From positions 2,319 through 66,318 of the forward strand of contig URIY01000002.1 in the NCBI GenBank assembly GCA_900547995.1: a DNA stretch of 64,000 bases, given 5' to 3'. Source of the DNA: an uncultured Mycoplasmatota bacterium (GTDB taxonomy: Bacteria; Bacillota_I; Bacilli_A; RF39; UBA660). Both the position numbers and the translations under genes were made by a program. The notes below the pieces were generated by a model. It made no database searches. It had not been told where the DNA came from and saw nothing but the letters and a program-made list of their open reading frames with translations. This document shows positions 1-64,000 of this stretch, piece by piece (position 1 is the first letter of the stretch; each line of letters starts with the position of its first letter).

Positions 1-9452: not shown

Positions 9453-12400
9453 TTGATGTACTTGAAGAAATTATTAAATATTTTAGTTTTATTTAGTATA
9501 ATACTCACTATTTTTATGCCACTTACATATATAAAGGCTGATACAAATACTTATAGTGTTGTTAGTATAAAAAGTGATGGTAGTATAAATGAACTTGGTT
9601 CTTACAATGATTATAATAGTGCTTTTAATAAAATGAAAGAATATAATTCTAACGTAAATGATGTAGCCGTTATTAGAAAAAACGGAAAAATTGTTTATAC
9701 ATCATATGGTATCTTTAGACCTAGTACAAGTAATTCAACAATAAAAATTTATTCTGATAATGGCTCTTATCTTAGTTATATTAGTCCGTCATATAATAGT
9801 GATACATTGTTTTTAGACTATAATCCAAGTACTAATAAAGTTAAAATAATGATTAGTGGTCTTACGGGATGGGTTAGTTTAGATCAAGGTGATATTCATC
9901 CTATCTCTTATATAACTGATGGAACAAGTTCTACTTATGATAAAAATAAGAAATATGTTAAAATTTTGTATCCAAATGGAATAAGGTTAAGAGAAGGTGC
10001 TGGTACTGATTTTAAACAAGTTGGTTGTAATGGTGCTCATACATGTTCATCACAGGATGGTGGAATTTGGGCTAGTGGTTCATCAATATATGAATGGTTA
10101 AATTATGGTAATGTTACAAATGATGGTACTAATGATTGGTATCAAGTAAATATAAATGGAAATATTGGATATATTGCTAACGAAGTAGCCACTAAAGATT
10201 TGGAAGAATTTAATCCAAATATTGGTCAAAAACAAGATTTTAATACTTATTATTATGTAACTGGAGCGGGTGAATTATATCATAGTTATTATGCTACAGT
10301 TGCATCAGCAAAGGTGTGGACAACAAAATTAGGAAAATCTCCGTTATATTTAAAAGAAGGCGTTAGGTATTATAGTTTTGATGGTAATTACTTTTATGAT
10401 GATTTTACAAAGATGGTTAACGATTTAAGAAATGGTAATTATAAAAATGCTATCAACAAAATGCCATATTATAATTATTATCAATATCTTCCAACTAGAA
10501 CGCAAACACATTATAATGCTGAAAACTTAAATACCTATATTGGGTATGATTCCAAAATAGATAGATCTTCTTATTATCAGTTAGTATATAATGAAGAAAA
10601 GAAACAATATAAATGGACAGCATATGGTGATTGGGATTCTTTCCCTAAAAATCAATCAATGCTTTATGATGAGGGTAATTCCTTTATAGTATCACAAGAA
10701 AAATATGGCGTAAATGCTGCTCAAACACTTGCTCTTGCTATTAATGAAAGTGGTTGGGGAAGAAGTTATATGTCTGTTCGTGAATATAATATTTTTGGAC
10801 ATGGTGCTTTTGATTCTGCACCTGATGAATATGCTGCTAGTTATGAAAGTATTACAGCAGGAATTATGGCTCATGCTTTTAACTATATTGCTAAAGACTA
10901 TGCTAATCCAATAAATGGATCACATTATTATGGCAGTCATTATGGAAATAAACTAAGTGGTAATAATGTAAGTTATGCATCAGATGCTTATTGGGGAGAA
11001 AAGATGGCAGGCAATTATTATAATTTGGATAAATATTTTGGTTTTCAAGATTTTAGTCAAAGAGCAATACTTGGTATGAAACAAACTAGTGAAGCGGCAC
11101 CTGTTTATAAAGAACCATCAACTAAGAGTACAAAATATTATAATTTAAAAGGTATTTCTAATATTCCAGTTACCATTTTAGATACTGTTATTGGGGAAGA
11201 AATAAATGGAAATAATGTTTGGTATAAAATACAAAGTGATTTACCAATAGATGAAAATAGAAATTTAATTGATATCAACTTGGGAACATATAATTTTGAT
11301 ACTAGTTATGCTTATATCCATTCATCATATATCTATAAAGAATCAAGTGAACCGGTGATATACGCATCTGATGTTACAATTAATAGTGGTTCTAAGTTTG
11401 ATGCTCTATCAGGTGTAACAGCATATGATGCATGGGATGGCGATGTAACAAATAAATTAAAAGTATCAGAAAATAATGTTAATACTTCCAAAGCAGGTAA
11501 TTATACTGTTACGTATAAAGCCACTGATAGCGAAAACAATGATGCTATTAAAAGTATAACAGTTACTGTATTATCAAGTAAGCCGGTAATATATGCTAGT
11601 GATATAACAGTTAATATGGGTAACACTATAAACTTATTAGATGGTGTAACGGCTGAAGATTTTGAAGATGGTAATTTAACAAATAAAGTTATTGTGTCTG
11701 CAAATAATGTCGATTTTAATAAAATAGGAACGTATGAAGTAACTTATAGTGTTACTGATAGTGATAAAAATACAACAACTAAAACAATAAAAGTTAATGT
11801 TATCTTGCCTGAATATAAAGAGACAGATGGGTTATTTTATTTTGATTCATTAAAAGAAGCAAGTGGAAACTTACATATTAAAGGTTTCTTATCAATAGTA
11901 GGGGTAAATAATAATTTAGATAATAGTATTAAATATAATCTTATTTTAAAAAATGAAGATACAGGGATGGAAATAAGTAAATCTTTAAATCGTATTACTA
12001 ATAAAGATAATATGCCATTTAATATCGACAGTGAAAATGGTATTGATTATACTTATTCTTGGTTTGAAGGGGATATAAATATTGATGACTTATCTAATGG
12101 AAATTATTCATTATATATAACAGCAAATGATAATGAATATATTACAAGAAAACCTATATCTAATGTTTTTGGTGCAACTATGGTATCAACCTTTAAATCA
12201 TCTAAAAAAACAGCTTTAATTAGAAATAATTATGAATCAAGAGATGCAACTGTTCAGTTATTTATTAGGGATTCTCTTATTGGAGAAAAAACAAGTAATT
12301 CAAAATATAACATAAATAACGAATATAGTACAATAAAATTTGTTAACAATAATCTTGTTATTAAAGGTGCATCACATATTATAGGTGGTGACTATGCAGA

Positions 12401-12746
12401 CGGTACAAATGTTAGTCGTAAACTTATTTTAGAAAATACCGAAACTTTTGAACAAATATCATATGATATTGGAAGTATTACAAATGGAGATTATAAAGTT
12501 GAACTTAGAGTACCTGATGGTTTTGATAAAACAAGAGCATGGTTTGAAACTAATATTGATATAAGTAATCTTTCAAAAGGAACATATGTTATTTATATTG
12601 CTACATCATCAAATTTATCCGATTATGGAGAACTTCAAGATATCTTTTCTAGAAAAATAAATGAAAGTGTGACAATAGGAGATAAACATTATACATTTAG
12701 TGTCAATAAGGAAAAAAGATATCGCATAGAACTTAATGTATCATAA
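9453..12746 (+). CDS. secreted multidomain peptidoglycan hydrolase: glucosaminidase (GH73-like) with SH3b-like and bacterial Ig-like domains
   Basis: 1097 aa with a signal peptide (MMYLKKLLNILVLFSIILTIF...KA|DT). The mannosyl-glycoprotein endo-beta-N-acetylglucosaminidase signature is LALAINESGWG...FGHGAFDSAP. SH3b-like segments are WYQVNINGNIGYI and VWYKIQSD. There are two tandem Ig-like (DUF5011-type) domains, then two copies of a C-terminal domain of about 150 aa with no family match. Confidence 0.8.
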   Translation: MMYLKKLLNILVLFSIILTIFMPLTYIKADTNTYSVVSIKSDGSINELGSYNDYNSAFNKMKEYNSNVNDVAVIRKNGKIVYTSYGIFRPSTSNSTIKIYSDNGSYLSYISPSYNSDTLFLDYNPSTNKVKIMISGLTGWVSLDQGDIHPISYITDGTSSTYDKNKKYVKILYPNGIRLREGAGTDFKQVGCNGAHTCSSQDGGIWASGSSIYEWLNYGNVTNDGTNDWYQVNINGNIGYIANEVATKDLEEFNPNIGQKQDFNTYYYVTGAGELYHSYYATVASAKVWTTKLGKSPLYLKEGVRYYSFDGNYFYDDFTKMVNDLRNGNYKNAINKMPYYNYYQYLPTRTQTHYNAENLNTYIGYDSKIDRSSYYQLVYNEEKKQYKWTAYGDWDSFPKNQSMLYDEGNSFIVSQEKYGVNAAQTLALAINESGWGRSYMSVREYNIFGHGAFDSAPDEYAASYESITAGIMAHAFNYIAKDYANPINGSHYYGSHYGNKLSGNNVSYASDAYWGEKMAGNYYNLDKYFGFQDFSQRAILGMKQTSEAAPVYKEPSTKSTKYYNLKGISNIPVTILDTVIGEEINGNNVWYKIQSDLPIDENRNLIDINLGTYNFDTSYAYIHSSYIYKESSEPVIYASDVTINSGSKFDALSGVTAYDAWDGDVTNKLKVSENNVNTSKAGNYTVTYKATDSENNDAIKSITVTVLSSKPVIYASDITVNMGNTINLLDGVTAEDFEDGNLTNKVIVSANNVDFNKIGTYEVTYSVTDSDKNTTTKTIKVNVILPEYKETDGLFYFDSLKEASGNLHIKGFLSIVGVNNNLDNSIKYNLILKNEDTGMEISKSLNRITNKDNMPFNIDSENGIDYTYSWFEGDINIDDLSNGNYSLYITANDNEYITRKPISNVFGATMVSTFKSSKKTALIRNNYESRDATVQLFIRDSLIGEKTSNSKYNINNEYSTIKFVNNNLVIKGASHIIGGDYADGTNVSRKLILENTETFEQISYDIGSITNGDYKVELRVPDGFDKTRAWFETNIDISNLSKGTYVIYIATSSNLSDYGELQDIFSRKINESVTIGDKHYTFSVNKEKRYRIELNVS
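11341..11815 (+). repeat. tandem intragenic repeat encoding two bacterial Ig-like domains
   Basis: Protein repeats S[EK]PVIYASD[VI]T[VI]N.G......L.GVTA.D..DG.[VL]TNK...S.NNV...K.G.Y.VTY..TDS..N....K.I.V.V, each about 79 aa and adjacent. Confidence 0.7.
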
Positions 12747-12748
12747 AA

Positions 12749-12775
12749 AAGAGACCAGTTGGTCTCTTTATTCGT
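12749..12775. terminator. bidirectional rho-independent terminator between convergent genes
   Basis: Perfect hairpin aaaaaGAGACCAgtTGGTCTCtttatt flanked by A- and T-runs. It sits between the stop of the + strand hydrolase and the stop of the - strand PASTA gene. Confidence 0.8.
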
Positions 12776-14606
12776 TTATAATAATAGTGTAAGTATTACA
12801 ATCTTTAATGGTTGATCCTGAGGTAATAGGTGAATCATCATGAATATATCCTGCAGGATTATTGCCTGCTTTTGTCGTATAATTAAATGTAATATTTGGA
12901 TATTGTGCTGATAATTTACTTTTCAATGTTGCAATAGTTGTATTTGCAGAACCACCAGTTACCCAGTTTGGTTGGATTACTAATGTATATGTATTAGAAC
13001 TATTACAAGTTGGTGTTACAGGATCTGGTTTTTTTTCTGGCTCTGGTCCATTACTAATAGTTAATGTTATACTAGTATTTTCAGCAACAACGGAATTTTT
13101 ACTCATTGATTGTGACATAATATAACCACTATCAACGCTACTACTATATCGATATGTAAATGAACATTTTAATTTAGAACTTGTACATAATGAACTAGCA
13201 CTGCTTTTTGTTTTTCCATAAAAGTTTGGTACAGTTGTAGATGGCCCTTTAGAGTATATTACTTTAATTGTCTCATTTAAATTAATATATTCACCAACAT
13301 TAGGTGTGACAGAAATAATTGTTCCAGTAGGGTTTTCATTAAATTCACTATCTTCTTCATAGTGCAAATTTAAGCCATCTGCCCAAGCTCTAAATGATGC
13401 CATACTATCAAATTTTTCCATTTTTAGTTTTCCTTTAGAAATAGTAAGTTCAATGATTGTTCCTTCTTCAACTTTACTATTAATAGGGTAGTTACTAGAA
13501 ACAATGGCTCCGGTTTCTATTTCATTATCATATGCTTCTTTAAATTTTAATTTTAATTTATTATCTGTGATCCATTTTGTGGCATCACTAACATTCATTG
13601 ATGTAAAATCAGGAATATTAATTTCTTTACCTTTAGAAATAATAATGGTTACAGTTTGTGTTTTCGGATCAATAGTTGTTCCTTCTTTTTCACTTTGACT
13701 TATACAATAATCTCTAGATATATTATCGGAAAATTCATAAGTTATTTCATATTTAATACCATTTCTTTTTAGCCATAATGTTGCTTCAAACAAAGATTTT
13801 CCTTTCAAATCAATCATTGAAACGCTAGCTAAATCTTCTTCTTTACCAAGGGATACTATAAGTTCAAGTGCATCATTTCTTTTAATTTCACCATTAATAT
13901 TTTGTGAAATGATAATATCTTTATCTACTGTATCACTTAATTCATAATTAATACTAACATTGTTCATAAAATTATCATTAATTATCTTTAAAGCTTCATC
14001 AATATTTAAACCAACTAAATTTTGTAAGATAATCGTTTTATCATAATTTGGCCCACTAGATACTGTTAAATTAATTTCTTTTACATCTTTAATTAATGTA
14101 TTCGCGTCAATATCTTGATTTATGATAAAATATTCTTTAACTAAATCACTGTATTCATAATTCTGATTAATCTTAATCTTTTTCTGTTCTGCCCAAATAA
14201 GAACATCATTTATATTTTTATTAATTAAATTACCAAGCACTTCTCTAGTAGGAAGTTTTATTATATTTAAATTAGTAAGTAAATTGAATATAATAAATAG
14301 TCCCATAAATATACCAGTTATACTAAGCATAATATTTTTAATTCTATGTTTTTGAATAATTGAACTAATTCCAAAAGTAATGGTTGTAAGAAAGATAAAT
14401 AAACTATTTATAATAACAAATAAATTATTTACCTCATTTTTAGAATTTAAAATATTATATATTAAATATGATGCACTAAGAAGCATTAATAGTGATACTA
14501 TAATACATAATATAATTAAAGATATCTTTTTTGTTTTCTTTTTTTCATCTTTTTGCTTAATTTTATCAAGACCTTCTATAACTTTTGTTTTCTCATCATC
14601 TTTCAT
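12768..14606 (-). CDS. membrane protein with multiple extracellular PASTA domains and no kinase or PBP domain
   Basis: 612 aa. The N-terminus is a cytoplasmic K/E-rich tail plus 3 TM helices. It is followed by 5-6 repeats matching the PASTA pattern (e.g. NINDVLIWAEQKKIKI...YSDLVKEYFIINQDIDANTLIKDVKEINLTVSSG; LKGKSLFEATLWLKRNGIKYEITYEFSD...ISQS; IPDFTSMNVSDATKWITDNKLKLKFKEAYDNEIETGAIVSSNYP). No Ser/Thr kinase or transpeptidase domain is attached. Confidence 0.7.
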   Translation of the reverse strand: MKDDEKTKVIEGLDKIKQKDEKKKTKKISLIILCIIVSLLMLLSASYLIYNILNSKNEVNNLFVIINSLFIFLTTITFGISSIIQKHRIKNIMLSITGIFMGLFIIFNLLTNLNIIKLPTREVLGNLINKNINDVLIWAEQKKIKINQNYEYSDLVKEYFIINQDIDANTLIKDVKEINLTVSSGPNYDKTIILQNLVGLNIDEALKIINDNFMNNVSINYELSDTVDKDIIISQNINGEIKRNDALELIVSLGKEEDLASVSMIDLKGKSLFEATLWLKRNGIKYEITYEFSDNISRDYCISQSEKEGTTIDPKTQTVTIIISKGKEINIPDFTSMNVSDATKWITDNKLKLKFKEAYDNEIETGAIVSSNYPINSKVEEGTIIELTISKGKLKMEKFDSMASFRAWADGLNLHYEEDSEFNENPTGTIISVTPNVGEYINLNETIKVIYSKGPSTTVPNFYGKTKSSASSLCTSSKLKCSFTYRYSSSVDSGYIMSQSMSKNSVVAENTSITLTISNGPEPEKKPDPVTPTCNSSNTYTLVIQPNWVTGGSANTTIATLKSKLSAQYPNITFNYTTKAGNNPAGYIHDDSPITSGSTIKDCNTYTIIINE

Positions 14607-14726
14607 TTTTTACCTCCTATTATAACTATATTATACATTATTTTACATTAAAAATAAACTAGTAAAAATTGTCTTTTGTAAAGATTTAGTATTATGTTAT
14701 AATAATTAGAGAATAGAGGAGATACA

Positions 14727-15965
14727 ATGGCAAATATAAGTAATTTTCTTGATAAATATATACATAAAATTATTATAATTATTTTACTATTTAATCCTTT
14801 TTTGGATATATTAACGTCAATATTTATAAATGTTTTTAAGATAAATTTTACTATAGGTATGATATATAAAACAGTAGTATTATTCGCCTTTTTGTACTAT
14901 TATTTCTTTTGTATAAAAAACAAAAGTAAAAAAACAAGTAATATTTTTATATTATGTATTATTTTTTACTTTCTTATTAACATTATTTATCATTTAATGA
15001 TAGGTAATTCTTTTAAAAATGAGTTTATTTTTACTTTTAAAAGTTTTTATTTTCCTATGTTTTTAATATTAGTTTGGAATATATGTGAATATAAGAAAAT
15101 AGATATTAAAGATAAATATTTATATTATACGGTATGTATATATGCACTTACTATTTTTGTTGCATATATAACTGGAACTTCTTTTAAAAGCTATGATGTA
15201 AGCAAAATTGGTGCAGTTGGATGGTTTAATTCGGCTAATGAAGTAGGAAATATTGTGGCAATATGTTTACCTATTTGTATTTCTTATGTTTTTAAATCGA
15301 AAAAAATAGTTAATTATTTACTTTTCCTTTTGATATTGCTATCAATAATTATTATGGGTACTAAAACACCAATACTAAGCTTAATTATATGCTTTATCTA
15401 TTATTATATAAAAGTCATTATTCAGTTTATTAAAAATAAAAAATATAAATTATTAAATTATCTTTTGTTTAGTTCCTTTTTATTAATTGGAATAACTATT
15501 CTTTGTTTACCTATGATGCCTTTTTATAAAAATTTAATAATACATTTAGAATATTTAAATATTCATAGCTTTAATGATTTTTTTAATATTAAATTATTTG
15601 ATCATTTCTTTTTAGGCTCACGTCTTATGTTTTTAAAAAATACAAGTATAGTATGGTTAAATTCTGATATTATTTCCTATTTATTTGGTATAGGAATAGG
15701 AATAAATAGTAAACTTATTGAGATGGATTTATTTGATATATTTTTTAGATTTGGTATAATAGGGTTGATAGTTTATATAATACCTATTATTTATTTGTTA
15801 AAATATAATAGAGTTAAAAATAATAATTATCTAATTTCAATTATATTAATACTTTTTATATCTTTAATAGTTGGACATGTTCTAATAAAACCAAGTGTTA
15901 GTATTGTTGTTAGTGTAATAATTATAAAATATTTAAGAAGGAATGATAGCAGTGAAAAAATTTAG
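14727..15965 (+). CDS. O-antigen ligase/polymerase-like (Wzy/WaaL family) polytopic membrane protein
   Basis: 412 aa with about 10-12 TM helices and a larger extracytoplasmic loop near the C-terminal third. Being next to a GT2 gene supports a surface-polysaccharide role. Confidence 0.55.
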   Translation: MANISNFLDKYIHKIIIIILLFNPFLDILTSIFINVFKINFTIGMIYKTVVLFAFLYYYFFCIKNKSKKTSNIFILCIIFYFLINIIYHLMIGNSFKNEFIFTFKSFYFPMFLILVWNICEYKKIDIKDKYLYYTVCIYALTIFVAYITGTSFKSYDVSKIGAVGWFNSANEVGNIVAICLPICISYVFKSKKIVNYLLFLLILLSIIIMGTKTPILSLIICFIYYYIKVIIQFIKNKKYKLLNYLLFSSFLLIGITILCLPMMPFYKNLIIHLEYLNIHSFNDFFNIKLFDHFFLGSRLMFLKNTSIVWLNSDIISYLFGIGIGINSKLIEMDLFDIFFRFGIIGLIVYIIPIIYLLKYNRVKNNNYLISIILILFISLIVGHVLIKPSVSIVVSVIIIKYLRRNDSSEKI

Positions 15966-16881
15966 TATTATTGTACCTGTATATAATGTTGAGGCATATT
16001 TGGATAAATGCTTGAGTAGCCTTGTAAAGCAAAATTATAATGATTATGAGGTAATTGTTGTAAATGATGGGTCAACTGATAAATCAAGAGAAATAATGAA
16101 AAAATATGAAAAAGAATATATGTGCATAAAGGCTTTTGATAAAGAAAATACTGGTGTATCCGATACAAGAAACTACGGAATAACACTTGCTAGAGGAGAA
16201 TATCTTGTTTTTATTGATAGTGACGATTATGTTGATAATGATTTTCTCCTTAATCTTGAAAAATATACCTGTGAAAAACCAGATATAATTAAATATCAAT
16301 ATAAACTTATATATAATGATCATGTTGAAGTTATGAATGATAATATTAATTCTACTAAAATATATGATGGAGAAACTTTATTTAAGGAACTTACATATAA
16401 CAAGAAACCATATGATTTAGCGTGTATATATGCTTTTAATAAAAAGTATTTTGATAATAATAACTTTAAATTTGAAATAAATTGTTATCATGAAGATTTT
16501 GCTTTAATACCAATTACAATATTAAAAGCACATAGTATCGTTTGTGCAAGTGATGTTTTTTATAATTATGTTCAAAGAAATAATAGCATTATGCATATGA
16601 ATAGTTATGAAAAAAATAAAAAACGTGTTTATGATATGCTTCATCATTTTGATAATATGTATAAAATTATAAATAAAGACAACAAATTATCAGAAGAAAC
16701 AAAAGAACTATTTAATAGTTATATTAGTAATGCTGTCATTTGTAGAATAGATATTTTAAATAATGATGATAAAAAGGATTATATAAAAGATCTAAAGAAA
16801 AGAAGAATATTTGATTTAATTCAAAGTAAAACATTTGGTCAAAAATTAAAAAAAATATATTATAAGATAAAGTATAAATAA
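15943..16881 (+). CDS. family 2 glycosyltransferase
   Basis: The N-terminus FSIIVPVYNVEAYLDKCLSSLVKQNYNDYEVIVVNDGSTD carries the DxD motif FIDSDD, the GT-A (GT2) fold signature. Confidence 0.85.
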   Translation: MIAVKKFSIIVPVYNVEAYLDKCLSSLVKQNYNDYEVIVVNDGSTDKSREIMKKYEKEYMCIKAFDKENTGVSDTRNYGITLARGEYLVFIDSDDYVDNDFLLNLEKYTCEKPDIIKYQYKLIYNDHVEVMNDNINSTKIYDGETLFKELTYNKKPYDLACIYAFNKKYFDNNNFKFEINCYHEDFALIPITILKAHSIVCASDVFYNYVQRNNSIMHMNSYEKNKKRVYDMLHHFDNMYKIINKDNKLSEETKELFNSYISNAVICRIDILNNDDKKDYIKDLKKRRIFDLIQSKTFGQKLKKIYYKIKYK

Positions 16882-16950
16882 AAACATCAAGAAATATCAT
16901 TAGATGTTTTTTTTCGACATAAATTTATTCTTTCTAGTAGGATAATTATA

Positions 16951-17439
16951 ATGGTGATGAAAATGAAATTTAAATTTTTATTTCCTTTAGTGCTTGCTAT
17001 TGGGATTGGATTTGGATTTGGTAAATTAATGTTTAGTCAGTATGATTCAAAAATAAGTATTAAAACAGTATTTGGTGATAAAAGTGAAAAGGTTTATTTT
17101 ATTCAACAAGGAGTTTATTCATCAAAGGAAAGTATGGAAGAAAATACAACGGATTTTCCTTATTATATTTATGATATCTTAGATGATAAGTATCATGTAT
17201 ATATAGGTATAACAAAAGATACTAAAAATACAGATAAATTAAAGGAGTATTTTGAAAAAAAAGGGTATATTATATATGTAAAGGAAATAAACGTAAGTAA
17301 TAAAGCCTTTTTAGATGCGATTAATAGTTATGATGAATTATTATCCAAAACAACTGATGATAAGTCTATTCAAACTATTTGTAATCAAATATTAGTAAAG
17401 TATGAGGAGTTGGTAAAGCAAAGTGAATCTAAAAATTAA
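16951..17439 (+). CDS. SPOR-domain membrane-anchored protein
   Basis: 162 aa with an N-terminal TM/signal segment (FLFPLVLAIGIGFGF). The C-terminal region is SPOR-like (YFIQQGVYSSKESMEEN...YHVYIGITKD...KLKEYFEKKGYIIYVKEI). Confidence 0.5.
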   Translation: MVMKMKFKFLFPLVLAIGIGFGFGKLMFSQYDSKISIKTVFGDKSEKVYFIQQGVYSSKESMEENTTDFPYYIYDILDDKYHVYIGITKDTKNTDKLKEYFEKKGYIIYVKEINVSNKAFLDAINSYDELLSKTTDDKSIQTICNQILVKYEELVKQSESKN

Positions 17440-18106
17440 AGATATACCAGTAGATGAAAGACCTAGAGAAAGACTTATTAATTATGGTGTAAATAGTTTA
17501 TCTACGGAGGAACTACTTGCTATTATTATTAAAAATGGTACTAAAAATAATTCGGCCAAAATGCTTGCTAGTGAAATTATATCTAAAACAGATGGACTTA
17601 AAAATACTGAGATTCTAAATTATGAATTTTTAAAAAGTATAAAAGGAATTGGTAGTGCTAAAGCATGTGATATCGTTGCATCTCTTGAACTAGGTAAGAG
17701 AGTAAACCAAAATATTAAATCCATAAATGGTATAAAATTTACTAATTCTTCTTTAGTCTTTGATTACTACAAGAATATTATTGGTGATAAAAAACAAGAA
17801 TATTTTTATGTTGTTTATTTAGATAGTAGCAAGAAAATAATCAAAGATAAAGTTTTATTTATGGGGACACTTAATCATAGTATTGTTCATCCGAGAGAAG
17901 TCTTTAAAGAAGGTTATTTAGTCAGTGCTTCAAGTTTTATATGTGTCCATAATCATCCAAGTGGCAATGTTTTACCAAGTCGTGAAGATATAGAAATTAC
18001 AAAACAATTAAAAGAAATAGGTACTATGATGGGAGTACCACTTGTTGACCATATTATTATAGGGATAGATAAGTATTATAGTTTTTTTGAAAATGGTGAT
18101 ATATAA
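17423..18106 (+). CDS. radC: RadC-family JAMM/MPN-domain protein
   Basis: 227 aa with a helix-hairpin-helix N-terminus and the JAMM motif HNHPSG...S..D. Confidence 0.9.
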   Translation: MNLKIKDIPVDERPRERLINYGVNSLSTEELLAIIIKNGTKNNSAKMLASEIISKTDGLKNTEILNYEFLKSIKGIGSAKACDIVASLELGKRVNQNIKSINGIKFTNSSLVFDYYKNIIGDKKQEYFYVVYLDSSKKIIKDKVLFMGTLNHSIVHPREVFKEGYLVSASSFICVHNHPSGNVLPSREDIEITKQLKEIGTMMGVPLVDHIIIGIDKYYSFFENGDI

Positions 18107-18143
18107 CTTTAAAAAGAAAGATAAATATATTATAATTAAATAG

Positions 18144-19010
18144 GTGAATGGTATGTATAAAAAGAAAAAAATAGATAAGAAAAATATTTACATAATTAGT
18201 ATTATTGTTATTTTAGTTTTTGTTTCAAGTATAATATATATATTAAAAAAAGATAGAAATTTAAACCCTTTTGAAAAGGTGATTAAAGATACATGTTTAA
18301 CTATTAGTAGTACCTTTTATAAACCTGTTACATTTATTAAAAATAAAATAAATGAAGCTCATGAGAAAAAGAAAATATATAAAAAGTATAAGGTACTAGA
18401 AGAGAAATATAATGCTACCAATTTTGACAGTGCTAAAATGAAGGAATTAGAAAAAGAAAATAATGAGTTAAAAAAACTTCTTGAACTAAAAGATACTTTA
18501 TCTGAATATCAAAAAATTAATGCAACTGTTGTAAATCGTAATGTTGGATATTGGTATGACACCATAACAATTGATAAGGGTGAGTCTTCGGGAATTGGAA
18601 AAGGTATGGCTGTAGTTACTAATGATGGCCTTATTGGTAAAGTTGTTAATACAAGTTATTTATATAGTACTGTTAAACTTTTAACAAGTGATGAATTAGG
18701 TCAAAAAGTATCTGTTAAAATAAGTCTTGATGATAATAATTATGTATATGGCCTTTTATCTTCATATGACCAAGATGAAAAGAGTTTTGTTATTGAGGGA
18801 ATATCAGAAAATGTTGATATAAAGGAAGGTGCCATGGTTACAACGACGGGCATGAGTAGCATTTTTCCAAGTGGTATATTAATTGGATATATAAAAGGTG
18901 TAAAGAAAGATAATTTTGATTTAACGATGCTTGCTCTTGCCAAAGCAAGTTATAATGTTGATAATATAACGTACGTTAGCGTTTTAAAAAGGAATAGTGA
19001 GACAGAATGA
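18144..19010 (+). CDS. mreC: rod shape-determining protein MreC
   Basis: 288 aa with an N-terminal TM, a coiled-coil (ENNELKKLLELKD) and C-terminal beta domains (GMAVVTNDGLIGKV...). It lies directly after radC, as in Bacillus. Confidence 0.85.
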   Translation: MNGMYKKKKIDKKNIYIISIIVILVFVSSIIYILKKDRNLNPFEKVIKDTCLTISSTFYKPVTFIKNKINEAHEKKKIYKKYKVLEEKYNATNFDSAKMKELEKENNELKKLLELKDTLSEYQKINATVVNRNVGYWYDTITIDKGESSGIGKGMAVVTNDGLIGKVVNTSYLYSTVKLLTSDELGQKVSVKISLDDNNYVYGLLSSYDQDEKSFVIEGISENVDIKEGAMVTTTGMSSIFPSGILIGYIKGVKKDNFDLTMLALAKASYNVDNITYVSVLKRNSETE

Positions 19011-19504
19011 TTCCTTTAATTTTCATTATTGTATCATTCATTTTGGAAGGATTATGCTCTTTAATTTTTAATTCTTCTTTACTGGCAACTACTTTTTCCT
19101 TTTTATCTCTTCTTTTTATATATCCTTTTGTAAAAGAAAAGAAAAATTTTATGATTATATCTTTTATATTTGGTCTTATATATGATATTACTTACACGGG
19201 AACTGTTCTTTTAAATGCTTTTATTTTTTTAGTTGCATCCATAATTATTATTAAATTATATAAAACATTTCAAATGAATCCTTTTAATATTATTATCATA
19301 AGTATAAGTTTAATTATCATATATCGCAGTATAACATATTTATTTTTACTAAGTATAAGCAATCAATCATTTAATATAATGGTTCTTTTAGAAAGTATAT
19401 ATTCTTCATTAATATTAAATGCTACATATGTTTTTATAATATATTTTATACTGACAAGAAAATGTTTTAAGAAAAGAATTCAAAATAGTAAAATAAAGTA
19501 TTAA
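19007..19504 (+). CDS. mreD: rod shape-determining protein MreD
   Basis: 165-aa polytopic membrane protein whose start overlaps the mreC stop (ATGA). The position is conserved. Confidence 0.7.
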   Translation: MIPLIFIIVSFILEGLCSLIFNSSLLATTFSFLSLLFIYPFVKEKKNFMIISFIFGLIYDITYTGTVLLNAFIFLVASIIIIKLYKTFQMNPFNIIIISISLIIIYRSITYLFLLSISNQSFNIMVLLESIYSSLILNATYVFIIYFILTRKCFKKRIQNSKIKY

Positions 19505-19543
19505 TTTACTATTTTTTTCATATAAATTAATGGGTGATAAGAT

Positions 19544-20152
19544 ATGGATGATTACATTAAATATAGAAATAAGATGAAACGTAAGAATAATAGAGATAAA
19601 AAAGAAAATAAGTTTTTTAGCTGCTTTTTAACGAAAACACTTTTAGTAATTATTATTACGCTTGGTATTTTAATTGTACTTAAAAACAATAGTTCTTTAA
19701 AAACAAAATTTTATAAATATGTATATGATACCCATTTTTCTTTTGCTACTGTTAACAAATTATATGAAGATACATTTGGTAGCCCTATACCCTTTAAAGA
19801 CTTATTAAATCAAAAAACTTCTCCTGTCTTTAATGAAAAACTTTATTATAACACAGCCAATAAATATTATGATGGAGTTATGCTTGGAGTTGAAAAGAAT
19901 TTACTTGTACCTGTTTTAGAAAGTGGTATGGTTATTTTTGTTGGCGAAAAAGATAATTATGGTAGTACGGTTATTATTGAACAGGTAGATGGTATTGAAT
20001 GTTGGTATGGAAATGTTACTAATTTAAATGTTAAAATGTATGATTATGTAGAAAAGGGTAGTATACTTGGTAATTCACTTGATGATAAATTATATTTAGT
20101 TTATAAAAAAGATGGTGTAAGTCTTGATTATCAAGAATTTATTAAAAATTAA
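19544..20152 (+). CDS. SpoIVFA-like membrane protein with a degenerate M23/LytM domain
   Basis: 202 aa with a basic N-terminus, one TM and a C-terminal LytM-like fold (GVMLGVEKNLLVPVLESGMVIFVGEKDNYGSTVIIEQ). It sits between mreD and an S2P protease, as spoIVFA does in B. subtilis. Confidence 0.6.
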   Translation: MDDYIKYRNKMKRKNNRDKKENKFFSCFLTKTLLVIIITLGILIVLKNNSSLKTKFYKYVYDTHFSFATVNKLYEDTFGSPIPFKDLLNQKTSPVFNEKLYYNTANKYYDGVMLGVEKNLLVPVLESGMVIFVGEKDNYGSTVIIEQVDGIECWYGNVTNLNVKMYDYVEKGSILGNSLDDKLYLVYKKDGVSLDYQEFIKN

Positions 20153-20882
20153 AATTCATCCCTTATTTTATCTATTTGCCTTTTTTTCTAGTATAACAGG
20201 ACTATTTTATGAATTTGTTATTTTTACTATTATTATTTTTGTTCATGAAATGGGTCATGTTACAGCAGGTTTACTATTTGAAATAAACATAAAAAAAATA
20301 CTTATTTTACCCTTTGGGGGTTTAACTATTTTTGAAATGCCTATTAATATTAGATTATATAAAGAATTTCTTATTGCTGTTATGGGACCTTTATTTCAAA
20401 TAATATTTTGGCTATTTTTATATAAAATAAATTATTGTAATAGTGTCTTTAATTATTATAATACTTTTATTTTACTTTTTAATTTATTACCGATATATCC
20501 CCTTGATGGTAGTAAAATATTTAATATTATCATAAACAAAATAACTAGTTTTAAAAAGAGTTATTTTGTTACGTTTTATACATCAATAATAACAATTATT
20601 ATATTTATATATGTTATTATATTTAAACATTATAATTTGAGTTTAATAATAATTGTTCTTTTCTTAATTAAAGAATTAATAAAGGGGTATATAAACTTTA
20701 ACTTCCTTTTTAATAAATTTTTACTTGAAAGATATAAAAATGACTTCCATTTTTCTAAACGAAGAGTTATAAAAAATATAAATAGTATGAAAAGAGATTA
20801 TAGTCATATTATTAAAGAAGGAAATAAATATGTGACAGAAAAAGAAATTTTAAGAAAAAGGTTTGACAATGTGTCTAAATAA
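20124..20882 (+). CDS. site-2 protease family (M50) intramembrane metalloprotease, SpoIVFB-like
   Basis: HEMGH (HExxH) in TM1 and LDG in a later TM (LLPIYPLDGSKIF), six TM segments, and the conserved position upstream of rplU. Confidence 0.75.
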   Translation: MIIKNLLKIKIHPLFYLFAFFSSITGLFYEFVIFTIIIFVHEMGHVTAGLLFEINIKKILILPFGGLTIFEMPINIRLYKEFLIAVMGPLFQIIFWLFLYKINYCNSVFNYYNTFILLFNLLPIYPLDGSKIFNIIINKITSFKKSYFVTFYTSIITIIIFIYVIIFKHYNLSLIIIVLFLIKELIKGYINFNFLFNKFLLERYKNDFHFSKRRVIKNINSMKRDYSHIIKEGNKYVTEKEILRKRFDNVSK

Positions 20883-20989
20883 TGATAGAATTAATAGGTA
20901 TGTAGAGCCTCTCTCTACAACCACACAGAAAAGGTTAAAACATATGTTACCTTAATGGTGAGTCTTAGATTATAAAGGAGGAGTGAAAG

Positions 20990-21292
20990 ATGAAAGCAGT
21001 TATTGAAACTGGAGGAAAACAATACTTAGTCGAAGAAGGATCAGTTATCTTTGTTGAAAAGCTAGATGCTGAAGAAGGTAAAAAAGTAACTTTTGATAAA
21101 GTATTAATGGTTAATAATGAAGTTGGAATGCCATATGTAACTGATGCCAAAGTAGAAGGTGAAGTTGTTAAACATGGTAAAGAAAAGAAAATTATTGTAT
21201 ACCATTATAGACAAAAGAAGAAATTCCGTAAGAGACAAGGTCATCGTCAACCATATACTAAGGTAGAAATCAAATCAATTAAAACTAAATAA
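20990..21292 (+). CDS. rplU: 50S ribosomal protein L21
   Basis: [17 protein letters not shown]...[10 protein letters not shown] with a strong GGAGGAG ribosome-binding site. Confidence 0.95.
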
Positions 21293-21293
21293 T

Positions 21294-21602
21294 ATGATTA
21301 ATATTAATACATATAAAAAAAATGGCTATATTAGCAAAATTACTATTAAAGGACATTCTGGATATAGTGAGTATGGAACAGATATAGTTTGTGCGAGTGT
21401 TAGTAGTATTGCAACAACAACTGTAAATGCTATTGCTAGGCTAAACAATGATTTGATTTATTTTGATGATAAAGATGGGTTTCTTGTTATTGAAATAAAA
21501 GAAAATGATAGGGTAATTAATATTCTTGTAAATAATATGTTAGATTTATTTAGAGAGCTGGAAAATGATTATCCCAAAAATGTAAAAATAAAAAACAATT
21601 AA
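21294..21602 (+). CDS. prp: ribosomal-processing cysteine protease Prp (YsxB family)
   Basis: 102 aa with the GHSGY...CASVS catalytic His/Cys dyad. It lies between rplU and rpmA. Confidence 0.9.
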
Positions 21603-21616
21603 TAGGAGGTGTTATC

Positions 21617-21910
21617 ATGCTTAAACTTATGAAATTAAATATTCAATTATTTGCTCATAAGAAGGGACAAGGTTCAACTAAAAACGGTCGTGATTCTATC
21701 GCTAAACGTTTAGGAGCTAAGGCTGCTGATGGTGAATATGTTACTGGTGGTTCTATAATTTATAGACAAAGAGGAACTAAGATTTATCCAGGTAAGAATG
21801 CTGGTATTGGTTCTGATGATACTGTATATGCAAAAGTAGAAGGATATGTTAAATTTGAACGTGTAGGTAAAGATCGTACACAAGTTAGTATATATCCTGA
21901 AAGAGTATAG
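21617..21910 (+). CDS. rpmA: 50S ribosomal protein L27 with an N-terminal propeptide
   Basis: [27 protein letters not shown]... The extension ends in the Prp-cleavage-type ..LFA motif. Confidence 0.95.
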
Positions 21911-22013
21911 TTAGTAATTAAAAAATAAAATGAAAGTAGAAGTTTCCACTTCTCACCCGATGATGAATAGTTTTGGGTAAAAGGCATATAAATAGTTTTT
22001 TATTTGTATGATG

Positions 22014-22044
22014 GTGGATGCTTCTTATATGCATTCACTTTTTT
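22014..22044 (+). terminator. intrinsic terminator/attenuator in the infC leader (putative L20-responsive)
   Basis: Hairpin GTGGATGC-ttcttatat-GCATTCAC (one G-U pair) followed by TTTTTT, immediately upstream of the infC GGAGGTG ribosome-binding site. Confidence 0.55.
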
Positions 22045-22057
22045 GGAGGTGTAATAT

Positions 22058-22588
22058 ATCGCAAATAAAGAAAGAGATTTGTTTATTAATGAACAAATAA
22101 GGGCTAAAGAAGTAATGGTTATTGGACCAAGTGGGGAGCAACTTGGAATTAAAAACATTAAAGATGCACTTACACTTGCTAGTTATGCAGGCTTTGATCT
22201 TGTTTTGATGAGCCCAAATGCTGTTCCACCAGTTTGTAAAATAATGGATTACAGCAAATTTAAATACGAAAACAAGAAAAAGCAAAAAGAAAATTTAAAG
22301 AAACAACGCGAAAGCAATCTAGAAATGAAAGAATATAGATTATCTGTTTCTATTGATGTTCATGATTTTAATACAAGAGTTAACAATTCAAAAAAGTATT
22401 TAGAAAAAGGACATCGTATTAAAGTAACAATTAGGTTTAAGGGTAGAGAAATGGTACATACAGAGCTTGGTGCTGATGTTTTACTTAGATTTGCATCTGC
22501 ACTTGAGAGTGTTGCTGAAATAGAACAAAAACCAGCTATGGATGGACGTTTTATGACAATGATTCTTATGCCAAAAAAAGAAAAGTAG
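22058..22588 (+). CDS. infC: translation initiation factor IF-3
   Basis: ...INEQIRAKEVMVIGPSGEQLGI...PPVCKIMDY... aligns with IF3. There is no in-frame ATG after the TAA at 22052. The start codon is an AUC 6 nt after the GGAGGTG ribosome-binding site (22058) or UUG at 22079. Non-AUG starts are typical for infC. Confidence 0.85.
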   Translation: MANKERDLFINEQIRAKEVMVIGPSGEQLGIKNIKDALTLASYAGFDLVLMSPNAVPPVCKIMDYSKFKYENKKKQKENLKKQRESNLEMKEYRLSVSIDVHDFNTRVNNSKKYLEKGHRIKVTIRFKGREMVHTELGADVLLRFASALESVAEIEQKPAMDGRFMTMILMPKKEK

Positions 22589-22598
22589 GAGGGATAGT

Positions 22599-22790
22599 AT
22601 GCCAAAATTAAAAACACATAAAGGTACTGCAAAAGTATGTAAAGTTAGACCAGGTGGAACAGTAAAAATTGGAAAACCAGGTTCAAGACACAATACAGGA
22701 AAGAAAAATAGAGTTCAAAATCGTAATAGTAGAAAAGGATCTTTATTAAGTAAAGCAGATCAAAATCGTTTAAAAAACATTATTAAGTAA
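22599..22790 (+). CDS. rpmI: 50S ribosomal protein L35
   Basis: [12 protein letters not shown]..., 63 aa, basic, in the conserved infC-rpmI-rplT order. Confidence 0.9.
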
Positions 22791-22807
22791 TTGAAGGAGG
22801 AATTAAA

Positions 22808-23338
22808 ATGCCAAGAGTTAAAAATGGTACAATACATCGTGCTCGTAGAAAAAAAGTATTAAAAGAAGCTAAAGGATATTTCGGAAGTAAACATAGATTA
22901 TATAGAACAGCTAAAGAACAAGTAATGCATTCATTAAGTTATGCATATAGAGATAGAAAACAAAAGAAACGTGATTTTAGAAAATTATGGATTACAAGAA
23001 TTAATGCTGCATGTCGTGCAAATGACATCAGTTATTCAAAATTCATAAATGGTTTATCAATTGCTAATGTAATTATTAACAGAAAAATGTTATCTGAAAT
23101 TGCTATTGCTAATCCTGAATATTTTAGTAAACTAGTTGAAGTTGCTAAAGAAGCATTAAATGGTGGTGTTAAAAAAACTACTACAAAAGCTGTTAAAGAA
23201 GTAAAAGAAACTAAAAAAGAAGAAACTACTGATTTATCTAAATTAACTGTAGCAGAACTTCGTGAAATGGCTAAGGCTAAAGGTATCGAAGGTGTATCTA
23301 CAATGAAAAAAGCTGACTTAGTTGCAGCACTACAATAA
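22808..23338 (+). CDS. rplT: 50S ribosomal protein L20 with a C-terminal Rho_N/SAP-like extension of about 50 aa
   Basis: [29 protein letters not shown]...[14 protein letters not shown] is canonical L20 for about 125 aa. It is followed by a K/E/T-rich linker and [33 protein letters not shown], which matches the Rho N-terminal (SAP-like) motif. Confidence 0.9.
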
Positions 23339-23345
23339 TATCAAT

Positions 23346-23373
23346 AGACTGAGAATCATCTTAGTCTTTTTGT
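23346..23373 (+). terminator. rho-independent terminator after rplT
   Basis: Hairpin agactgag-aatcat-cttagtct followed by ttttgtt. Confidence 0.6.
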
Positions 23374-23416
23374 TTACTTTAATGAATAAATATTATATAA
23401 TTATGATGGTGGTATT

Positions 23417-24547
23417 ATGAAGAAAATAACAATACTTGCACTTCATTTAGGATATGGTGGTATTGAAAGATGTATTAGTAATCTTGTTAATTCATTATGC
23501 AATGATTATGAAATTGAGATTATATCTACATATAAACTATTTGATACGCCAGTATTTAAAATAGATGATAAAGTAACAATTAAATACTTAATTACAGATA
23601 TGAAACCTAATAAAAAAGAAATAAAGGAAGCATTATCTAAATTTAAAATAATAACATTTGTTAAAGAATTAATTAAATCTAAAAAAATCCTTAAATTAAA
23701 AAAAGAACTAATGATTAATTATATTAAAAATTGTCATAGTGATGTCATTATTTCTACACGTGATATACATAATTTATGGTTATCTAAATACGGTAATTCT
23801 TCTTCTTTAAAAATTGGATGGGAACATAATTTTCATAATAATGACCAAAAATATATAAATAAAATTATTAAATCAGTATATGGTCTTGATTATTTTGTAT
23901 TAGTATCAAAAAGTTTAAAAGAATTTTATGATGGTAAAACAGGTAATTGTAAATGTGTATATATTCCTAATTCGATTAGTTATATACCTAAAAATAAATC
24001 TAAGTTAGATGGTAAAAATTTAATTTCGGTAGGAAGATTAGAAGTAGAAAAAGGTTATAGTGATTTAATAGATGTATTTGAGATGGTGCATAAAATATAT
24101 CCTGATTTAAAATTAAATATTATAGGTGATGGTTCTTTAAGAGAAGAACTACAAAAAAAGATTAATAAGTTAAATCTTAGTGATAATATTATTCTTCATG
24201 GATTTAAAGATTCAAAATACATTGAAAAAGAATTATTAAAATCATCTATCTATTTAATGAGTTCTTTAACAGAGTCCTTTGGTCTTGTGTTAATTGAAGC
24301 ATCATCTTTTGGACTTCCATGTATTGCTTTTTCTAGTGCAAATGGTGCATGTGAAATAATTAAAGATAATTGGGATGGATATTTAATTGAAAATAGAGAT
24401 AAAGAAAAAATGGCTAAGAGAATTGTTAATTTAATTAAAAATCCTGAAAGAAGAATTATAATGGGGGATAATGCTTATAAGAAAAGTATTAATTATAAAG
24501 CAGATAATATAAAAGATATGTGGGTTAAATTATTTGAAGAGAAGTGA
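23417..24547 (+). CDS. GT4-family glycosyltransferase (GT-B fold)
   Basis: 376 aa. The C-terminal motif ESFGLVLIEASSFGLPCIAFS plus ..GACEII is diagnostic of GT4/GT1 retaining glycosyltransferases. Confidence 0.85.
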   Translation: MKKITILALHLGYGGIERCISNLVNSLCNDYEIEIISTYKLFDTPVFKIDDKVTIKYLITDMKPNKKEIKEALSKFKIITFVKELIKSKKILKLKKELMINYIKNCHSDVIISTRDIHNLWLSKYGNSSSLKIGWEHNFHNNDQKYINKIIKSVYGLDYFVLVSKSLKEFYDGKTGNCKCVYIPNSISYIPKNKSKLDGKNLISVGRLEVEKGYSDLIDVFEMVHKIYPDLKLNIIGDGSLREELQKKINKLNLSDNIILHGFKDSKYIEKELLKSSIYLMSSLTESFGLVLIEASSFGLPCIAFSSANGACEIIKDNWDGYLIENRDKEKMAKRIVNLIKNPERRIIMGDNAYKKSINYKADNIKDMWVKLFEEK

Positions 24548-25022
24548 TAAGATGAAAAAAGTATTATTTATATCTAGTACTGGTGGTCATTTAACCGAAT
24601 TATTAAAACTAAAAAAACTATTTGAAAAATATGATTCATATATAATAACAGAAAAAACAGAGAGTAATCTTTCGTTAAAAGAAGAGTATGGTAATAAAAT
24701 TCACTATTTATTATATGGAACAAAGCATCATTTATTTTCCTATTTGTTAAAAACACCGATTAATATAATTAAAAGTTTATATTTATATTTTAAAATAAGA
24801 CCTAAAGTAGTTGTAACAACTGGGGCGCATACGGCTGTTTATATGTGTTATATTGCTAAATTATTTCGAAGCAAGATTATATATATTGAAACCCTTGCCA
24901 ATATGAAAACAAAAACGTTATCTGGTAAACTTGTTTATCCTATAAGTGATAAATTTATTGTACAATGGGAATCTATGAAAGAATTATATCCTAAGGCAAT
25001 ATATGGGGGATGGATATTTTGA
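24534..25022 (+). CDS. Alg14-like glycosyltransferase membrane-anchoring subunit (PssD/Cps14F-like)
   Basis: 162 aa, MKKVLFISSTGGHLTELLKL..., overlapping the upstream gene and paired with an Alg13-like gene. Confidence 0.75.
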   Translation: MKRSDKMKKVLFISSTGGHLTELLKLKKLFEKYDSYIITEKTESNLSLKEEYGNKIHYLLYGTKHHLFSYLLKTPINIIKSLYLYFKIRPKVVVTTGAHTAVYMCYIAKLFRSKIIYIETLANMKTKTLSGKLVYPISDKFIVQWESMKELYPKAIYGGWIF

Positions 25023-25498
25023 TATTAGTAACATTAGGTACACAGGATAAGAGTTTTACAAGACTATTAGATGCCGTTCAAAGACAAATAGATTTGGGAA
25101 ATATAAAAGATGAAGTTATTGTACAAGCAGGGGTAACAGAATATAAGTCTAGAAATATGAAGATTAAAAAACTTATGCCCATTAAGAAATTAAATAAATT
25201 AATTGAGGAATGTGATTTATTAATTACACATGGAGGAGTGGGCTCTATTTTGTCAGGACTTGAACATAATAAAAAAGTCATTGCAGCGGCAAGATTAAAA
25301 AAATATGATGAACATGAAAGTGATCATCAACTACAAATCGTTGATAAATTTGCCGAAGATGGCTATATATTAAAATTAGATGATTTTGATAAATTGGATG
25401 AAATTATAAAGAAAGCCCAAAATTATAAATTTAAAAAGTATAAATCAAATAATGAAAATTTTGTTAAACTAATAGATAAATTAATTGAAGAATTATAG
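25010..25498 (+). CDS. Alg13-like glycosyltransferase catalytic subunit (Glyco_tran_28_C; PssE/Cps14G-like)
   Basis: 162 aa, ILVTLGTQDKSFTRLL...ITHGGVGSIL, the MurG C-terminal-like fold. Confidence 0.75.
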   Translation: MDILILVTLGTQDKSFTRLLDAVQRQIDLGNIKDEVIVQAGVTEYKSRNMKIKKLMPIKKLNKLIEECDLLITHGGVGSILSGLEHNKKVIAAARLKKYDEHESDHQLQIVDKFAEDGYILKLDDFDKLDEIIKKAQNYKFKKYKSNNENFVKLIDKLIEEL

Positions 25499-25512
25499 AA
25501 AGAAGGAATAAA

Positions 25513-26505
25513 ATGAAAATATTAGTAACAGGTGGAGCAGGATATATTGGAAGTCATACATGTGTTGAACTTCTTAATGCGGGATATGAAATAGTTGTAG
25601 TTGATAACTACTCTAATTCTAAAGAAGAAGTAATAGATTTAATTAAACAAATAACAGGAAAAGATTTTAAAAGTTACAAATTAGATGTATGTGATAAAGA
25701 AGCATTAGAAAAAGTCTTTGAAGAAAATAAAATTGATGCTGCTATACATTTTGCTGGTTATAAGGCTGTTGGTGAGTCAGTGGCTAAACCTTTAATGTAT
25801 TATCGCAATAATATTGATTCAACTCTTACATTGTTAGAGGTAATGAATAAATATAATTGTAAAAAAATTGTTTTTTCATCTAGTGCTACAGTGTATGGAA
25901 AACCAGAAAAACTTCCTATTAAAGAAGATTTTCCACTTAGTACAACTAATCCATATGGAGCAACCAAATTAATGATTGAAGGTATCCTTAAAGATTTATA
26001 TAAAGCTGATAATGCATGGGATATAACTATTCTTAGATACTTTAATCCAATAGGGGCACATAAATCAGGACTAATTGGTGAAAATCCTAACGATATTCCT
26101 AATAACTTAATGCCATATATTGTTAAAGTAGCAACCGGTGAATATGAACAATTGAAAGTATTTGGTAATGATTATAATACTGTAGATGGCACTGGTGTTA
26201 GAGATTATATTCATGTTGTTGATTTGGCCGTAGGTCATGTAAAGGCTATTGACAAGTTAAATGGACTTAGTATTTATAATTTAGGAACTGGCAAGGGAAC
26301 AAGTGTTCTAGAACTTGTTAATACTTTTTCTAAAGTAAATAATGTTAAGGTTAATTATTCAATTGTAGATAGAAGACCAGGGGATATTGATGCGTGCTTT
26401 GCTGATGCTACACTTGCTTTTGAAAAATTAGGATTTAAAGCGGAGCATACCGTTGAAGATATGTGCCGTGATGCCTATAATTTTGTAAATCATAAAGAAA
26501 ACTAA
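25513..26505 (+). CDS. galE: UDP-glucose 4-epimerase
   Basis: 330 aa with the Rossmann motif MKILVTGGAGYIGSH, a catalytic YGATK (YxxxK) and an SSSATVYG triad. Confidence 0.9.
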   Translation: MKILVTGGAGYIGSHTCVELLNAGYEIVVVDNYSNSKEEVIDLIKQITGKDFKSYKLDVCDKEALEKVFEENKIDAAIHFAGYKAVGESVAKPLMYYRNNIDSTLTLLEVMNKYNCKKIVFSSSATVYGKPEKLPIKEDFPLSTTNPYGATKLMIEGILKDLYKADNAWDITILRYFNPIGAHKSGLIGENPNDIPNNLMPYIVKVATGEYEQLKVFGNDYNTVDGTGVRDYIHVVDLAVGHVKAIDKLNGLSIYNLGTGKGTSVLELVNTFSKVNNVKVNYSIVDRRPGDIDACFADATLAFEKLGFKAEHTVEDMCRDAYNFVNHKEN

Positions 26506-26563
26506 TATTTTTCTCTTTATTTCATATAATTTAAGTGTATAAAAAACAAAAAATCAAAAAAAG

Positions 26564-26598
26564 TGTTGACAAACACATGAAGTAGTGATATTATAATC
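26564..26598 (+). promoter_or_regulatory. sigma-A-type promoter for the 26621 gene
   Basis: TTGACA, 17 nt, TATTAT, followed by the ribosome-binding site AAAGGGAGAG. Confidence 0.45.
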
Positions 26599-26620
26599 GG
26601 CAAAAAGGGAGAGATGAAAG

Positions 26621-27349
26621 ATGAAAATGAAAAATTTAAAAGTATTCGTATCTAGTGTAATGGCTGCTGTGACAATGGGAAATGGTATGGTAGTTGCTGC
26701 TAATGCTAAGAGCTCAAATAAAGAAGAAAGTTATGTTTATGTTTATAATGACAAGAAAGATTTGAATAAAGATTATAAAATTGATGAGCCAATTGAATTA
26801 ATTATGCCAATTAGTGCTAAAGTTTCTAAGGATGGAAGTCAATCTTATCAATATGGAACAATTATCGTTGAAAATGATAAGGCTAGTATCAATCCAACAG
26901 AAATTGTTAATGTAATGGAAGCAATGCAAACATTAAATAAGAAAAATGATGCAGATAAATTTGTATATGTTGATGGAAATGCAATCAAGAATGATGATTT
27001 CAAAACTAAAACATCAACTAAAAGATATACTGAAAAACAATTAACAACATATAGAGCAAAACAAAACTTAAAAATAGAAGAAGCTAAAAAGAAAATAGAT
27101 CATAGTAAATATGCTGAATTTATATTACCAGTTATGGGAAGTTATAAATATAAAAATGCAAATGGTAAAACTGCTATATATAGACAAGTAGAATATATTT
27201 ATTTCTATATGCCATATGACCAAATTACTAATAGTACAAACTTTAGTGAAATAGCAAAATCTGTATATAGTCGTTATCAATCAACATTTGATCATGTTGT
27301 AACATATGATGAAATTAAAGCTGAAAAAGCAAAAACAAAAACAAAATAA
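26621..27349 (+). CDS. secreted hypothetical protein
   Basis: 242 aa with a signal peptide (MKMKNLKVFVSSVMAAVTMGNGMVVAANA|KS) and a K/D-rich mature part. No family recognised. Confidence 0.55.
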   Translation: MKMKNLKVFVSSVMAAVTMGNGMVVAANAKSSNKEESYVYVYNDKKDLNKDYKIDEPIELIMPISAKVSKDGSQSYQYGTIIVENDKASINPTEIVNVMEAMQTLNKKNDADKFVYVDGNAIKNDDFKTKTSTKRYTEKQLTTYRAKQNLKIEEAKKKIDHSKYAEFILPVMGSYKYKNANGKTAIYRQVEYIYFYMPYDQITNSTNFSEIAKSVYSRYQSTFDHVVTYDEIKAEKAKTKTK

Positions 27350-27478
27350 TTATGAATATAAATAGGTGTTACTTTGAGTAACACCTTTAATTTTATATAA
27401 TAGGAAAGTAATATAAAAAATTCATAAAATAATTAACAAAAAGTAAAATGATATATTGAACTATAGGTGATGTAATTT

Positions 27479-28280
27479 ATGAAGATAATGAAGGCATATA
27501 AATTTAGACTATATCCTAATATAGAGCAAAAAAAATTAATAAACAAAATAATAGGATGTACAAGATTTATATATAATTATATGTTAGAAAAAAAGATAAA
27601 AAATAATAAACTATCAAGATTTGATTTAAACAATTTAATACCAAGTGTATGTGTGTGTGAAGAATATGAATTAACACCAAAAAAAAGAACAAACAGTAGT
27701 AGGAATAGATATAGGAGTAAAAAGTTTAGTAGTAACAGGTAATGGAGAAACTTTTGGAAACCCAAAATATAATTAAAAATATGAAAAGAGAATAAAAAGA
27801 TTACAAAAAAGTTTATCAAGAAAAATAAAGGGAAGTAATAATTATAAAAAGAATAAAATACTGCTGGCTAGATGTTATCAAAAATTAAGAAATGCAAGAA
27901 AAAAATTAGTAGAGAAAATAGTATCAAAAGTAACTGAATATAATGATATAATTGTATGTGAAAAATTAAAAGTAAAAGAAATGATTGAAATAAATAAATG
28001 TTTGAGAAAAAACATAGTCAATTCCACATTTGGATTAATAATTACAAAAATAAAAGATAAATGTAAATATTTAAATAAAGAATTTATACAAGTAGATACA
28101 TATTATCCAAGCAGTCAAATCTGCAGTAGATGTAATAATATAGACAAAGGAATGAAAATTTTAAGTAAAAGAGAATATAAATGTCATAAATGTGGAATAG
28201 AAATAGAAAGAGATTTAAATGCAAGTATAAATATTATGTATGAAGGATTAATAACATATTATAAAAAACAATATAGTTAA
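27479..28280 (+). pseudogene. tnpB: decayed IS605/IS1341-family tnpB (OrfB) with frameshifts and internal deletions
   Basis: The N-terminus MKIMKAYKFRLYPNIEQKKLINKIIGCTRFIYNYML is the conserved TnpB head. After a +1 frameshift near 27690 comes the RuvC-I motif VVGIDIGVKSLVVTGNGETF.NPK, then a stop. Then RuvC-II ...IVCEKLKVKEM, the zinc-finger CSRC...CHKC and RuvC-III DLNASINI. The total of about 800 bp is well short of the roughly 1.2 kb of an intact tnpB. Confidence 0.75.
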
Positions 28281-28289
28281 AATAAAATT

Positions 28290-28415
28290 TAATAAAATAT
28301 AAAAATATGAATAAAACAATGAGTACGGTAGTGACTATCGGATTTTATGCCTGCATGAGCAGGTAGGTAACGAAAGCTATGAAGCAGAAAACCTTAAGTG
28401 TGAACTTAAGGATTC
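28290..28415 (+). ncRNA. IS605-family right-end structured element / putative TnpB omegaRNA (reRNA) scaffold
   Basis: Locally GC-rich segment immediately 3' of tnpB with stable hairpins (CCTGCatgaGCAGG; CCTTAAGTgtgaACTTAAGG), in the place where omegaRNA is encoded. Confidence 0.5.
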
Positions 28416-28616
28416 AAAAATTTATTTTTGAATTTTGTTCTAGATTAAAGTATCATTTTCCAAATATAAATATAAATTATCCTATATATGATGGATATTC
28501 TTTTGATGGACTTAATCATGGCAATAATTTACTAATTAATATAAGCAATATGGATGATACAAGTAGTAATCCTTTTATGGATGAAATTTTAGATAATTTA
28601 CTAATTGATATAAAGA

Positions 28617-28640
28617 AAAAGACCATTTAGTTGGTCTTTA
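28617..28640. terminator. bidirectional terminator downstream of rnhC
   Basis: Hairpin AAGACCAtttagtTGGTCTTtaattttt at the rnhC stop. Confidence 0.6.
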
Positions 28641-29562
28641 ATTTTTCGGCATTTTTAAAGTTCATTTTAGCAAGTTCATATAATTTATTATACCCATATT
28701 TTTGAACAATCTTTTGTGCAACCTCATCGACATTTGTTCCTGCACCTTTTGGAAGAAACATATCTATACTTTGACCTAATTTGTCAAACTCTTTAATAAA
28801 AATGTATCTACTAATCATGGAAGCACAAGCAACACTAAGACATTTATCTTCAGCTTTAGTAGTAAATGTTATATTTCTGCATACTTTTGGTGTATTCTTC
28901 AAATAACTATAATAAACCATTTCTTTAGCAAACTGATCAACAACAACATAATCAGTATCTTTATATTTGGTTGTTAATTCATTAAGAACTTTATTATGTA
29001 AAATAGCCTTAATTTTATTCATATTTAAATCTTTAGAATAAGATTTATTATAATCACTATTGGATACAATTAAACTTTTATATGGGATTCTTTTAATTAT
29101 TTTAGGGACAACATCCATTATTTTTTCATCAGTAATTTTTTTAGAATCACGAACACCTAGTTCTTCAAGAAATGGGATATCATCTTTTGTTACATAACTA
29201 CTAGTAACAACAATAGGTCCAAAAAAATCTCCTGTGCCAACTTCATCAGATCCAATTGTTGTTGCATAGTATAACTTTTTATCAATAGGATTAACTGTCT
29301 TTTCTTTTGTTTCTTTTTTCTTTTTTTCTTCTAATTTTTTAGTTGGATTTAATCTTCTTTCTGTTGCTTTCCATATATTTGCATCTATATCAGCACTAAC
29401 TCCTTGAAATACCATAGATCCTGATTCATAAAGGGTAACAACAGTATCTTCTTCATCAGCTTGAAATATAGCATATGCTGGTGTTTTAGCTCTTCTTTTA
29501 TCTTTAAAATATTCAATGGCTTTTTCTTTAGTATTTTCACTTACTTTAAATGATATAGTCAT
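28627..29562 (-). CDS. rnhC: ribonuclease HIII
   Basis: 311 aa with the N-terminal TBP-like DUF3378 fold (MTISFKV...VVTLYESGSMVFQG) and an RNase HII/HIII catalytic core (GSDEVGTGDFFGPIVV, DSKK). Confidence 0.9.
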   Translation of the reverse strand: MTISFKVSENTKEKAIEYFKDKRRAKTPAYAIFQADEEDTVVTLYESGSMVFQGVSADIDANIWKATERRLNPTKKLEEKKKKETKEKTVNPIDKKLYYATTIGSDEVGTGDFFGPIVVTSSYVTKDDIPFLEELGVRDSKKITDEKIMDVVPKIIKRIPYKSLIVSNSDYNKSYSKDLNMNKIKAILHNKVLNELTTKYKDTDYVVVDQFAKEMVYYSYLKNTPKVCRNITFTTKAEDKCLSVACASMISRYIFIKEFDKLGQSIDMFLPKGAGTNVDEVAQKIVQKYGYNKLYELAKMNFKNAEKLKTN

Positions 29563-29659
29563 AATAAGCCCTCCTCATATTTATTTTACCATAAAAAAAG
29601 ATAAAATCTTTCTTTTTCTTTAATTTTGTAATATAATTTTTATAGATAGGAGTGATTAA

Positions 29660-30370
29660 ATGAATATTATTGATATTGCAATATTAATTATAATAGCCTT
29701 AGGAGCCGTAGTAGGATTTAAAAGAGGCGTATTTACAGAACTTATATCTGCTCTTAGTTTTATTGTTTCTGTTATTTTAGCCTTTTTATTAAAAAATCCT
29801 GTTTCTATCTTTTTGTATGAGCATTTACCATTCTTTAGTTTTGGAGGTATATTTAAGGGTGTTGCAGTAATTAATATATTACTTTATGAAATAATTGCCT
29901 TTTTAATAATGCTTGCTCTTTTCACAGGTATATTTGCTATTGTTAGAGTTGCAACAAAATTATTTGAAAGAATTTTGAAATTTACCATTGTTTTAAGTAT
30001 ACCATCTAAGTTACTTGGTATAATAGTAGGGGCTATTCATTACTATATAATTGTCTTTATTGCTTTATATGTTTTATCTTTACCTATTTTGGGACTTGAT
30101 ATTTTAAAGGGGTCTAAATTTAAAAACGGTATTTTAAATAATACACCAATTCTTTCTTCAGTAGTTAAAGAAAGTGTAAAAATATTTGATGAATTTGAAA
30201 CATTAAAAGATAAGTATAAAGATAATACATCTGTAGATGAATTTAACAATGAGGCTTTAGATTTAATGCTTAAATACAAAGTTGTTAGTGTCGAGTCAGC
30301 CGATAAATTGGTTGAATTAAACAAAATTAAAGTAGATAAAAATATTATAAATAAGTATAGGGAGGTATAA
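29660..30370 (+). CDS. cvpA: CvpA-family membrane protein (colicin V production protein-like; YshB-like)
   Basis: MNIIDIAILIIIALGAVVGFKRGVFTELISALSFIVSVILAF is the CvpA signature N-terminus. It lies divergent to rnhC, as yshB does next to rnhC in B. subtilis. Confidence 0.8.
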   Translation: MNIIDIAILIIIALGAVVGFKRGVFTELISALSFIVSVILAFLLKNPVSIFLYEHLPFFSFGGIFKGVAVINILLYEIIAFLIMLALFTGIFAIVRVATKLFERILKFTIVLSIPSKLLGIIVGAIHYYIIVFIALYVLSLPILGLDILKGSKFKNGILNNTPILSSVVKESVKIFDEFETLKDKYKDNTSVDEFNNEALDLMLKYKVVSVESADKLVELNKIKVDKNIINKYREV

Positions 30371-30372
30371 TT

Positions 30373-30672
30373 ATGGAAATTGTACATGCAACAGATGAAA
30401 ATTTTAATGAATTAATAAATGGAAAGAAAGTTATTGTTGATTTTTTCGCAACATGGTGTGGACCTTGTAAAATGTTATCACCAGTGTTAGAAAGCTTAAG
30501 TACAGAGTACCCAGAGGTTACTTTTGTAAAAGTAGATGTAGATGATTGTCATAATGTTTCTAAAGAGTATGGTATTATGAGTGTACCAACTCTTATGAAA
30601 TTTGAAAATGGTAAGTTAATTGATACAAAAGTTGGATATCAAAATATTAATGAATTAAGAAAATGGTTGTAA
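30373..30672 (+). CDS. trxA: thioredoxin
   Basis: 99 aa with the WCGPCK active site. Confidence 0.92.
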   Translation: MEIVHATDENFNELINGKKVIVDFFATWCGPCKMLSPVLESLSTEYPEVTFVKVDVDDCHNVSKEYGIMSVPTLMKFENGKLIDTKVGYQNINELRKWL

Positions 30673-30691
30673 TAACCATTTTTTTAATTTC

Positions 30692-30725
30692 AATTGACAA
30701 TTAAAAAATTAAAATGTATTATTTT
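30692..30725 (+). promoter_or_regulatory. sigma-A-type promoter for the first sigma4-like gene, overlapping the trxA terminator
   Basis: TTGACA, 17 nt, TATTAT. A hairpin atggttgtaataaccattttttt at the trxA stop precedes it. Confidence 0.5.
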
Positions 30726-30746
30726 GTTATAGAAATGGGGCATTTT

Positions 30747-31904
30747 ATGAAAATATACTCACAAGAAGAGATTAGAAAACAAATTATATGTCTTTTAACA
30801 GGAATACCTTTTGGGAAAAATCAAAAATATATAGAAAATAAGCAAAATATAAATATTTTACTTGATGATTTTTTTAACATAAATAAAGAAACTATTAGTG
30901 TTTTGAGTCAAAAAGAAACTTATATTTTAAGAAAAAAATATGGTGTTTTAGATGATGGTAAAGTACAAACATTAGATAAAATAGGAAAAGAATTTAAGAT
31001 TACAAATGAAAGAATAAGACAAATACTTATGAATATTACTAAAAAATTAAGAAAAGAAATTGATAAACCAAATGATATATTAAATGATTATAAAGAAAGT
31101 AACTCTATTAGTAATTTGTTAGATTTAAAATTAATTTATATTTTTGATTATGATATTGTAAAAAAACTATATCAAGAGTTTAATGATGAAATGACTTTAA
31201 GGGAACTAGTTCATAAATCAAGCCTTCAAGTAAAAAATGTTAAAGAATTAGAACAAAACGAATTTGAACAGATAGAAATTAAATTAAGCAAGTTAAATTT
31301 ATCATTTAATGATTGTATTTCTATATGTAAAAATAGAATAAGTATGACCGATATAGCAAAAGATTTAACATATAAATTGGAAGCAGACGAATCATATTAT
31401 GTATATATTAATGATATTGTAAGAGAAATGTGTAACTTAAATTTAAGACAAATTTTTGGTTTTAATGAAGAGACAACAGGTATTCTTAGAAAAATATATG
31501 GTGTATTAGATCATGGTATTAAACCATCAATAGAAGATATTCATAAGTATATGAATACAAATAATAATACTTGGTGCAGCAATAAAATCATTAAGGCATT
31601 TGATGACTTAAATAATATTTTTAAGTGTTTTCTTTTAGGAGAAGCAATTAAAATGAGCAATGAAAAGATGCTACAAATGGATATTAAGTATTTTAACTTA
31701 GATAATGCAAGTTATATTAATTTAAAAAAAGGCGGTATTAATACTTTAGAAAAATTAATAGAATTAGTCTATAATGACAATTTAGATATTAAATATCCCT
31801 ATGATAGAGCGTTGATAGAAAGAATTGTTAAAAGAATAGTATATATTTATAAAATAAATGATAATAGTGAAAAGGAAAGAACATTAAAGAAATCATTTAA
31901 ATAA
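30747..31904 (+). CDS. uncharacterised protein with two sigma-70-region-4-like HTH modules alternating with helix-hairpin-helix (RpoA-CTD-like) modules
   Basis: ETYILRKKYGVLDDGKVQTLDKIGKEFKITNERIRQILMNITKKLRKEI resembles sigma70 region 4.2 (compare ..RERIRQIEAKALRKLR). A second, degenerate copy is TTGILRKIYGVLDHGIKPSIEDIH. HhH-like segments are ..IEIKLSKLNLSFNDCI.. and ..FNLDNASYINLKKGGINTLEKLIEL... There is no sigma region 2. The start is most likely the ATG at 30747 (the six-frame ORF begins at 30714). Confidence 0.6.
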   Translation: MKIYSQEEIRKQIICLLTGIPFGKNQKYIENKQNINILLDDFFNINKETISVLSQKETYILRKKYGVLDDGKVQTLDKIGKEFKITNERIRQILMNITKKLRKEIDKPNDILNDYKESNSISNLLDLKLIYIFDYDIVKKLYQEFNDEMTLRELVHKSSLQVKNVKELEQNEFEQIEIKLSKLNLSFNDCISICKNRISMTDIAKDLTYKLEADESYYVYINDIVREMCNLNLRQIFGFNEETTGILRKIYGVLDHGIKPSIEDIHKYMNTNNNTWCSNKIIKAFDDLNNIFKCFLLGEAIKMSNEKMLQMDIKYFNLDNASYINLKKGGINTLEKLIELVYNDNLDIKYPYDRALIERIVKRIVYIYKINDNSEKERTLKKSFK

Positions 31905-31988
31905 TACTTCTTTATAATGTAATCATTTTTTTCTTGACATTTGGTCAAATATGATGTAGTATAATTGCTACGAAAGAAGGGGTTTATT

Positions 31989-33389
31989 ATGAATAATAAT
32001 ATGAATGAAGAAATCAAAAAAAAATTAATAATTGATATCTGTTATTCTAATCATAATTCTAGTTGTTATATATCAAGTGAGCCAAGTGAATATAGTCATT
32101 ACAAATCATTTTTTGATAAAATACTTGATGATCTTTTTAATTTGGATAATAAAACTGTAGGTAATTTGACAGAAAATGAAACATTTTTCTTAAGAAAAAA
32201 ATATGGATTATTAGATGATGGAAAAACTTTGTCAGCAAAAGAAATCGCAAGTGAATTAAATGTAAGCTATTCGTATGTATCGCAGGCATTATTAAAAGGA
32301 TATCGTAAACTTAAGACAAGTATTTGGAAAGAGAGACAGTTAAGCACATTCAAAGATTATTTAGAAAAGAATCAAATAAGTGCATTGCTAGATGCTGATA
32401 TATCTGAATTGATTAGTGATAATATATATAAAAAATTAAGCGAAAAAACGGGGCATTGGTATTTTTGCAGTTTCAGGGATTTAGTGAATATTTCTAGTTA
32501 TGAATTGTTATCAATACCAAACTTTGGACTTGCTGGTGTTGAAAAACTTCGTGATTTATTAAGACAATATAATTTATCGTTTGCTAATGATATTGCAATT
32601 CCAGAAAATCATCGAATTACTAAGTATGATATCAGAAAAATTTTAATATATAAGTTTGAAGTAGATGAAAAATTTTATAATTGTATTAATCCACTGGTTG
32701 ATGAATTGTATGATTTAAGAGAAGAAAAAGTTTTACCATTAGGTACAATTGGAACTTTTTTAATAAGGAAAATATGTGGTATATTAGATAACGGAATTAG
32801 ACCTTCGTTAACTCAAGTTAAAGAAGATTTAGAGCATAGATATAAGGTAGAATATACGCATAAAAACTTTAATGAACTTATTGCATCATCTTTTTCATGG
32901 TTACACAAAAAATTTGAAGAATATGCTTATAATGAGATAATGAGGCTAAGCAAAGATGAAATATTACCAATAAAATTAAGATATTTTAAATTTAATAGAA
33001 TATTTAATGAATCATTACTTAAGAGACTACAAGCATTTCACGTTTATACATTTGGTGATCTTCTTGATTTTAAAAAAGATTCAAACATATATTATGAAGA
33101 AACTTTACAATATTATAGTAGTGACGAATTAGAACAATTTATTGTTTTTATGGTTGAAGAAAGAGGATTAACTAAGGAACAATTAGAAGAGAAAAGAAGA
33201 AAAGAAAGAGAAGAAAGATTAGAAAAAGAAGCTCTTATTGAAAAAAGAAAAAATGAATTATCAAAAGCACATGATGTATTAATTGAACAAAAAGAAAAAA
33301 TTAGAATAGAAATGCTTAGAAAAATGGATTACTATGATAATCAATTAAATAGTGTAAATGAAAAAATAAAAAAATTAGAAAATAAGTAA
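31989..33389 (+). CDS. paralogue of the upstream gene: sigma4-like HTH x2 plus HhH x2 plus a C-terminal coiled coil
   Basis: ETFFLRKKYGLLDDGKTLSAKEIASELNVSYSYVSQALLKGYRKLK is sigma region-4-like. Also present are LLSIPNFGLAGVEKLRDLLRQYNLSF (HhH, alpha-CTD-like), GTFLIRKICGILDNGIRPSLTQV (second sigma4-like), LQAFHVYTFGDLLDF, and a K/E-rich coiled coil at the C-terminus. It has its own TTGACA..TATAAT promoter and a GAAGGGG ribosome-binding site. The ATG is at 31989. Confidence 0.6.
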   Translation: MNNNMNEEIKKKLIIDICYSNHNSSCYISSEPSEYSHYKSFFDKILDDLFNLDNKTVGNLTENETFFLRKKYGLLDDGKTLSAKEIASELNVSYSYVSQALLKGYRKLKTSIWKERQLSTFKDYLEKNQISALLDADISELISDNIYKKLSEKTGHWYFCSFRDLVNISSYELLSIPNFGLAGVEKLRDLLRQYNLSFANDIAIPENHRITKYDIRKILIYKFEVDEKFYNCINPLVDELYDLREEKVLPLGTIGTFLIRKICGILDNGIRPSLTQVKEDLEHRYKVEYTHKNFNELIASSFSWLHKKFEEYAYNEIMRLSKDEILPIKLRYFKFNRIFNESLLKRLQAFHVYTFGDLLDFKKDSNIYYEETLQYYSSDELEQFIVFMVEERGLTKEQLEEKRRKEREERLEKEALIEKRKNELSKAHDVLIEQKEKIRIEMLRKMDYYDNQLNSVNEKIKKLENK

Positions 33390-33390
33390 A

Positions 33391-33417
33391 AACAACTCGA
33401 TAGTTGTTTTTTTGTAA
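33391..33417 (+). terminator. rho-independent terminator after the second sigma4-like gene
   Basis: aaaCAACTcgatAGTTGtttttttgt. Confidence 0.6.
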
Positions 33418-33457
33418 TATTATACTTTTTTTGATAATACTAAATATGGTGATATTT

Positions 33458-34870
33458 ATGGGAAAAAATGTACTATGGAATAGAGATTATAATATAAAAA
33501 ATTATGAAAATAATAACATGTCTAAAGATACAGATATTTTAATAATAGGTGGTGGAATAACTGGTCTTACAACATCTTATTTTTTAAAAGAAAGCAATTA
33601 TAAAATTGCTTTAATAGATAAGGATAAAATAGGATGTGGTATAACCTTTAAAACAATTGGTAAAATATCTTATCTACAAGGTGATATTTATAGTAAATTA
33701 AATAAACTTTTTAATGCAAAAATATCTAAATTATATTTTCATTCACAAATAGATGGTAGTAAAATAATCAAAGATATTATATCTACTAATAATATTGATT
33801 GTGATTTAGAAAAGGTTTTATCTATAATTTTTACTTTGGAAGATAAAAATATAAAAAAAATTAATGAAGAAAAAGGTATACTTAAAGATTTTGGTGTAAA
33901 AGTAAATGATGTTAAGGATAATAGGATAAAGGACGGTATAAGTGTAGATGATACGTATATATTTAATCCTATTAAGTACATAAATTCTTTAGTTAAAATA
34001 TTAGAAAAGAAAATAAATATTTACGAAAATGTACTTGCTAATGATATAAAAAAGGTACAAGACTATTATTTAGTTTCAACTAGTAGTGGTGTTATAAAAA
34101 CAAAAATAATAGTCGTTGCTTGTCATTATCCCTTTTTTATTATTCCAAGTTTTATACCTCTTAAAACATATGTAAAAAGAGAGTACGTTAATGCTTGCCA
34201 ATTAGAAAATAAACATTTTACGGCTATTAGTATTGATAACTCACTACATTCTATAAGGTTTTATAAAGATTATATAATATATGGTTCTAATAAACATAAA
34301 CTTACAAGTAAAATGGATTATAAAGAAAATTATGATGAAAGTAGAAAAGAATTTATCAAATATTTTCATAAAGAACCAGAATATACTTGGATGAATCAAG
34401 ATATTGTTAGTAATGATATGCTTCCCTTTATAGGAGAGATTGATTCTAATCTTTTTGTAGCAACCGCTTTTAATGGTTGGGGTATGACTTGTGGAACTAT
34501 ATCTGGACAAATTATATCGGATTTAATATTACATAAGAAAAACAAATATAAAGAACTTTTTAATCCTAAAAGAAATAACTTTAATTTAATTTTTTCATCT
34601 ACAATAGGTAGTTTTAGTTATTTAAAAGCATATGTAGTAAGTTTATTTAAGAAAAATAATCCAAAATATATAAAAATACAGGGTATTAATTATGGAGTAT
34701 ATAAAGATGATAATGGTCAAAACCATTATATTAAACTAATTTGTCCTCATATGAAATGTCATTTAGTATTTAATAGAGAAGCTAAAACATGGGATTGTCC
34801 TTGCCATGGCTCAAGATTTGATATAGATGGTAATTTAATTGAAGGACCAGCTAACAAAAATATTAATTAA
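33458..34870 (+). CDS. FAD-dependent oxidoreductase with a C-terminal Rieske [2Fe-2S] domain (YhfW-like)
   Basis: The dinucleotide-binding motif DILIIGGGITGLTTSYFL is at the N-terminus. The C-terminal Rieske motif is CPHMKCH...(17)...CPCHGSRFDIDGNLIEGPA. The start was moved to the ATG at 33458, which has a GGTGA ribosome-binding site. Confidence 0.75.
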   Translation: MGKNVLWNRDYNIKNYENNNMSKDTDILIIGGGITGLTTSYFLKESNYKIALIDKDKIGCGITFKTIGKISYLQGDIYSKLNKLFNAKISKLYFHSQIDGSKIIKDIISTNNIDCDLEKVLSIIFTLEDKNIKKINEEKGILKDFGVKVNDVKDNRIKDGISVDDTYIFNPIKYINSLVKILEKKINIYENVLANDIKKVQDYYLVSTSSGVIKTKIIVVACHYPFFIIPSFIPLKTYVKREYVNACQLENKHFTAISIDNSLHSIRFYKDYIIYGSNKHKLTSKMDYKENYDESRKEFIKYFHKEPEYTWMNQDIVSNDMLPFIGEIDSNLFVATAFNGWGMTCGTISGQIISDLILHKKNKYKELFNPKRNNFNLIFSSTIGSFSYLKAYVVSLFKKNNPKYIKIQGINYGVYKDDNGQNHYIKLICPHMKCHLVFNREAKTWDCPCHGSRFDIDGNLIEGPANKNIN

Positions 34871-34921
34871 TCGTATAAATTAATGTTTTTTTAGACATTA
34901 TAATATAGGAGGATAGATAAA

Positions 34922-35137
34922 ATGAATAGTGTACCAAATATTATAAGTGGTAAAGATTTAGATTATTTAAGTGATATGTTCAGTTGGAATTATGGAGCAT
35001 ATAAATGTACTAAAAATGCTTATGAAAGTGCTACCGACATGGAAATAAAAGAAATGCTTAATAATGCATCAAATTTATTTTATAATAATATGAATAAAGT
35101 TTTAGATATTTTAAAAAACGGAGGTATAAATGAATAA
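34922..35137 (+). CDS. small hypothetical protein, coupled to the downstream CotF-like gene
   Basis: 71 aa with a GGAGGA ribosome-binding site. Its stop overlaps the next start. Confidence 0.45.
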   Translation: MNSVPNIISGKDLDYLSDMFSWNYGAYKCTKNAYESATDMEIKEMLNNASNLFYNNMNKVLDILKNGGINE

Positions 35138-35447
35138 TAATGAAATTAAGAATATAAAAGTAGATGTACCTACAGGAATATCTTTAAATGACAAAGATTA
35201 TTTAAATTCTCTTCTTAGTTCACTAAAGGAAATGTCTAAAAATTATACATTAAGTTTAACAGAGGCTAGTAATGAAGTATTATATAACGAATATAAACTA
35301 ATGTTTAATGATTATATATCTATGCAAAGAGATGTTTATGAATTAATGTTTAGAAAAGGTTGGTATGTATTAGAAAAAAGTGATTCTAATAAAATAAATA
35401 ATAAGTATCAAACATTAAAACAAGAATTAGATGATTTAAATAATTAA
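35130..35447 (+). CDS. Coat F (CotF) domain protein
   Basis: DKDYLNSLLSSLKEMSKNYTLSLTEASNEVLYNEY...MQRDVYELMFRKGWY matches the spore-coat F-like 4-helix ferritin-like pattern (LND.L..EK....Y.....E..N..L........M..RGWY). Confidence 0.6.
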   Translation: MNNNEIKNIKVDVPTGISLNDKDYLNSLLSSLKEMSKNYTLSLTEASNEVLYNEYKLMFNDYISMQRDVYELMFRKGWYVLEKSDSNKINNKYQTLKQELDDLNN

Positions 35448-35452
35448 AAATA

Positions 35453-35478
35453 TGTAAACAATAATGTTTACTTTTTTT
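35453..35478 (+). terminator. rho-independent terminator
   Basis: GTAAACAataatGTTTACttttttt. Confidence 0.65.
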
Positions 35479-35584
35479 GATATATTAGTGACTAGATATT
35501 TAAAATTTATTTTGAATTTTGTTCTTAGACTTCTATTATTGAAATAATATTATAAATTTGTTAAAATACATTTGGTGATTAGTA

Positions 35585-36445
35585 ATGACAAAGATTTTAT
35601 TTTTTCCATCTTCATTAAAACAAATAAAAGATGTTAATGCGTTGGTTGATGGTTTTATTTTAAGTGTAACGAATTTAAGTATCAATAGTTTATTTACACT
35701 TAATATAGATGATATAGAAGAATTAACAAAAAAATATTCTGATAAGGAGATATTTGTATCTCTTAATAAAAATATGTTTAATAATGATTTAAAACAATTA
35801 GAAGATGTACTTATTAAATTATCAAATTTTAATATTGCAGGTGTTTTATATTATGATATAAGTGTTTTATCTATTGTTAAAAGACTTAAATTAAATATTC
35901 ATTTAGTATGGTCACAAGAACATTTAACAACTAATTATTTAACATGTAATTTTTATGAAGATAGAGGATGTAAGTATACATACTTATCAGGAGAAATAAC
36001 TTTAAAAGAAATCTTAGAGATTAGAGAAAAGACTGATATGAAATTAATAGTACCAATATTTGGATATCTTCCTATGTTTGCATCTATTCGTCATATTGTA
36101 AATAATTATTTAGATTATTTTGATTTAAAAAATAATAGTGAAATTAAATATATGATTAAAGAGAATAATAAATACCCAATTATAGATAATAATCTTGGTA
36201 CTGTTGCATATAGTAGTCATATATTAAATGGATTAGATGAATATTTAGAATTAAAAAAAAGAAAAATAGATTATGTTACAATTAATAGTTTTAATATAGA
36301 TGATGAAAAAATAAAAAAAGTTTTAAGTTTATATAAAGATGTAGACGCTAATAATAAAGATGAATATAATGAGAAATTAAAAAAGATGTTTTGTAATTTA
36401 GACAAAGGATTTTTATATAAAGAAACAATTTATAAGGTGAAATAG
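35585..36445 (+). CDS. peptidase U32-family protein, short paralogue (YrrN/TrhP1-like)
   Basis: 286 aa with a TIM-barrel-like U32 N-region. It lies immediately upstream of, and 1 nt from, a canonical U32 gene, as the yrrN-yrrO pair does in Bacillus. Confidence 0.55.
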   Translation: MTKILFFPSSLKQIKDVNALVDGFILSVTNLSINSLFTLNIDDIEELTKKYSDKEIFVSLNKNMFNNDLKQLEDVLIKLSNFNIAGVLYYDISVLSIVKRLKLNIHLVWSQEHLTTNYLTCNFYEDRGCKYTYLSGEITLKEILEIREKTDMKLIVPIFGYLPMFASIRHIVNNYLDYFDLKNNSEIKYMIKENNKYPIIDNNLGTVAYSSHILNGLDEYLELKKRKIDYVTINSFNIDDEKIKKVLSLYKDVDANNKDEYNEKLKKMFCNLDKGFLYKETIYKVK

Positions 36446-36446
36446 T

Positions 36447-37676
36447 ATGGAAAAAGATGTAATAATAAATAATCAAGCGAATATAATAAAAAAGCCAGAA
36501 TTACTTGCACCTGCTGGTGATTTAGAGAGATTAAAATTCGCATGTCTTTATGGAGCAGATGCAGTATATGTTGGTGGTTCCTTATTTAGTTTAAGAGCAA
36601 ATGCGATAAATTTTAATTTAGATTCTTTAAAAGAAGGGGTAATTTTTGCCCATAATTTAAATAAAAAAGTATATGTAACAATTAATATTGCTCTTCATAA
36701 TAGTGAAATAGATGGATTAAAGGAATATTTAATAGAACTTGATAAAATAGGGGTAGATGCGATTATTGTTAGTGATCCAGCTATCATAAAACTTGCAAGA
36801 GATAATACCAAATTAAATATTCATTTATCAACACAACAATCAACTTTAAATTATGAAGCGGCCCAGTATTTTAAAAATGAAGGTGTTAGTAGAATTGTTT
36901 TGGGTAGAGAAACATCTATAGATGATATAAGAGAAATAAGAGAAAAAGTTGATATCGAACTTGAAGTATTTATACATGGTGCTATGTGTGCATCTTTAAG
37001 TGGTAGATGCGTAATGTCTAATTTCTTAACAGCTAGAGATTCAAATCGTGGAGGATGTAGTCAAATATGTAGATGGGATTTTGGCTTAGAAGATAATAAT
37101 GAAAATAAAATAGAAGGTAATCAAAAATTTACTTTTTGTACCAAAGATTTATCAATGCTAAGATATCTTAAGGAACTTATTGAACTAGGAGTAGCATCAT
37201 TTAAAATAGAAGGAAGGATGCGTTCTATTTATTATGTAGCAACCGTTGTAAATATATATAGAAAAGCAATTGATAACTATTTTAAAGGAATTTTTGAGTA
37301 TGACAAATCATATGAATATACATTAAGAAGAGTTGCAAATAGAGATGCCGTTCCACAATTTTTTAATCATGATTATGGAAAGAATTGCCAATACTACAAT
37401 GGACGTGAAGAGGTATCTAATCAAGATTTTTTAGGTATTGTTCTTTCATATGATCCTGTTTCATCACTTGCATTTATAGAACAACGTAATTACTTTAAAA
37501 TAGGTGATGAAGTAGAGTTTTTTGGCCCTGATTTAGATGTTACACTATTTCAAATATCGGAAATATATGATGAAAATATGGAAAAAATTGACATTGTAAG
37601 ACATCCTAAACAAAAAGTATATTTAAAAATTCCATTTAAGGTTAATACAAATGATATGATGCGAATTAAAATATAA
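36447..37676 (+). CDS. peptidase U32-family protein (YrrO/TrhP2-like; RNA 5-hydroxylation family)
   Basis: 409 aa with the U32 signature E-x-F-x-H-G-A-x-C (EVFIHGAMCASLSGRC) and a C-terminal beta-domain. Confidence 0.8.
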   Translation: MEKDVIINNQANIIKKPELLAPAGDLERLKFACLYGADAVYVGGSLFSLRANAINFNLDSLKEGVIFAHNLNKKVYVTINIALHNSEIDGLKEYLIELDKIGVDAIIVSDPAIIKLARDNTKLNIHLSTQQSTLNYEAAQYFKNEGVSRIVLGRETSIDDIREIREKVDIELEVFIHGAMCASLSGRCVMSNFLTARDSNRGGCSQICRWDFGLEDNNENKIEGNQKFTFCTKDLSMLRYLKELIELGVASFKIEGRMRSIYYVATVVNIYRKAIDNYFKGIFEYDKSYEYTLRRVANRDAVPQFFNHDYGKNCQYYNGREEVSNQDFLGIVLSYDPVSSLAFIEQRNYFKIGDEVEFFGPDLDVTLFQISEIYDENMEKIDIVRHPKQKVYLKIPFKVNTNDMMRIKI

Positions 37677-37746
37677 AATTTATGATTGACAAAATGATTA
37701 ATAAATGGTATCCTTTTATAGGTTTATAAAAAATTGAGGTGATTAT

Positions 37747-38217
37747 ATGTCAAATAAGAAGACTGTATATTTAACAGAAGTTGGATTAGAAGAATTAAAG
37801 AAAGAATTAGATCATTTAAAATTAGAAAAAAGGCCTGAAATTATTGCAGCATTAAAAGATGCAAGAGCTCAAGGTGATTTAAGTGAAAATGCTGAATATG
37901 ATGCTGCTCGTAATGAGCAAGCAATTGTAGAAAGTAAAATTGCTGAATTAGAAGCTATGATAGAAAATGCATCTATTATTAAAGATGTAAAAACTGATAA
38001 AGTTGCTATTGGAACAAGCGTAAAACTTAAATATATTGAAGATAATGAAGAAGATGTTTATGCAATTGTAGGTAGTAAAGAAGCTGATCCAATGGAAAAC
38101 AGAATATCTAATGAATCTCCTATTGCTAAAGCTATAATGGGTTCTAAAAAAGGTGATATTGTGTCTGTTGATAGTCCAAATGGTACATACAGTGTAGAAA
38201 TTATGGATATATTTTAA
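37747..38217 (+). CDS. greA: transcription elongation factor GreA
   Basis: 156 aa with an N-terminal coiled coil carrying the acidic tip (DLSENAEYDAA) and a C-terminal FKBP-like domain. Confidence 0.92.
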   Translation: MSNKKTVYLTEVGLEELKKELDHLKLEKRPEIIAALKDARAQGDLSENAEYDAARNEQAIVESKIAELEAMIENASIIKDVKTDKVAIGTSVKLKYIEDNEEDVYAIVGSKEADPMENRISNESPIAKAIMGSKKGDIVSVDSPNGTYSVEIMDIF

Positions 38218-38251
38218 TTAGGTCTTTATAGACCTTTTTTTGGAGGAATTT

Positions 38252-38743
38252 ATGGCTAATTTAATTATCATTGTTGCTATTGGAATGAATTATGAACTTG
38301 GAAAAGAAAATAAACTAATTTGGAATATTTCAGAAGATATGAAATTTTTTAAAGAAAAAACAACAGGCCATTATATTATTATGGGTAGAAAAACATATGA
38401 ATCCATTCCATCTAATCTTGCAAATCGCAAGTATATTGTATTATCTAAAAATAATATTTTAGTGAAAGATAATGTACTTAAATTTTCGGATATAGATACT
38501 CTTTTAAAATATACTAAAAATATAAATGATGATATGTATGTTATCGGCGGTGCACAAATATATAAACTATTTTTAAATTATTGTAGTTGTATGTATTTAA
38601 CAGAAATATTAGATAGTGAAAAGGAAGCCGATGCATATTTCCCAAAATTTGATAAAACCGAATGGGATGAAATACCTCTTGGTGGATATACAAGCGATGA
38701 TAATATAAAATATACAAGAAAAAAATATGTCAAAAGAATATAG
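38252..38743 (+). CDS. folA: dihydrofolate reductase
   Basis: MANLIIIVAIGMNYELGKENKLIW...GRKTYESIP...VIGGAQIY. The start was set to the ATG at 38252 after a GGAGG ribosome-binding site. The greA terminator hairpin aggtctttatagacctttttt lies upstream. Confidence 0.88.
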   Translation: MANLIIIVAIGMNYELGKENKLIWNISEDMKFFKEKTTGHYIIMGRKTYESIPSNLANRKYIVLSKNNILVKDNVLKFSDIDTLLKYTKNINDDMYVIGGAQIYKLFLNYCSCMYLTEILDSEKEADAYFPKFDKTEWDEIPLGGYTSDDNIKYTRKKYVKRI

Positions 38744-38836
38744 TAAATGGTTATAGAAATATAACTTTTTTCTTTGTATGTCTTGAAATTACTAAGAAAT
38801 TATTATATACTATCTTTATGTGTGAAGGGAGAATTT

Positions 38837-40084
38837 ATGAAAAAGAATATTAAAGAAATAAATGTTACAATTGAAGGAGAAAAATGGCAAAAAGCTATTG
38901 ATAAAGCTTATGATAAAGTAAGTAAGAAAGTAAAAATAGATGGATTTAGACCTGGAAAGGCTCCAAAAGATATTTTCTTAAAGAAATATGGAAAAGAAAA
39001 TTTATTAGTTGAAGCAGCAGATAGTTGTATGCAAGATGCTTACATGGATATTCTAAAAGATAATGAAGGACTTGAAATAGTTGCTCAACCTAAGGTTGAA
39101 ATTAAGGGTGTTTCTGATGAAAAATTAGAACTTATGTTTACTTTAATTTTAAAGCCAGAAGTTAAATTAGGAAAATATACAGGACTTGGTGTTAAGAAGG
39201 AAGAAGCAAAAGTTACAAAGAAAGAAATTGAAGAATCAATTGATCATATGCGTAGTCATTATGCAGAAAATGTTACTAAAGATGGTAAAGTAGCAAATGG
39301 AGATATCGCCATTATTGATTTTGAAGGATTTAAAGATGGTGTTGCTTTTGCAGGTGGAAAAGCTGAAAACTATTCATTAACAATTGGTTCTAATTCTTTT
39401 ATACCAGGATTTGAAGAACAAATTATTGGTATGGAAAAAGGTGAAGAAAAAGAATTAAATTTAACTTTCCCAGAAGATTATCATGCTGAGGAATTAAAAG
39501 GAGCACCTGTAGTATTTAAAGTAAAAGTAAATGAAATTAAAGAAGTTAAAGTTCCTGAATTAGATAAAGATTTCTTTGAAGACTTAGGAATGGAAGGAAT
39601 TGATTCTAAAGAGGCATTAGAAAAGCAAGTAGAAGAAAACATTAAGACAAGAAAAGAATCAGAACTTGAAAATAAATACCTTGATGAATTATTAGAAGCA
39701 GCTGCTAAGAATACAGAAGTTGATATTCCAGATGTTATGATAGAAGAAGAAATTGATCGTATGTTAAAACAATACGAAGAAAATTTAAATATGCAAGGTA
39801 TTACTTTAGAACAATTCTATAAGTTTACTAATTCTGATGAAAAAGCTTTAAGAGATCAAATGAAAGAAGAAGCTGGTAAACGTGTTAAATTTAGATTAAT
39901 GCTTGAAGAAATTGCCAAAGCTGAAAAATTTGACATGAGTGATAAAGATGCTGAAAAAGAAGCAGAAGAACTTGCTAGTAAGTATCAAATGACTAAAGAT
40001 GAATTCTTAAAACAATTTGGTGGTCTTGAAATGGTTAAATATGACTATAAAATGAGACAAGCAATGGAAACATTAAAAAAATAA
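38837..40084 (+). CDS. tig: trigger factor
   Basis: Ribosome-binding N-domain (GFRPGKAP signature), a central FKBP PPIase domain and a C-terminal arm. The start was set at the ATG after the GAAGGGAG ribosome-binding site. Confidence 0.9.
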   Translation: MKKNIKEINVTIEGEKWQKAIDKAYDKVSKKVKIDGFRPGKAPKDIFLKKYGKENLLVEAADSCMQDAYMDILKDNEGLEIVAQPKVEIKGVSDEKLELMFTLILKPEVKLGKYTGLGVKKEEAKVTKKEIEESIDHMRSHYAENVTKDGKVANGDIAIIDFEGFKDGVAFAGGKAENYSLTIGSNSFIPGFEEQIIGMEKGEEKELNLTFPEDYHAEELKGAPVVFKVKVNEIKEVKVPELDKDFFEDLGMEGIDSKEALEKQVEENIKTRKESELENKYLDELLEAAAKNTEVDIPDVMIEEEIDRMLKQYEENLNMQGITLEQFYKFTNSDEKALRDQMKEEAGKRVKFRLMLEEIAKAEKFDMSDKDAEKEAEELASKYQMTKDEFLKQFGGLEMVKYDYKMRQAMETLKK

Positions 40085-40134
40085 TGTTTCTTTTTTGAGA
40101 ATATGATAAAATATAAACGGTTGGGAATGATTAT

Positions 40135-41751
40135 ATGATAATTAAAAATTTAAATTTATCATTTGGTATGCAAGATGTATTTAAAGATATAAACATTAAT
40201 ATACCAGATAATGAAAAAATAGGTATTGTAGGGGTAAATGGTGCTGGTAAATCTACTTTCTTCAAAGTACTTTTAAAAAAACTAGAACCTAATAGTGGTA
40301 AAATAGAATTTAATTCTAAAGTTAATATATCATTATTACCGCAAGTTATTGATGAGGAAATACCTAATTTAAATATACCTGTCTTTGACTATTTATTATC
40401 GGCTAGACCCATAAAAGAATTAGAAGAACAGTTAGCGACAATATACAATGATGTAGCAAACGAAACAGATACAAAAAAGCAAAATAAACTAATGAAAAAA
40501 ATAGATAGTATTCAAAATAGATTAAATTATTATGATGTATATGAAGCCGAAAATATTTTACTAAAAATAATATCTGGAATGCATATTGATGATGATTTAT
40601 TATATAAAAATTTAAATGAATTATCAGGTGGTCAAAAGTCTAAAATTGCTTTTGCTAGACTTTTATATTCTAAGCCAGAAATTATGCTTTTAGATGAGCC
40701 TACAAATCATTTGGACTCTAAAAGTAAAGATTATATTGTTAATTATTTAAAAAATTATCATGGAGGGGTTTTTATTATTTCCCATGATAATGATTTTTTA
40801 GATAAAGTTACTAATAAGACATTATATTTAGATAAAAGAAATCACAATATGATGTTATATGATGGTTCTTATTCTAAATTTATGAAAGTAAAAAAAGCTA
40901 ATGAAGAGGCTTTAGATAGAGCTATTTTAATGCAAGAAAAAGAGGAAGAAAAATTAGAAAAAATAGTTCTTCATTATTCTAATTCATCAGGTAACCGTAA
41001 GAAAATGGCCCAAGATCGAGAGAAAAAATTAAATAAATTAAGAGAAAATAAATTAAGTAAAGAAAAAGAAATAAAAAAGATTAATTTTAAAATTAAAATA
41101 GATAAAGAAAGTTCTATTAATCCCATTATCCTAGATAAAGTTTCTTTTAGTTATGATAATAAACATAAAATAATAAATAATTTATCATTTACTTTAACTA
41201 GAGGAGAGAAATTCTTAATAGTAGGTAATAATGGTGTTGGTAAATCAACATTACTTAAATTAATTGTTTCTAAATTAAAACCTAATAAAGGTATAATAGA
41301 TATAAATTATAAAACAAAAATTGCCTATTATGCACAGGAACATGAATTATTAGATAACAATAAAACAATTATGGATAATTTTTTAGATACTAATTATTCA
41401 GATAAAGAAATCCGTAATTGTTTAGGAAGATTTATGTTTTATGGTGATGATGTTTTTAAAGAAATTAAAACCTTATCACCTGGAGAAAGAGCAAGAGTAA
41501 TGCTTGCTAAAATATCATTAAGTGGTGCTAATGTTCTAATATTAGACGAGCCAACCAATCATTTAGATCCTGAAACACAAAGTAAAATCTCAGATATATT
41601 TAGAGATTATGAAGGTACAATGCTGGTGGTTTCCCATAATGAAGATTTTGTTAGAAATTTACAAATAGAAAGAATGCTTATCTTACCTGAAGGTAAAATA
41701 ACTTTTTATAGTGAAGATAAATTTGATAAATATAAAAAGGTAAATATTTAA
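40135..41751 (+). CDS. ABC-F family ATPase (two ABC domains joined by a charged linker, no TMD)
   Basis: Two Walker A motifs (GVNGAGKST, GNNGVGKST), two LSGGQ-like signatures (LSGGQKSK, LSPGERAR) and a K/E-rich interdomain linker. Confidence 0.88.
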   Translation: MIIKNLNLSFGMQDVFKDININIPDNEKIGIVGVNGAGKSTFFKVLLKKLEPNSGKIEFNSKVNISLLPQVIDEEIPNLNIPVFDYLLSARPIKELEEQLATIYNDVANETDTKKQNKLMKKIDSIQNRLNYYDVYEAENILLKIISGMHIDDDLLYKNLNELSGGQKSKIAFARLLYSKPEIMLLDEPTNHLDSKSKDYIVNYLKNYHGGVFIISHDNDFLDKVTNKTLYLDKRNHNMMLYDGSYSKFMKVKKANEEALDRAILMQEKEEEKLEKIVLHYSNSSGNRKKMAQDREKKLNKLRENKLSKEKEIKKINFKIKIDKESSINPIILDKVSFSYDNKHKIINNLSFTLTRGEKFLIVGNNGVGKSTLLKLIVSKLKPNKGIIDINYKTKIAYYAQEHELLDNNKTIMDNFLDTNYSDKEIRNCLGRFMFYGDDVFKEIKTLSPGERARVMLAKISLSGANVLILDEPTNHLDPETQSKISDIFRDYEGTMLVVSHNEDFVRNLQIERMLILPEGKITFYSEDKFDKYKKVNI

Positions 41752-41845
41752 ACGTAGTCAAATGTATACTATTTCGTGTATATTTGACAAATATATTATT
41801 TTGTTATATAATCAAGCATGTGTTTAACACAAAGAGGTGAGAAAT

Positions 41846-42517
41846 TTGGGGCTGAAAAACAAAGAATATATTAATTATATTGAATCTCTAATAAATATAT
41901 TTACAGTTGAACAGGGGCAAATTAAAATATTATTATTTAGAAAAAAAGTAGAACCATATAAAGGATATTGGGCATTACCTAGTGATATAGTTAAAAATGA
42001 TGTTACGATAGAGGACACAGTTAGTGATGTTGTATATGATGTGGTTGGATTAAAATCACTTTATATAGAACAATGTCATACATTTAGTCATTGTGATAGA
42101 GGAAATGATGAATATGTAACAGCTGTCTCATATATAGGTTTAATTGATAGTAAAAGTGCGGAAATTAAAAGAGAGGAAAGAACAGATTATGAAAGTGCAT
42201 GGTTTGATATAGATACTCTTCCAAAACTTGCATATGATCACGAAATGGTGATTAATAATGCTATCGAATTATTGAAAAAGAAAATTGTTAATATAAGTGT
42301 ATTAAAAACATTATTTCCAAGTGACTTTTCATTGCCAGAACTTCAGATGGTATACGAAAAACTATTAGGTAAAACTTTAGATAGAAGAAATTTTAGAAAA
42401 AAATTTGTGGGTCTTGGTTTAGTTGAGCCAACTGGTGATAAAAATGAAGGTGGTAATGGTAGACCAGCTAAGTTATATAGTTTTACTGATAATATTGAAG
42501 ATAGAAATTTATTTTAA
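41846..42517 (+). CDS. NrtR-like protein: Nudix-fold domain fused to a C-terminal winged-helix DNA-binding domain
   Basis: Nudix-like core (..GYWALPSD..) followed by LPELQMVYEKLLGKTLDRRNFRKKF...GRPAKLYSF, typical of NrtR C-terminal wHTH domains. The start is uncertain (GTG 41837 or TTG 41846). Confidence 0.55.
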   Translation: MGLKNKEYINYIESLINIFTVEQGQIKILLFRKKVEPYKGYWALPSDIVKNDVTIEDTVSDVVYDVVGLKSLYIEQCHTFSHCDRGNDEYVTAVSYIGLIDSKSAEIKREERTDYESAWFDIDTLPKLAYDHEMVINNAIELLKKKIVNISVLKTLFPSDFSLPELQMVYEKLLGKTLDRRNFRKKFVGLGLVEPTGDKNEGGNGRPAKLYSFTDNIEDRNLF

Positions 42518-42540
42518 ACATCGAAAGATGTTTTTTTCGT

Positions 42541-42575
42541 TTGACAAAAAATATAATTTGTGTATAATAATACGC
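42541..42575 (+). promoter_or_regulatory. sigma-A promoter of the teichoic acid operon
   Basis: TTGACA, 17 nt, an extended -10 element TGTGTATAAT, then the ribosome-binding site GAAGAAGGGG. Confidence 0.55.
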
Positions 42576-42597
42576 AAGTTGTGAAGAAGGGGATTTT

Positions 42598-43302
42598 ATG
42601 ATATATGCTTTAATATTAGGAAGTGGTATAGGTAGTAGAATGGGTAATACTACGCTTCCAAAACAATTTTTAAAAATTGGCAATAAGCCGATAATTATTC
42701 ATACAATAGAGCAATTTATTTTATCTACACGTGTAAACAAAATAATTGTTGTTGTATCAAGCGATTACGAAAACTATCTAAAAGATTTATTTAAAGAGTA
42801 CAAATTGAATAATATTGATATTGTTATAGGTGGTTCTGATAGAAGTAGTAGTATGATTAATGGATGCAACTATATATTAGATAATTATGCAGTAAATGAT
42901 AATGACATAATAATAACCCATGATGCTGTAAGACCGTTTGTAACCAGTAGAATTATTAATGATAATATAGATAAAATTAAAAATTATGATGCTATAGACA
43001 CTGTTATACCAGCAACAGATACTATTGTTGAAGTTGATGATGATATTATAAGTAATATTCCAATTAGATCAAAAATGTTTCAGGGGCAAACCCCACAAAC
43101 ATTTAGGTTAAAGGAATTAGTTTCTATTTATAATTCATTATCAAACGAGGAAAAAGAAATACTAACAGACGCGTGTAAAATATATACACTAAAAAACAAA
43201 AGAGTTGGTTATGTAAAAGGTGAAATCTATAATTTAAAGATTACTACCAAATTTGATTTAAATGTTGCCCATAGTATTGTGAAAGGTGATATTAAGATAT
43301 GA
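42598..43302 (+). CDS. tarI: ribitol-5-phosphate cytidylyltransferase (IspD family)
   Basis: MIYALILGSGIGSRMGNTTLPKQFLKIGNKPII... is the IspD/TarI fold. It is immediately followed by a Zn-ADH (TarJ). Confidence 0.8.
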   Translation: MIYALILGSGIGSRMGNTTLPKQFLKIGNKPIIIHTIEQFILSTRVNKIIVVVSSDYENYLKDLFKEYKLNNIDIVIGGSDRSSSMINGCNYILDNYAVNDNDIIITHDAVRPFVTSRIINDNIDKIKNYDAIDTVIPATDTIVEVDDDIISNIPIRSKMFQGQTPQTFRLKELVSIYNSLSNEEKEILTDACKIYTLKNKRVGYVKGEIYNLKITTKFDLNVAHSIVKGDIKI

Positions 43303-44312
43303 TAAATATAAGGTATAAATTAGTTGAACCAAGAAATATTGTTGAAGAATTTGTTGATGAAGAAGTTTTAGATGATGAAATTATTGTTAAACCAAAATAT
43401 TTATCAATATGCCATGCTGATCAAAGATATTATCAGGGTAATAGAGATAAAAAGGTGCTTAGTCAAAAACTTCCATTGTCATTAATCCATGAGGGAATTG
43501 GCGAAATAATTTATTCTAGAGATGATGATTATAAAGTAGGAACAAATGTAGTAATGCTTCCTAATATTTCTACGTCAAAAAGTAATTTTAAAGAAAATTA
43601 CGATAAAACTAGTAAATTTAGAGGCAGTACTTGTGATGGCTTTATGCAAAATTGTGTAGTATGCAAAAAGAGAAATGTATTAAAAATAAATTCAGATAAA
43701 ATTTCTATGGTTTTTTTAGAGTTAATGAGTGTTGTATTTAATGCTTTAGATGGTTTTAATAATTATAATAAAAAAAATATTGAAAGTATTGCTGTATATG
43801 GGGATGGTAGTTTATCTTTTATTATGGCTTTAGTTTTAAGAAGATTATATTCAAATACAAAAATAATTGTTATTGGAAAACATAAAGAAAAGATGGATTA
43901 TTTTACTTTTGTTGATGAAAAATATGTTATTGATAAAGTACCAAGTGATTTAAGATATAGCCATGCTTTTGAATGTGTTGGTGGTATTGGAAGTGAAAGT
44001 GCCATTAAACAAATAATTGATATTATTGATCCGCAAGGAACCGCATGTTTGCTTGGTGTAAGCGAATATAGTATTCAAATTAATACACGACTTGTACTTG
44101 AAAAGGGGCTTTGTTTATTAGGAAGTAGTAGAAGTTCTATGGATGATTTTAGGAAGGCTATTGATTTTATTGATAAATATCCAGATACACTTAATTATTT
44201 AAATACTATTATATCCGATATTGTAACAGTGAAAGATATTAAAGATATGGATATGGCATTTATGATAGATACTTCCAATCCATTTAAAACAATTATGAAG
44301 TGGGAAGTATAA
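43299..44312 (+). CDS. tarJ: ribulose-5-phosphate reductase (medium-chain Zn-dependent alcohol dehydrogenase family)
   Basis: 337-aa MDR fold (..SICHADQ..; GxGxxG-like VYGDGSLS). Its start overlaps the tarI stop. Confidence 0.75.
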   Translation: MINIRYKLVEPRNIVEEFVDEEVLDDEIIVKPKYLSICHADQRYYQGNRDKKVLSQKLPLSLIHEGIGEIIYSRDDDYKVGTNVVMLPNISTSKSNFKENYDKTSKFRGSTCDGFMQNCVVCKKRNVLKINSDKISMVFLELMSVVFNALDGFNNYNKKNIESIAVYGDGSLSFIMALVLRRLYSNTKIIVIGKHKEKMDYFTFVDEKYVIDKVPSDLRYSHAFECVGGIGSESAIKQIIDIIDPQGTACLLGVSEYSIQINTRLVLEKGLCLLGSSRSSMDDFRKAIDFIDKYPDTLNYLNTIISDIVTVKDIKDMDMAFMIDTSNPFKTIMKWEV

Positions 44313-45376
44313 TGTATAAAGTACTTCAAAGAATAAAAAAAATATTTATTATTATTCTTTATAATTTATTCTGTTTATTTAAAATAAATAGTAAGAAGGT
44401 TTTAATATATTCTCCTAGTAATGATTATTTGTCTCTTAATTTAAGCATTATAAAAAATAATATTAAAAATAGAAAAGTTAAAGTATTTTATCAAAATAAA
44501 AAAATAATTTTATTGTTATATAATATTGCTACTTCAAAATTAATAATAACAGATGATTATTCACCAATACTTTATCCTCTTAAGATAAGAAAAAAGGCTA
44601 AATTTATTCAAGTGTGGCATGCTTCAGGCGTATTTAAGAAAGTAGGGTTTATTCGACCTACGGCTAATAAAAATTCTATAACACATAAGAATTATACTGA
44701 TGTAATTGTAAGCTCTACAAATATTGTAAATGATTATAGTGAAGCATTTGGAATAGATAAAAGTAAAATAAAGCCTTTAGGAACAATCAAAACAGATTTA
44801 TTCTTTGATAAAGAAAAGGTAAATAAAATAAGTAGTGCTTTTAAAGAAAAATATAGTTTAGATAACAAAATAATTATTTTATATGCTCCTACATTTAGAG
44901 GTAATGGGCGAAAAAGTGCTTATAATAATAATATTTTAAATTTGGATAATCTTATAGATATGTTAGGTAAAGATTATATAATTTTATTTAGAAATCATCC
45001 ATTTGTAAAAGATAAAAAACAATTTAAAAATCCTAGAATTATTGATATATCAAAAGAAAAATATATAGATTATATTCTTCCTAGTATAGATATTCTTATT
45101 ACTGATTATTCATCAATTATTTTTGATACCATTTTGCTTCATAAACCGGTTGTTTTCTATGTACCTGATATAGATGAATATGAAAAAAATAGAGGATTTT
45201 ATTATAATTTTAAAGATTATAATTATGGAAAAATTACTGTTGATTTAAATGAATTAGTTAAGGCTATTAAAGAAAGAAATATAGATGAATTTAAGTTAAG
45301 AAAAATATATGAAAAACATTTAAATATGTGTGATGGTAAAAGCTTGAAACGTTTTATTAAAATGTATTTAGAATAG
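44300..45376 (+). CDS. CDP-glycerol/ribitol glycerophosphotransferase, TagF/TagB family
   Basis: Conserved IQVWHASGVFKKVG (catalytic His), YAPTFRG and DYSSIIFD motifs of the TagF family, about 355 aa (primase- or oligomerase-sized). The likely start is the ATG at 44312. Confidence 0.8.
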   Translation: MGSIMYKVLQRIKKIFIIILYNLFCLFKINSKKVLIYSPSNDYLSLNLSIIKNNIKNRKVKVFYQNKKIILLLYNIATSKLIITDDYSPILYPLKIRKKAKFIQVWHASGVFKKVGFIRPTANKNSITHKNYTDVIVSSTNIVNDYSEAFGIDKSKIKPLGTIKTDLFFDKEKVNKISSAFKEKYSLDNKIIILYAPTFRGNGRKSAYNNNILNLDNLIDMLGKDYIILFRNHPFVKDKKQFKNPRIIDISKEKYIDYILPSIDILITDYSSIIFDTILLHKPVVFYVPDIDEYEKNRGFYYNFKDYNYGKITVDLNELVKAIKERNIDEFKLRKIYEKHLNMCDGKSLKRFIKMYLE

Positions 45377-45386
45377 GAAGTGGTTT

Positions 45387-46487
45387 ATGATGAAATATTT
45401 AATTTTTAAAATATTGTTATCTATTTTTAAATTTATATTTTATCCTTTTATTTTTCTTCCTGTTACTAATAAAATTACATTAATAAGTAGAATGAGTGAT
45501 AATAAAACACTTGATATTAAATTATTAGAAAGAAATTTAAAGCTTAAATATTATGATTATAAAATAGTTGTTTTAAGTGATTATTTTGGTAAAAAAATAA
45601 GTAAAAAAATAAAATATTTATTAAAAATGCCTAAATATGTATTTTATATTTATACTAGTAAAATAGTTATATGTGATTGCTATATACCAGCTATTAGTTT
45701 ATTAAAAAAGAAAAAAAGTGTAACTATTATTCAAGTGTGGCATGCATCAGGTGCATATAAAAAATTTGGATATTCATCTCTTAATAAATATGAAGGTTAC
45801 GAAAGCAACTATGCGAAAATCTTAAATATGCATAAAAACTATGATTATGTAGTTGCAACTAGTGATTACTCGAAAACTAAATTTAGTGAAGCATTTAATA
45901 TTAATCAAGATAAAATAATAATTAGTCATTTACCTCGATATGAATATTTGCTAGAAAATAAAGAAAAATTTAGAGATGAAATAATAAGTAGGTTTAGTTT
46001 AAATAATAACAAGATAAATATTTTATATGCACCAACTTTTCGAAAATCAAAAAGGAATTATTTTAAAAATGTAATTGATGCTATTAATTATGATAAATAT
46101 AATTTGATTATAAAAAAACATGGTGGCATAGAATCTATTTATATTAATAAGAAAAAAGTATATGAAGGAACAAAAAATTATGATTTAAAACTTTTATGCG
46201 TATCTGATATTGTTATAACTGATTATTCTGCTATAACATTTGATGCCCTTTCTTTAAATAAAAAAGTTTTATTTTATGTTCCTGATTATGATAAATACTT
46301 AAATGAAAGAGATATTTATGAAAAACTTACAAACGGGCTTTATTATAAAGATATAAATACATTATTTAAGAATATTGATTCATATAAAAACATTGATATA
46401 AAAAAATATCTTAATTTAGAATCATATCCTATTGAGTTTTATATAGATAAAATATTAAAGGGGGAAACTATATATGAAAAATTATGA
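45387..46487 (+). CDS. CDP-glycerol/ribitol glycerophosphotransferase, TagF/TagB family (second copy)
   Basis: IIQVWHASGAYKKFGY, YAPTFRK, DYSAITFD. Confidence 0.8.
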   Translation: MMKYLIFKILLSIFKFIFYPFIFLPVTNKITLISRMSDNKTLDIKLLERNLKLKYYDYKIVVLSDYFGKKISKKIKYLLKMPKYVFYIYTSKIVICDCYIPAISLLKKKKSVTIIQVWHASGAYKKFGYSSLNKYEGYESNYAKILNMHKNYDYVVATSDYSKTKFSEAFNINQDKIIISHLPRYEYLLENKEKFRDEIISRFSLNNNKINILYAPTFRKSKRNYFKNVIDAINYDKYNLIIKKHGGIESIYINKKKVYEGTKNYDLKLLCVSDIVITDYSAITFDALSLNKKVLFYVPDYDKYLNERDIYEKLTNGLYYKDINTLFKNIDSYKNIDIKKYLNLESYPIEFYIDKILKGETIYEKL

Positions 46488-49068
46488 TATATCAGTTATT
46501 ATTCCATTATATAATTGTGAAAAATATATAAATAAAGCAATAAAGTCATTATTAAATCAAACGTATGATTTTAGAAAAATAGAAGTTTTATTAATAAATG
46601 ATGGTTCAAGTGATACAAGTTTAGAAATTGCCAAAAATTATGCCAAAAAATATAGTAATATTAAAGTTTTTTCTCATGAAAATAAAGGTGTATCTTATAC
46701 AAGAAATGTAGGATTAAAAAATGCTTTAGGGGCATATATAACTTTCTTAGATGCTGACGATTATATATCAAATAATACTATTAAAAATTTAGTTAATTTT
46801 TTTGATAATAATAGTGATAAAATTGATATATTAACATATCCATTATTTTATGAAAAAGGTAAAAAAATAACACCTGCGTCTAAAAATAGTGCTTATGAAA
46901 AGACAGGCATTTATAATTTAAATGGTGCTACTTTTTATAATATTTCTACGATAAATTTTGTTATTAAAAATAAGAAGAAATCTAATTTATTATTTAATGA
47001 AACCTTAAAAATACATGAAGACATGGATTATTCTTTAAGAGTTGCTATGGAAAAGGGATATGTTGGTTATGTAAAAGAAGCAGGTTATTATTATATTAAA
47101 CATGATGGAAGTACTGTTTCAAATTATATAAATCCATATTATATATTTGAAAGTTGGATAGGGCAGTTTGAACAAGCTTTTAGATTTTATAGAAATGAAG
47201 ATGGCAGTGTTAAAAAATTTATTCAGCATTTATTTTTAAATGAAATAAACTGGAAATTAAAAGAGAAAGTATTGTATCCAGTTCATTATAATGATATAGA
47301 TTTAAAAAAGGCTAAAACTCGTATAGAGAAACTTGTCAATATGATTGATGATGATATTATATTAAAAAATAAAGATGTTGATAAATTTCATAAATATTAT
47401 TTTTTAAGTATGAAAAAGAATAATTTTGATGTTAAAACAGGCGATAATATAGAATTAGTATCAAATGGCAAAGTAATTAATAAAGAAAAAGACATAGAAA
47501 TAGTTTTAACACAATTTAAAACATTAAATGATACTTTATATGTAAGTGGTTATTTTAAATCATATTTATTTAATTTTATTAATCCTTCATTTTATGTTAT
47601 TGTCGATGGTGTTGTAAGTAAACTTGATGTTAAAATATCAACTAATTCTTGTTATAAAACGATATATAAAACCAATAATTTTTATCATTTTGATTTAGAA
47701 TTAGATATTAATAATAATTATATGGCTGAATTTAAGGTGCAATTAAATGATAAATTATACCCTGTTAAGTATTACTTAATGCCTAATATTGTTTTAAATA
47801 AGAATTTAAATAGAATGTTATATTTATATAATAATAATGTCATTGGTATTGATAAAAGCAATAATATTATTATTAGTAAAGTAACAGATTCTAAAAAGAA
47901 ACAAATGGAAAAAGATAATTATTTAATGTATAAAAAGATAAATAAAAAAATTAACTTTTTTAGAAGATTAGCGAACAAATGTAATAAAGAAATATGGCTT
48001 TATAATGATAAAGAAAATATTATAGATAATGCTTATTATCAGTTTAAACATGATTTTAATAAAAAAGATGATATAAAGAGATATTATATTATCAGTAATA
48101 GAAAAGATTTCTTTAAAGGAAAGTTTACTAAAAAAGAGTTAAAACATGTTATATATTATAGAAGTTTTAAGCATAAATTATTATATTTGAATGCAAATAA
48201 AATACTAACATCTTTTAGAAATATAGAATTTTATTGTCCCTTTTATAAAAATATATCATATTATCAAGATTTACTTAATTATGAATTAATCTATGTACAA
48301 CATGGTATATTACATTGTCATACACCAAATTTATATTCAAAAGAGGCAAATAATATAGATAAAATAGTTGTTTCATCCGATTTTGAATATAATAATTTTA
48401 TTGATAATTATAATTATAACCATAAAAATCTTATTAAAACAGGTATGCCAAGATTTGATATATGTAGTTTGAAAAAGAATAAATCAAATAAGATTTTAAT
48501 AGCTTTATCTTGGCGTGTTAATCTAATGGGACCATATAAAAATAGAACATATGCTCCAAATAATGAAAAATTTAAAACTTCAGTTTATTTTAAGCAATTA
48601 ACAAATTTAATAGATTCTAATAAATTTAATAATTTATTAAGGAAAAACAATTTAGAAGTAGAAATAATGTCACATCCTATATTTAGATGTTATGATAATT
48701 TTTTTAATGAAAAAGATAATATTAAATTTGTACAAAGTGCTAATCCAAGTGATTATTTACTAGTTATAACAGATTATTCATCAATTATTTTTGATTATGT
48801 ATATGCTAATACACCTGTTATATATTTTGTACCTGATTATGATTTATATAAAGCAGGAATTACTCATTTATATAATAAACTTGATTTACCAATGGAAAAT
48901 GGATTTGGTCCATTTACAACGAATATTAATGATTTATTATTTGAATTAAATAAGTTTATAAATGCCAATTATAAACTAGATAAAAAATATATAAATAAGG
49001 CTAATAATTTCTTTATATGTAAGGAAAACCATCGTGAAAAATTATATCAAGAGTTGATGAACAAATGA
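46474..49068 (+). CDS. bifunctional GT2 glycosyltransferase / TagF-family poly(ribitol/glycerol-phosphate) polymerase
   Basis: The N-terminus ISVIIPLYNCEKYINKAIKSLLNQTYDFRKIEVLLINDGSSD and FLDADD is a GT-A domain. The C-terminal half has IYVQHGILH-type and DYSSIIFDY TagF motifs. 864 aa. Confidence 0.8.
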   Translation: MKNYDISVIIPLYNCEKYINKAIKSLLNQTYDFRKIEVLLINDGSSDTSLEIAKNYAKKYSNIKVFSHENKGVSYTRNVGLKNALGAYITFLDADDYISNNTIKNLVNFFDNNSDKIDILTYPLFYEKGKKITPASKNSAYEKTGIYNLNGATFYNISTINFVIKNKKKSNLLFNETLKIHEDMDYSLRVAMEKGYVGYVKEAGYYYIKHDGSTVSNYINPYYIFESWIGQFEQAFRFYRNEDGSVKKFIQHLFLNEINWKLKEKVLYPVHYNDIDLKKAKTRIEKLVNMIDDDIILKNKDVDKFHKYYFLSMKKNNFDVKTGDNIELVSNGKVINKEKDIEIVLTQFKTLNDTLYVSGYFKSYLFNFINPSFYVIVDGVVSKLDVKISTNSCYKTIYKTNNFYHFDLELDINNNYMAEFKVQLNDKLYPVKYYLMPNIVLNKNLNRMLYLYNNNVIGIDKSNNIIISKVTDSKKKQMEKDNYLMYKKINKKINFFRRLANKCNKEIWLYNDKENIIDNAYYQFKHDFNKKDDIKRYYIISNRKDFFKGKFTKKELKHVIYYRSFKHKLLYLNANKILTSFRNIEFYCPFYKNISYYQDLLNYELIYVQHGILHCHTPNLYSKEANNIDKIVVSSDFEYNNFIDNYNYNHKNLIKTGMPRFDICSLKKNKSNKILIALSWRVNLMGPYKNRTYAPNNEKFKTSVYFKQLTNLIDSNKFNNLLRKNNLEVEIMSHPIFRCYDNFFNEKDNIKFVQSANPSDYLLVITDYSSIIFDYVYANTPVIYFVPDYDLYKAGITHLYNKLDLPMENGFGPFTTNINDLLFELNKFINANYKLDKKYINKANNFFICKENHREKLYQELMNK

Positions 49069-49853
49069 TAAAAGAACATTTTACAAACCTTAATAAAATC
49101 ATTAAAATGGCCTTTATTGATTTAAGAAAAATTTATAATGGTGCTGTATTTGGCTGGTTTTGGATTATTGCCAAACCTGCAGTAACTATTTTTATGTATT
49201 ACTTTCTTTTTAAGATAGGATTAAAAGTAAGTAACAATGTTGATGGTTATCCTTACTTTATATGGCTAATTGTGGGAATGTTACCATGGTTTTATATAAG
49301 TGATATGATTAATGCTTCTCCAAATGTATATAAAAAATATAATTATTTAGTTACGAAAATTAAGTTTCCTGTATCAATAATACCTGTATTTATGAGCTTA
49401 TCACGATTTATTGTTAATATTATTTTATCTATAATTATAATTGCTATATATGTACTAATGATAGGAAGAATAGATATATATATGCTTAATATATTATACT
49501 ATTCATTCATAATGTATATTTATACAACTTTAATTACAAGTATTCTATCTATTATCTCAGCATTAAGTAAAGATATAGCTAATTTAATAAAAACAATTTC
49601 AACTCCCATCTTATTCTTATCACCTGTTTTTTGGAATATTAAAACAATTGATATAAATTTTATTAAAATTATTGAAATTTATAATCCTGTTGCTTATTTT
49701 GTAAATGGATATCGAGATGGATTTATTAATAATATATGGTTTTTTGATAAACCATTTGAAATGTTTATAATACTAATTGAACTTCTTATTATCTTTTTGC
49801 TAAGTGTTATTTTATATAAAAAAATAAATCGTAAATTACCAGATTATTTATAG
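49065..49853 (+). CDS. tagG: teichoic acid ABC exporter permease
   Basis: 262 aa with 6 TM helices of the ABC-2 type. It precedes an ABC ATPase with the TagH signature. Confidence 0.8.
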   Translation: MIKEHFTNLNKIIKMAFIDLRKIYNGAVFGWFWIIAKPAVTIFMYYFLFKIGLKVSNNVDGYPYFIWLIVGMLPWFYISDMINASPNVYKKYNYLVTKIKFPVSIIPVFMSLSRFIVNIILSIIIIAIYVLMIGRIDIYMLNILYYSFIMYIYTTLITSILSIISALSKDIANLIKTISTPILFLSPVFWNIKTIDINFIKIIEIYNPVAYFVNGYRDGFINNIWFFDKPFEMFIILIELLIIFLLSVILYKKINRKLPDYL

Positions 49854-49855
49854 AG

Positions 49856-50584
49856 GTGTATATGGAAAATATTATAGAATTTAAAGATGTATATAAAAAA
49901 TATAATTTATATGCAACTGATTATGATAAGTTGCAAGGTCTTCTTTTTAACAAGAAGAAAGGTATTAAAAAGGTTGCTTCTAATTATTTAACTTTTAGTA
50001 TTCAAAAAGGTGAAAAAGTTGCTTTTATTGGGCCAAATGGTGCTGGTAAATCGACAATATTAAAAATGATAACGAATGTTTGTTATCCTGATGAAGGAAG
50101 TATTAAAGTTCATGGAAAAGTGGGGGCACTTCTTGAATTATCGGCTGGATTTGATATGGAATTTACAGGAATGGAAAATATATATTTAAAAGGTATATTA
50201 CTTGGATTATCTAAAAAAGAAATAGATAAAAATATTTTTAAAATTTTAGAATTTGCTGATATAGGTGAATATATTAATCAACCTGTTCGTACTTATTCTT
50301 CAGGAATGCGAGCTAGACTAGGCTTTTCTATAATCATTAACTGTGATATTGATATTTTAATTATTGATGAAGCTTTGGCTGTTGGAGACAAGGAATTTAA
50401 AAAGAAATGTTTAGATAAAATTAAAGAATTGTCGAATAAAAGTAATATAACAATGTTACTTGTTACCCATTCATTAGAACAAGCAAAAGAATTTTGCGAT
50501 AGGGGAATTATTTTGAATAAGGGACATATTGTATATGATGTACCAATCGATGAGGCTATTAAGGAATATAATAAGTTGTTTTAG
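49856..50584 (+). CDS. tagH: teichoic acid ABC exporter ATP-binding protein (short form)
   Basis: Walker A GPNGAGKST, signature YSSGMRARL, Walker B ILIIDEAL. It lacks the long C-terminal extension of B. subtilis TagH. Confidence 0.85.
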   Translation: MYMENIIEFKDVYKKYNLYATDYDKLQGLLFNKKKGIKKVASNYLTFSIQKGEKVAFIGPNGAGKSTILKMITNVCYPDEGSIKVHGKVGALLELSAGFDMEFTGMENIYLKGILLGLSKKEIDKNIFKILEFADIGEYINQPVRTYSSGMRARLGFSIIINCDIDILIIDEALAVGDKEFKKKCLDKIKELSNKSNITMLLVTHSLEQAKEFCDRGIILNKGHIVYDVPIDEAIKEYNKLF

Positions 50585-50594
50585 GAGGTAAATT

Positions 50595-51953
50595 ATGAAA
50601 AAAAGCATGCTAGAACGTATAAAAATTATTTTAAAATATTTTTATGTTGTAACACTAATTGTTATTATATCGAGTATAGGAGTAATGTATTTTCTTAGTA
50701 CTATTCCAAACTACTTTGAATCTAAAAGTGTAATACTTTTAGAAGATGGAAATACTTATAGCTATGAGAATATGGAAACATATACTAAGTATTTTAAAAC
50801 AAATAATGTATTAAACTTAATTATAAATAATTTAAATTTAGAAGATACAGTTTCTTCTATGAATAAAAATATTAATATTAAACATATTAAAAATACCAAG
50901 TTAATTGAAATTAAAGTTAAATCCAAAACTCCCGAAATATCTATAAATATTTCAAATGAACTTATATCAGAATTTCAAAAAAGTATAAAATCTATATACC
51001 CAAGTTTAAACATATATACTATTGAAAATCCAACTGTCAATAATGGGTTCCAAATAGATACTAATTTTTATTTGATAATAACAGTAATGTGTAGTTTTAT
51101 TATGGGATGTATTATTGTAAGTTCTTGTTTTAATTTAAATACTAATATTAAAAATCATGAGGATTTAAAGAAAATACTTAATATTAAATCACTTGGTATT
51201 ATACCTAATGATGATAGTATTTATTTTGATAAAAAGAATAAGAAAAAAAGTAGTTTGAATACAACTAAGATAAGAGTAATAAATGATTCAAGTTCTATTA
51301 CATCAGAGGCATATCGTATGGTTAGAACTAATTTAGATTATTTAGATTTAAAGGTTATTAATTTTACATCAACTAGTGTAGGAGAAGGAAAAAGTGAAAC
51401 AATTGTTAATGTAGCAACATCATTTGCAATGATTGGGAAAAAAGTTTTACTTATTGATTGCGATTTAAGAAAACCTAAAGTTCATAAAAATTTTAATTTA
51501 AATAGAGCAATGGGACTTACAGATATATTAGTATATGATAGAGTAAGCGAATATCAAAAAATAATTCAATCTTTTAAAATAATAAATACCAAATATAAAG
51601 TAGATATATTATCTGCAGGATCAAAAGTATCTAATCCATCAGAATTATTAAGTTCCAAAACATTTAATGATTTAATTGAAGAAGTAAAAAAAGAATATGA
51701 TTTAATACTTGTAGATTGTCCTCCTGTTTCTTTAATGACTGATGCTGTTATTGTATCTAAAGTTGCCGATGGAACAGTATATGTTATAGAATACGATCGT
51801 ATTAATTCATCAGCTATTGCTTCGGGAATAGATCAATTAAAAGATATAAATGCTAATGTTTTAGGTGGTATTATAACAAAAGTTAATATTAATAAACAAA
51901 AGAAACTATATGGTAATAAATATGAATACTATTACAACAACTATATGGCCTAA
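50595..51953 (+). CDS. fused Wzz-type chain-length regulator / bacterial tyrosine (BY) kinase (CpsC-CpsD-like)
   Basis: Two TM helices bracket an extracellular Wzz-like domain. The C-terminal P-loop kinase has Walker A SVGEGKSE, A' LLIDCDLRKP, B DLILVDCPP and a C-terminal Tyr cluster YGNKYEYYYNNY. Confidence 0.8.
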   Translation: MKKSMLERIKIILKYFYVVTLIVIISSIGVMYFLSTIPNYFESKSVILLEDGNTYSYENMETYTKYFKTNNVLNLIINNLNLEDTVSSMNKNINIKHIKNTKLIEIKVKSKTPEISINISNELISEFQKSIKSIYPSLNIYTIENPTVNNGFQIDTNFYLIITVMCSFIMGCIIVSSCFNLNTNIKNHEDLKKILNIKSLGIIPNDDSIYFDKKNKKKSSLNTTKIRVINDSSSITSEAYRMVRTNLDYLDLKVINFTSTSVGEGKSETIVNVATSFAMIGKKVLLIDCDLRKPKVHKNFNLNRAMGLTDILVYDRVSEYQKIIQSFKIINTKYKVDILSAGSKVSNPSELLSSKTFNDLIEEVKKEYDLILVDCPPVSLMTDAVIVSKVADGTVYVIEYDRINSSAIASGIDQLKDINANVLGGIITKVNINKQKKLYGNKYEYYYNNYMA

Positions 51954-52644
51954 AATAGATATTCATTCACATATTATATATGATGTGGATGATGGTAGTA
52001 AGAATTTTGAAACGACTAAAGAGGCGTTAAAAATATTAAAGAAAAATAATGTTCAAAAAATATTATGTACGCCACATTTTAGTTCATTTAAAAATTATGA
52101 AAAAATTGCTAAAACATTTTTGTTTATGAAAAAAGGATTTAAAATGCATAATATAGATTTATATTTAGGATTTGAATTTAAATTAACTTATGAAAATCTT
52201 AATATATTAAAAGAGAACAGAATTAAAACAATTAATAATTATCTTTTGGTTGAATTAAGTAGAAATGAAGATATTTCCGAAGAACAAATAATTGATATGA
52301 TTGATGAATTATTTGATATTGGTTACAAAGTTATACTAGTTCATCCTGAATTTTATATTAATTATAGGAATTTATCTTTTATAAAAAAACTGCGTGAAAA
52401 TGATGTTATAATACAAATAGATGCGACAAGTATATTAAAAGGAACTAAAGATAAAAAAGTATATAATTTTGCCCATTTATTATTAAAAAATAACTTAGTT
52501 GATATCGTTGCAAGTGATTATCATGACAATATAATAAGAAGTTATGATAAATTTGAAGATGCTTTTAATTTGATAAAGAAAAAATATAATATAAATATGG
52601 CAAATGAATTATTTTATGAAAATCCTAAAATAATTGTAGATTAA
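51922..52644 (+). CDS. PHP-family protein-tyrosine phosphatase (CpsB/YwqE-like)
   Basis: IDIHSHIIYDVDDGS... is the metal-dependent PHP motif. It overlaps the kinase gene 3' end. Confidence 0.8.
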   Translation: MNTITTTIWPKIDIHSHIIYDVDDGSKNFETTKEALKILKKNNVQKILCTPHFSSFKNYEKIAKTFLFMKKGFKMHNIDLYLGFEFKLTYENLNILKENRIKTINNYLLVELSRNEDISEEQIIDMIDELFDIGYKVILVHPEFYINYRNLSFIKKLRENDVIIQIDATSILKGTKDKKVYNFAHLLLKNNLVDIVASDYHDNIIRSYDKFEDAFNLIKKKYNINMANELFYENPKIIVD

Positions 52645-52695
52645 AATATATAAATATTTTAGTCTTTTTTTTGTGTTACATCATATATATTTAAT

Positions 52696-53166
52696 ATGAA
52701 AATAATTATACATGATTTAGAAGAATTAAAACTTGAAGGTAATTATAAAATAATAAATGAAAGGAATATAAAAAATTGTATTGGTTGTTTTAATTGTTGG
52801 ACTAAAACTCCTATGAAATGTATACATAATGATATATGTCAAAATATAGGAAAAGATATTAGTAATTGTGAGGAATTGATTATTATTAGTAAATGTATAT
52901 ATGGCTCTTATAGTTCTAAAGTAAAAAAAGTTTTAGAAAGATGTATAAGTTATGTTTATCCGTTCTTTGAAATAAGAAAAGGTGAAATACATCATAAACT
53001 TAGAAATAATCATTTAAAATTAACAGTTTATTTTTATGGAGATATTAGTCATGAAGATAAAACTTTAGCTATAAAACTTGTAAATAGTAATTGTAAAAAT
53101 TTTGGTATTGATAATTCTAATCTTAAATTTTATAAAAATGTAGAAGAAATAGGTGAAATATGTTAA
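52696..53166 (+). CDS. Cys-rich flavodoxin-like protein (possible iron-sulfur flavoprotein)
   Basis: 156 aa with CIGCFNCW...C cysteine motifs typical of Isf-like proteins. It overlaps the next flavodoxin-like gene. Confidence 0.4.
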   Translation: MKIIIHDLEELKLEGNYKIINERNIKNCIGCFNCWTKTPMKCIHNDICQNIGKDISNCEELIIISKCIYGSYSSKVKKVLERCISYVYPFFEIRKGEIHHKLRNNHLKLTVYFYGDISHEDKTLAIKLVNSNCKNFGIDNSNLKFYKNVEEIGEIC

Positions 53167-53741
53167 CAATTATAAATTGTAGTCCCAAATATAAAAGCAA
53201 TAGTAAAAGTTTTATAGATAAAATAATTAATAATATTGATGATAGTTTTAGTGTATTTAACGTATATAAAGATAATTTTGATACCATTATTAATTTTATA
53301 AATAAATCAGACAAGATTTTATTTGTGTATCCATTATATGTAGATACTTTGCCATCTAAATTAATAGAATTTTTTGAATATTTAATAAATAATAATATCT
53401 TTTTATATAATAAAAAAACATATATTCTATGTAATTGTGGCTTTTTAGAGGCAAGTCAAAACGATGTATCTATAGAATTAATAAAAAATATCATTAATAA
53501 TTTAGATGGAATGTTTATGGGTTATTTTAAAATAGGTGCTGGGGAGGTAATAGGTAAATTAAATAATATATTTATGAAATTACTTTGTTTTGACTATTTT
53601 TATAAAATCAAAAGATTTAGTAGATGTATTAATTATGGTAAGATGGTCAAATTAAAAGCTACTTTAAATATATTTAGTAAGAGATTATTTTGCTTTTTAG
53701 GTAATATGGCATGGAATAAAAAAATAGGTTTGAATAAATAG
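53160..53741 (+). CDS. flavodoxin-like/NAD(P)H-dependent FMN reductase family protein
   Basis: MLTIINCSPKYKSNSKSF...ILFVYPLYVDTLPSKL shows a flavodoxin-like fold pattern. Confidence 0.4.
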   Translation: MLTIINCSPKYKSNSKSFIDKIINNIDDSFSVFNVYKDNFDTIINFINKSDKILFVYPLYVDTLPSKLIEFFEYLINNNIFLYNKKTYILCNCGFLEASQNDVSIELIKNIINNLDGMFMGYFKIGAGEVIGKLNNIFMKLLCFDYFYKIKRFSRCINYGKMVKLKATLNIFSKRLFCFLGNMAWNKKIGLNK

Positions 53742-53780
53742 TAATAATGTGATAACATATATAAACAAAGAGGTAATGGT

Positions 53781-54692
53781 ATGGAAGTAGTAAATATTAC
53801 AAAAAATGGATTAAAAAAATTAAAAAAAGTATCATTAGGATATGGAATATTAAATACAGAAGCTGATTTATTTATTATGAAAACAAAAGATAAATGGAAT
53901 ATAGAGTATAAAATGTTAAAGACTCTTTTTTGTACGGAAGGGGCTAATTTTAGTAATAAATTATTTACAATAAATGAACTTATTGATAATAAAAGTGTAA
54001 TTAATATAGATGAACTTGTATTACCTGAAAAACTCTTAATAGTTGATGGTCAGGTAAATGGTTTTATAATGCCATATATTGAAAATACTAATTTTGAAGA
54101 AATATTAAATGATATAAATATTAGTAATTTACAAAAAATAGAGTATTTTAAACAAATATCTCATATTTTACACAAAATGGATAATTTAAGAAATAATAGC
54201 CATATAACTGATTTTTATTTAAATGATTTGCATGCTAGTAATTTTATATTAAATAAAAAAACGGGTAAAATAAATGTGGTCGATTTAGATAGTTGTAAAA
54301 TTAATGGTAATAAACCATTTGCTGCTAAATATTTAACTCCTTTTTCGCCTATATCTAGTATGAAAGCCAAATATAGAGTAAATGAAGAAATTAATTTTTT
54401 AGGGTATATTATTCCTGATAAAAATACTGATCTTTATTGTTACATCATGACACTTATGAATTTCTTATTTAAAGGTAGAATTAGTTCTTTAGGAAGAGAT
54501 AAGTATTATCTTTATTTAGAATATTTGAGGAGTATTAACTATCCATATGAACTTCTTGATAAGTTATCTAAAATATATGAATATGTAGATAATGAAGAAA
54601 TAGGTGATGAATTAGATTTATTAACTAATGATATGATTGTTATGGCGCAAAGTAAAATATTTAATATGAAAACAAAAAAACTAGGTAACTAG
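53781..54692 (+). CDS. atypical protein-kinase-like (PKL) fold protein
   Basis: A catalytic-loop-like segment DLHASNFILN and a DFG-like segment VVDLDS are spaced about 20 aa apart. A Lys-containing beta3-like segment is ..IMKTKDKW... 303 aa with no TM. Confidence 0.45.
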   Translation: MEVVNITKNGLKKLKKVSLGYGILNTEADLFIMKTKDKWNIEYKMLKTLFCTEGANFSNKLFTINELIDNKSVINIDELVLPEKLLIVDGQVNGFIMPYIENTNFEEILNDINISNLQKIEYFKQISHILHKMDNLRNNSHITDFYLNDLHASNFILNKKTGKINVVDLDSCKINGNKPFAAKYLTPFSPISSMKAKYRVNEEINFLGYIIPDKNTDLYCYIMTLMNFLFKGRISSLGRDKYYLYLEYLRSINYPYELLDKLSKIYEYVDNEEIGDELDLLTNDMIVMAQSKIFNMKTKKLGN

Positions 54693-54696
54693 TTTT

Positions 54697-55254
54697 TTAT
54701 ATTAAACGCATTTCTGATTCTAAATAAAAAGGTTTCTTTTTATTAATATGGTCATAAAATAAAATGCCTTCTAAGTGATCAATTTCATGTTGAAAAGCAA
54801 TGGATAAATCTTCTCTTGCTCTTACTTTTATTTTATTACCATCTTCATCATAGCCCTCAACGGTAACTCTAGCATGTCTTGGAACATGTCCCTCAACTTC
54901 ACGATTAACACTCAAACATCCTTCACCAGCCTCAGCTGCAATCATCTCATTAGAAGTGCTAACAATTTTAGGATTAATGAATACATAATTATCAAATACT
55001 CCATCTTCAACCTCATGAACAATAATAATTATTCTTTTATTTATACCGAGCTGTGGAAAGGCGATTCCCATTCCAGGCCTTAAGTTATATTTTTTTGAGT
55101 ATGATTCTATTTGACTATATGTTAAATGATCAATGCTTCTTTGAATTAATTGCTTTTCTTCCTTTGAAAGAGGAAAAGTAGCATCAATACTTTTCATTCT
55201 TAGTCTTTTGTCTTTTTCATCTAGAATATTAAGTTTTTTAAACATATACATCAA
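54697..55254 (-). CDS. def: peptide deformylase
   Basis: Motifs G.G.AA.Q (GIAFPQLG), EGCLS and HEIDHLEG. Confidence 0.93.
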   Translation of the reverse strand: MMYMFKKLNILDEKDKRLRMKSIDATFPLSKEEKQLIQRSIDHLTYSQIESYSKKYNLRPGMGIAFPQLGINKRIIIIVHEVEDGVFDNYVFINPKIVSTSNEMIAAEAGEGCLSVNREVEGHVPRHARVTVEGYDEDGNKIKVRAREDLSIAFQHEIDHLEGILFYDHINKKKPFYLESEMRLI

Positions 55255-55403
55255 CTCCGCATATATATTTTAACACACATTTAAAAAAATACAATCATCA
55301 TTTTGTTGTATATAAACAAGATTATATAATTTAATGTATCTAAAAAAAATTATAATATTGACTTGCGAATATTTGTTCGCTATAATTGATATAGGGTGAG
55401 TAT

Positions 55404-64000: not shown

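What the first reader, a model, noticed from the sequence alone, without database searches (positions are those of the whole stretch)
27350..28640. Decayed IS605-family tnpB retaining an intact, GC-rich structured right end (omegaRNA-like)
The tnpB reading frame is broken: the N-terminal head is conserved, then a +1 frameshift precedes RuvC-I, there is a stop after RuvC-I, and about 130 aa of the helical/WED region and part of the lid are missing. Yet the roughly 120 nt immediately 3' (28290-28415) is conspicuously GC-rich for this genome and folds into perfect hairpins (CCTGCatgaGCAGG, CCTTAAGTgtgaACTTAAGG), as expected for an IS200/605 right-end/omegaRNA scaffold. No tnpA is present. This could be a domesticated omegaRNA-derived sRNA whose guide would be the about 16 nt starting near 28416, or a relic useful for dating IS decay. 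A strong hairpin at 27363-27385 (AGGTGTTACTttgAGTAACACCT) may be the left-end hairpin or simply the upstream gene's terminator.
Basis: partly seen in the sequence, partly recalled or inferred. Interest (0 to 1): 0.55.

Follow-up and report, generated by a model that had tools for sequence, protein, structure and literature searches.

The report
Decaying TnpB transposon with guide RNA
This is a recently broken copy of a small, multi-copy TnpB-only insertion sequence in an uncultured low-GC gut bacterium. Its guide-RNA module looks almost whole because the damage is recent, so it is an ordinary transposon relic and not a newly domesticated RNA gene.

Summary
Window 27396-28440 is a 1045-nt decayed copy of a 1411-nt tnpB-only IS200/IS605-type element.

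Compared with intact 379-aa alleles at the same locus in other strains, it carries four private lesions:
- a 28-nt deletion that removes the tnpB promoter;
- a 339-nt deletion between 11-nt direct repeats (113 codons);
- an extra A in an A-run, causing a frameshift;
- a CAA>TAA nonsense change.

The 3' region 28322-28440 is a real omegaRNA-type scaffold. A covariance model built from relatives scores it 97.5 bits, and 32 of 33 modelled pairs covary. The scaffold ends exactly at the transposon right end (…TTTTGTTC|). The guide would therefore start at 28441, not 28416.

The hairpin at 27364-27386 is the upstream gene's terminator, not the left end. The target motif is TTTA.

Nothing supports domestication. 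The scaffold carries two private substitutions in 119 nt, against eight in 805 nt of the dead ORF.

The element has identical intact siblings at four or more other sites, so use of the RNA in trans is possible but untested.

Verdict: ordinary relic, and a new member of a known kind.

The parts
27364..27386 (+). Rho-independent terminator hairpin of the upstream 242-aa gene. It lies outside the transposon.
   Evidence: The terminator scan finds a 10-bp stem plus a T-tract. The same hairpin is present in IS-free strain L085, followed directly by the next gene's RBS.
27392..27395 (+). TTTA, the transposon-adjacent motif (TAM) immediately 5' of the left end.
   Evidence: TTTA (rarely TTTT or TTTG) precedes the left end at 7 different left flanks. 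TTTA also precedes the target in the empty site of L085.
27396..28440 (+). Decayed tnpB-only IS200/IS605-type element. It is 1045 nt here and 1411 nt when intact.
   Evidence: Boundaries come from copies in unrelated flanks (L002, L083, L093, L096, L097, L100). Intact length was measured in L092 and L093.
27396..27478 (+). Left end and 5' leader. A 28-nt deletion near 27455 removed the tnpB promoter.
   Evidence: L001 has TTGACC-17-TATAAT (11 of 12, with TG) at 981-1009. This is absent from the window.
27479..28283 (+). tnpB pseudogene. The catalytic D/E/D codons are kept but the frame is broken.
   Evidence: Pfam domains are found in two frames. tblastn against P0001 gives 92% identity in two pieces. 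Catalytic residues D190, E274 and D358 were mapped by alignment to ISDra2 TnpB.
27643..27653 (+). Junction of the 339-nt deletion (P0001 residues 59-171). One copy of the 11-nt repeat AAGTGTATGTG remains.
   Evidence: In the intact element the repeat occurs at offsets 275 and 614, which are 339 nt apart.
27679..27686 (+). A8 run (A7 in intact copies), which causes the +1 frameshift.
27774..27776 (+). TAA nonsense codon (CAA in intact copies).
   Evidence: The change is derived in the window lineage.
28322..28440 (+). omegaRNA-type scaffold, which is also the right end. Helices: P1 28326-28340; P2 28350-28353 with 28385-28388; P3 28359-28377; P4 28392-28411; P5 28412-28433; tail UUUGUUC 28434-28440.
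   Evidence: Model R1 scores it 97.5 bits, E 1.6e-19. Covariation: 93.6% of cells paired versus 63.5% when shuffled, and 32 of 33 pairs have compensatory changes. Private substitutions lie at 28332 and 28350.
28441..28456 (+). The would-be 16-nt guide, TAGATTAAAGTATCAT. It is flanking DNA, not part of the transposon.
   Evidence: Flanks diverge immediately after ...TTTTGTTC in 6 contexts. The empty site in L085 reads TTTA|TAGACTACAATATCAT. Other matches in the window do not exceed chance.
28379..28630 (+). Chimeric 83-aa ORF. The ATG lies inside the scaffold, and the ORF runs into the last 62 codons of a 373-aa host gene that the element disrupted.
   Evidence: IS-free L085 and L086 carry an intact 373-aa ORF here. 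Its C-terminus matches the ORF.

Best explanation
Window 27396-28440 is a recently inactivated copy of a multi-copy, tnpB-only (IS1341-style) IS200/IS605-family element. The host is an uncultured low-GC gut Bacilli-type bacterium.

How intact copies are built and would work:
- A sigma-70 promoter in the left end drives a 379-aa TnpB (RuvC D190/E274/D358 plus a zinc-ribbon TNB domain).
- The 3' UTR and right end encode a 119-nt omegaRNA scaffold (P1-P5 plus a UUUGUUC tail).
- The transcript runs out of the element, so its last approximately 16 nt (the guide) are copied from the flanking DNA.
- By analogy with ISDra2 and Geobacillus TnpB, the RNP would cut the TTTA-flanked empty site that excision leaves behind and so restore the element by recombination.

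What happened to this copy:
- The nuclease is destroyed by four independent lesions: promoter deletion, a repeat-mediated 339-nt deletion of the REC/WED region, a homopolymer frameshift, and a nonsense codon.
- The scaffold is still nearly complete only because the decay is young. The whole region differs by about 1.5% from strains with an intact allele at the same site.
- The scaffold has itself begun to drift. It has two private substitutions, and one converts a covarying U-A pair of P2 into C.A and stabilises a competing local hairpin.

Shown: identity, boundaries, lesions, conserved RNA structure, TAM, multi-copy status, recency.
Inferred: transcription, RNP formation, homing function.
For: - Lesions and Pfam domains.
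- Intact 379-aa alleles lie at the identical locus, with the same left and right flanks, in L092, L094 and L099. The same protein is found at the pyrG, ZnuA, FtsK-side and YlmH sites.
- The exact junction-spanning 87-aa product recurs on 5 or more contigs. L090 and L091 are 100% identical to the window.
- The scaffold scores 97.5 bits, against 102.2 for the intact copy.
- Covariation score is 0.595, against 0.157 when shuffled and at most 0.104 for slid controls.
- The right-end and left-end boundaries and the TTTA motif are consistent across 7 flanks and one empty site.
- Window-derived substitutions number 8 in 805 nt of tnpB and 2 in 119 nt of the scaffold. The scaffolds of 9 further contigs of this element, those whose tnpB lies on the contig all intact, carry neither window substitution (7 are identical to each other; L094/L095 share two other changes).
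- The 28350 T>C change raises the cost of the consensus fold, relative to the MFE, from 1.7 to 7.9 kcal/mol.
- The promoter is lost.
- The 90%-identity cluster of this TnpB is full of truncated alleles, for example a 208-aa form on 67 contigs.
- Homology to ISDra2 TnpB has E 1e-50. Mechanism literature.
Against: - There are no expression data, so an RNA made from read-through or a weak internal promoter cannot be excluded.
- Substitution counts are tiny (2 versus 8), so relaxed constraint on the scaffold is suggested, not proven.
- Only 64 kb of the genome is visible, so whether this strain still has an intact TnpB is unknown.
- The covariation alignment was fitted to the model's structure, which inflates pair counts somewhat.
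- The thermodynamic comparison ignores protein binding and non-canonical pairs.
Confidence: 0.85

Rival explanations
1. The orphan omegaRNA still works in trans. It would be transcribed (by read-through or a weak internal promoter), loaded by TnpB made from intact sibling copies with an identical scaffold, and would guide cleavage of this copy's empty site. The dead element would then persist as a guide-only hitchhiker, on its way to becoming a PATE-like element.
For: - Identical intact TnpB proteins and scaffolds exist at 4 or more other sites in the same species-level population.
- The window scaffold is full-length and still scores 97.5 bits.
- Meers et al. note that PATEs often encode omegaRNAs that must be used in trans.
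Against: - The element's own promoter is deleted and a terminator lies just upstream.
- A private substitution breaks a covarying P2 pair and favours a misfold.
- No tnpA is seen in the window, and only one was found among the loci tested. Excision, which homing would counteract, may therefore be rare.
- The rest of this strain's genome is not visible.
Confidence: 0.11
2. The right-end RNA has been domesticated as a regulatory sRNA that acts independently of TnpB, or with a nuclease-dead derivative as in TldR systems.
For: The only support is that the scaffold is structurally near-complete while the ORF is broken.
Against: - Intact and broken alleles coexist at the same locus among strains differing by 1-2%, so there has been no long-term retention.
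- The scaffold evolves at least as fast as the pseudogene.
- The guide has no match in the window beyond chance.
- The ORF is shattered, not a conserved catalytically dead protein, so it lacks the TldR hallmark.
- The promoter is lost.
Confidence: 0.02
3. The broken frame is an assembly or sequencing artefact, and the gene is really intact.
For: One of the four lesions is a homopolymer length change, which is an error-prone context. Intact alleles do exist at this locus in other samples.
Against: - There are four independent lesions, including 339-nt and 28-nt deletions and a point nonsense change.
- The exact junction-spanning product was called on 5 or more contigs from separate runs, and two loci are 100% identical to the window over 6.3 and 3.5 kb.
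Confidence: 0.02

Closest known systems
ISDra2 TnpB-omegaRNA (Deinococcus radiodurans; PDB 8BF8/8EXA/8H1J)
   Same: - The protein is homologous over its full length (E 1e-50), with the D/E/D RuvC triad and a TNB zinc ribbon.
- The RNA scaffold is of similar size (119 nt versus 116 nt), lies at the 3' end, runs to the right end, and takes its guide from flanking DNA.
   Different: - The scaffold lies wholly downstream of the stop codon, after a 38-nt AT-rich spacer, and does not overlap the ORF.
- The TAM is TTTA, not TTGAT.
- No tnpA accompanies the element.
- The pseudoknot seen in ISDra2 could not be demonstrated here.
- The window copy is a pseudogene.
tnpB-only (IS1341-group) IS200/IS605 elements, e.g. 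the non-autonomous Geobacillus stearothermophilus elements of Meers et al.
   Same: - It has a left end and right end with tnpB alone.
- It is multi-copy.
- It inserts 3' of a short motif with no duplication.
- The omegaRNA has a structural covariation model.
   Different: - It belongs to a different clade (uncultured gut Bacilli/'Tenericutes' MAGs, 25% GC).
- It targets terminator T-tracts ending in TTTA.
- This copy is decayed.
PATEs (palindrome-associated transposable elements that carry omegaRNAs but no gene)
   Same: A transposon end with an omegaRNA and no working nuclease would need TnpB in trans. Gene-less scaffold relics do occur in relatives, for example L022 2283-2376.
   Different: The window element still carries about 800 nt of recognisable tnpB. 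It is a recent pseudogene, not a streamlined, amplified miniature element.
TldR (TnpB-like nuclease-dead repressors)
   Same: Both derive from TnpB plus a guide RNA whose nuclease function has been lost (PMC10705468).
   Different: TldRs are intact, conserved ORFs with mutated active sites, and their guides target host promoters. Here the ORF is fragmented, the catalytic codons are unchanged, and no target was found.
Rfam TnpB-associated RNA models (RF03065 and RF02998, as cited by Meers et al.)
   Same: They represent the same class of RNA.
   Different: No Rfam 15 family matches 27300-28700, even at E up to 10. This clade's scaffold is not covered by those models.

Membership tests
IS200/IS605-family TnpB (OrfB) gene | HTH_OrfB_IS605, OrfB_IS605 (RuvC) and zinc-ribbon TNB domains, with a D/E/D catalytic triad | tested here: met
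   All three Pfam domains are above their cut-offs. D190, E274 and D358 are invariant in the family alignment and align to ISDra2 D191, E278 and D361. The codons are present in the window.
IS200/IS605-family TnpB (OrfB) gene | An uninterrupted reading frame, meaning a functional gene | tested here: not met
   There is a 339-nt deletion, a +1 frameshift, a nonsense codon and a promoter deletion. The gene is a pseudogene.
IS200/IS605-type transposon | Defined left and right ends without inverted repeats or a target duplication, inserted 3' of a short conserved motif | tested here: met
   The same ends occur in 7 unrelated flanks. TTTA lies 5' of the left end. The empty site in L085 reads TTTA|target with no duplication.
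IS200/IS605-type transposon | Subterminal hairpins at both ends for TnpA | tested here: inconclusive
   The right end has the covarying AT-rich hairpin P5, 7 nt from the tip. The left end has only a weak imperfect palindrome (TTAAC-N5-GTAAA, about 27427-27441), judged by eye and not tested.
IS200/IS605-type transposon | A Y1 transposase TnpA, which would make the element autonomous | tested here: not met
   tblastn with a recalled IS608 TnpA finds nothing in the window and only one hit (L053) among the loci held at that point, L001-L089. The element is non-autonomous.
TnpB-associated omegaRNA | A conserved structured RNA at the 3' end of tnpB, supported by compensatory changes | tested here: met
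   Model R1 gives 84 hits next to tnpB genes. 93.6% of cells are paired and 32 of 33 pairs show double changes, exceeding the shuffled and slid controls. The window hit scores 97.5 bits.
TnpB-associated omegaRNA | The scaffold ends at the right-end boundary, so the guide is flanking sequence | tested here: met
   All copies end in ...TTTTGTTC, and the sequence is unrelated from the next base onward.
TnpB-associated omegaRNA | A pseudoknot between the 3' tail and the 5' region, as in ISDra2 and Cas12 guide RNAs | tested here: inconclusive
   Candidate pairings of the tail (GUU/UUC) with the conserved GAC or GAA were considered. The tail is nearly invariant, so there is no covariation to test.
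TnpB-associated omegaRNA | Transcribed, processed and bound by TnpB | not testable with these tools
   No transcriptome or biochemistry is available. The promoter deletion argues against normal expression in this copy.
Domesticated TnpB systems (TldR-like) or a domesticated sRNA | Long-term conservation at a fixed host locus, with an intact (dead) protein or a conserved guide-target pair | tested here: not met
   Intact, broken and empty alleles are polymorphic at this locus among near-identical strains. No guide match exceeds chance.

The most novel reading that the evidence does not exclude
The dead copy is not inert. Its orphan omegaRNA would be expressed and loaded in trans by TnpB from intact sibling copies, which carry an identical scaffold. 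The relic would then be a guide-only hitchhiker that is actively kept at its site. That would be a natural intermediate between a tnpB element and a gene-less PATE, and a case where one nuclease serves many guides much as a CRISPR array does.
Probability: 0.1. Interest if true: 0.4.

Novelty: new member of a known kind. Interest (0 to 1): 0.17.

Why it matters
For the finding itself, very little: it is a young pseudogene of a common transposon, and the 'intact RNA next to a broken gene' contrast is explained by timing.

The useful by-products are these:
1. A covariation-supported omegaRNA model, precise ends and a TTTA TAM for a compact (379-aa) TnpB clade of uncultured low-GC gut Bacilli that Rfam does not cover.
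2. A worked example of how such elements die: promoter loss, repeat-mediated deletion, homopolymer slippage and a nonsense change within about 1.5% divergence, with the RNA module beginning to misfold. It includes polymorphic empty, intact and dead alleles at one locus.
3. Evidence that the element destroyed a 373-aa host gene and is associated with a 941-nt loss.

Tried and rejected
- Rfam at gathering threshold and at E up to 10 gave no relevant hit. This is uninformative, because Rfam's TnpB RNA models cover few clades.
- A phage BLAST found only distant tnpB genes.
- A plain MAFFT alignment of 63 scaffolds let RNAalifold find only P1. I replaced it with a homogeneous 19-sequence seed, a hand-drawn structure and a covariance model.
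- An apparent 200-nt deletion of the scaffold in sister locus L087 looked like strong evidence for neutral decay. It is a run of N, a scaffolding gap, so I discarded it.
- I first read the different left flank of L001 (pyrG) as an IS-mediated rearrangement. The identical IS occurs at several sites, and short-read contigs mix left and right flanks (L095 to L098). L001 may therefore be a chimeric assembly, and I make no claim on it.
- My first left-end boundary (27391, taken from BLAST) was corrected to 27396 after reading the T-tract.
- A pseudoknot search by eye was inconclusive.
- The idea that the 99-aa C-terminal ORF (27981-28280) is a functional mini-protein was dropped. It is an ordinary fragment of the frame and has no promoter.
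- The guide has no extra targets in the window.

Full report
**1. What is in the sequence**

The window is very AT-rich (25.5% GC). Between a 242-aa gene that ends at 27349 and a convergent RNase HIII gene (28627-29562, minus strand) lies a tnpB-like region read in two frames.
- Frame 1 (27479-27742) gives the conserved N-terminal head (Pfam HTH_OrfB_IS605, E 1.4e-16).
- Frame 2 gives GIDIGV (RuvC-I), an in-frame TAA, then the rest of RuvC and the zinc-ribbon TNB domain (OrfB_IS605 E 3.5e-20; Cas12f1-like_TNB E 1.5e-18).
- The stretch 28310-28415 is 38.7% GC, against 20.7% for the gene.
- 28240-28440 folds better than all 200 shuffles (z = -3.9).

**2. Intact relatives and the exact lesions**

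A protein search returned a 379-aa TnpB (P0001) that is 94% identical, plus thousands of relatives. Its contig L001, and later L092, L094 and L099, carry an intact gene at the same locus. L092, L094 and L099 share both of the window's flanks. L001 shares only the right flank at about 98.4% identity, and its left flank is pyrG (section 8).

Base-by-base comparison shows four lesions in the window:
- A 28-nt deletion near 27455 removes a TTGACC-17-TATAAT promoter with a TG extension (11 of 12 matches in L001). Similar promoters sit at this place across the family.
- A 339-nt deletion at 27643 lies between two copies of AAGTGTATGTG and removes P0001 residues 59-171.
- An A8 run at 27679-27686 replaces A7, giving the frameshift.
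- TAA replaces CAA at 27774.

P0001 aligns to ISDra2 TnpB over its full length (E 1e-50). D190, E274 and D358 correspond to the catalytic D191, E278 and D361. Using the published ISDra2 domain limits, the deleted residues correspond to the second half of REC and most of the WED barrel. There is no additional 'lid' deletion, because residues 166-379 align without gaps.

The broken allele is not an assembly error. The exact 87-aa product that spans the deletion junction was called on at least five contigs from separate runs, and L090 and L091 are 100% identical to the window over 6264 and 3453 nt.

**3. Ends of the element and the target motif**

Copies of the same element (TnpB 79-100% identical) occur in unrelated flanks: L002, L083, L084, L093 (pyrG / LRR protein), L096 (FtsK side), L097 (ZnuA) and L100 (YlmH side).
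- In every case similarity starts at TATAATAGGAAAGT and ends at ...GAATTTTGTTC.
- In the window this gives 27396-28440, or 1045 nt. The intact element is 1411 nt.
- The four bases before the left end are TTTA at all seven distinct left flanks, with TTTT or TTTG in single variants.
- Strains with 99%-identical RNase HIII but no element (L085, L086) show the empty target ...GTCTTTTTA|TAGACTACAATATCAT inside a 373-aa ORF.

TTTA is thus the transposon-adjacent motif, and insertion causes no duplication.

It is present unchanged in L085, where it is followed by the next gene's ribosome-binding site. It is the 242-aa gene's terminator. Several insertion sites are terminator T-tracts that end in TTTA.

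**4. The 3' module is an omegaRNA-type scaffold**

A scan of one genome per species returned 80 loci with relatives (40-69% identical). They come from uncultured gut Bacilli, 'Tenericutes' and Erysipelotrichaceae MAGs.
- The sequence just after the stop codon is conserved at the nucleotide level even when the proteins are only 40-50% identical.
- It always ends in (U)UUGUUC, and unrelated sequence follows.

I aligned 19 homogeneous sequences and drew five helices:
- P1, a hairpin;
- P2, a long-range 4-bp helix that encloses P3;
- P3, an inner hairpin;
- P4, a hairpin with GNRA-type loops;
- P5, an AT-rich hairpin, followed by the tail.

I checked this structure per sequence and built covariance model R1 from it.
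- In the window R1 finds one strong hit, 28322-28440, at 97.5 bits and E 1.6e-19.
- Across the loci then held (L001-L082) it finds 84 hits, almost all directly 3' of tnpB.
- On that alignment 93.6% of cells are standard pairs, against 63.5% after shuffling.
- 32 of 33 pairs show changes on both sides.
- The covariation score is 0.595, against 0.157 when shuffled (0 of 500 shuffles reach it) and at most 0.104 for slid partners.

The alignment was fitted to the model, which favours the structure. Even so, the margin is large and the compensatory changes are visible in the raw sequences.

Size, position and the guide-from-flank arrangement match the ISDra2 omegaRNA, which has a 116-nt scaffold plus a 16-nt guide. 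The ISDra2 pseudoknot could not be tested, because the tail hardly varies.

The P5 hairpin and the tail lie in between.

**5. Is the RNA 'retained'?**

No evidence says so.
- Polarising window-versus-L001 differences with L002 gives eight window-derived substitutions in 805 nt of dead tnpB and two in the 119-nt scaffold.
- The scaffolds of nine further contigs of this element, none with a broken tnpB (L088 holds only the gene's 3' end), carry neither change. Seven of them are identical to each other, and L094/L095 share two other changes.
- The substitution at 28332 lies in the P1 loop.
- The substitution at 28350 (T>C) turns the covarying U-A pair of P2 (UA in 51 sequences, CG in 28) into C.A. 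At the same time it makes the local hairpin CCTGC-ATGA-GCAGG perfect.
- In a nearest-neighbour model, the gap between the MFE and the family-consensus fold grows from 1.7 to 7.9 kcal/mol.
- The model score falls from 102.2 to 97.5 bits.

The second (CCTTAAGT-GTGA-ACTTAAGG) is the conserved P4.

The flanks diverge from L001 as much as the element does (about 1.5%), so the insertion is older than the strain split and the lesions are younger. Sister contig L087 shares the window's left flank and several substitutions. It lacks the window's four lesions but has two other 1-nt frameshifts. The 90%-identity cluster of this TnpB contains many truncated forms, for example 208 aa on 67 contigs and 353 aa on 28. 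Inactivation is therefore frequent in this population.

**6. Expression**

In ISDra2 the omegaRNA is processed from the tnpB transcript (PMC10278001). Here the promoter is gone and a terminator sits 10 nt upstream of the element. The remaining promoter-like matches are no more frequent than in shuffled sequence: 21 found against 15.6 +/- 4.3 expected. Normal expression is therefore doubtful. This is an inference.

**7. Could it act in trans?**

The identical TnpB protein (P0243) is encoded in at least four flank contexts, and P0244 at a fifth site that is stable across many samples. All have the same scaffold. A genome of this species probably holds several copies, so an intact TnpB could in principle load this copy's RNA. 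Meers et al. argue the same for PATEs.

Against this stand the lost promoter, the P2 defect and the scarcity of tnpA. There is none in the window and only one among the loci tested. The rest of this strain's genome is not visible. I give this reading about 0.1.

**8. Surroundings**

The 83-aa ORF (28379-28630) starts at an ATG inside the scaffold, within the conserved UGAAGCAG motif. It continues into the last 62 codons of the 373-aa gene that is intact in L085.

Relative to L085 the window lacks 941 nt: the RBS and the first 926 nt of that gene. The element's left flank is the TTTA at the upstream terminator, and its right flank is the TTTA-adjacent site inside the gene. The simplest explanation is two insertions followed by recombination between the copies, but this is an inference.

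The mixed left and right flank combinations seen in short-read contigs (L001, L095 to L098) may be assembly chimeras, so I draw nothing from them.

**9. Verdict**

This is a young pseudogene copy of a multi-copy, non-autonomous TnpB/omegaRNA element. The omegaRNA identification is right. The domestication idea is unsupported, and the guide position and 'left-end hairpin' are wrong. It is a new member of a known kind, and its interest is low.

Noticed in passing
window 28379-28630, compared with L085 (reverse complement) 2883-4004: The called 83-aa 'gene' is a chimera. Its ATG lies inside the transposon's RNA scaffold, and it runs into the last 62 codons of a 373-aa host ORF (no Pfam hit) that is intact in IS-free strains. 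The window also lacks 941 nt (the RBS plus the first 926 nt of that ORF). This suggests an IS-associated deletion, for example two insertions at TTTA sites followed by recombination.
   Followed up: partly
window 30686-35530, with a right-end-like tip at 35502-35525: A 4.85-kb segment is absent from strains L085 and L086. It encodes two Sigma70_r4-like proteins of 396 and 474 aa, a 488-aa protein and two small proteins. Its right edge carries a 24-of-25 match to the transposon's terminal hairpin plus UUUUGUUC tail (BLAST E 4e-4; model R1 10 bits, E 2.3). This may be a solo right-end relic at the junction. However, the junction is not flush (8 extra nt), and the L085 sequence there is loosely similar.
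   Followed up: partly
L022 2283-2376 (and L026 451-567): A gene-less partial scaffold (P1-P4, 88.5% identical to the scaffold of the intact copy 1.9 kb away) sits between the rpsU terminator and the next gene's RBS. No tnpB, left end or P5/tail is present. This is an older relic of the same kind.
   Followed up: partly
L048 1455-1818: A C-terminal tnpB fragment (aa 321-374) plus a second full scaffold lies immediately after the right end of an intact copy. This is a tandem or nested arrangement in which one copy is truncated.
   Followed up: no
L001, L093 and L095-L098 (left and right flanks): The same left flank (the ZnuA terminator) is joined through the element to three different right flanks. 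L001 joins the pyrG left flank to the rnhC-side right flank. Either short-read contigs are chimeric across this 1.4-kb repeat, or the copies recombine in vivo.
   Followed up: partly
alignments A5/A6: window 28362-28374, compared with P4 loops of L020, L028 and others: The motif AGGUAACGA (a G-C-closed GUAA tetraloop flanked by possible sheared G.A pairs) sits in P3 in the window's subfamily. In many relatives it sits in P4, and those relatives' P3 then has a plain hairpin. It looks as if a module has swapped between helices.
   Followed up: no
L051, L054, L058, L061 and others, 5-30 nt after the tnpB stop codon: Many relatives carry a box AAATTTTGAC/AAATTTTGGT just upstream of the scaffold. 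It repeats the 3' arm of their own P5 hairpin and could pair with the P5 5' arm as an alternative structure. In the window the MFE fold likewise pairs 28309-28315 with the P5 region.
   Followed up: no
L053 1421-1786: This is the only Y1 (IS200-type) TnpA-like ORF found among the loci tested (32% identical to a recalled IS608 TnpA, E 3e-20). It lies 1.2 kb upstream of that genome's tnpB and is a candidate mobiliser for the family.
   Followed up: no
window 20909-20975 (+): Ribosomal protein L21 leader (RF00559, 50.5 bits). This is the only Rfam family in the window at gathering threshold, and it is consistent with a Firmicutes/Bacilli-type host.
   Followed up: no
window 28428-28456 (+): An outward-facing promoter-like site, TTGAAT-17-TATCAT (9 of 12), spans the right-end tip and the flank. 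It is also present in L001. It is weak, and such matches are no more frequent here than in shuffled sequence.
   Followed up: no

What the first reader, a model, noticed from the sequence alone, without database searches (positions are those of the whole stretch)
30690..33420. Tandem paralogous proteins built from duplicated sigma70-region-4-like HTH and RpoA-CTD-like HhH modules, with no sigma region 2
Each of two adjacent genes (about 386 and 467 aa) has its own -35/-10 promoter. Each encodes a protein with the module order [sigma region 4.2-like HTH]-[helix-hairpin-helix]-[second, degenerate sigma4-like HTH]-[HhH]. The sigma4-like HTHs carry the ..ERIRQI....KLRK.. recognition helix seen in RpoD. 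The HhH modules resemble the RNA polymerase alpha-subunit CTD (L.LS..N.L...GI.T...L). The second protein also has a long K/E-rich coiled coil. Neither has a sigma region 2 core-binding domain, so neither can be a bona fide sigma factor. Fusing -35-element and UP-element reading heads suggests a promoter-binding regulator, an anti-sigma/RNAP decoy, or a nucleoid- or phage-derived transcription hijacker. The pair lies in an accessory stretch (trxA upstream; YhfW-like and CotF-like genes downstream). I do not recognise the architecture as a described family.
Basis: partly seen in the sequence, partly recalled or inferred. Interest (0 to 1): 0.78.

Follow-up and report, generated by a model that had tools for sequence, protein, structure and literature searches.

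The report
Sigma-4 plus alpha-CTD fusion protein cassettes
Two neighbouring genes of an uncultured, very AT-rich human-gut bacterium encode proteins built only from copies of two promoter-reading parts of RNA polymerase (sigma region 4 and the alpha C-terminal domain); they belong to an unnamed family, and the second gene is swapped for very different versions between strains of one species.

Summary

- Only gene 1 keeps the RpoD-like ERIRQI recognition helix.
- The alpha-CTD-like modules have lost the DNA-binding "265 determinant".
- The flanking genes are conserved core genes, not accessory DNA.

Two findings are new:
- The pair belongs to an unnamed family, sigma4-(alphaCTD)n with a C-terminal helix. 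About 100 of the 145 best cluster representatives have this architecture, and all sampled loci have 22-27% GC.
- In genomes 96-98% identical in the flanks, the slot between trxA and the YhfW-like gene holds one to three cassettes. I counted at least seven types, 27-51% identical to each other.

My best guess (about 0.4) is a promoter-DNA-binding regulator that uses the first sigma-4 module. The main rival is a mimic or decoy of RNA polymerase surfaces. Nothing functional is shown.

The parts
30694..30722 (+). Sigma-A-type promoter of gene 1 (TTGACA, 17 nt, TATTAT)
   Evidence: It overlaps the upstream in-frame ATG at 30714, so the real start is 30747.
30747..31904 (+). Gene 1 (cassette type T1), 385 aa, module order sigma4-alphaCTD-sigma4'-alphaCTD'
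   Evidence: It is 95-97% identical across the strains compared; within-type dN/dS is 0.22-0.38.
30843..31064 (+). Gene 1 module 1: region 4 of primary-sigma type (aa 33-106). Recognition helix is TNERIRQILMNITKKLRKE; net charge +7.
   Evidence: Pfam 5e-7, NCBIfam RpoD_Cterm 1.8e-12, family HMM 3.6e-27. It keeps 4 of 5 -35-contact residues.
31098..31316 (+). Gene 1 module 2: alpha-CTD fold (aa 118-190). It is acidic (net -6) and the 265 determinant is replaced.
31401..31625 (+). Gene 1 module 3: degenerate second sigma-4-like module (aa 219-293)
   Evidence: Family HMM 4.8e-14; internal repeat hhalign 98.6%. It has no PDB hit on its own.
31650..31841 (+). Gene 1 module 4: partial alpha-CTD (aa 302-365). 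The first helix-hairpin-helix is kept (NASYINLKKGGINT); the second is lost.
   Evidence: phmmer against RpoA 8i23 gives 0.0016; family HMM 1.7e-7.
31934..31962 (+). Promoter of gene 2 (TTGACA, 17 nt, TAGTAT). It is conserved in front of every cassette of the variable slot.
31989..33389 (+). Gene 2 (cassette type T5), 466 aa: sigma4-alphaCTD-sigma4'-(weak alphaCTD')-long C-terminal helix
32106..32327 (+). Gene 2 module 1: sigma-4 (aa 40-113). The recognition helix is degenerate (SYSYVSQALLKGYRKLK).
   Evidence: Family HMM 1.6e-25; Pfam 7e-4; 1 of 5 -35-contact residues kept.
32367..32594 (+). Gene 2 module 2: alpha-CTD (aa 127-202). The NFG hairpin is kept; R265->N and K298->A.
32679..32894 (+). 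Gene 2 module 3: second sigma-4-like module (aa 231-302). Together with the stretch before it, this is the best-conserved part among cassette types.
32949..33080 (+). Gene 2 module 4: weak alpha-CTD-like remnant (aa 321-364)
   Evidence: i-Evalue 0.003 only; it aligns with module 4 of the paralogues.
33174..33383 (+). Gene 2 C-terminal 70-residue helix. The first part is rich in E, K and R; the end is zipper-like.
   Evidence: AlphaFold helix 396-465; 55% charged with weak heptad periodicity; conserved among cassette types.
32030..33134 (.). Strain-variable segment. In genomes 96-98% identical on both sides, this stretch is replaced by other cassette types or by two cassettes.

Best explanation
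**What it is.** Genes 1 and 2 are functional, independently transcribed members of an unnamed protein family. The family consists only of RNA polymerase promoter-recognition modules: one region 4 of a primary (group 1) sigma factor, one or more RpoA alpha-CTD domains, and usually a C-terminal helix. In this lineage the sigma4-alphaCTD unit was duplicated inside the protein. The gene was then amplified into a tandem array whose content differs between strains.

**Most likely mechanism (inferred, not shown).** The proteins are DNA-binding transcription regulators.
- The basic N-terminal sigma-4 module reads a -35-like hexamer. In gene 1 it should read something close to TTGACA, because E585, R586, R588 and Q589 equivalents are kept.
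- This module works without RNA polymerase, so it would occlude or mark promoter-upstream DNA.
- The alpha-CTD-derived and second sigma-4-like modules have lost their DNA-contact residues. They would serve as a rigid scaffold or as protein-contact surfaces.
- The C-terminal helix of gene 2 would provide spacing and self-association.
- The cassette types differ most in the recognition helix and in the first hairpin of the alpha-CTD. They would therefore differ in target specificity.
For: **Shown**
- Architecture and folds.
- No region 2 or 3.
- Own consensus promoters.
- Purifying selection within cassette types: dN/dS 0.11-0.38, against 0.17-0.23 for the neighbouring DAO gene.
- Intact ORFs in many metagenomes: 87 member sequences for the gene 1 cluster.
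- The family-wide consensus of the sigma-4 module (…[42 protein letters not shown]) and of the alpha-CTD module (…LGLSVRTYNCLKRAGINT…IRNLGKKSLEEI) is almost that of B. subtilis SigA region 4 and RpoA CTD, DNA-contact residues included.
- Gene 1 keeps N-E-R-I-R-Q, and only module 1 is basic (+7 and +4).
- Variability among cassette types peaks in the recognition helix and the alpha-CTD hairpin.
- All family loci examined have 22-27% GC.

**Inferred from established knowledge**
- Isolated sigma-4 domains and sigma-4-like HTH proteins of the LuxR/GerE type bind DNA on their own.
- In promoter complexes the alpha-CTD sits next to sigma region 4.
Against: - No binding site, regulon or conserved gene neighbour was found.
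- The alpha-CTD 265 determinant is lost in both window proteins.
- Gene 2 has lost 4 of 5 -35-contact residues, so at least gene 2 may not bind DNA in the canonical way.
- Strain-level cassette turnover is more typical of conflict or recognition loci than of ordinary regulators.
- pTM of about 0.7 suggests a compact multi-module body. I could not inspect the coordinates to see whether the DNA-binding face of sigma-4 is exposed.
Confidence: 0.4

Rival explanations
1. **RNA polymerase surface mimic or decoy.** The modules present copies of sigma-A region 4 and of the alpha-CTD to proteins that normally dock on those surfaces. Such proteins include activators, Spx-like factors and phage host-takeover proteins in the manner of AsiA or gp67. 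The mimic would titrate or sense them. Cassette diversity would reflect an arms race.
For: - The cassette array is hypervariable within one species: at least seven types at 27-51% identity, with copy number 1-3.
- DNA-contact residues are lost while the folds are kept.
- The Tyr equivalent to B. subtilis alpha Y263 (the Spx-contact residue, from my own knowledge) is present in module 4 of all six paralogues for which one search aligned it (T1, P0008, T2, T3, T4, T6), while R265 is lost in all of them. In gene 2 (T5), my reading of the alignment puts Leu at this position.
- Evolution is faster than in the neighbours: dN/dS reaches 0.53-0.63 between T2 variants and between T5 and T7.
Against: - A decoy should stay close to the invariant host target, yet the types differ by 50-70%.
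- There is no effector domain.
- PADLOC gives no hit beyond the generic sigma-4 match.
- There is no phage, prophage or defence-island context.
- I found no Spx gene in the window, though the window is only 64 kb.
Confidence: 0.25
2. **Nucleoid-associated or DNA-bridging protein of very AT-rich genomes.** Multiple HhH and HTH modules plus a self-associating helix would bind AT-rich DNA with low specificity and organise it.
For: - The family occurs with 1 to 5 or more alpha-CTD repeats.
- In relatives these repeats keep the minor-groove-binding determinant.
- All loci have 22-27% GC.
- The promoters are strong consensus promoters.
Against: - In the two window proteins the alpha-CTD modules are acidic and lack R265, K298 and S299.
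- Nucleoid proteins are usually conserved, not swapped between strains.
Confidence: 0.12
3. **Half of a split sigma factor, or a flap-docking subunit.** The sigma-4 module would dock on the beta-flap of core RNA polymerase. Together with a separately encoded region-2 protein, as in B. subtilis SigO-RsoA, it would redirect transcription.
For: - Module 1 is most similar to region 4 of primary sigma factors, including region 4.1.
- B. subtilis SigO-RsoA is a two-subunit sigma factor whose region 2 and region 4 lie on separate proteins (my own knowledge).
Against: - No region-2-like ORF is present next to the genes here or in any related locus.
- The duplicated architecture and the variable number of alpha-CTD modules have no counterpart in sigma factors.
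Confidence: 0.08
4. **Decaying remnants** of a pseudogenised sigma factor and rpoA duplicate, with no function.
For: - Modules 3 and 4 are degenerate, and gene 2 has lost its recognition residues.
- dN/dS is somewhat higher than in the neighbours.
Against: - ORFs of 385-479 aa are intact in dozens of metagenomes.
- Promoters and ribosome-binding sites are conserved.
- dN/dS is well below 1.
- The predicted folds are confident.
- The architecture recurs in about 100 of the 145 distant cluster representatives examined.
Confidence: 0.03

Closest known systems
Region 4 (4.1 + 4.2) of primary sigma factors (RpoD/SigA; Pfam PF04545)
   Same: - Module 1 aligns over the whole of region 4, including the LRxRxG-LDDG loop and, in gene 1, the ERIRQI recognition helix.
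   Different: - There is no region 1, 2 or 3, so no core binding through region 2 and no -10 recognition.
- R584 is replaced in all cassette types aligned.
- Gene 2 has lost most -35 contacts.
- The module occurs twice per protein.
C-terminal domain of the RNA polymerase alpha subunit (RpoA alpha-CTD; PF03118)
- The sequence profile matches at E 3.5e-8.
   Different: - There is no alpha-NTD or dimerisation domain.
- The 265 determinant is replaced in the window proteins.
- Module 4 lacks the second hairpin.
Stand-alone sigma-4-like HTH regulators (LuxR/GerE/NarL C-terminal domains)
- These proteins bind DNA without RNA polymerase, usually as dimers (my own knowledge).
   Different: - Sequence similarity points to primary sigma region 4, not to GerE.
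- There is no receiver or ligand domain.
- No member of that class is known to me to be fused to alpha-CTD domains.
B. subtilis two-subunit sigma factor SigO-RsoA (YvrI-YvrHa)
   Same: It is a precedent for a protein that carries sigma region 4 but no region 2 (my own knowledge).
   Different: - That system needs an adjacent partner gene with region 2. None is present here.
- SigO has no alpha-CTD modules.
Unnamed sigma4-(alphaCTD)n-helix proteins of uncultured low-GC gut Bacillota
   Same: - The N-terminal lead helix, the sigma-4 motif L.E.ET..LRKR.G..D.G..Q, the following alpha-CTD and the C-terminal helix are shared.
- HMMs built from these proteins recognise all four modules of gene 1.
   Different: - Most have one sigma-4 and 1-4 canonical alpha-CTDs: S-A 40, S-A-A 34, S-A-A-A 11.
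- The duplicated S-A-S-A form with degenerate modules is almost confined to the window's clade.
- No cassette array was seen at their loci.

Membership tests
Sigma-70 family sigma factor | Region 2 (core binding, -10 recognition; PF04542) | tested here: not met
   No Sigma70_r2 or r3 hit at E<=1 in either protein, and none in 95 family members. Only about 45 residues precede region 4.
Sigma-70 family sigma factor | Region 4 HTH (PF04545) | tested here: met
RNA polymerase alpha subunit (RpoA) | N-terminal dimerisation and assembly domain (PF01193/PF01000) | tested here: not met
   No such Pfam hit.
RNA polymerase alpha subunit (RpoA) | Alpha-CTD fold | tested here: met
RNA polymerase alpha subunit (RpoA) | DNA-binding 265 determinant (R265, N268, G296, K298, S299; E. 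coli numbering, from my own knowledge) | tested here: not met
   Gene 1 module 2 has D, K, E, N, E at these positions. Gene 1 module 4 has A at R265 and lacks the second hairpin. Gene 2 module 2 has N, K, G, A, G.
Split sigma factor (SigO-RsoA type) | Adjacent partner gene encoding a region-2-like protein | tested here: not met
   The neighbours are RNase HIII, CvpA, thioredoxin, a DAO-Rieske oxidoreductase, CotF-like proteins and U32 peptidases. Small unknown ORFs have no sigma hit.
LuxR/GerE-type HTH regulators (PF00196) | Match to the GerE model | tested here: not met
   GerE is not among the Pfam hits at E<=1. Only structural similarity is seen.
Anti-sigma or phage sigma-4-binding proteins (AsiA, Rsd, gp67) | Sequence or fold similarity to such proteins | tested here: not met
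Known anti-phage defence proteins (PADLOC) | Match to a defence-system model beyond a shared generic domain | tested here: not met
   There is only a 52-residue sigma-4 match to MzaA (1.7e-5) for gene 1, and nothing for gene 2 or the other cassette types.
Unnamed sigma4-(alphaCTD)n-helix family (defined here) | N-terminal lead helix plus sigma-4 with the motif L.E.ET..LRK(R/K).G..D.G | tested here: met
   HMM from 52 distant members scores 3.6e-27 (gene 1) and 1.6e-25 (gene 2).
Unnamed sigma4-(alphaCTD)n-helix family (defined here) | At least one alpha-CTD directly after the sigma-4 module | tested here: met
   9.8e-6 and 7.1e-8 with the family alpha-CTD HMM.
Unnamed sigma4-(alphaCTD)n-helix family (defined here) | C-terminal long helix or zipper | tested here: inconclusive
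   Gene 2 has a 70-residue helix, but its heptad signal is weak. Gene 1 has only a 29-residue basic helix.

The most novel reading that the evidence does not exclude
The locus is a strain-variable array of 'RNA polymerase surface mimics'. Each cassette would display sigma-A region 4 and alpha-CTD look-alikes. These would intercept, or be triggered by, phage or mobile-element proteins that hijack host transcription through those two surfaces. Cassette turnover would be the footprint of that conflict. If true, this would be a new kind of transcription-level immunity, or a decoy system with no enzymatic effector.
Probability: 0.13. Interest if true: 0.9.

Novelty: new variant of a known kind. Interest (0 to 1): 0.66.

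Why it matters
Sigma region 4 and the alpha-CTD are the two parts of bacterial RNA polymerase that read the upstream half of promoters, and most activators and several phage takeover proteins dock on them. Here they are cut loose from the enzyme, fused to each other, repeated, and in one gut species arranged as interchangeable cassettes.

That arrangement is unexpected. It gives a concrete handle on how promoter-recognition modules can be re-used outside RNA polymerase. If the proteins bind -35 or UP-like DNA, they would be direct competitors of the holoenzyme in very AT-rich genomes. If they act as mimics, they would be a new kind of decoy. Either way the family is unannotated and lies in abundant, uncultured human-gut bacteria.

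Tried and rejected
- **Phage origin.** tblastn of gene 2 against 50,697 phage records found nothing. IMG/VR found nothing. BFVD fold search had no hit at E<=0.001. PHROGs hit only the generic sigma factor family. One of the 'Bacteriophage sp.' hits for a distant family member (H2, MT837142.1) turned out, when inspected, to be a bacterial rpsD-rpoA-rplQ operon mislabelled in GenBank; H1 and H3 were not inspected.
- **Defence system.** PADLOC gave only a sigma-4 match to MzaA.
- **Conserved neighbourhood or sporulation link.** Distant members sit in unrelated housekeeping contexts: mfd-spoVT, tsaEBD, gpr-spoIIP and others.
- **Split sigma partner.** No region-2-like ORF is nearby.
- **Pseudogene remnant.** Rejected on dN/dS, intact ORFs and conserved promoters.
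- **Spx gene in the window.** None found.
- **Organism name.** The genome-contig scan did not return the window's own genome, and cluster look-ups carry no names. I can only say it is an uncultured human-gut bacterium with about 25% GC, probably of the Bacilli-type Bacillota.
- **Searches that added little.** The third word-indexed protein search with a family profile and the metagenome DNA scan (one extra locus) gave little. The afdb50 fold library was unavailable.
- **Literature.** Five searches found no description of the architecture. Absence from this library is not proof of absence.
Full report
**1. What is in the sequence**

The region holds two + strand ORFs. ORF 30714-31904 begins inside its own predicted promoter (TTGACA at 30694, 17 nt, TATTAT ending at 30722). 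The Met that is invariant in the family alignment is residue 12, and it is preceded by a GGGG ribosome-binding site. Gene 1 is therefore 30747-31904 (385 aa).

Gene 2 is 31989-33389 (466 aa). It has a GAAGGGG ribosome-binding site and a TTGACA-17-TAGTAT promoter at 31934-31962.

In this 25% GC DNA, loose promoter-like matches are no more frequent than in shuffles (59 found, 56.6 expected). The strict pattern TTGACA-N17-TANNNT is different. It occurs six times against 1.77 expected, and 0 of 100 shuffles reach six. All six are on the + strand immediately upstream of genes, and two of them belong to these genes. The promoter claim is therefore as good as sequence alone can make it.

**2. Paralogy and module structure**

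The two proteins share 31% identity over 334 residues (E 2e-42).

- Pfam finds Sigma70_r4 in both (5e-7 and 7e-4).
- NCBIfam finds RpoD_Cterm (1.8e-12) and several RpoA models. These hit residues 295-371 of protein 1 (ORF numbering) and 171-215 of protein 2.
- A profile of 13 family sequences hits SigA region 4 (1.1e-9) with positions 51-113 among solved structures. It hits the RpoA CTD (3.5e-8) with positions 122-197.
- The N-terminal half aligns to the C-terminal half with hhalign probability 98.6% (E 1.4e-15). Each protein is thus a tandem duplication of one [lead helix - sigma 4 - alpha-CTD] unit.

For an independent test I built sigma-4 and alpha-CTD HMMs from 52 distant relatives, excluding this clade.

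| Protein | Parse | Module E-values |
|---|---|---|
| Protein 1 | S-A-S-A | 3.6e-27, 9.8e-6, 4.8e-14, 1.7e-7 |
| Protein 2 | S-A-S | 1.6e-25, 7.1e-8, 1.1e-12; fourth module only i-E 0.003 |

**3. Residue-level corrections** (E. coli numbering from my own knowledge)

- **Recognition helix.** Gene 1 module 1 reads T-N-E-R-I-R-Q-I. It keeps E585, R586, R588 and Q589 and loses R584. Gene 2 reads S-Y-S-Y-V-S-Q-A and keeps only Q589.
- **Alpha-CTD '265 determinant'.** It is replaced in every module of the two window proteins that could be aligned (gene 2's weak fourth module was not aligned).
  - Gene 1 module 2: R265->D, N268->K, G296->E, K298->N, S299->E.
  - Gene 1 module 4: R265->A, with no second hairpin.
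  - Gene 2 module 2: R265->N, K298->A.
- **Charge.** Only module 1 is basic (+7 in protein 1, +4 in protein 2). The alpha-CTD-like modules are acidic or near neutral (net -6 to +2).
- **C-terminal helix of gene 2.** The long 'coiled coil' is one predicted 70-residue helix. It is 55% charged, and its best heptad register is only 0.41 hydrophobic. It looks like an E/K/R-rich single helix followed by a short zipper-like end.

The phrase 'fusion of -35 and UP-element reading heads' therefore describes the ancestry of the modules, and probably many relatives. It does not describe the present state of these two proteins.

**4. A wider, unnamed family**

Word-indexed searches find only 8-10 close relatives, all from human-gut metagenomes and none with a name. 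The exhaustive profile search of 1.84 billion cluster representatives gives 3477 hits at E<=1e-3 and 143 at E<=1e-10.

I examined the 145 best hits outside the clade.

- About 100 start with one sigma-4 module followed by 1-5 alpha-CTDs: S-A 40, S-A-A 34, S-A-A-A 11, and so on.
- They typically end in a C-terminal helix of the type ERYKKL..EK..L..R..ELD.EI.
- S-A-S-A is rare.
- A Pfam scan of 95 members gives RNA_pol_A_CTD in 82, Sigma70_r4 in 39, and region 2 or 3 in none.

The family consensus of both modules is almost identical to B. subtilis SigA region 4 and RpoA CTD, DNA-contact residues included.

Every sampled locus has 22-27% GC. The contexts are unrelated housekeeping neighbourhoods. 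One member lies on an unidentified element (L012).

No curated family in Pfam, NCBIfam, PHROGs or PADLOC covers the architecture. Five literature searches found no description.

**5. An unexpected property: the locus is a cassette array**

Contigs from other gut samples are 96-98% identical to the window on both sides, at 24340-32030 and from about 33134-33187 onward. The body of gene 2 is replaced.

Typing at 80% identity gives T1 (gene 1) and the variable types T2-T5. T6, T7 and T8 were added. Identity between types is 27-51%.

| Locus | Arrangement between trxA and the DAO-Rieske (YhfW-like) gene |
|---|---|
| window | T1-T5 |
| L005 | T1-T4-T2 |
| L006, L007 | T1-T3-T2 |
| L015, L016 | T1-T3 |
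| L017, L020 | T1-T4 |
| L018, L019 | broken T1-T2 |
| L021 | T8 - duplicated 100-aa 5' fragment of the DAO gene - T7 |
| L022 | a single T6 |

L021 has flanks 98.3% and 95.5% identical to the window. L022 is a more distant relative (76-86% identity).

- All variable-slot cassettes aligned (the window's T5 and those in L005, L015, L017 and L018) carry the same promoter and ribosome-binding site.
- The cassettes share a conserved central segment and C-terminal helix. Together with the shared promoter, these are the likely recombination substrates.
- Mosaic C-termini, as in P0026 against P0029, point the same way.
- Within types, dN/dS is 0.11-0.38 (T1, T3, T4), 0.53 (T2) and 0.63 (T5 against T7). 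The neighbouring DAO gene gives 0.17-0.23. The genes are functional but evolve faster than their surroundings.
- Variability between types peaks in the N-terminal lead, the recognition helix of module 1 and the first hairpin of the alpha-CTD.
- Some types, such as T2, still have canonical R265, N268, G296 and S299.

**6. How it most likely works**

The following is shown: the architecture, the folds, the absence of region 2, the independent promoters, purifying selection, family membership and cassette turnover.

The following is inferred. The basic, SigA-like module 1 binds a -35-like DNA element on its own, as isolated sigma-4 domains and LuxR/GerE-type proteins do. The remaining modules form a scaffold or protein-contact surface. 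The C-terminal helix mediates spacing or self-association. Cassette types differ in target. I give this regulator or promoter-occlusion model about 0.4.

| Reading | Confidence | Main point |
|---|---|---|
| DNA-binding regulator via module 1 | 0.40 | See above |
| RNA polymerase surface mimic or decoy | 0.25 | Favoured by strain-level turnover and by loss of DNA contacts with retained folds; weakened by the great divergence of the supposed mimics and by the absence of any phage or defence context |
| Nucleoid-type binder of AT-rich DNA | 0.12 | Fits the relatives better than these two proteins |
| Split sigma or flap-docking subunit | 0.08 | No region-2 partner nearby |
| Decaying remnants | 0.03 | Contradicted by intact ORFs, conserved promoters and dN/dS |

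**7. Comparison with what is known, and novelty**

The proteins are not sigma factors (no region 2) and not alpha subunits (no NTD). They are not GerE-family members by sequence. They are not a SigO-RsoA-type split sigma (no partner gene). They are not known anti-sigma or defence proteins.

They are divergent, internally duplicated members of an undescribed sigma4-(alphaCTD)n family. I rate this as a new variant of a known kind: HTH/HhH nucleic-acid or RNAP-related regulators assembled from known domains. The architecture is undescribed as far as my searches reach, and the cassette behaviour is unusual.

My interest score is 0.66. The finding is real and would surprise specialists in bacterial transcription, but no function is demonstrated.

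Noticed in passing
window 32030-33134; loci L005, L006, L015, L017, L018, L020, L021, L022: The slot between trxA and the DAO-Rieske gene holds 1-3 cassettes. I counted at least seven types, 27-51% identical to each other, in genomes otherwise 96-98% identical. All variable-slot cassettes aligned share one promoter.
   Followed up: yes
L021 5533-5835: A 100-aa duplicate of the 5' end of the downstream DAO-Rieske gene, 97% identical to window 33360-33756, sits between two cassettes. It is a footprint of a duplication or insertion that carried flanking sequence. In this strain gene 1 (T1) is replaced by a 399-aa type (P0034) that lacks alpha-CTD modules.
   Followed up: partly
window about 27650-28280 (ORF 27981-28280 and upstream); L015 3161-4300: An IS605-family TnpB (HTH_OrfB_IS605 / Cas12f1-like TNB) is fragmented in the window and in several strains. 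It is intact (379 aa) in L015.
   Followed up: partly
window 22808-23338 (+): Ribosomal protein L20 carries a C-terminal extension of about 35 residues that matches Rho_N / SAP / HeH DNA- or RNA-binding motifs (1e-9).
   Followed up: no
window 12768-14606 (-): A 612-aa protein has five PASTA repeats but no detectable kinase or transpeptidase domain in Pfam.
   Followed up: no
proteins P0047, P0036, P0042, P0050, P0059: Unrelated metagenomic proteins consist only of tandem repeats. P0047 (938 aa) has 7 or more sigma-4 modules. Others have 8-13 alpha-CTD modules, some with a signal-peptide-like N-terminus.
   Followed up: no
L023 (GenBank MT837142.1, 'UNVERIFIED: Bacteriophage sp.'): The record is a bacterial rpsD-rpoA-rplQ-ecfA operon, not phage. 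At least this apparent phage hit for the family is a labelling artefact.
   Followed up: yes
L012 (contig carrying P0049): One short family member (263 aa, S-A) lies among unannotated genes next to a helicase of a type found in phages. This may be an unrecognised mobile element or phage.
   Followed up: partly
window 20863, 26566, 30694, 31934, 37686, 41784 (+): Six perfect TTGACA-N17-TAnnnT promoters lie upstream of genes. One precedes the L21 leader (Rfam RF00559, 20909-20975) and one precedes greA.
   Followed up: partly
module 4 of cassette types T1, T2, T3, T4, T6 and P0008: The Tyr equivalent to B. subtilis RpoA Y263 (the Spx-contact residue, from my own knowledge) is present in every aligned fourth module, while the DNA-contact Arg is lost in all of them. 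By my reading of the alignment, the window's gene 2 (T5) has Leu there. trxA, a classic Spx target in B. subtilis, lies directly upstream. This may be coincidence.
   Followed up: partly
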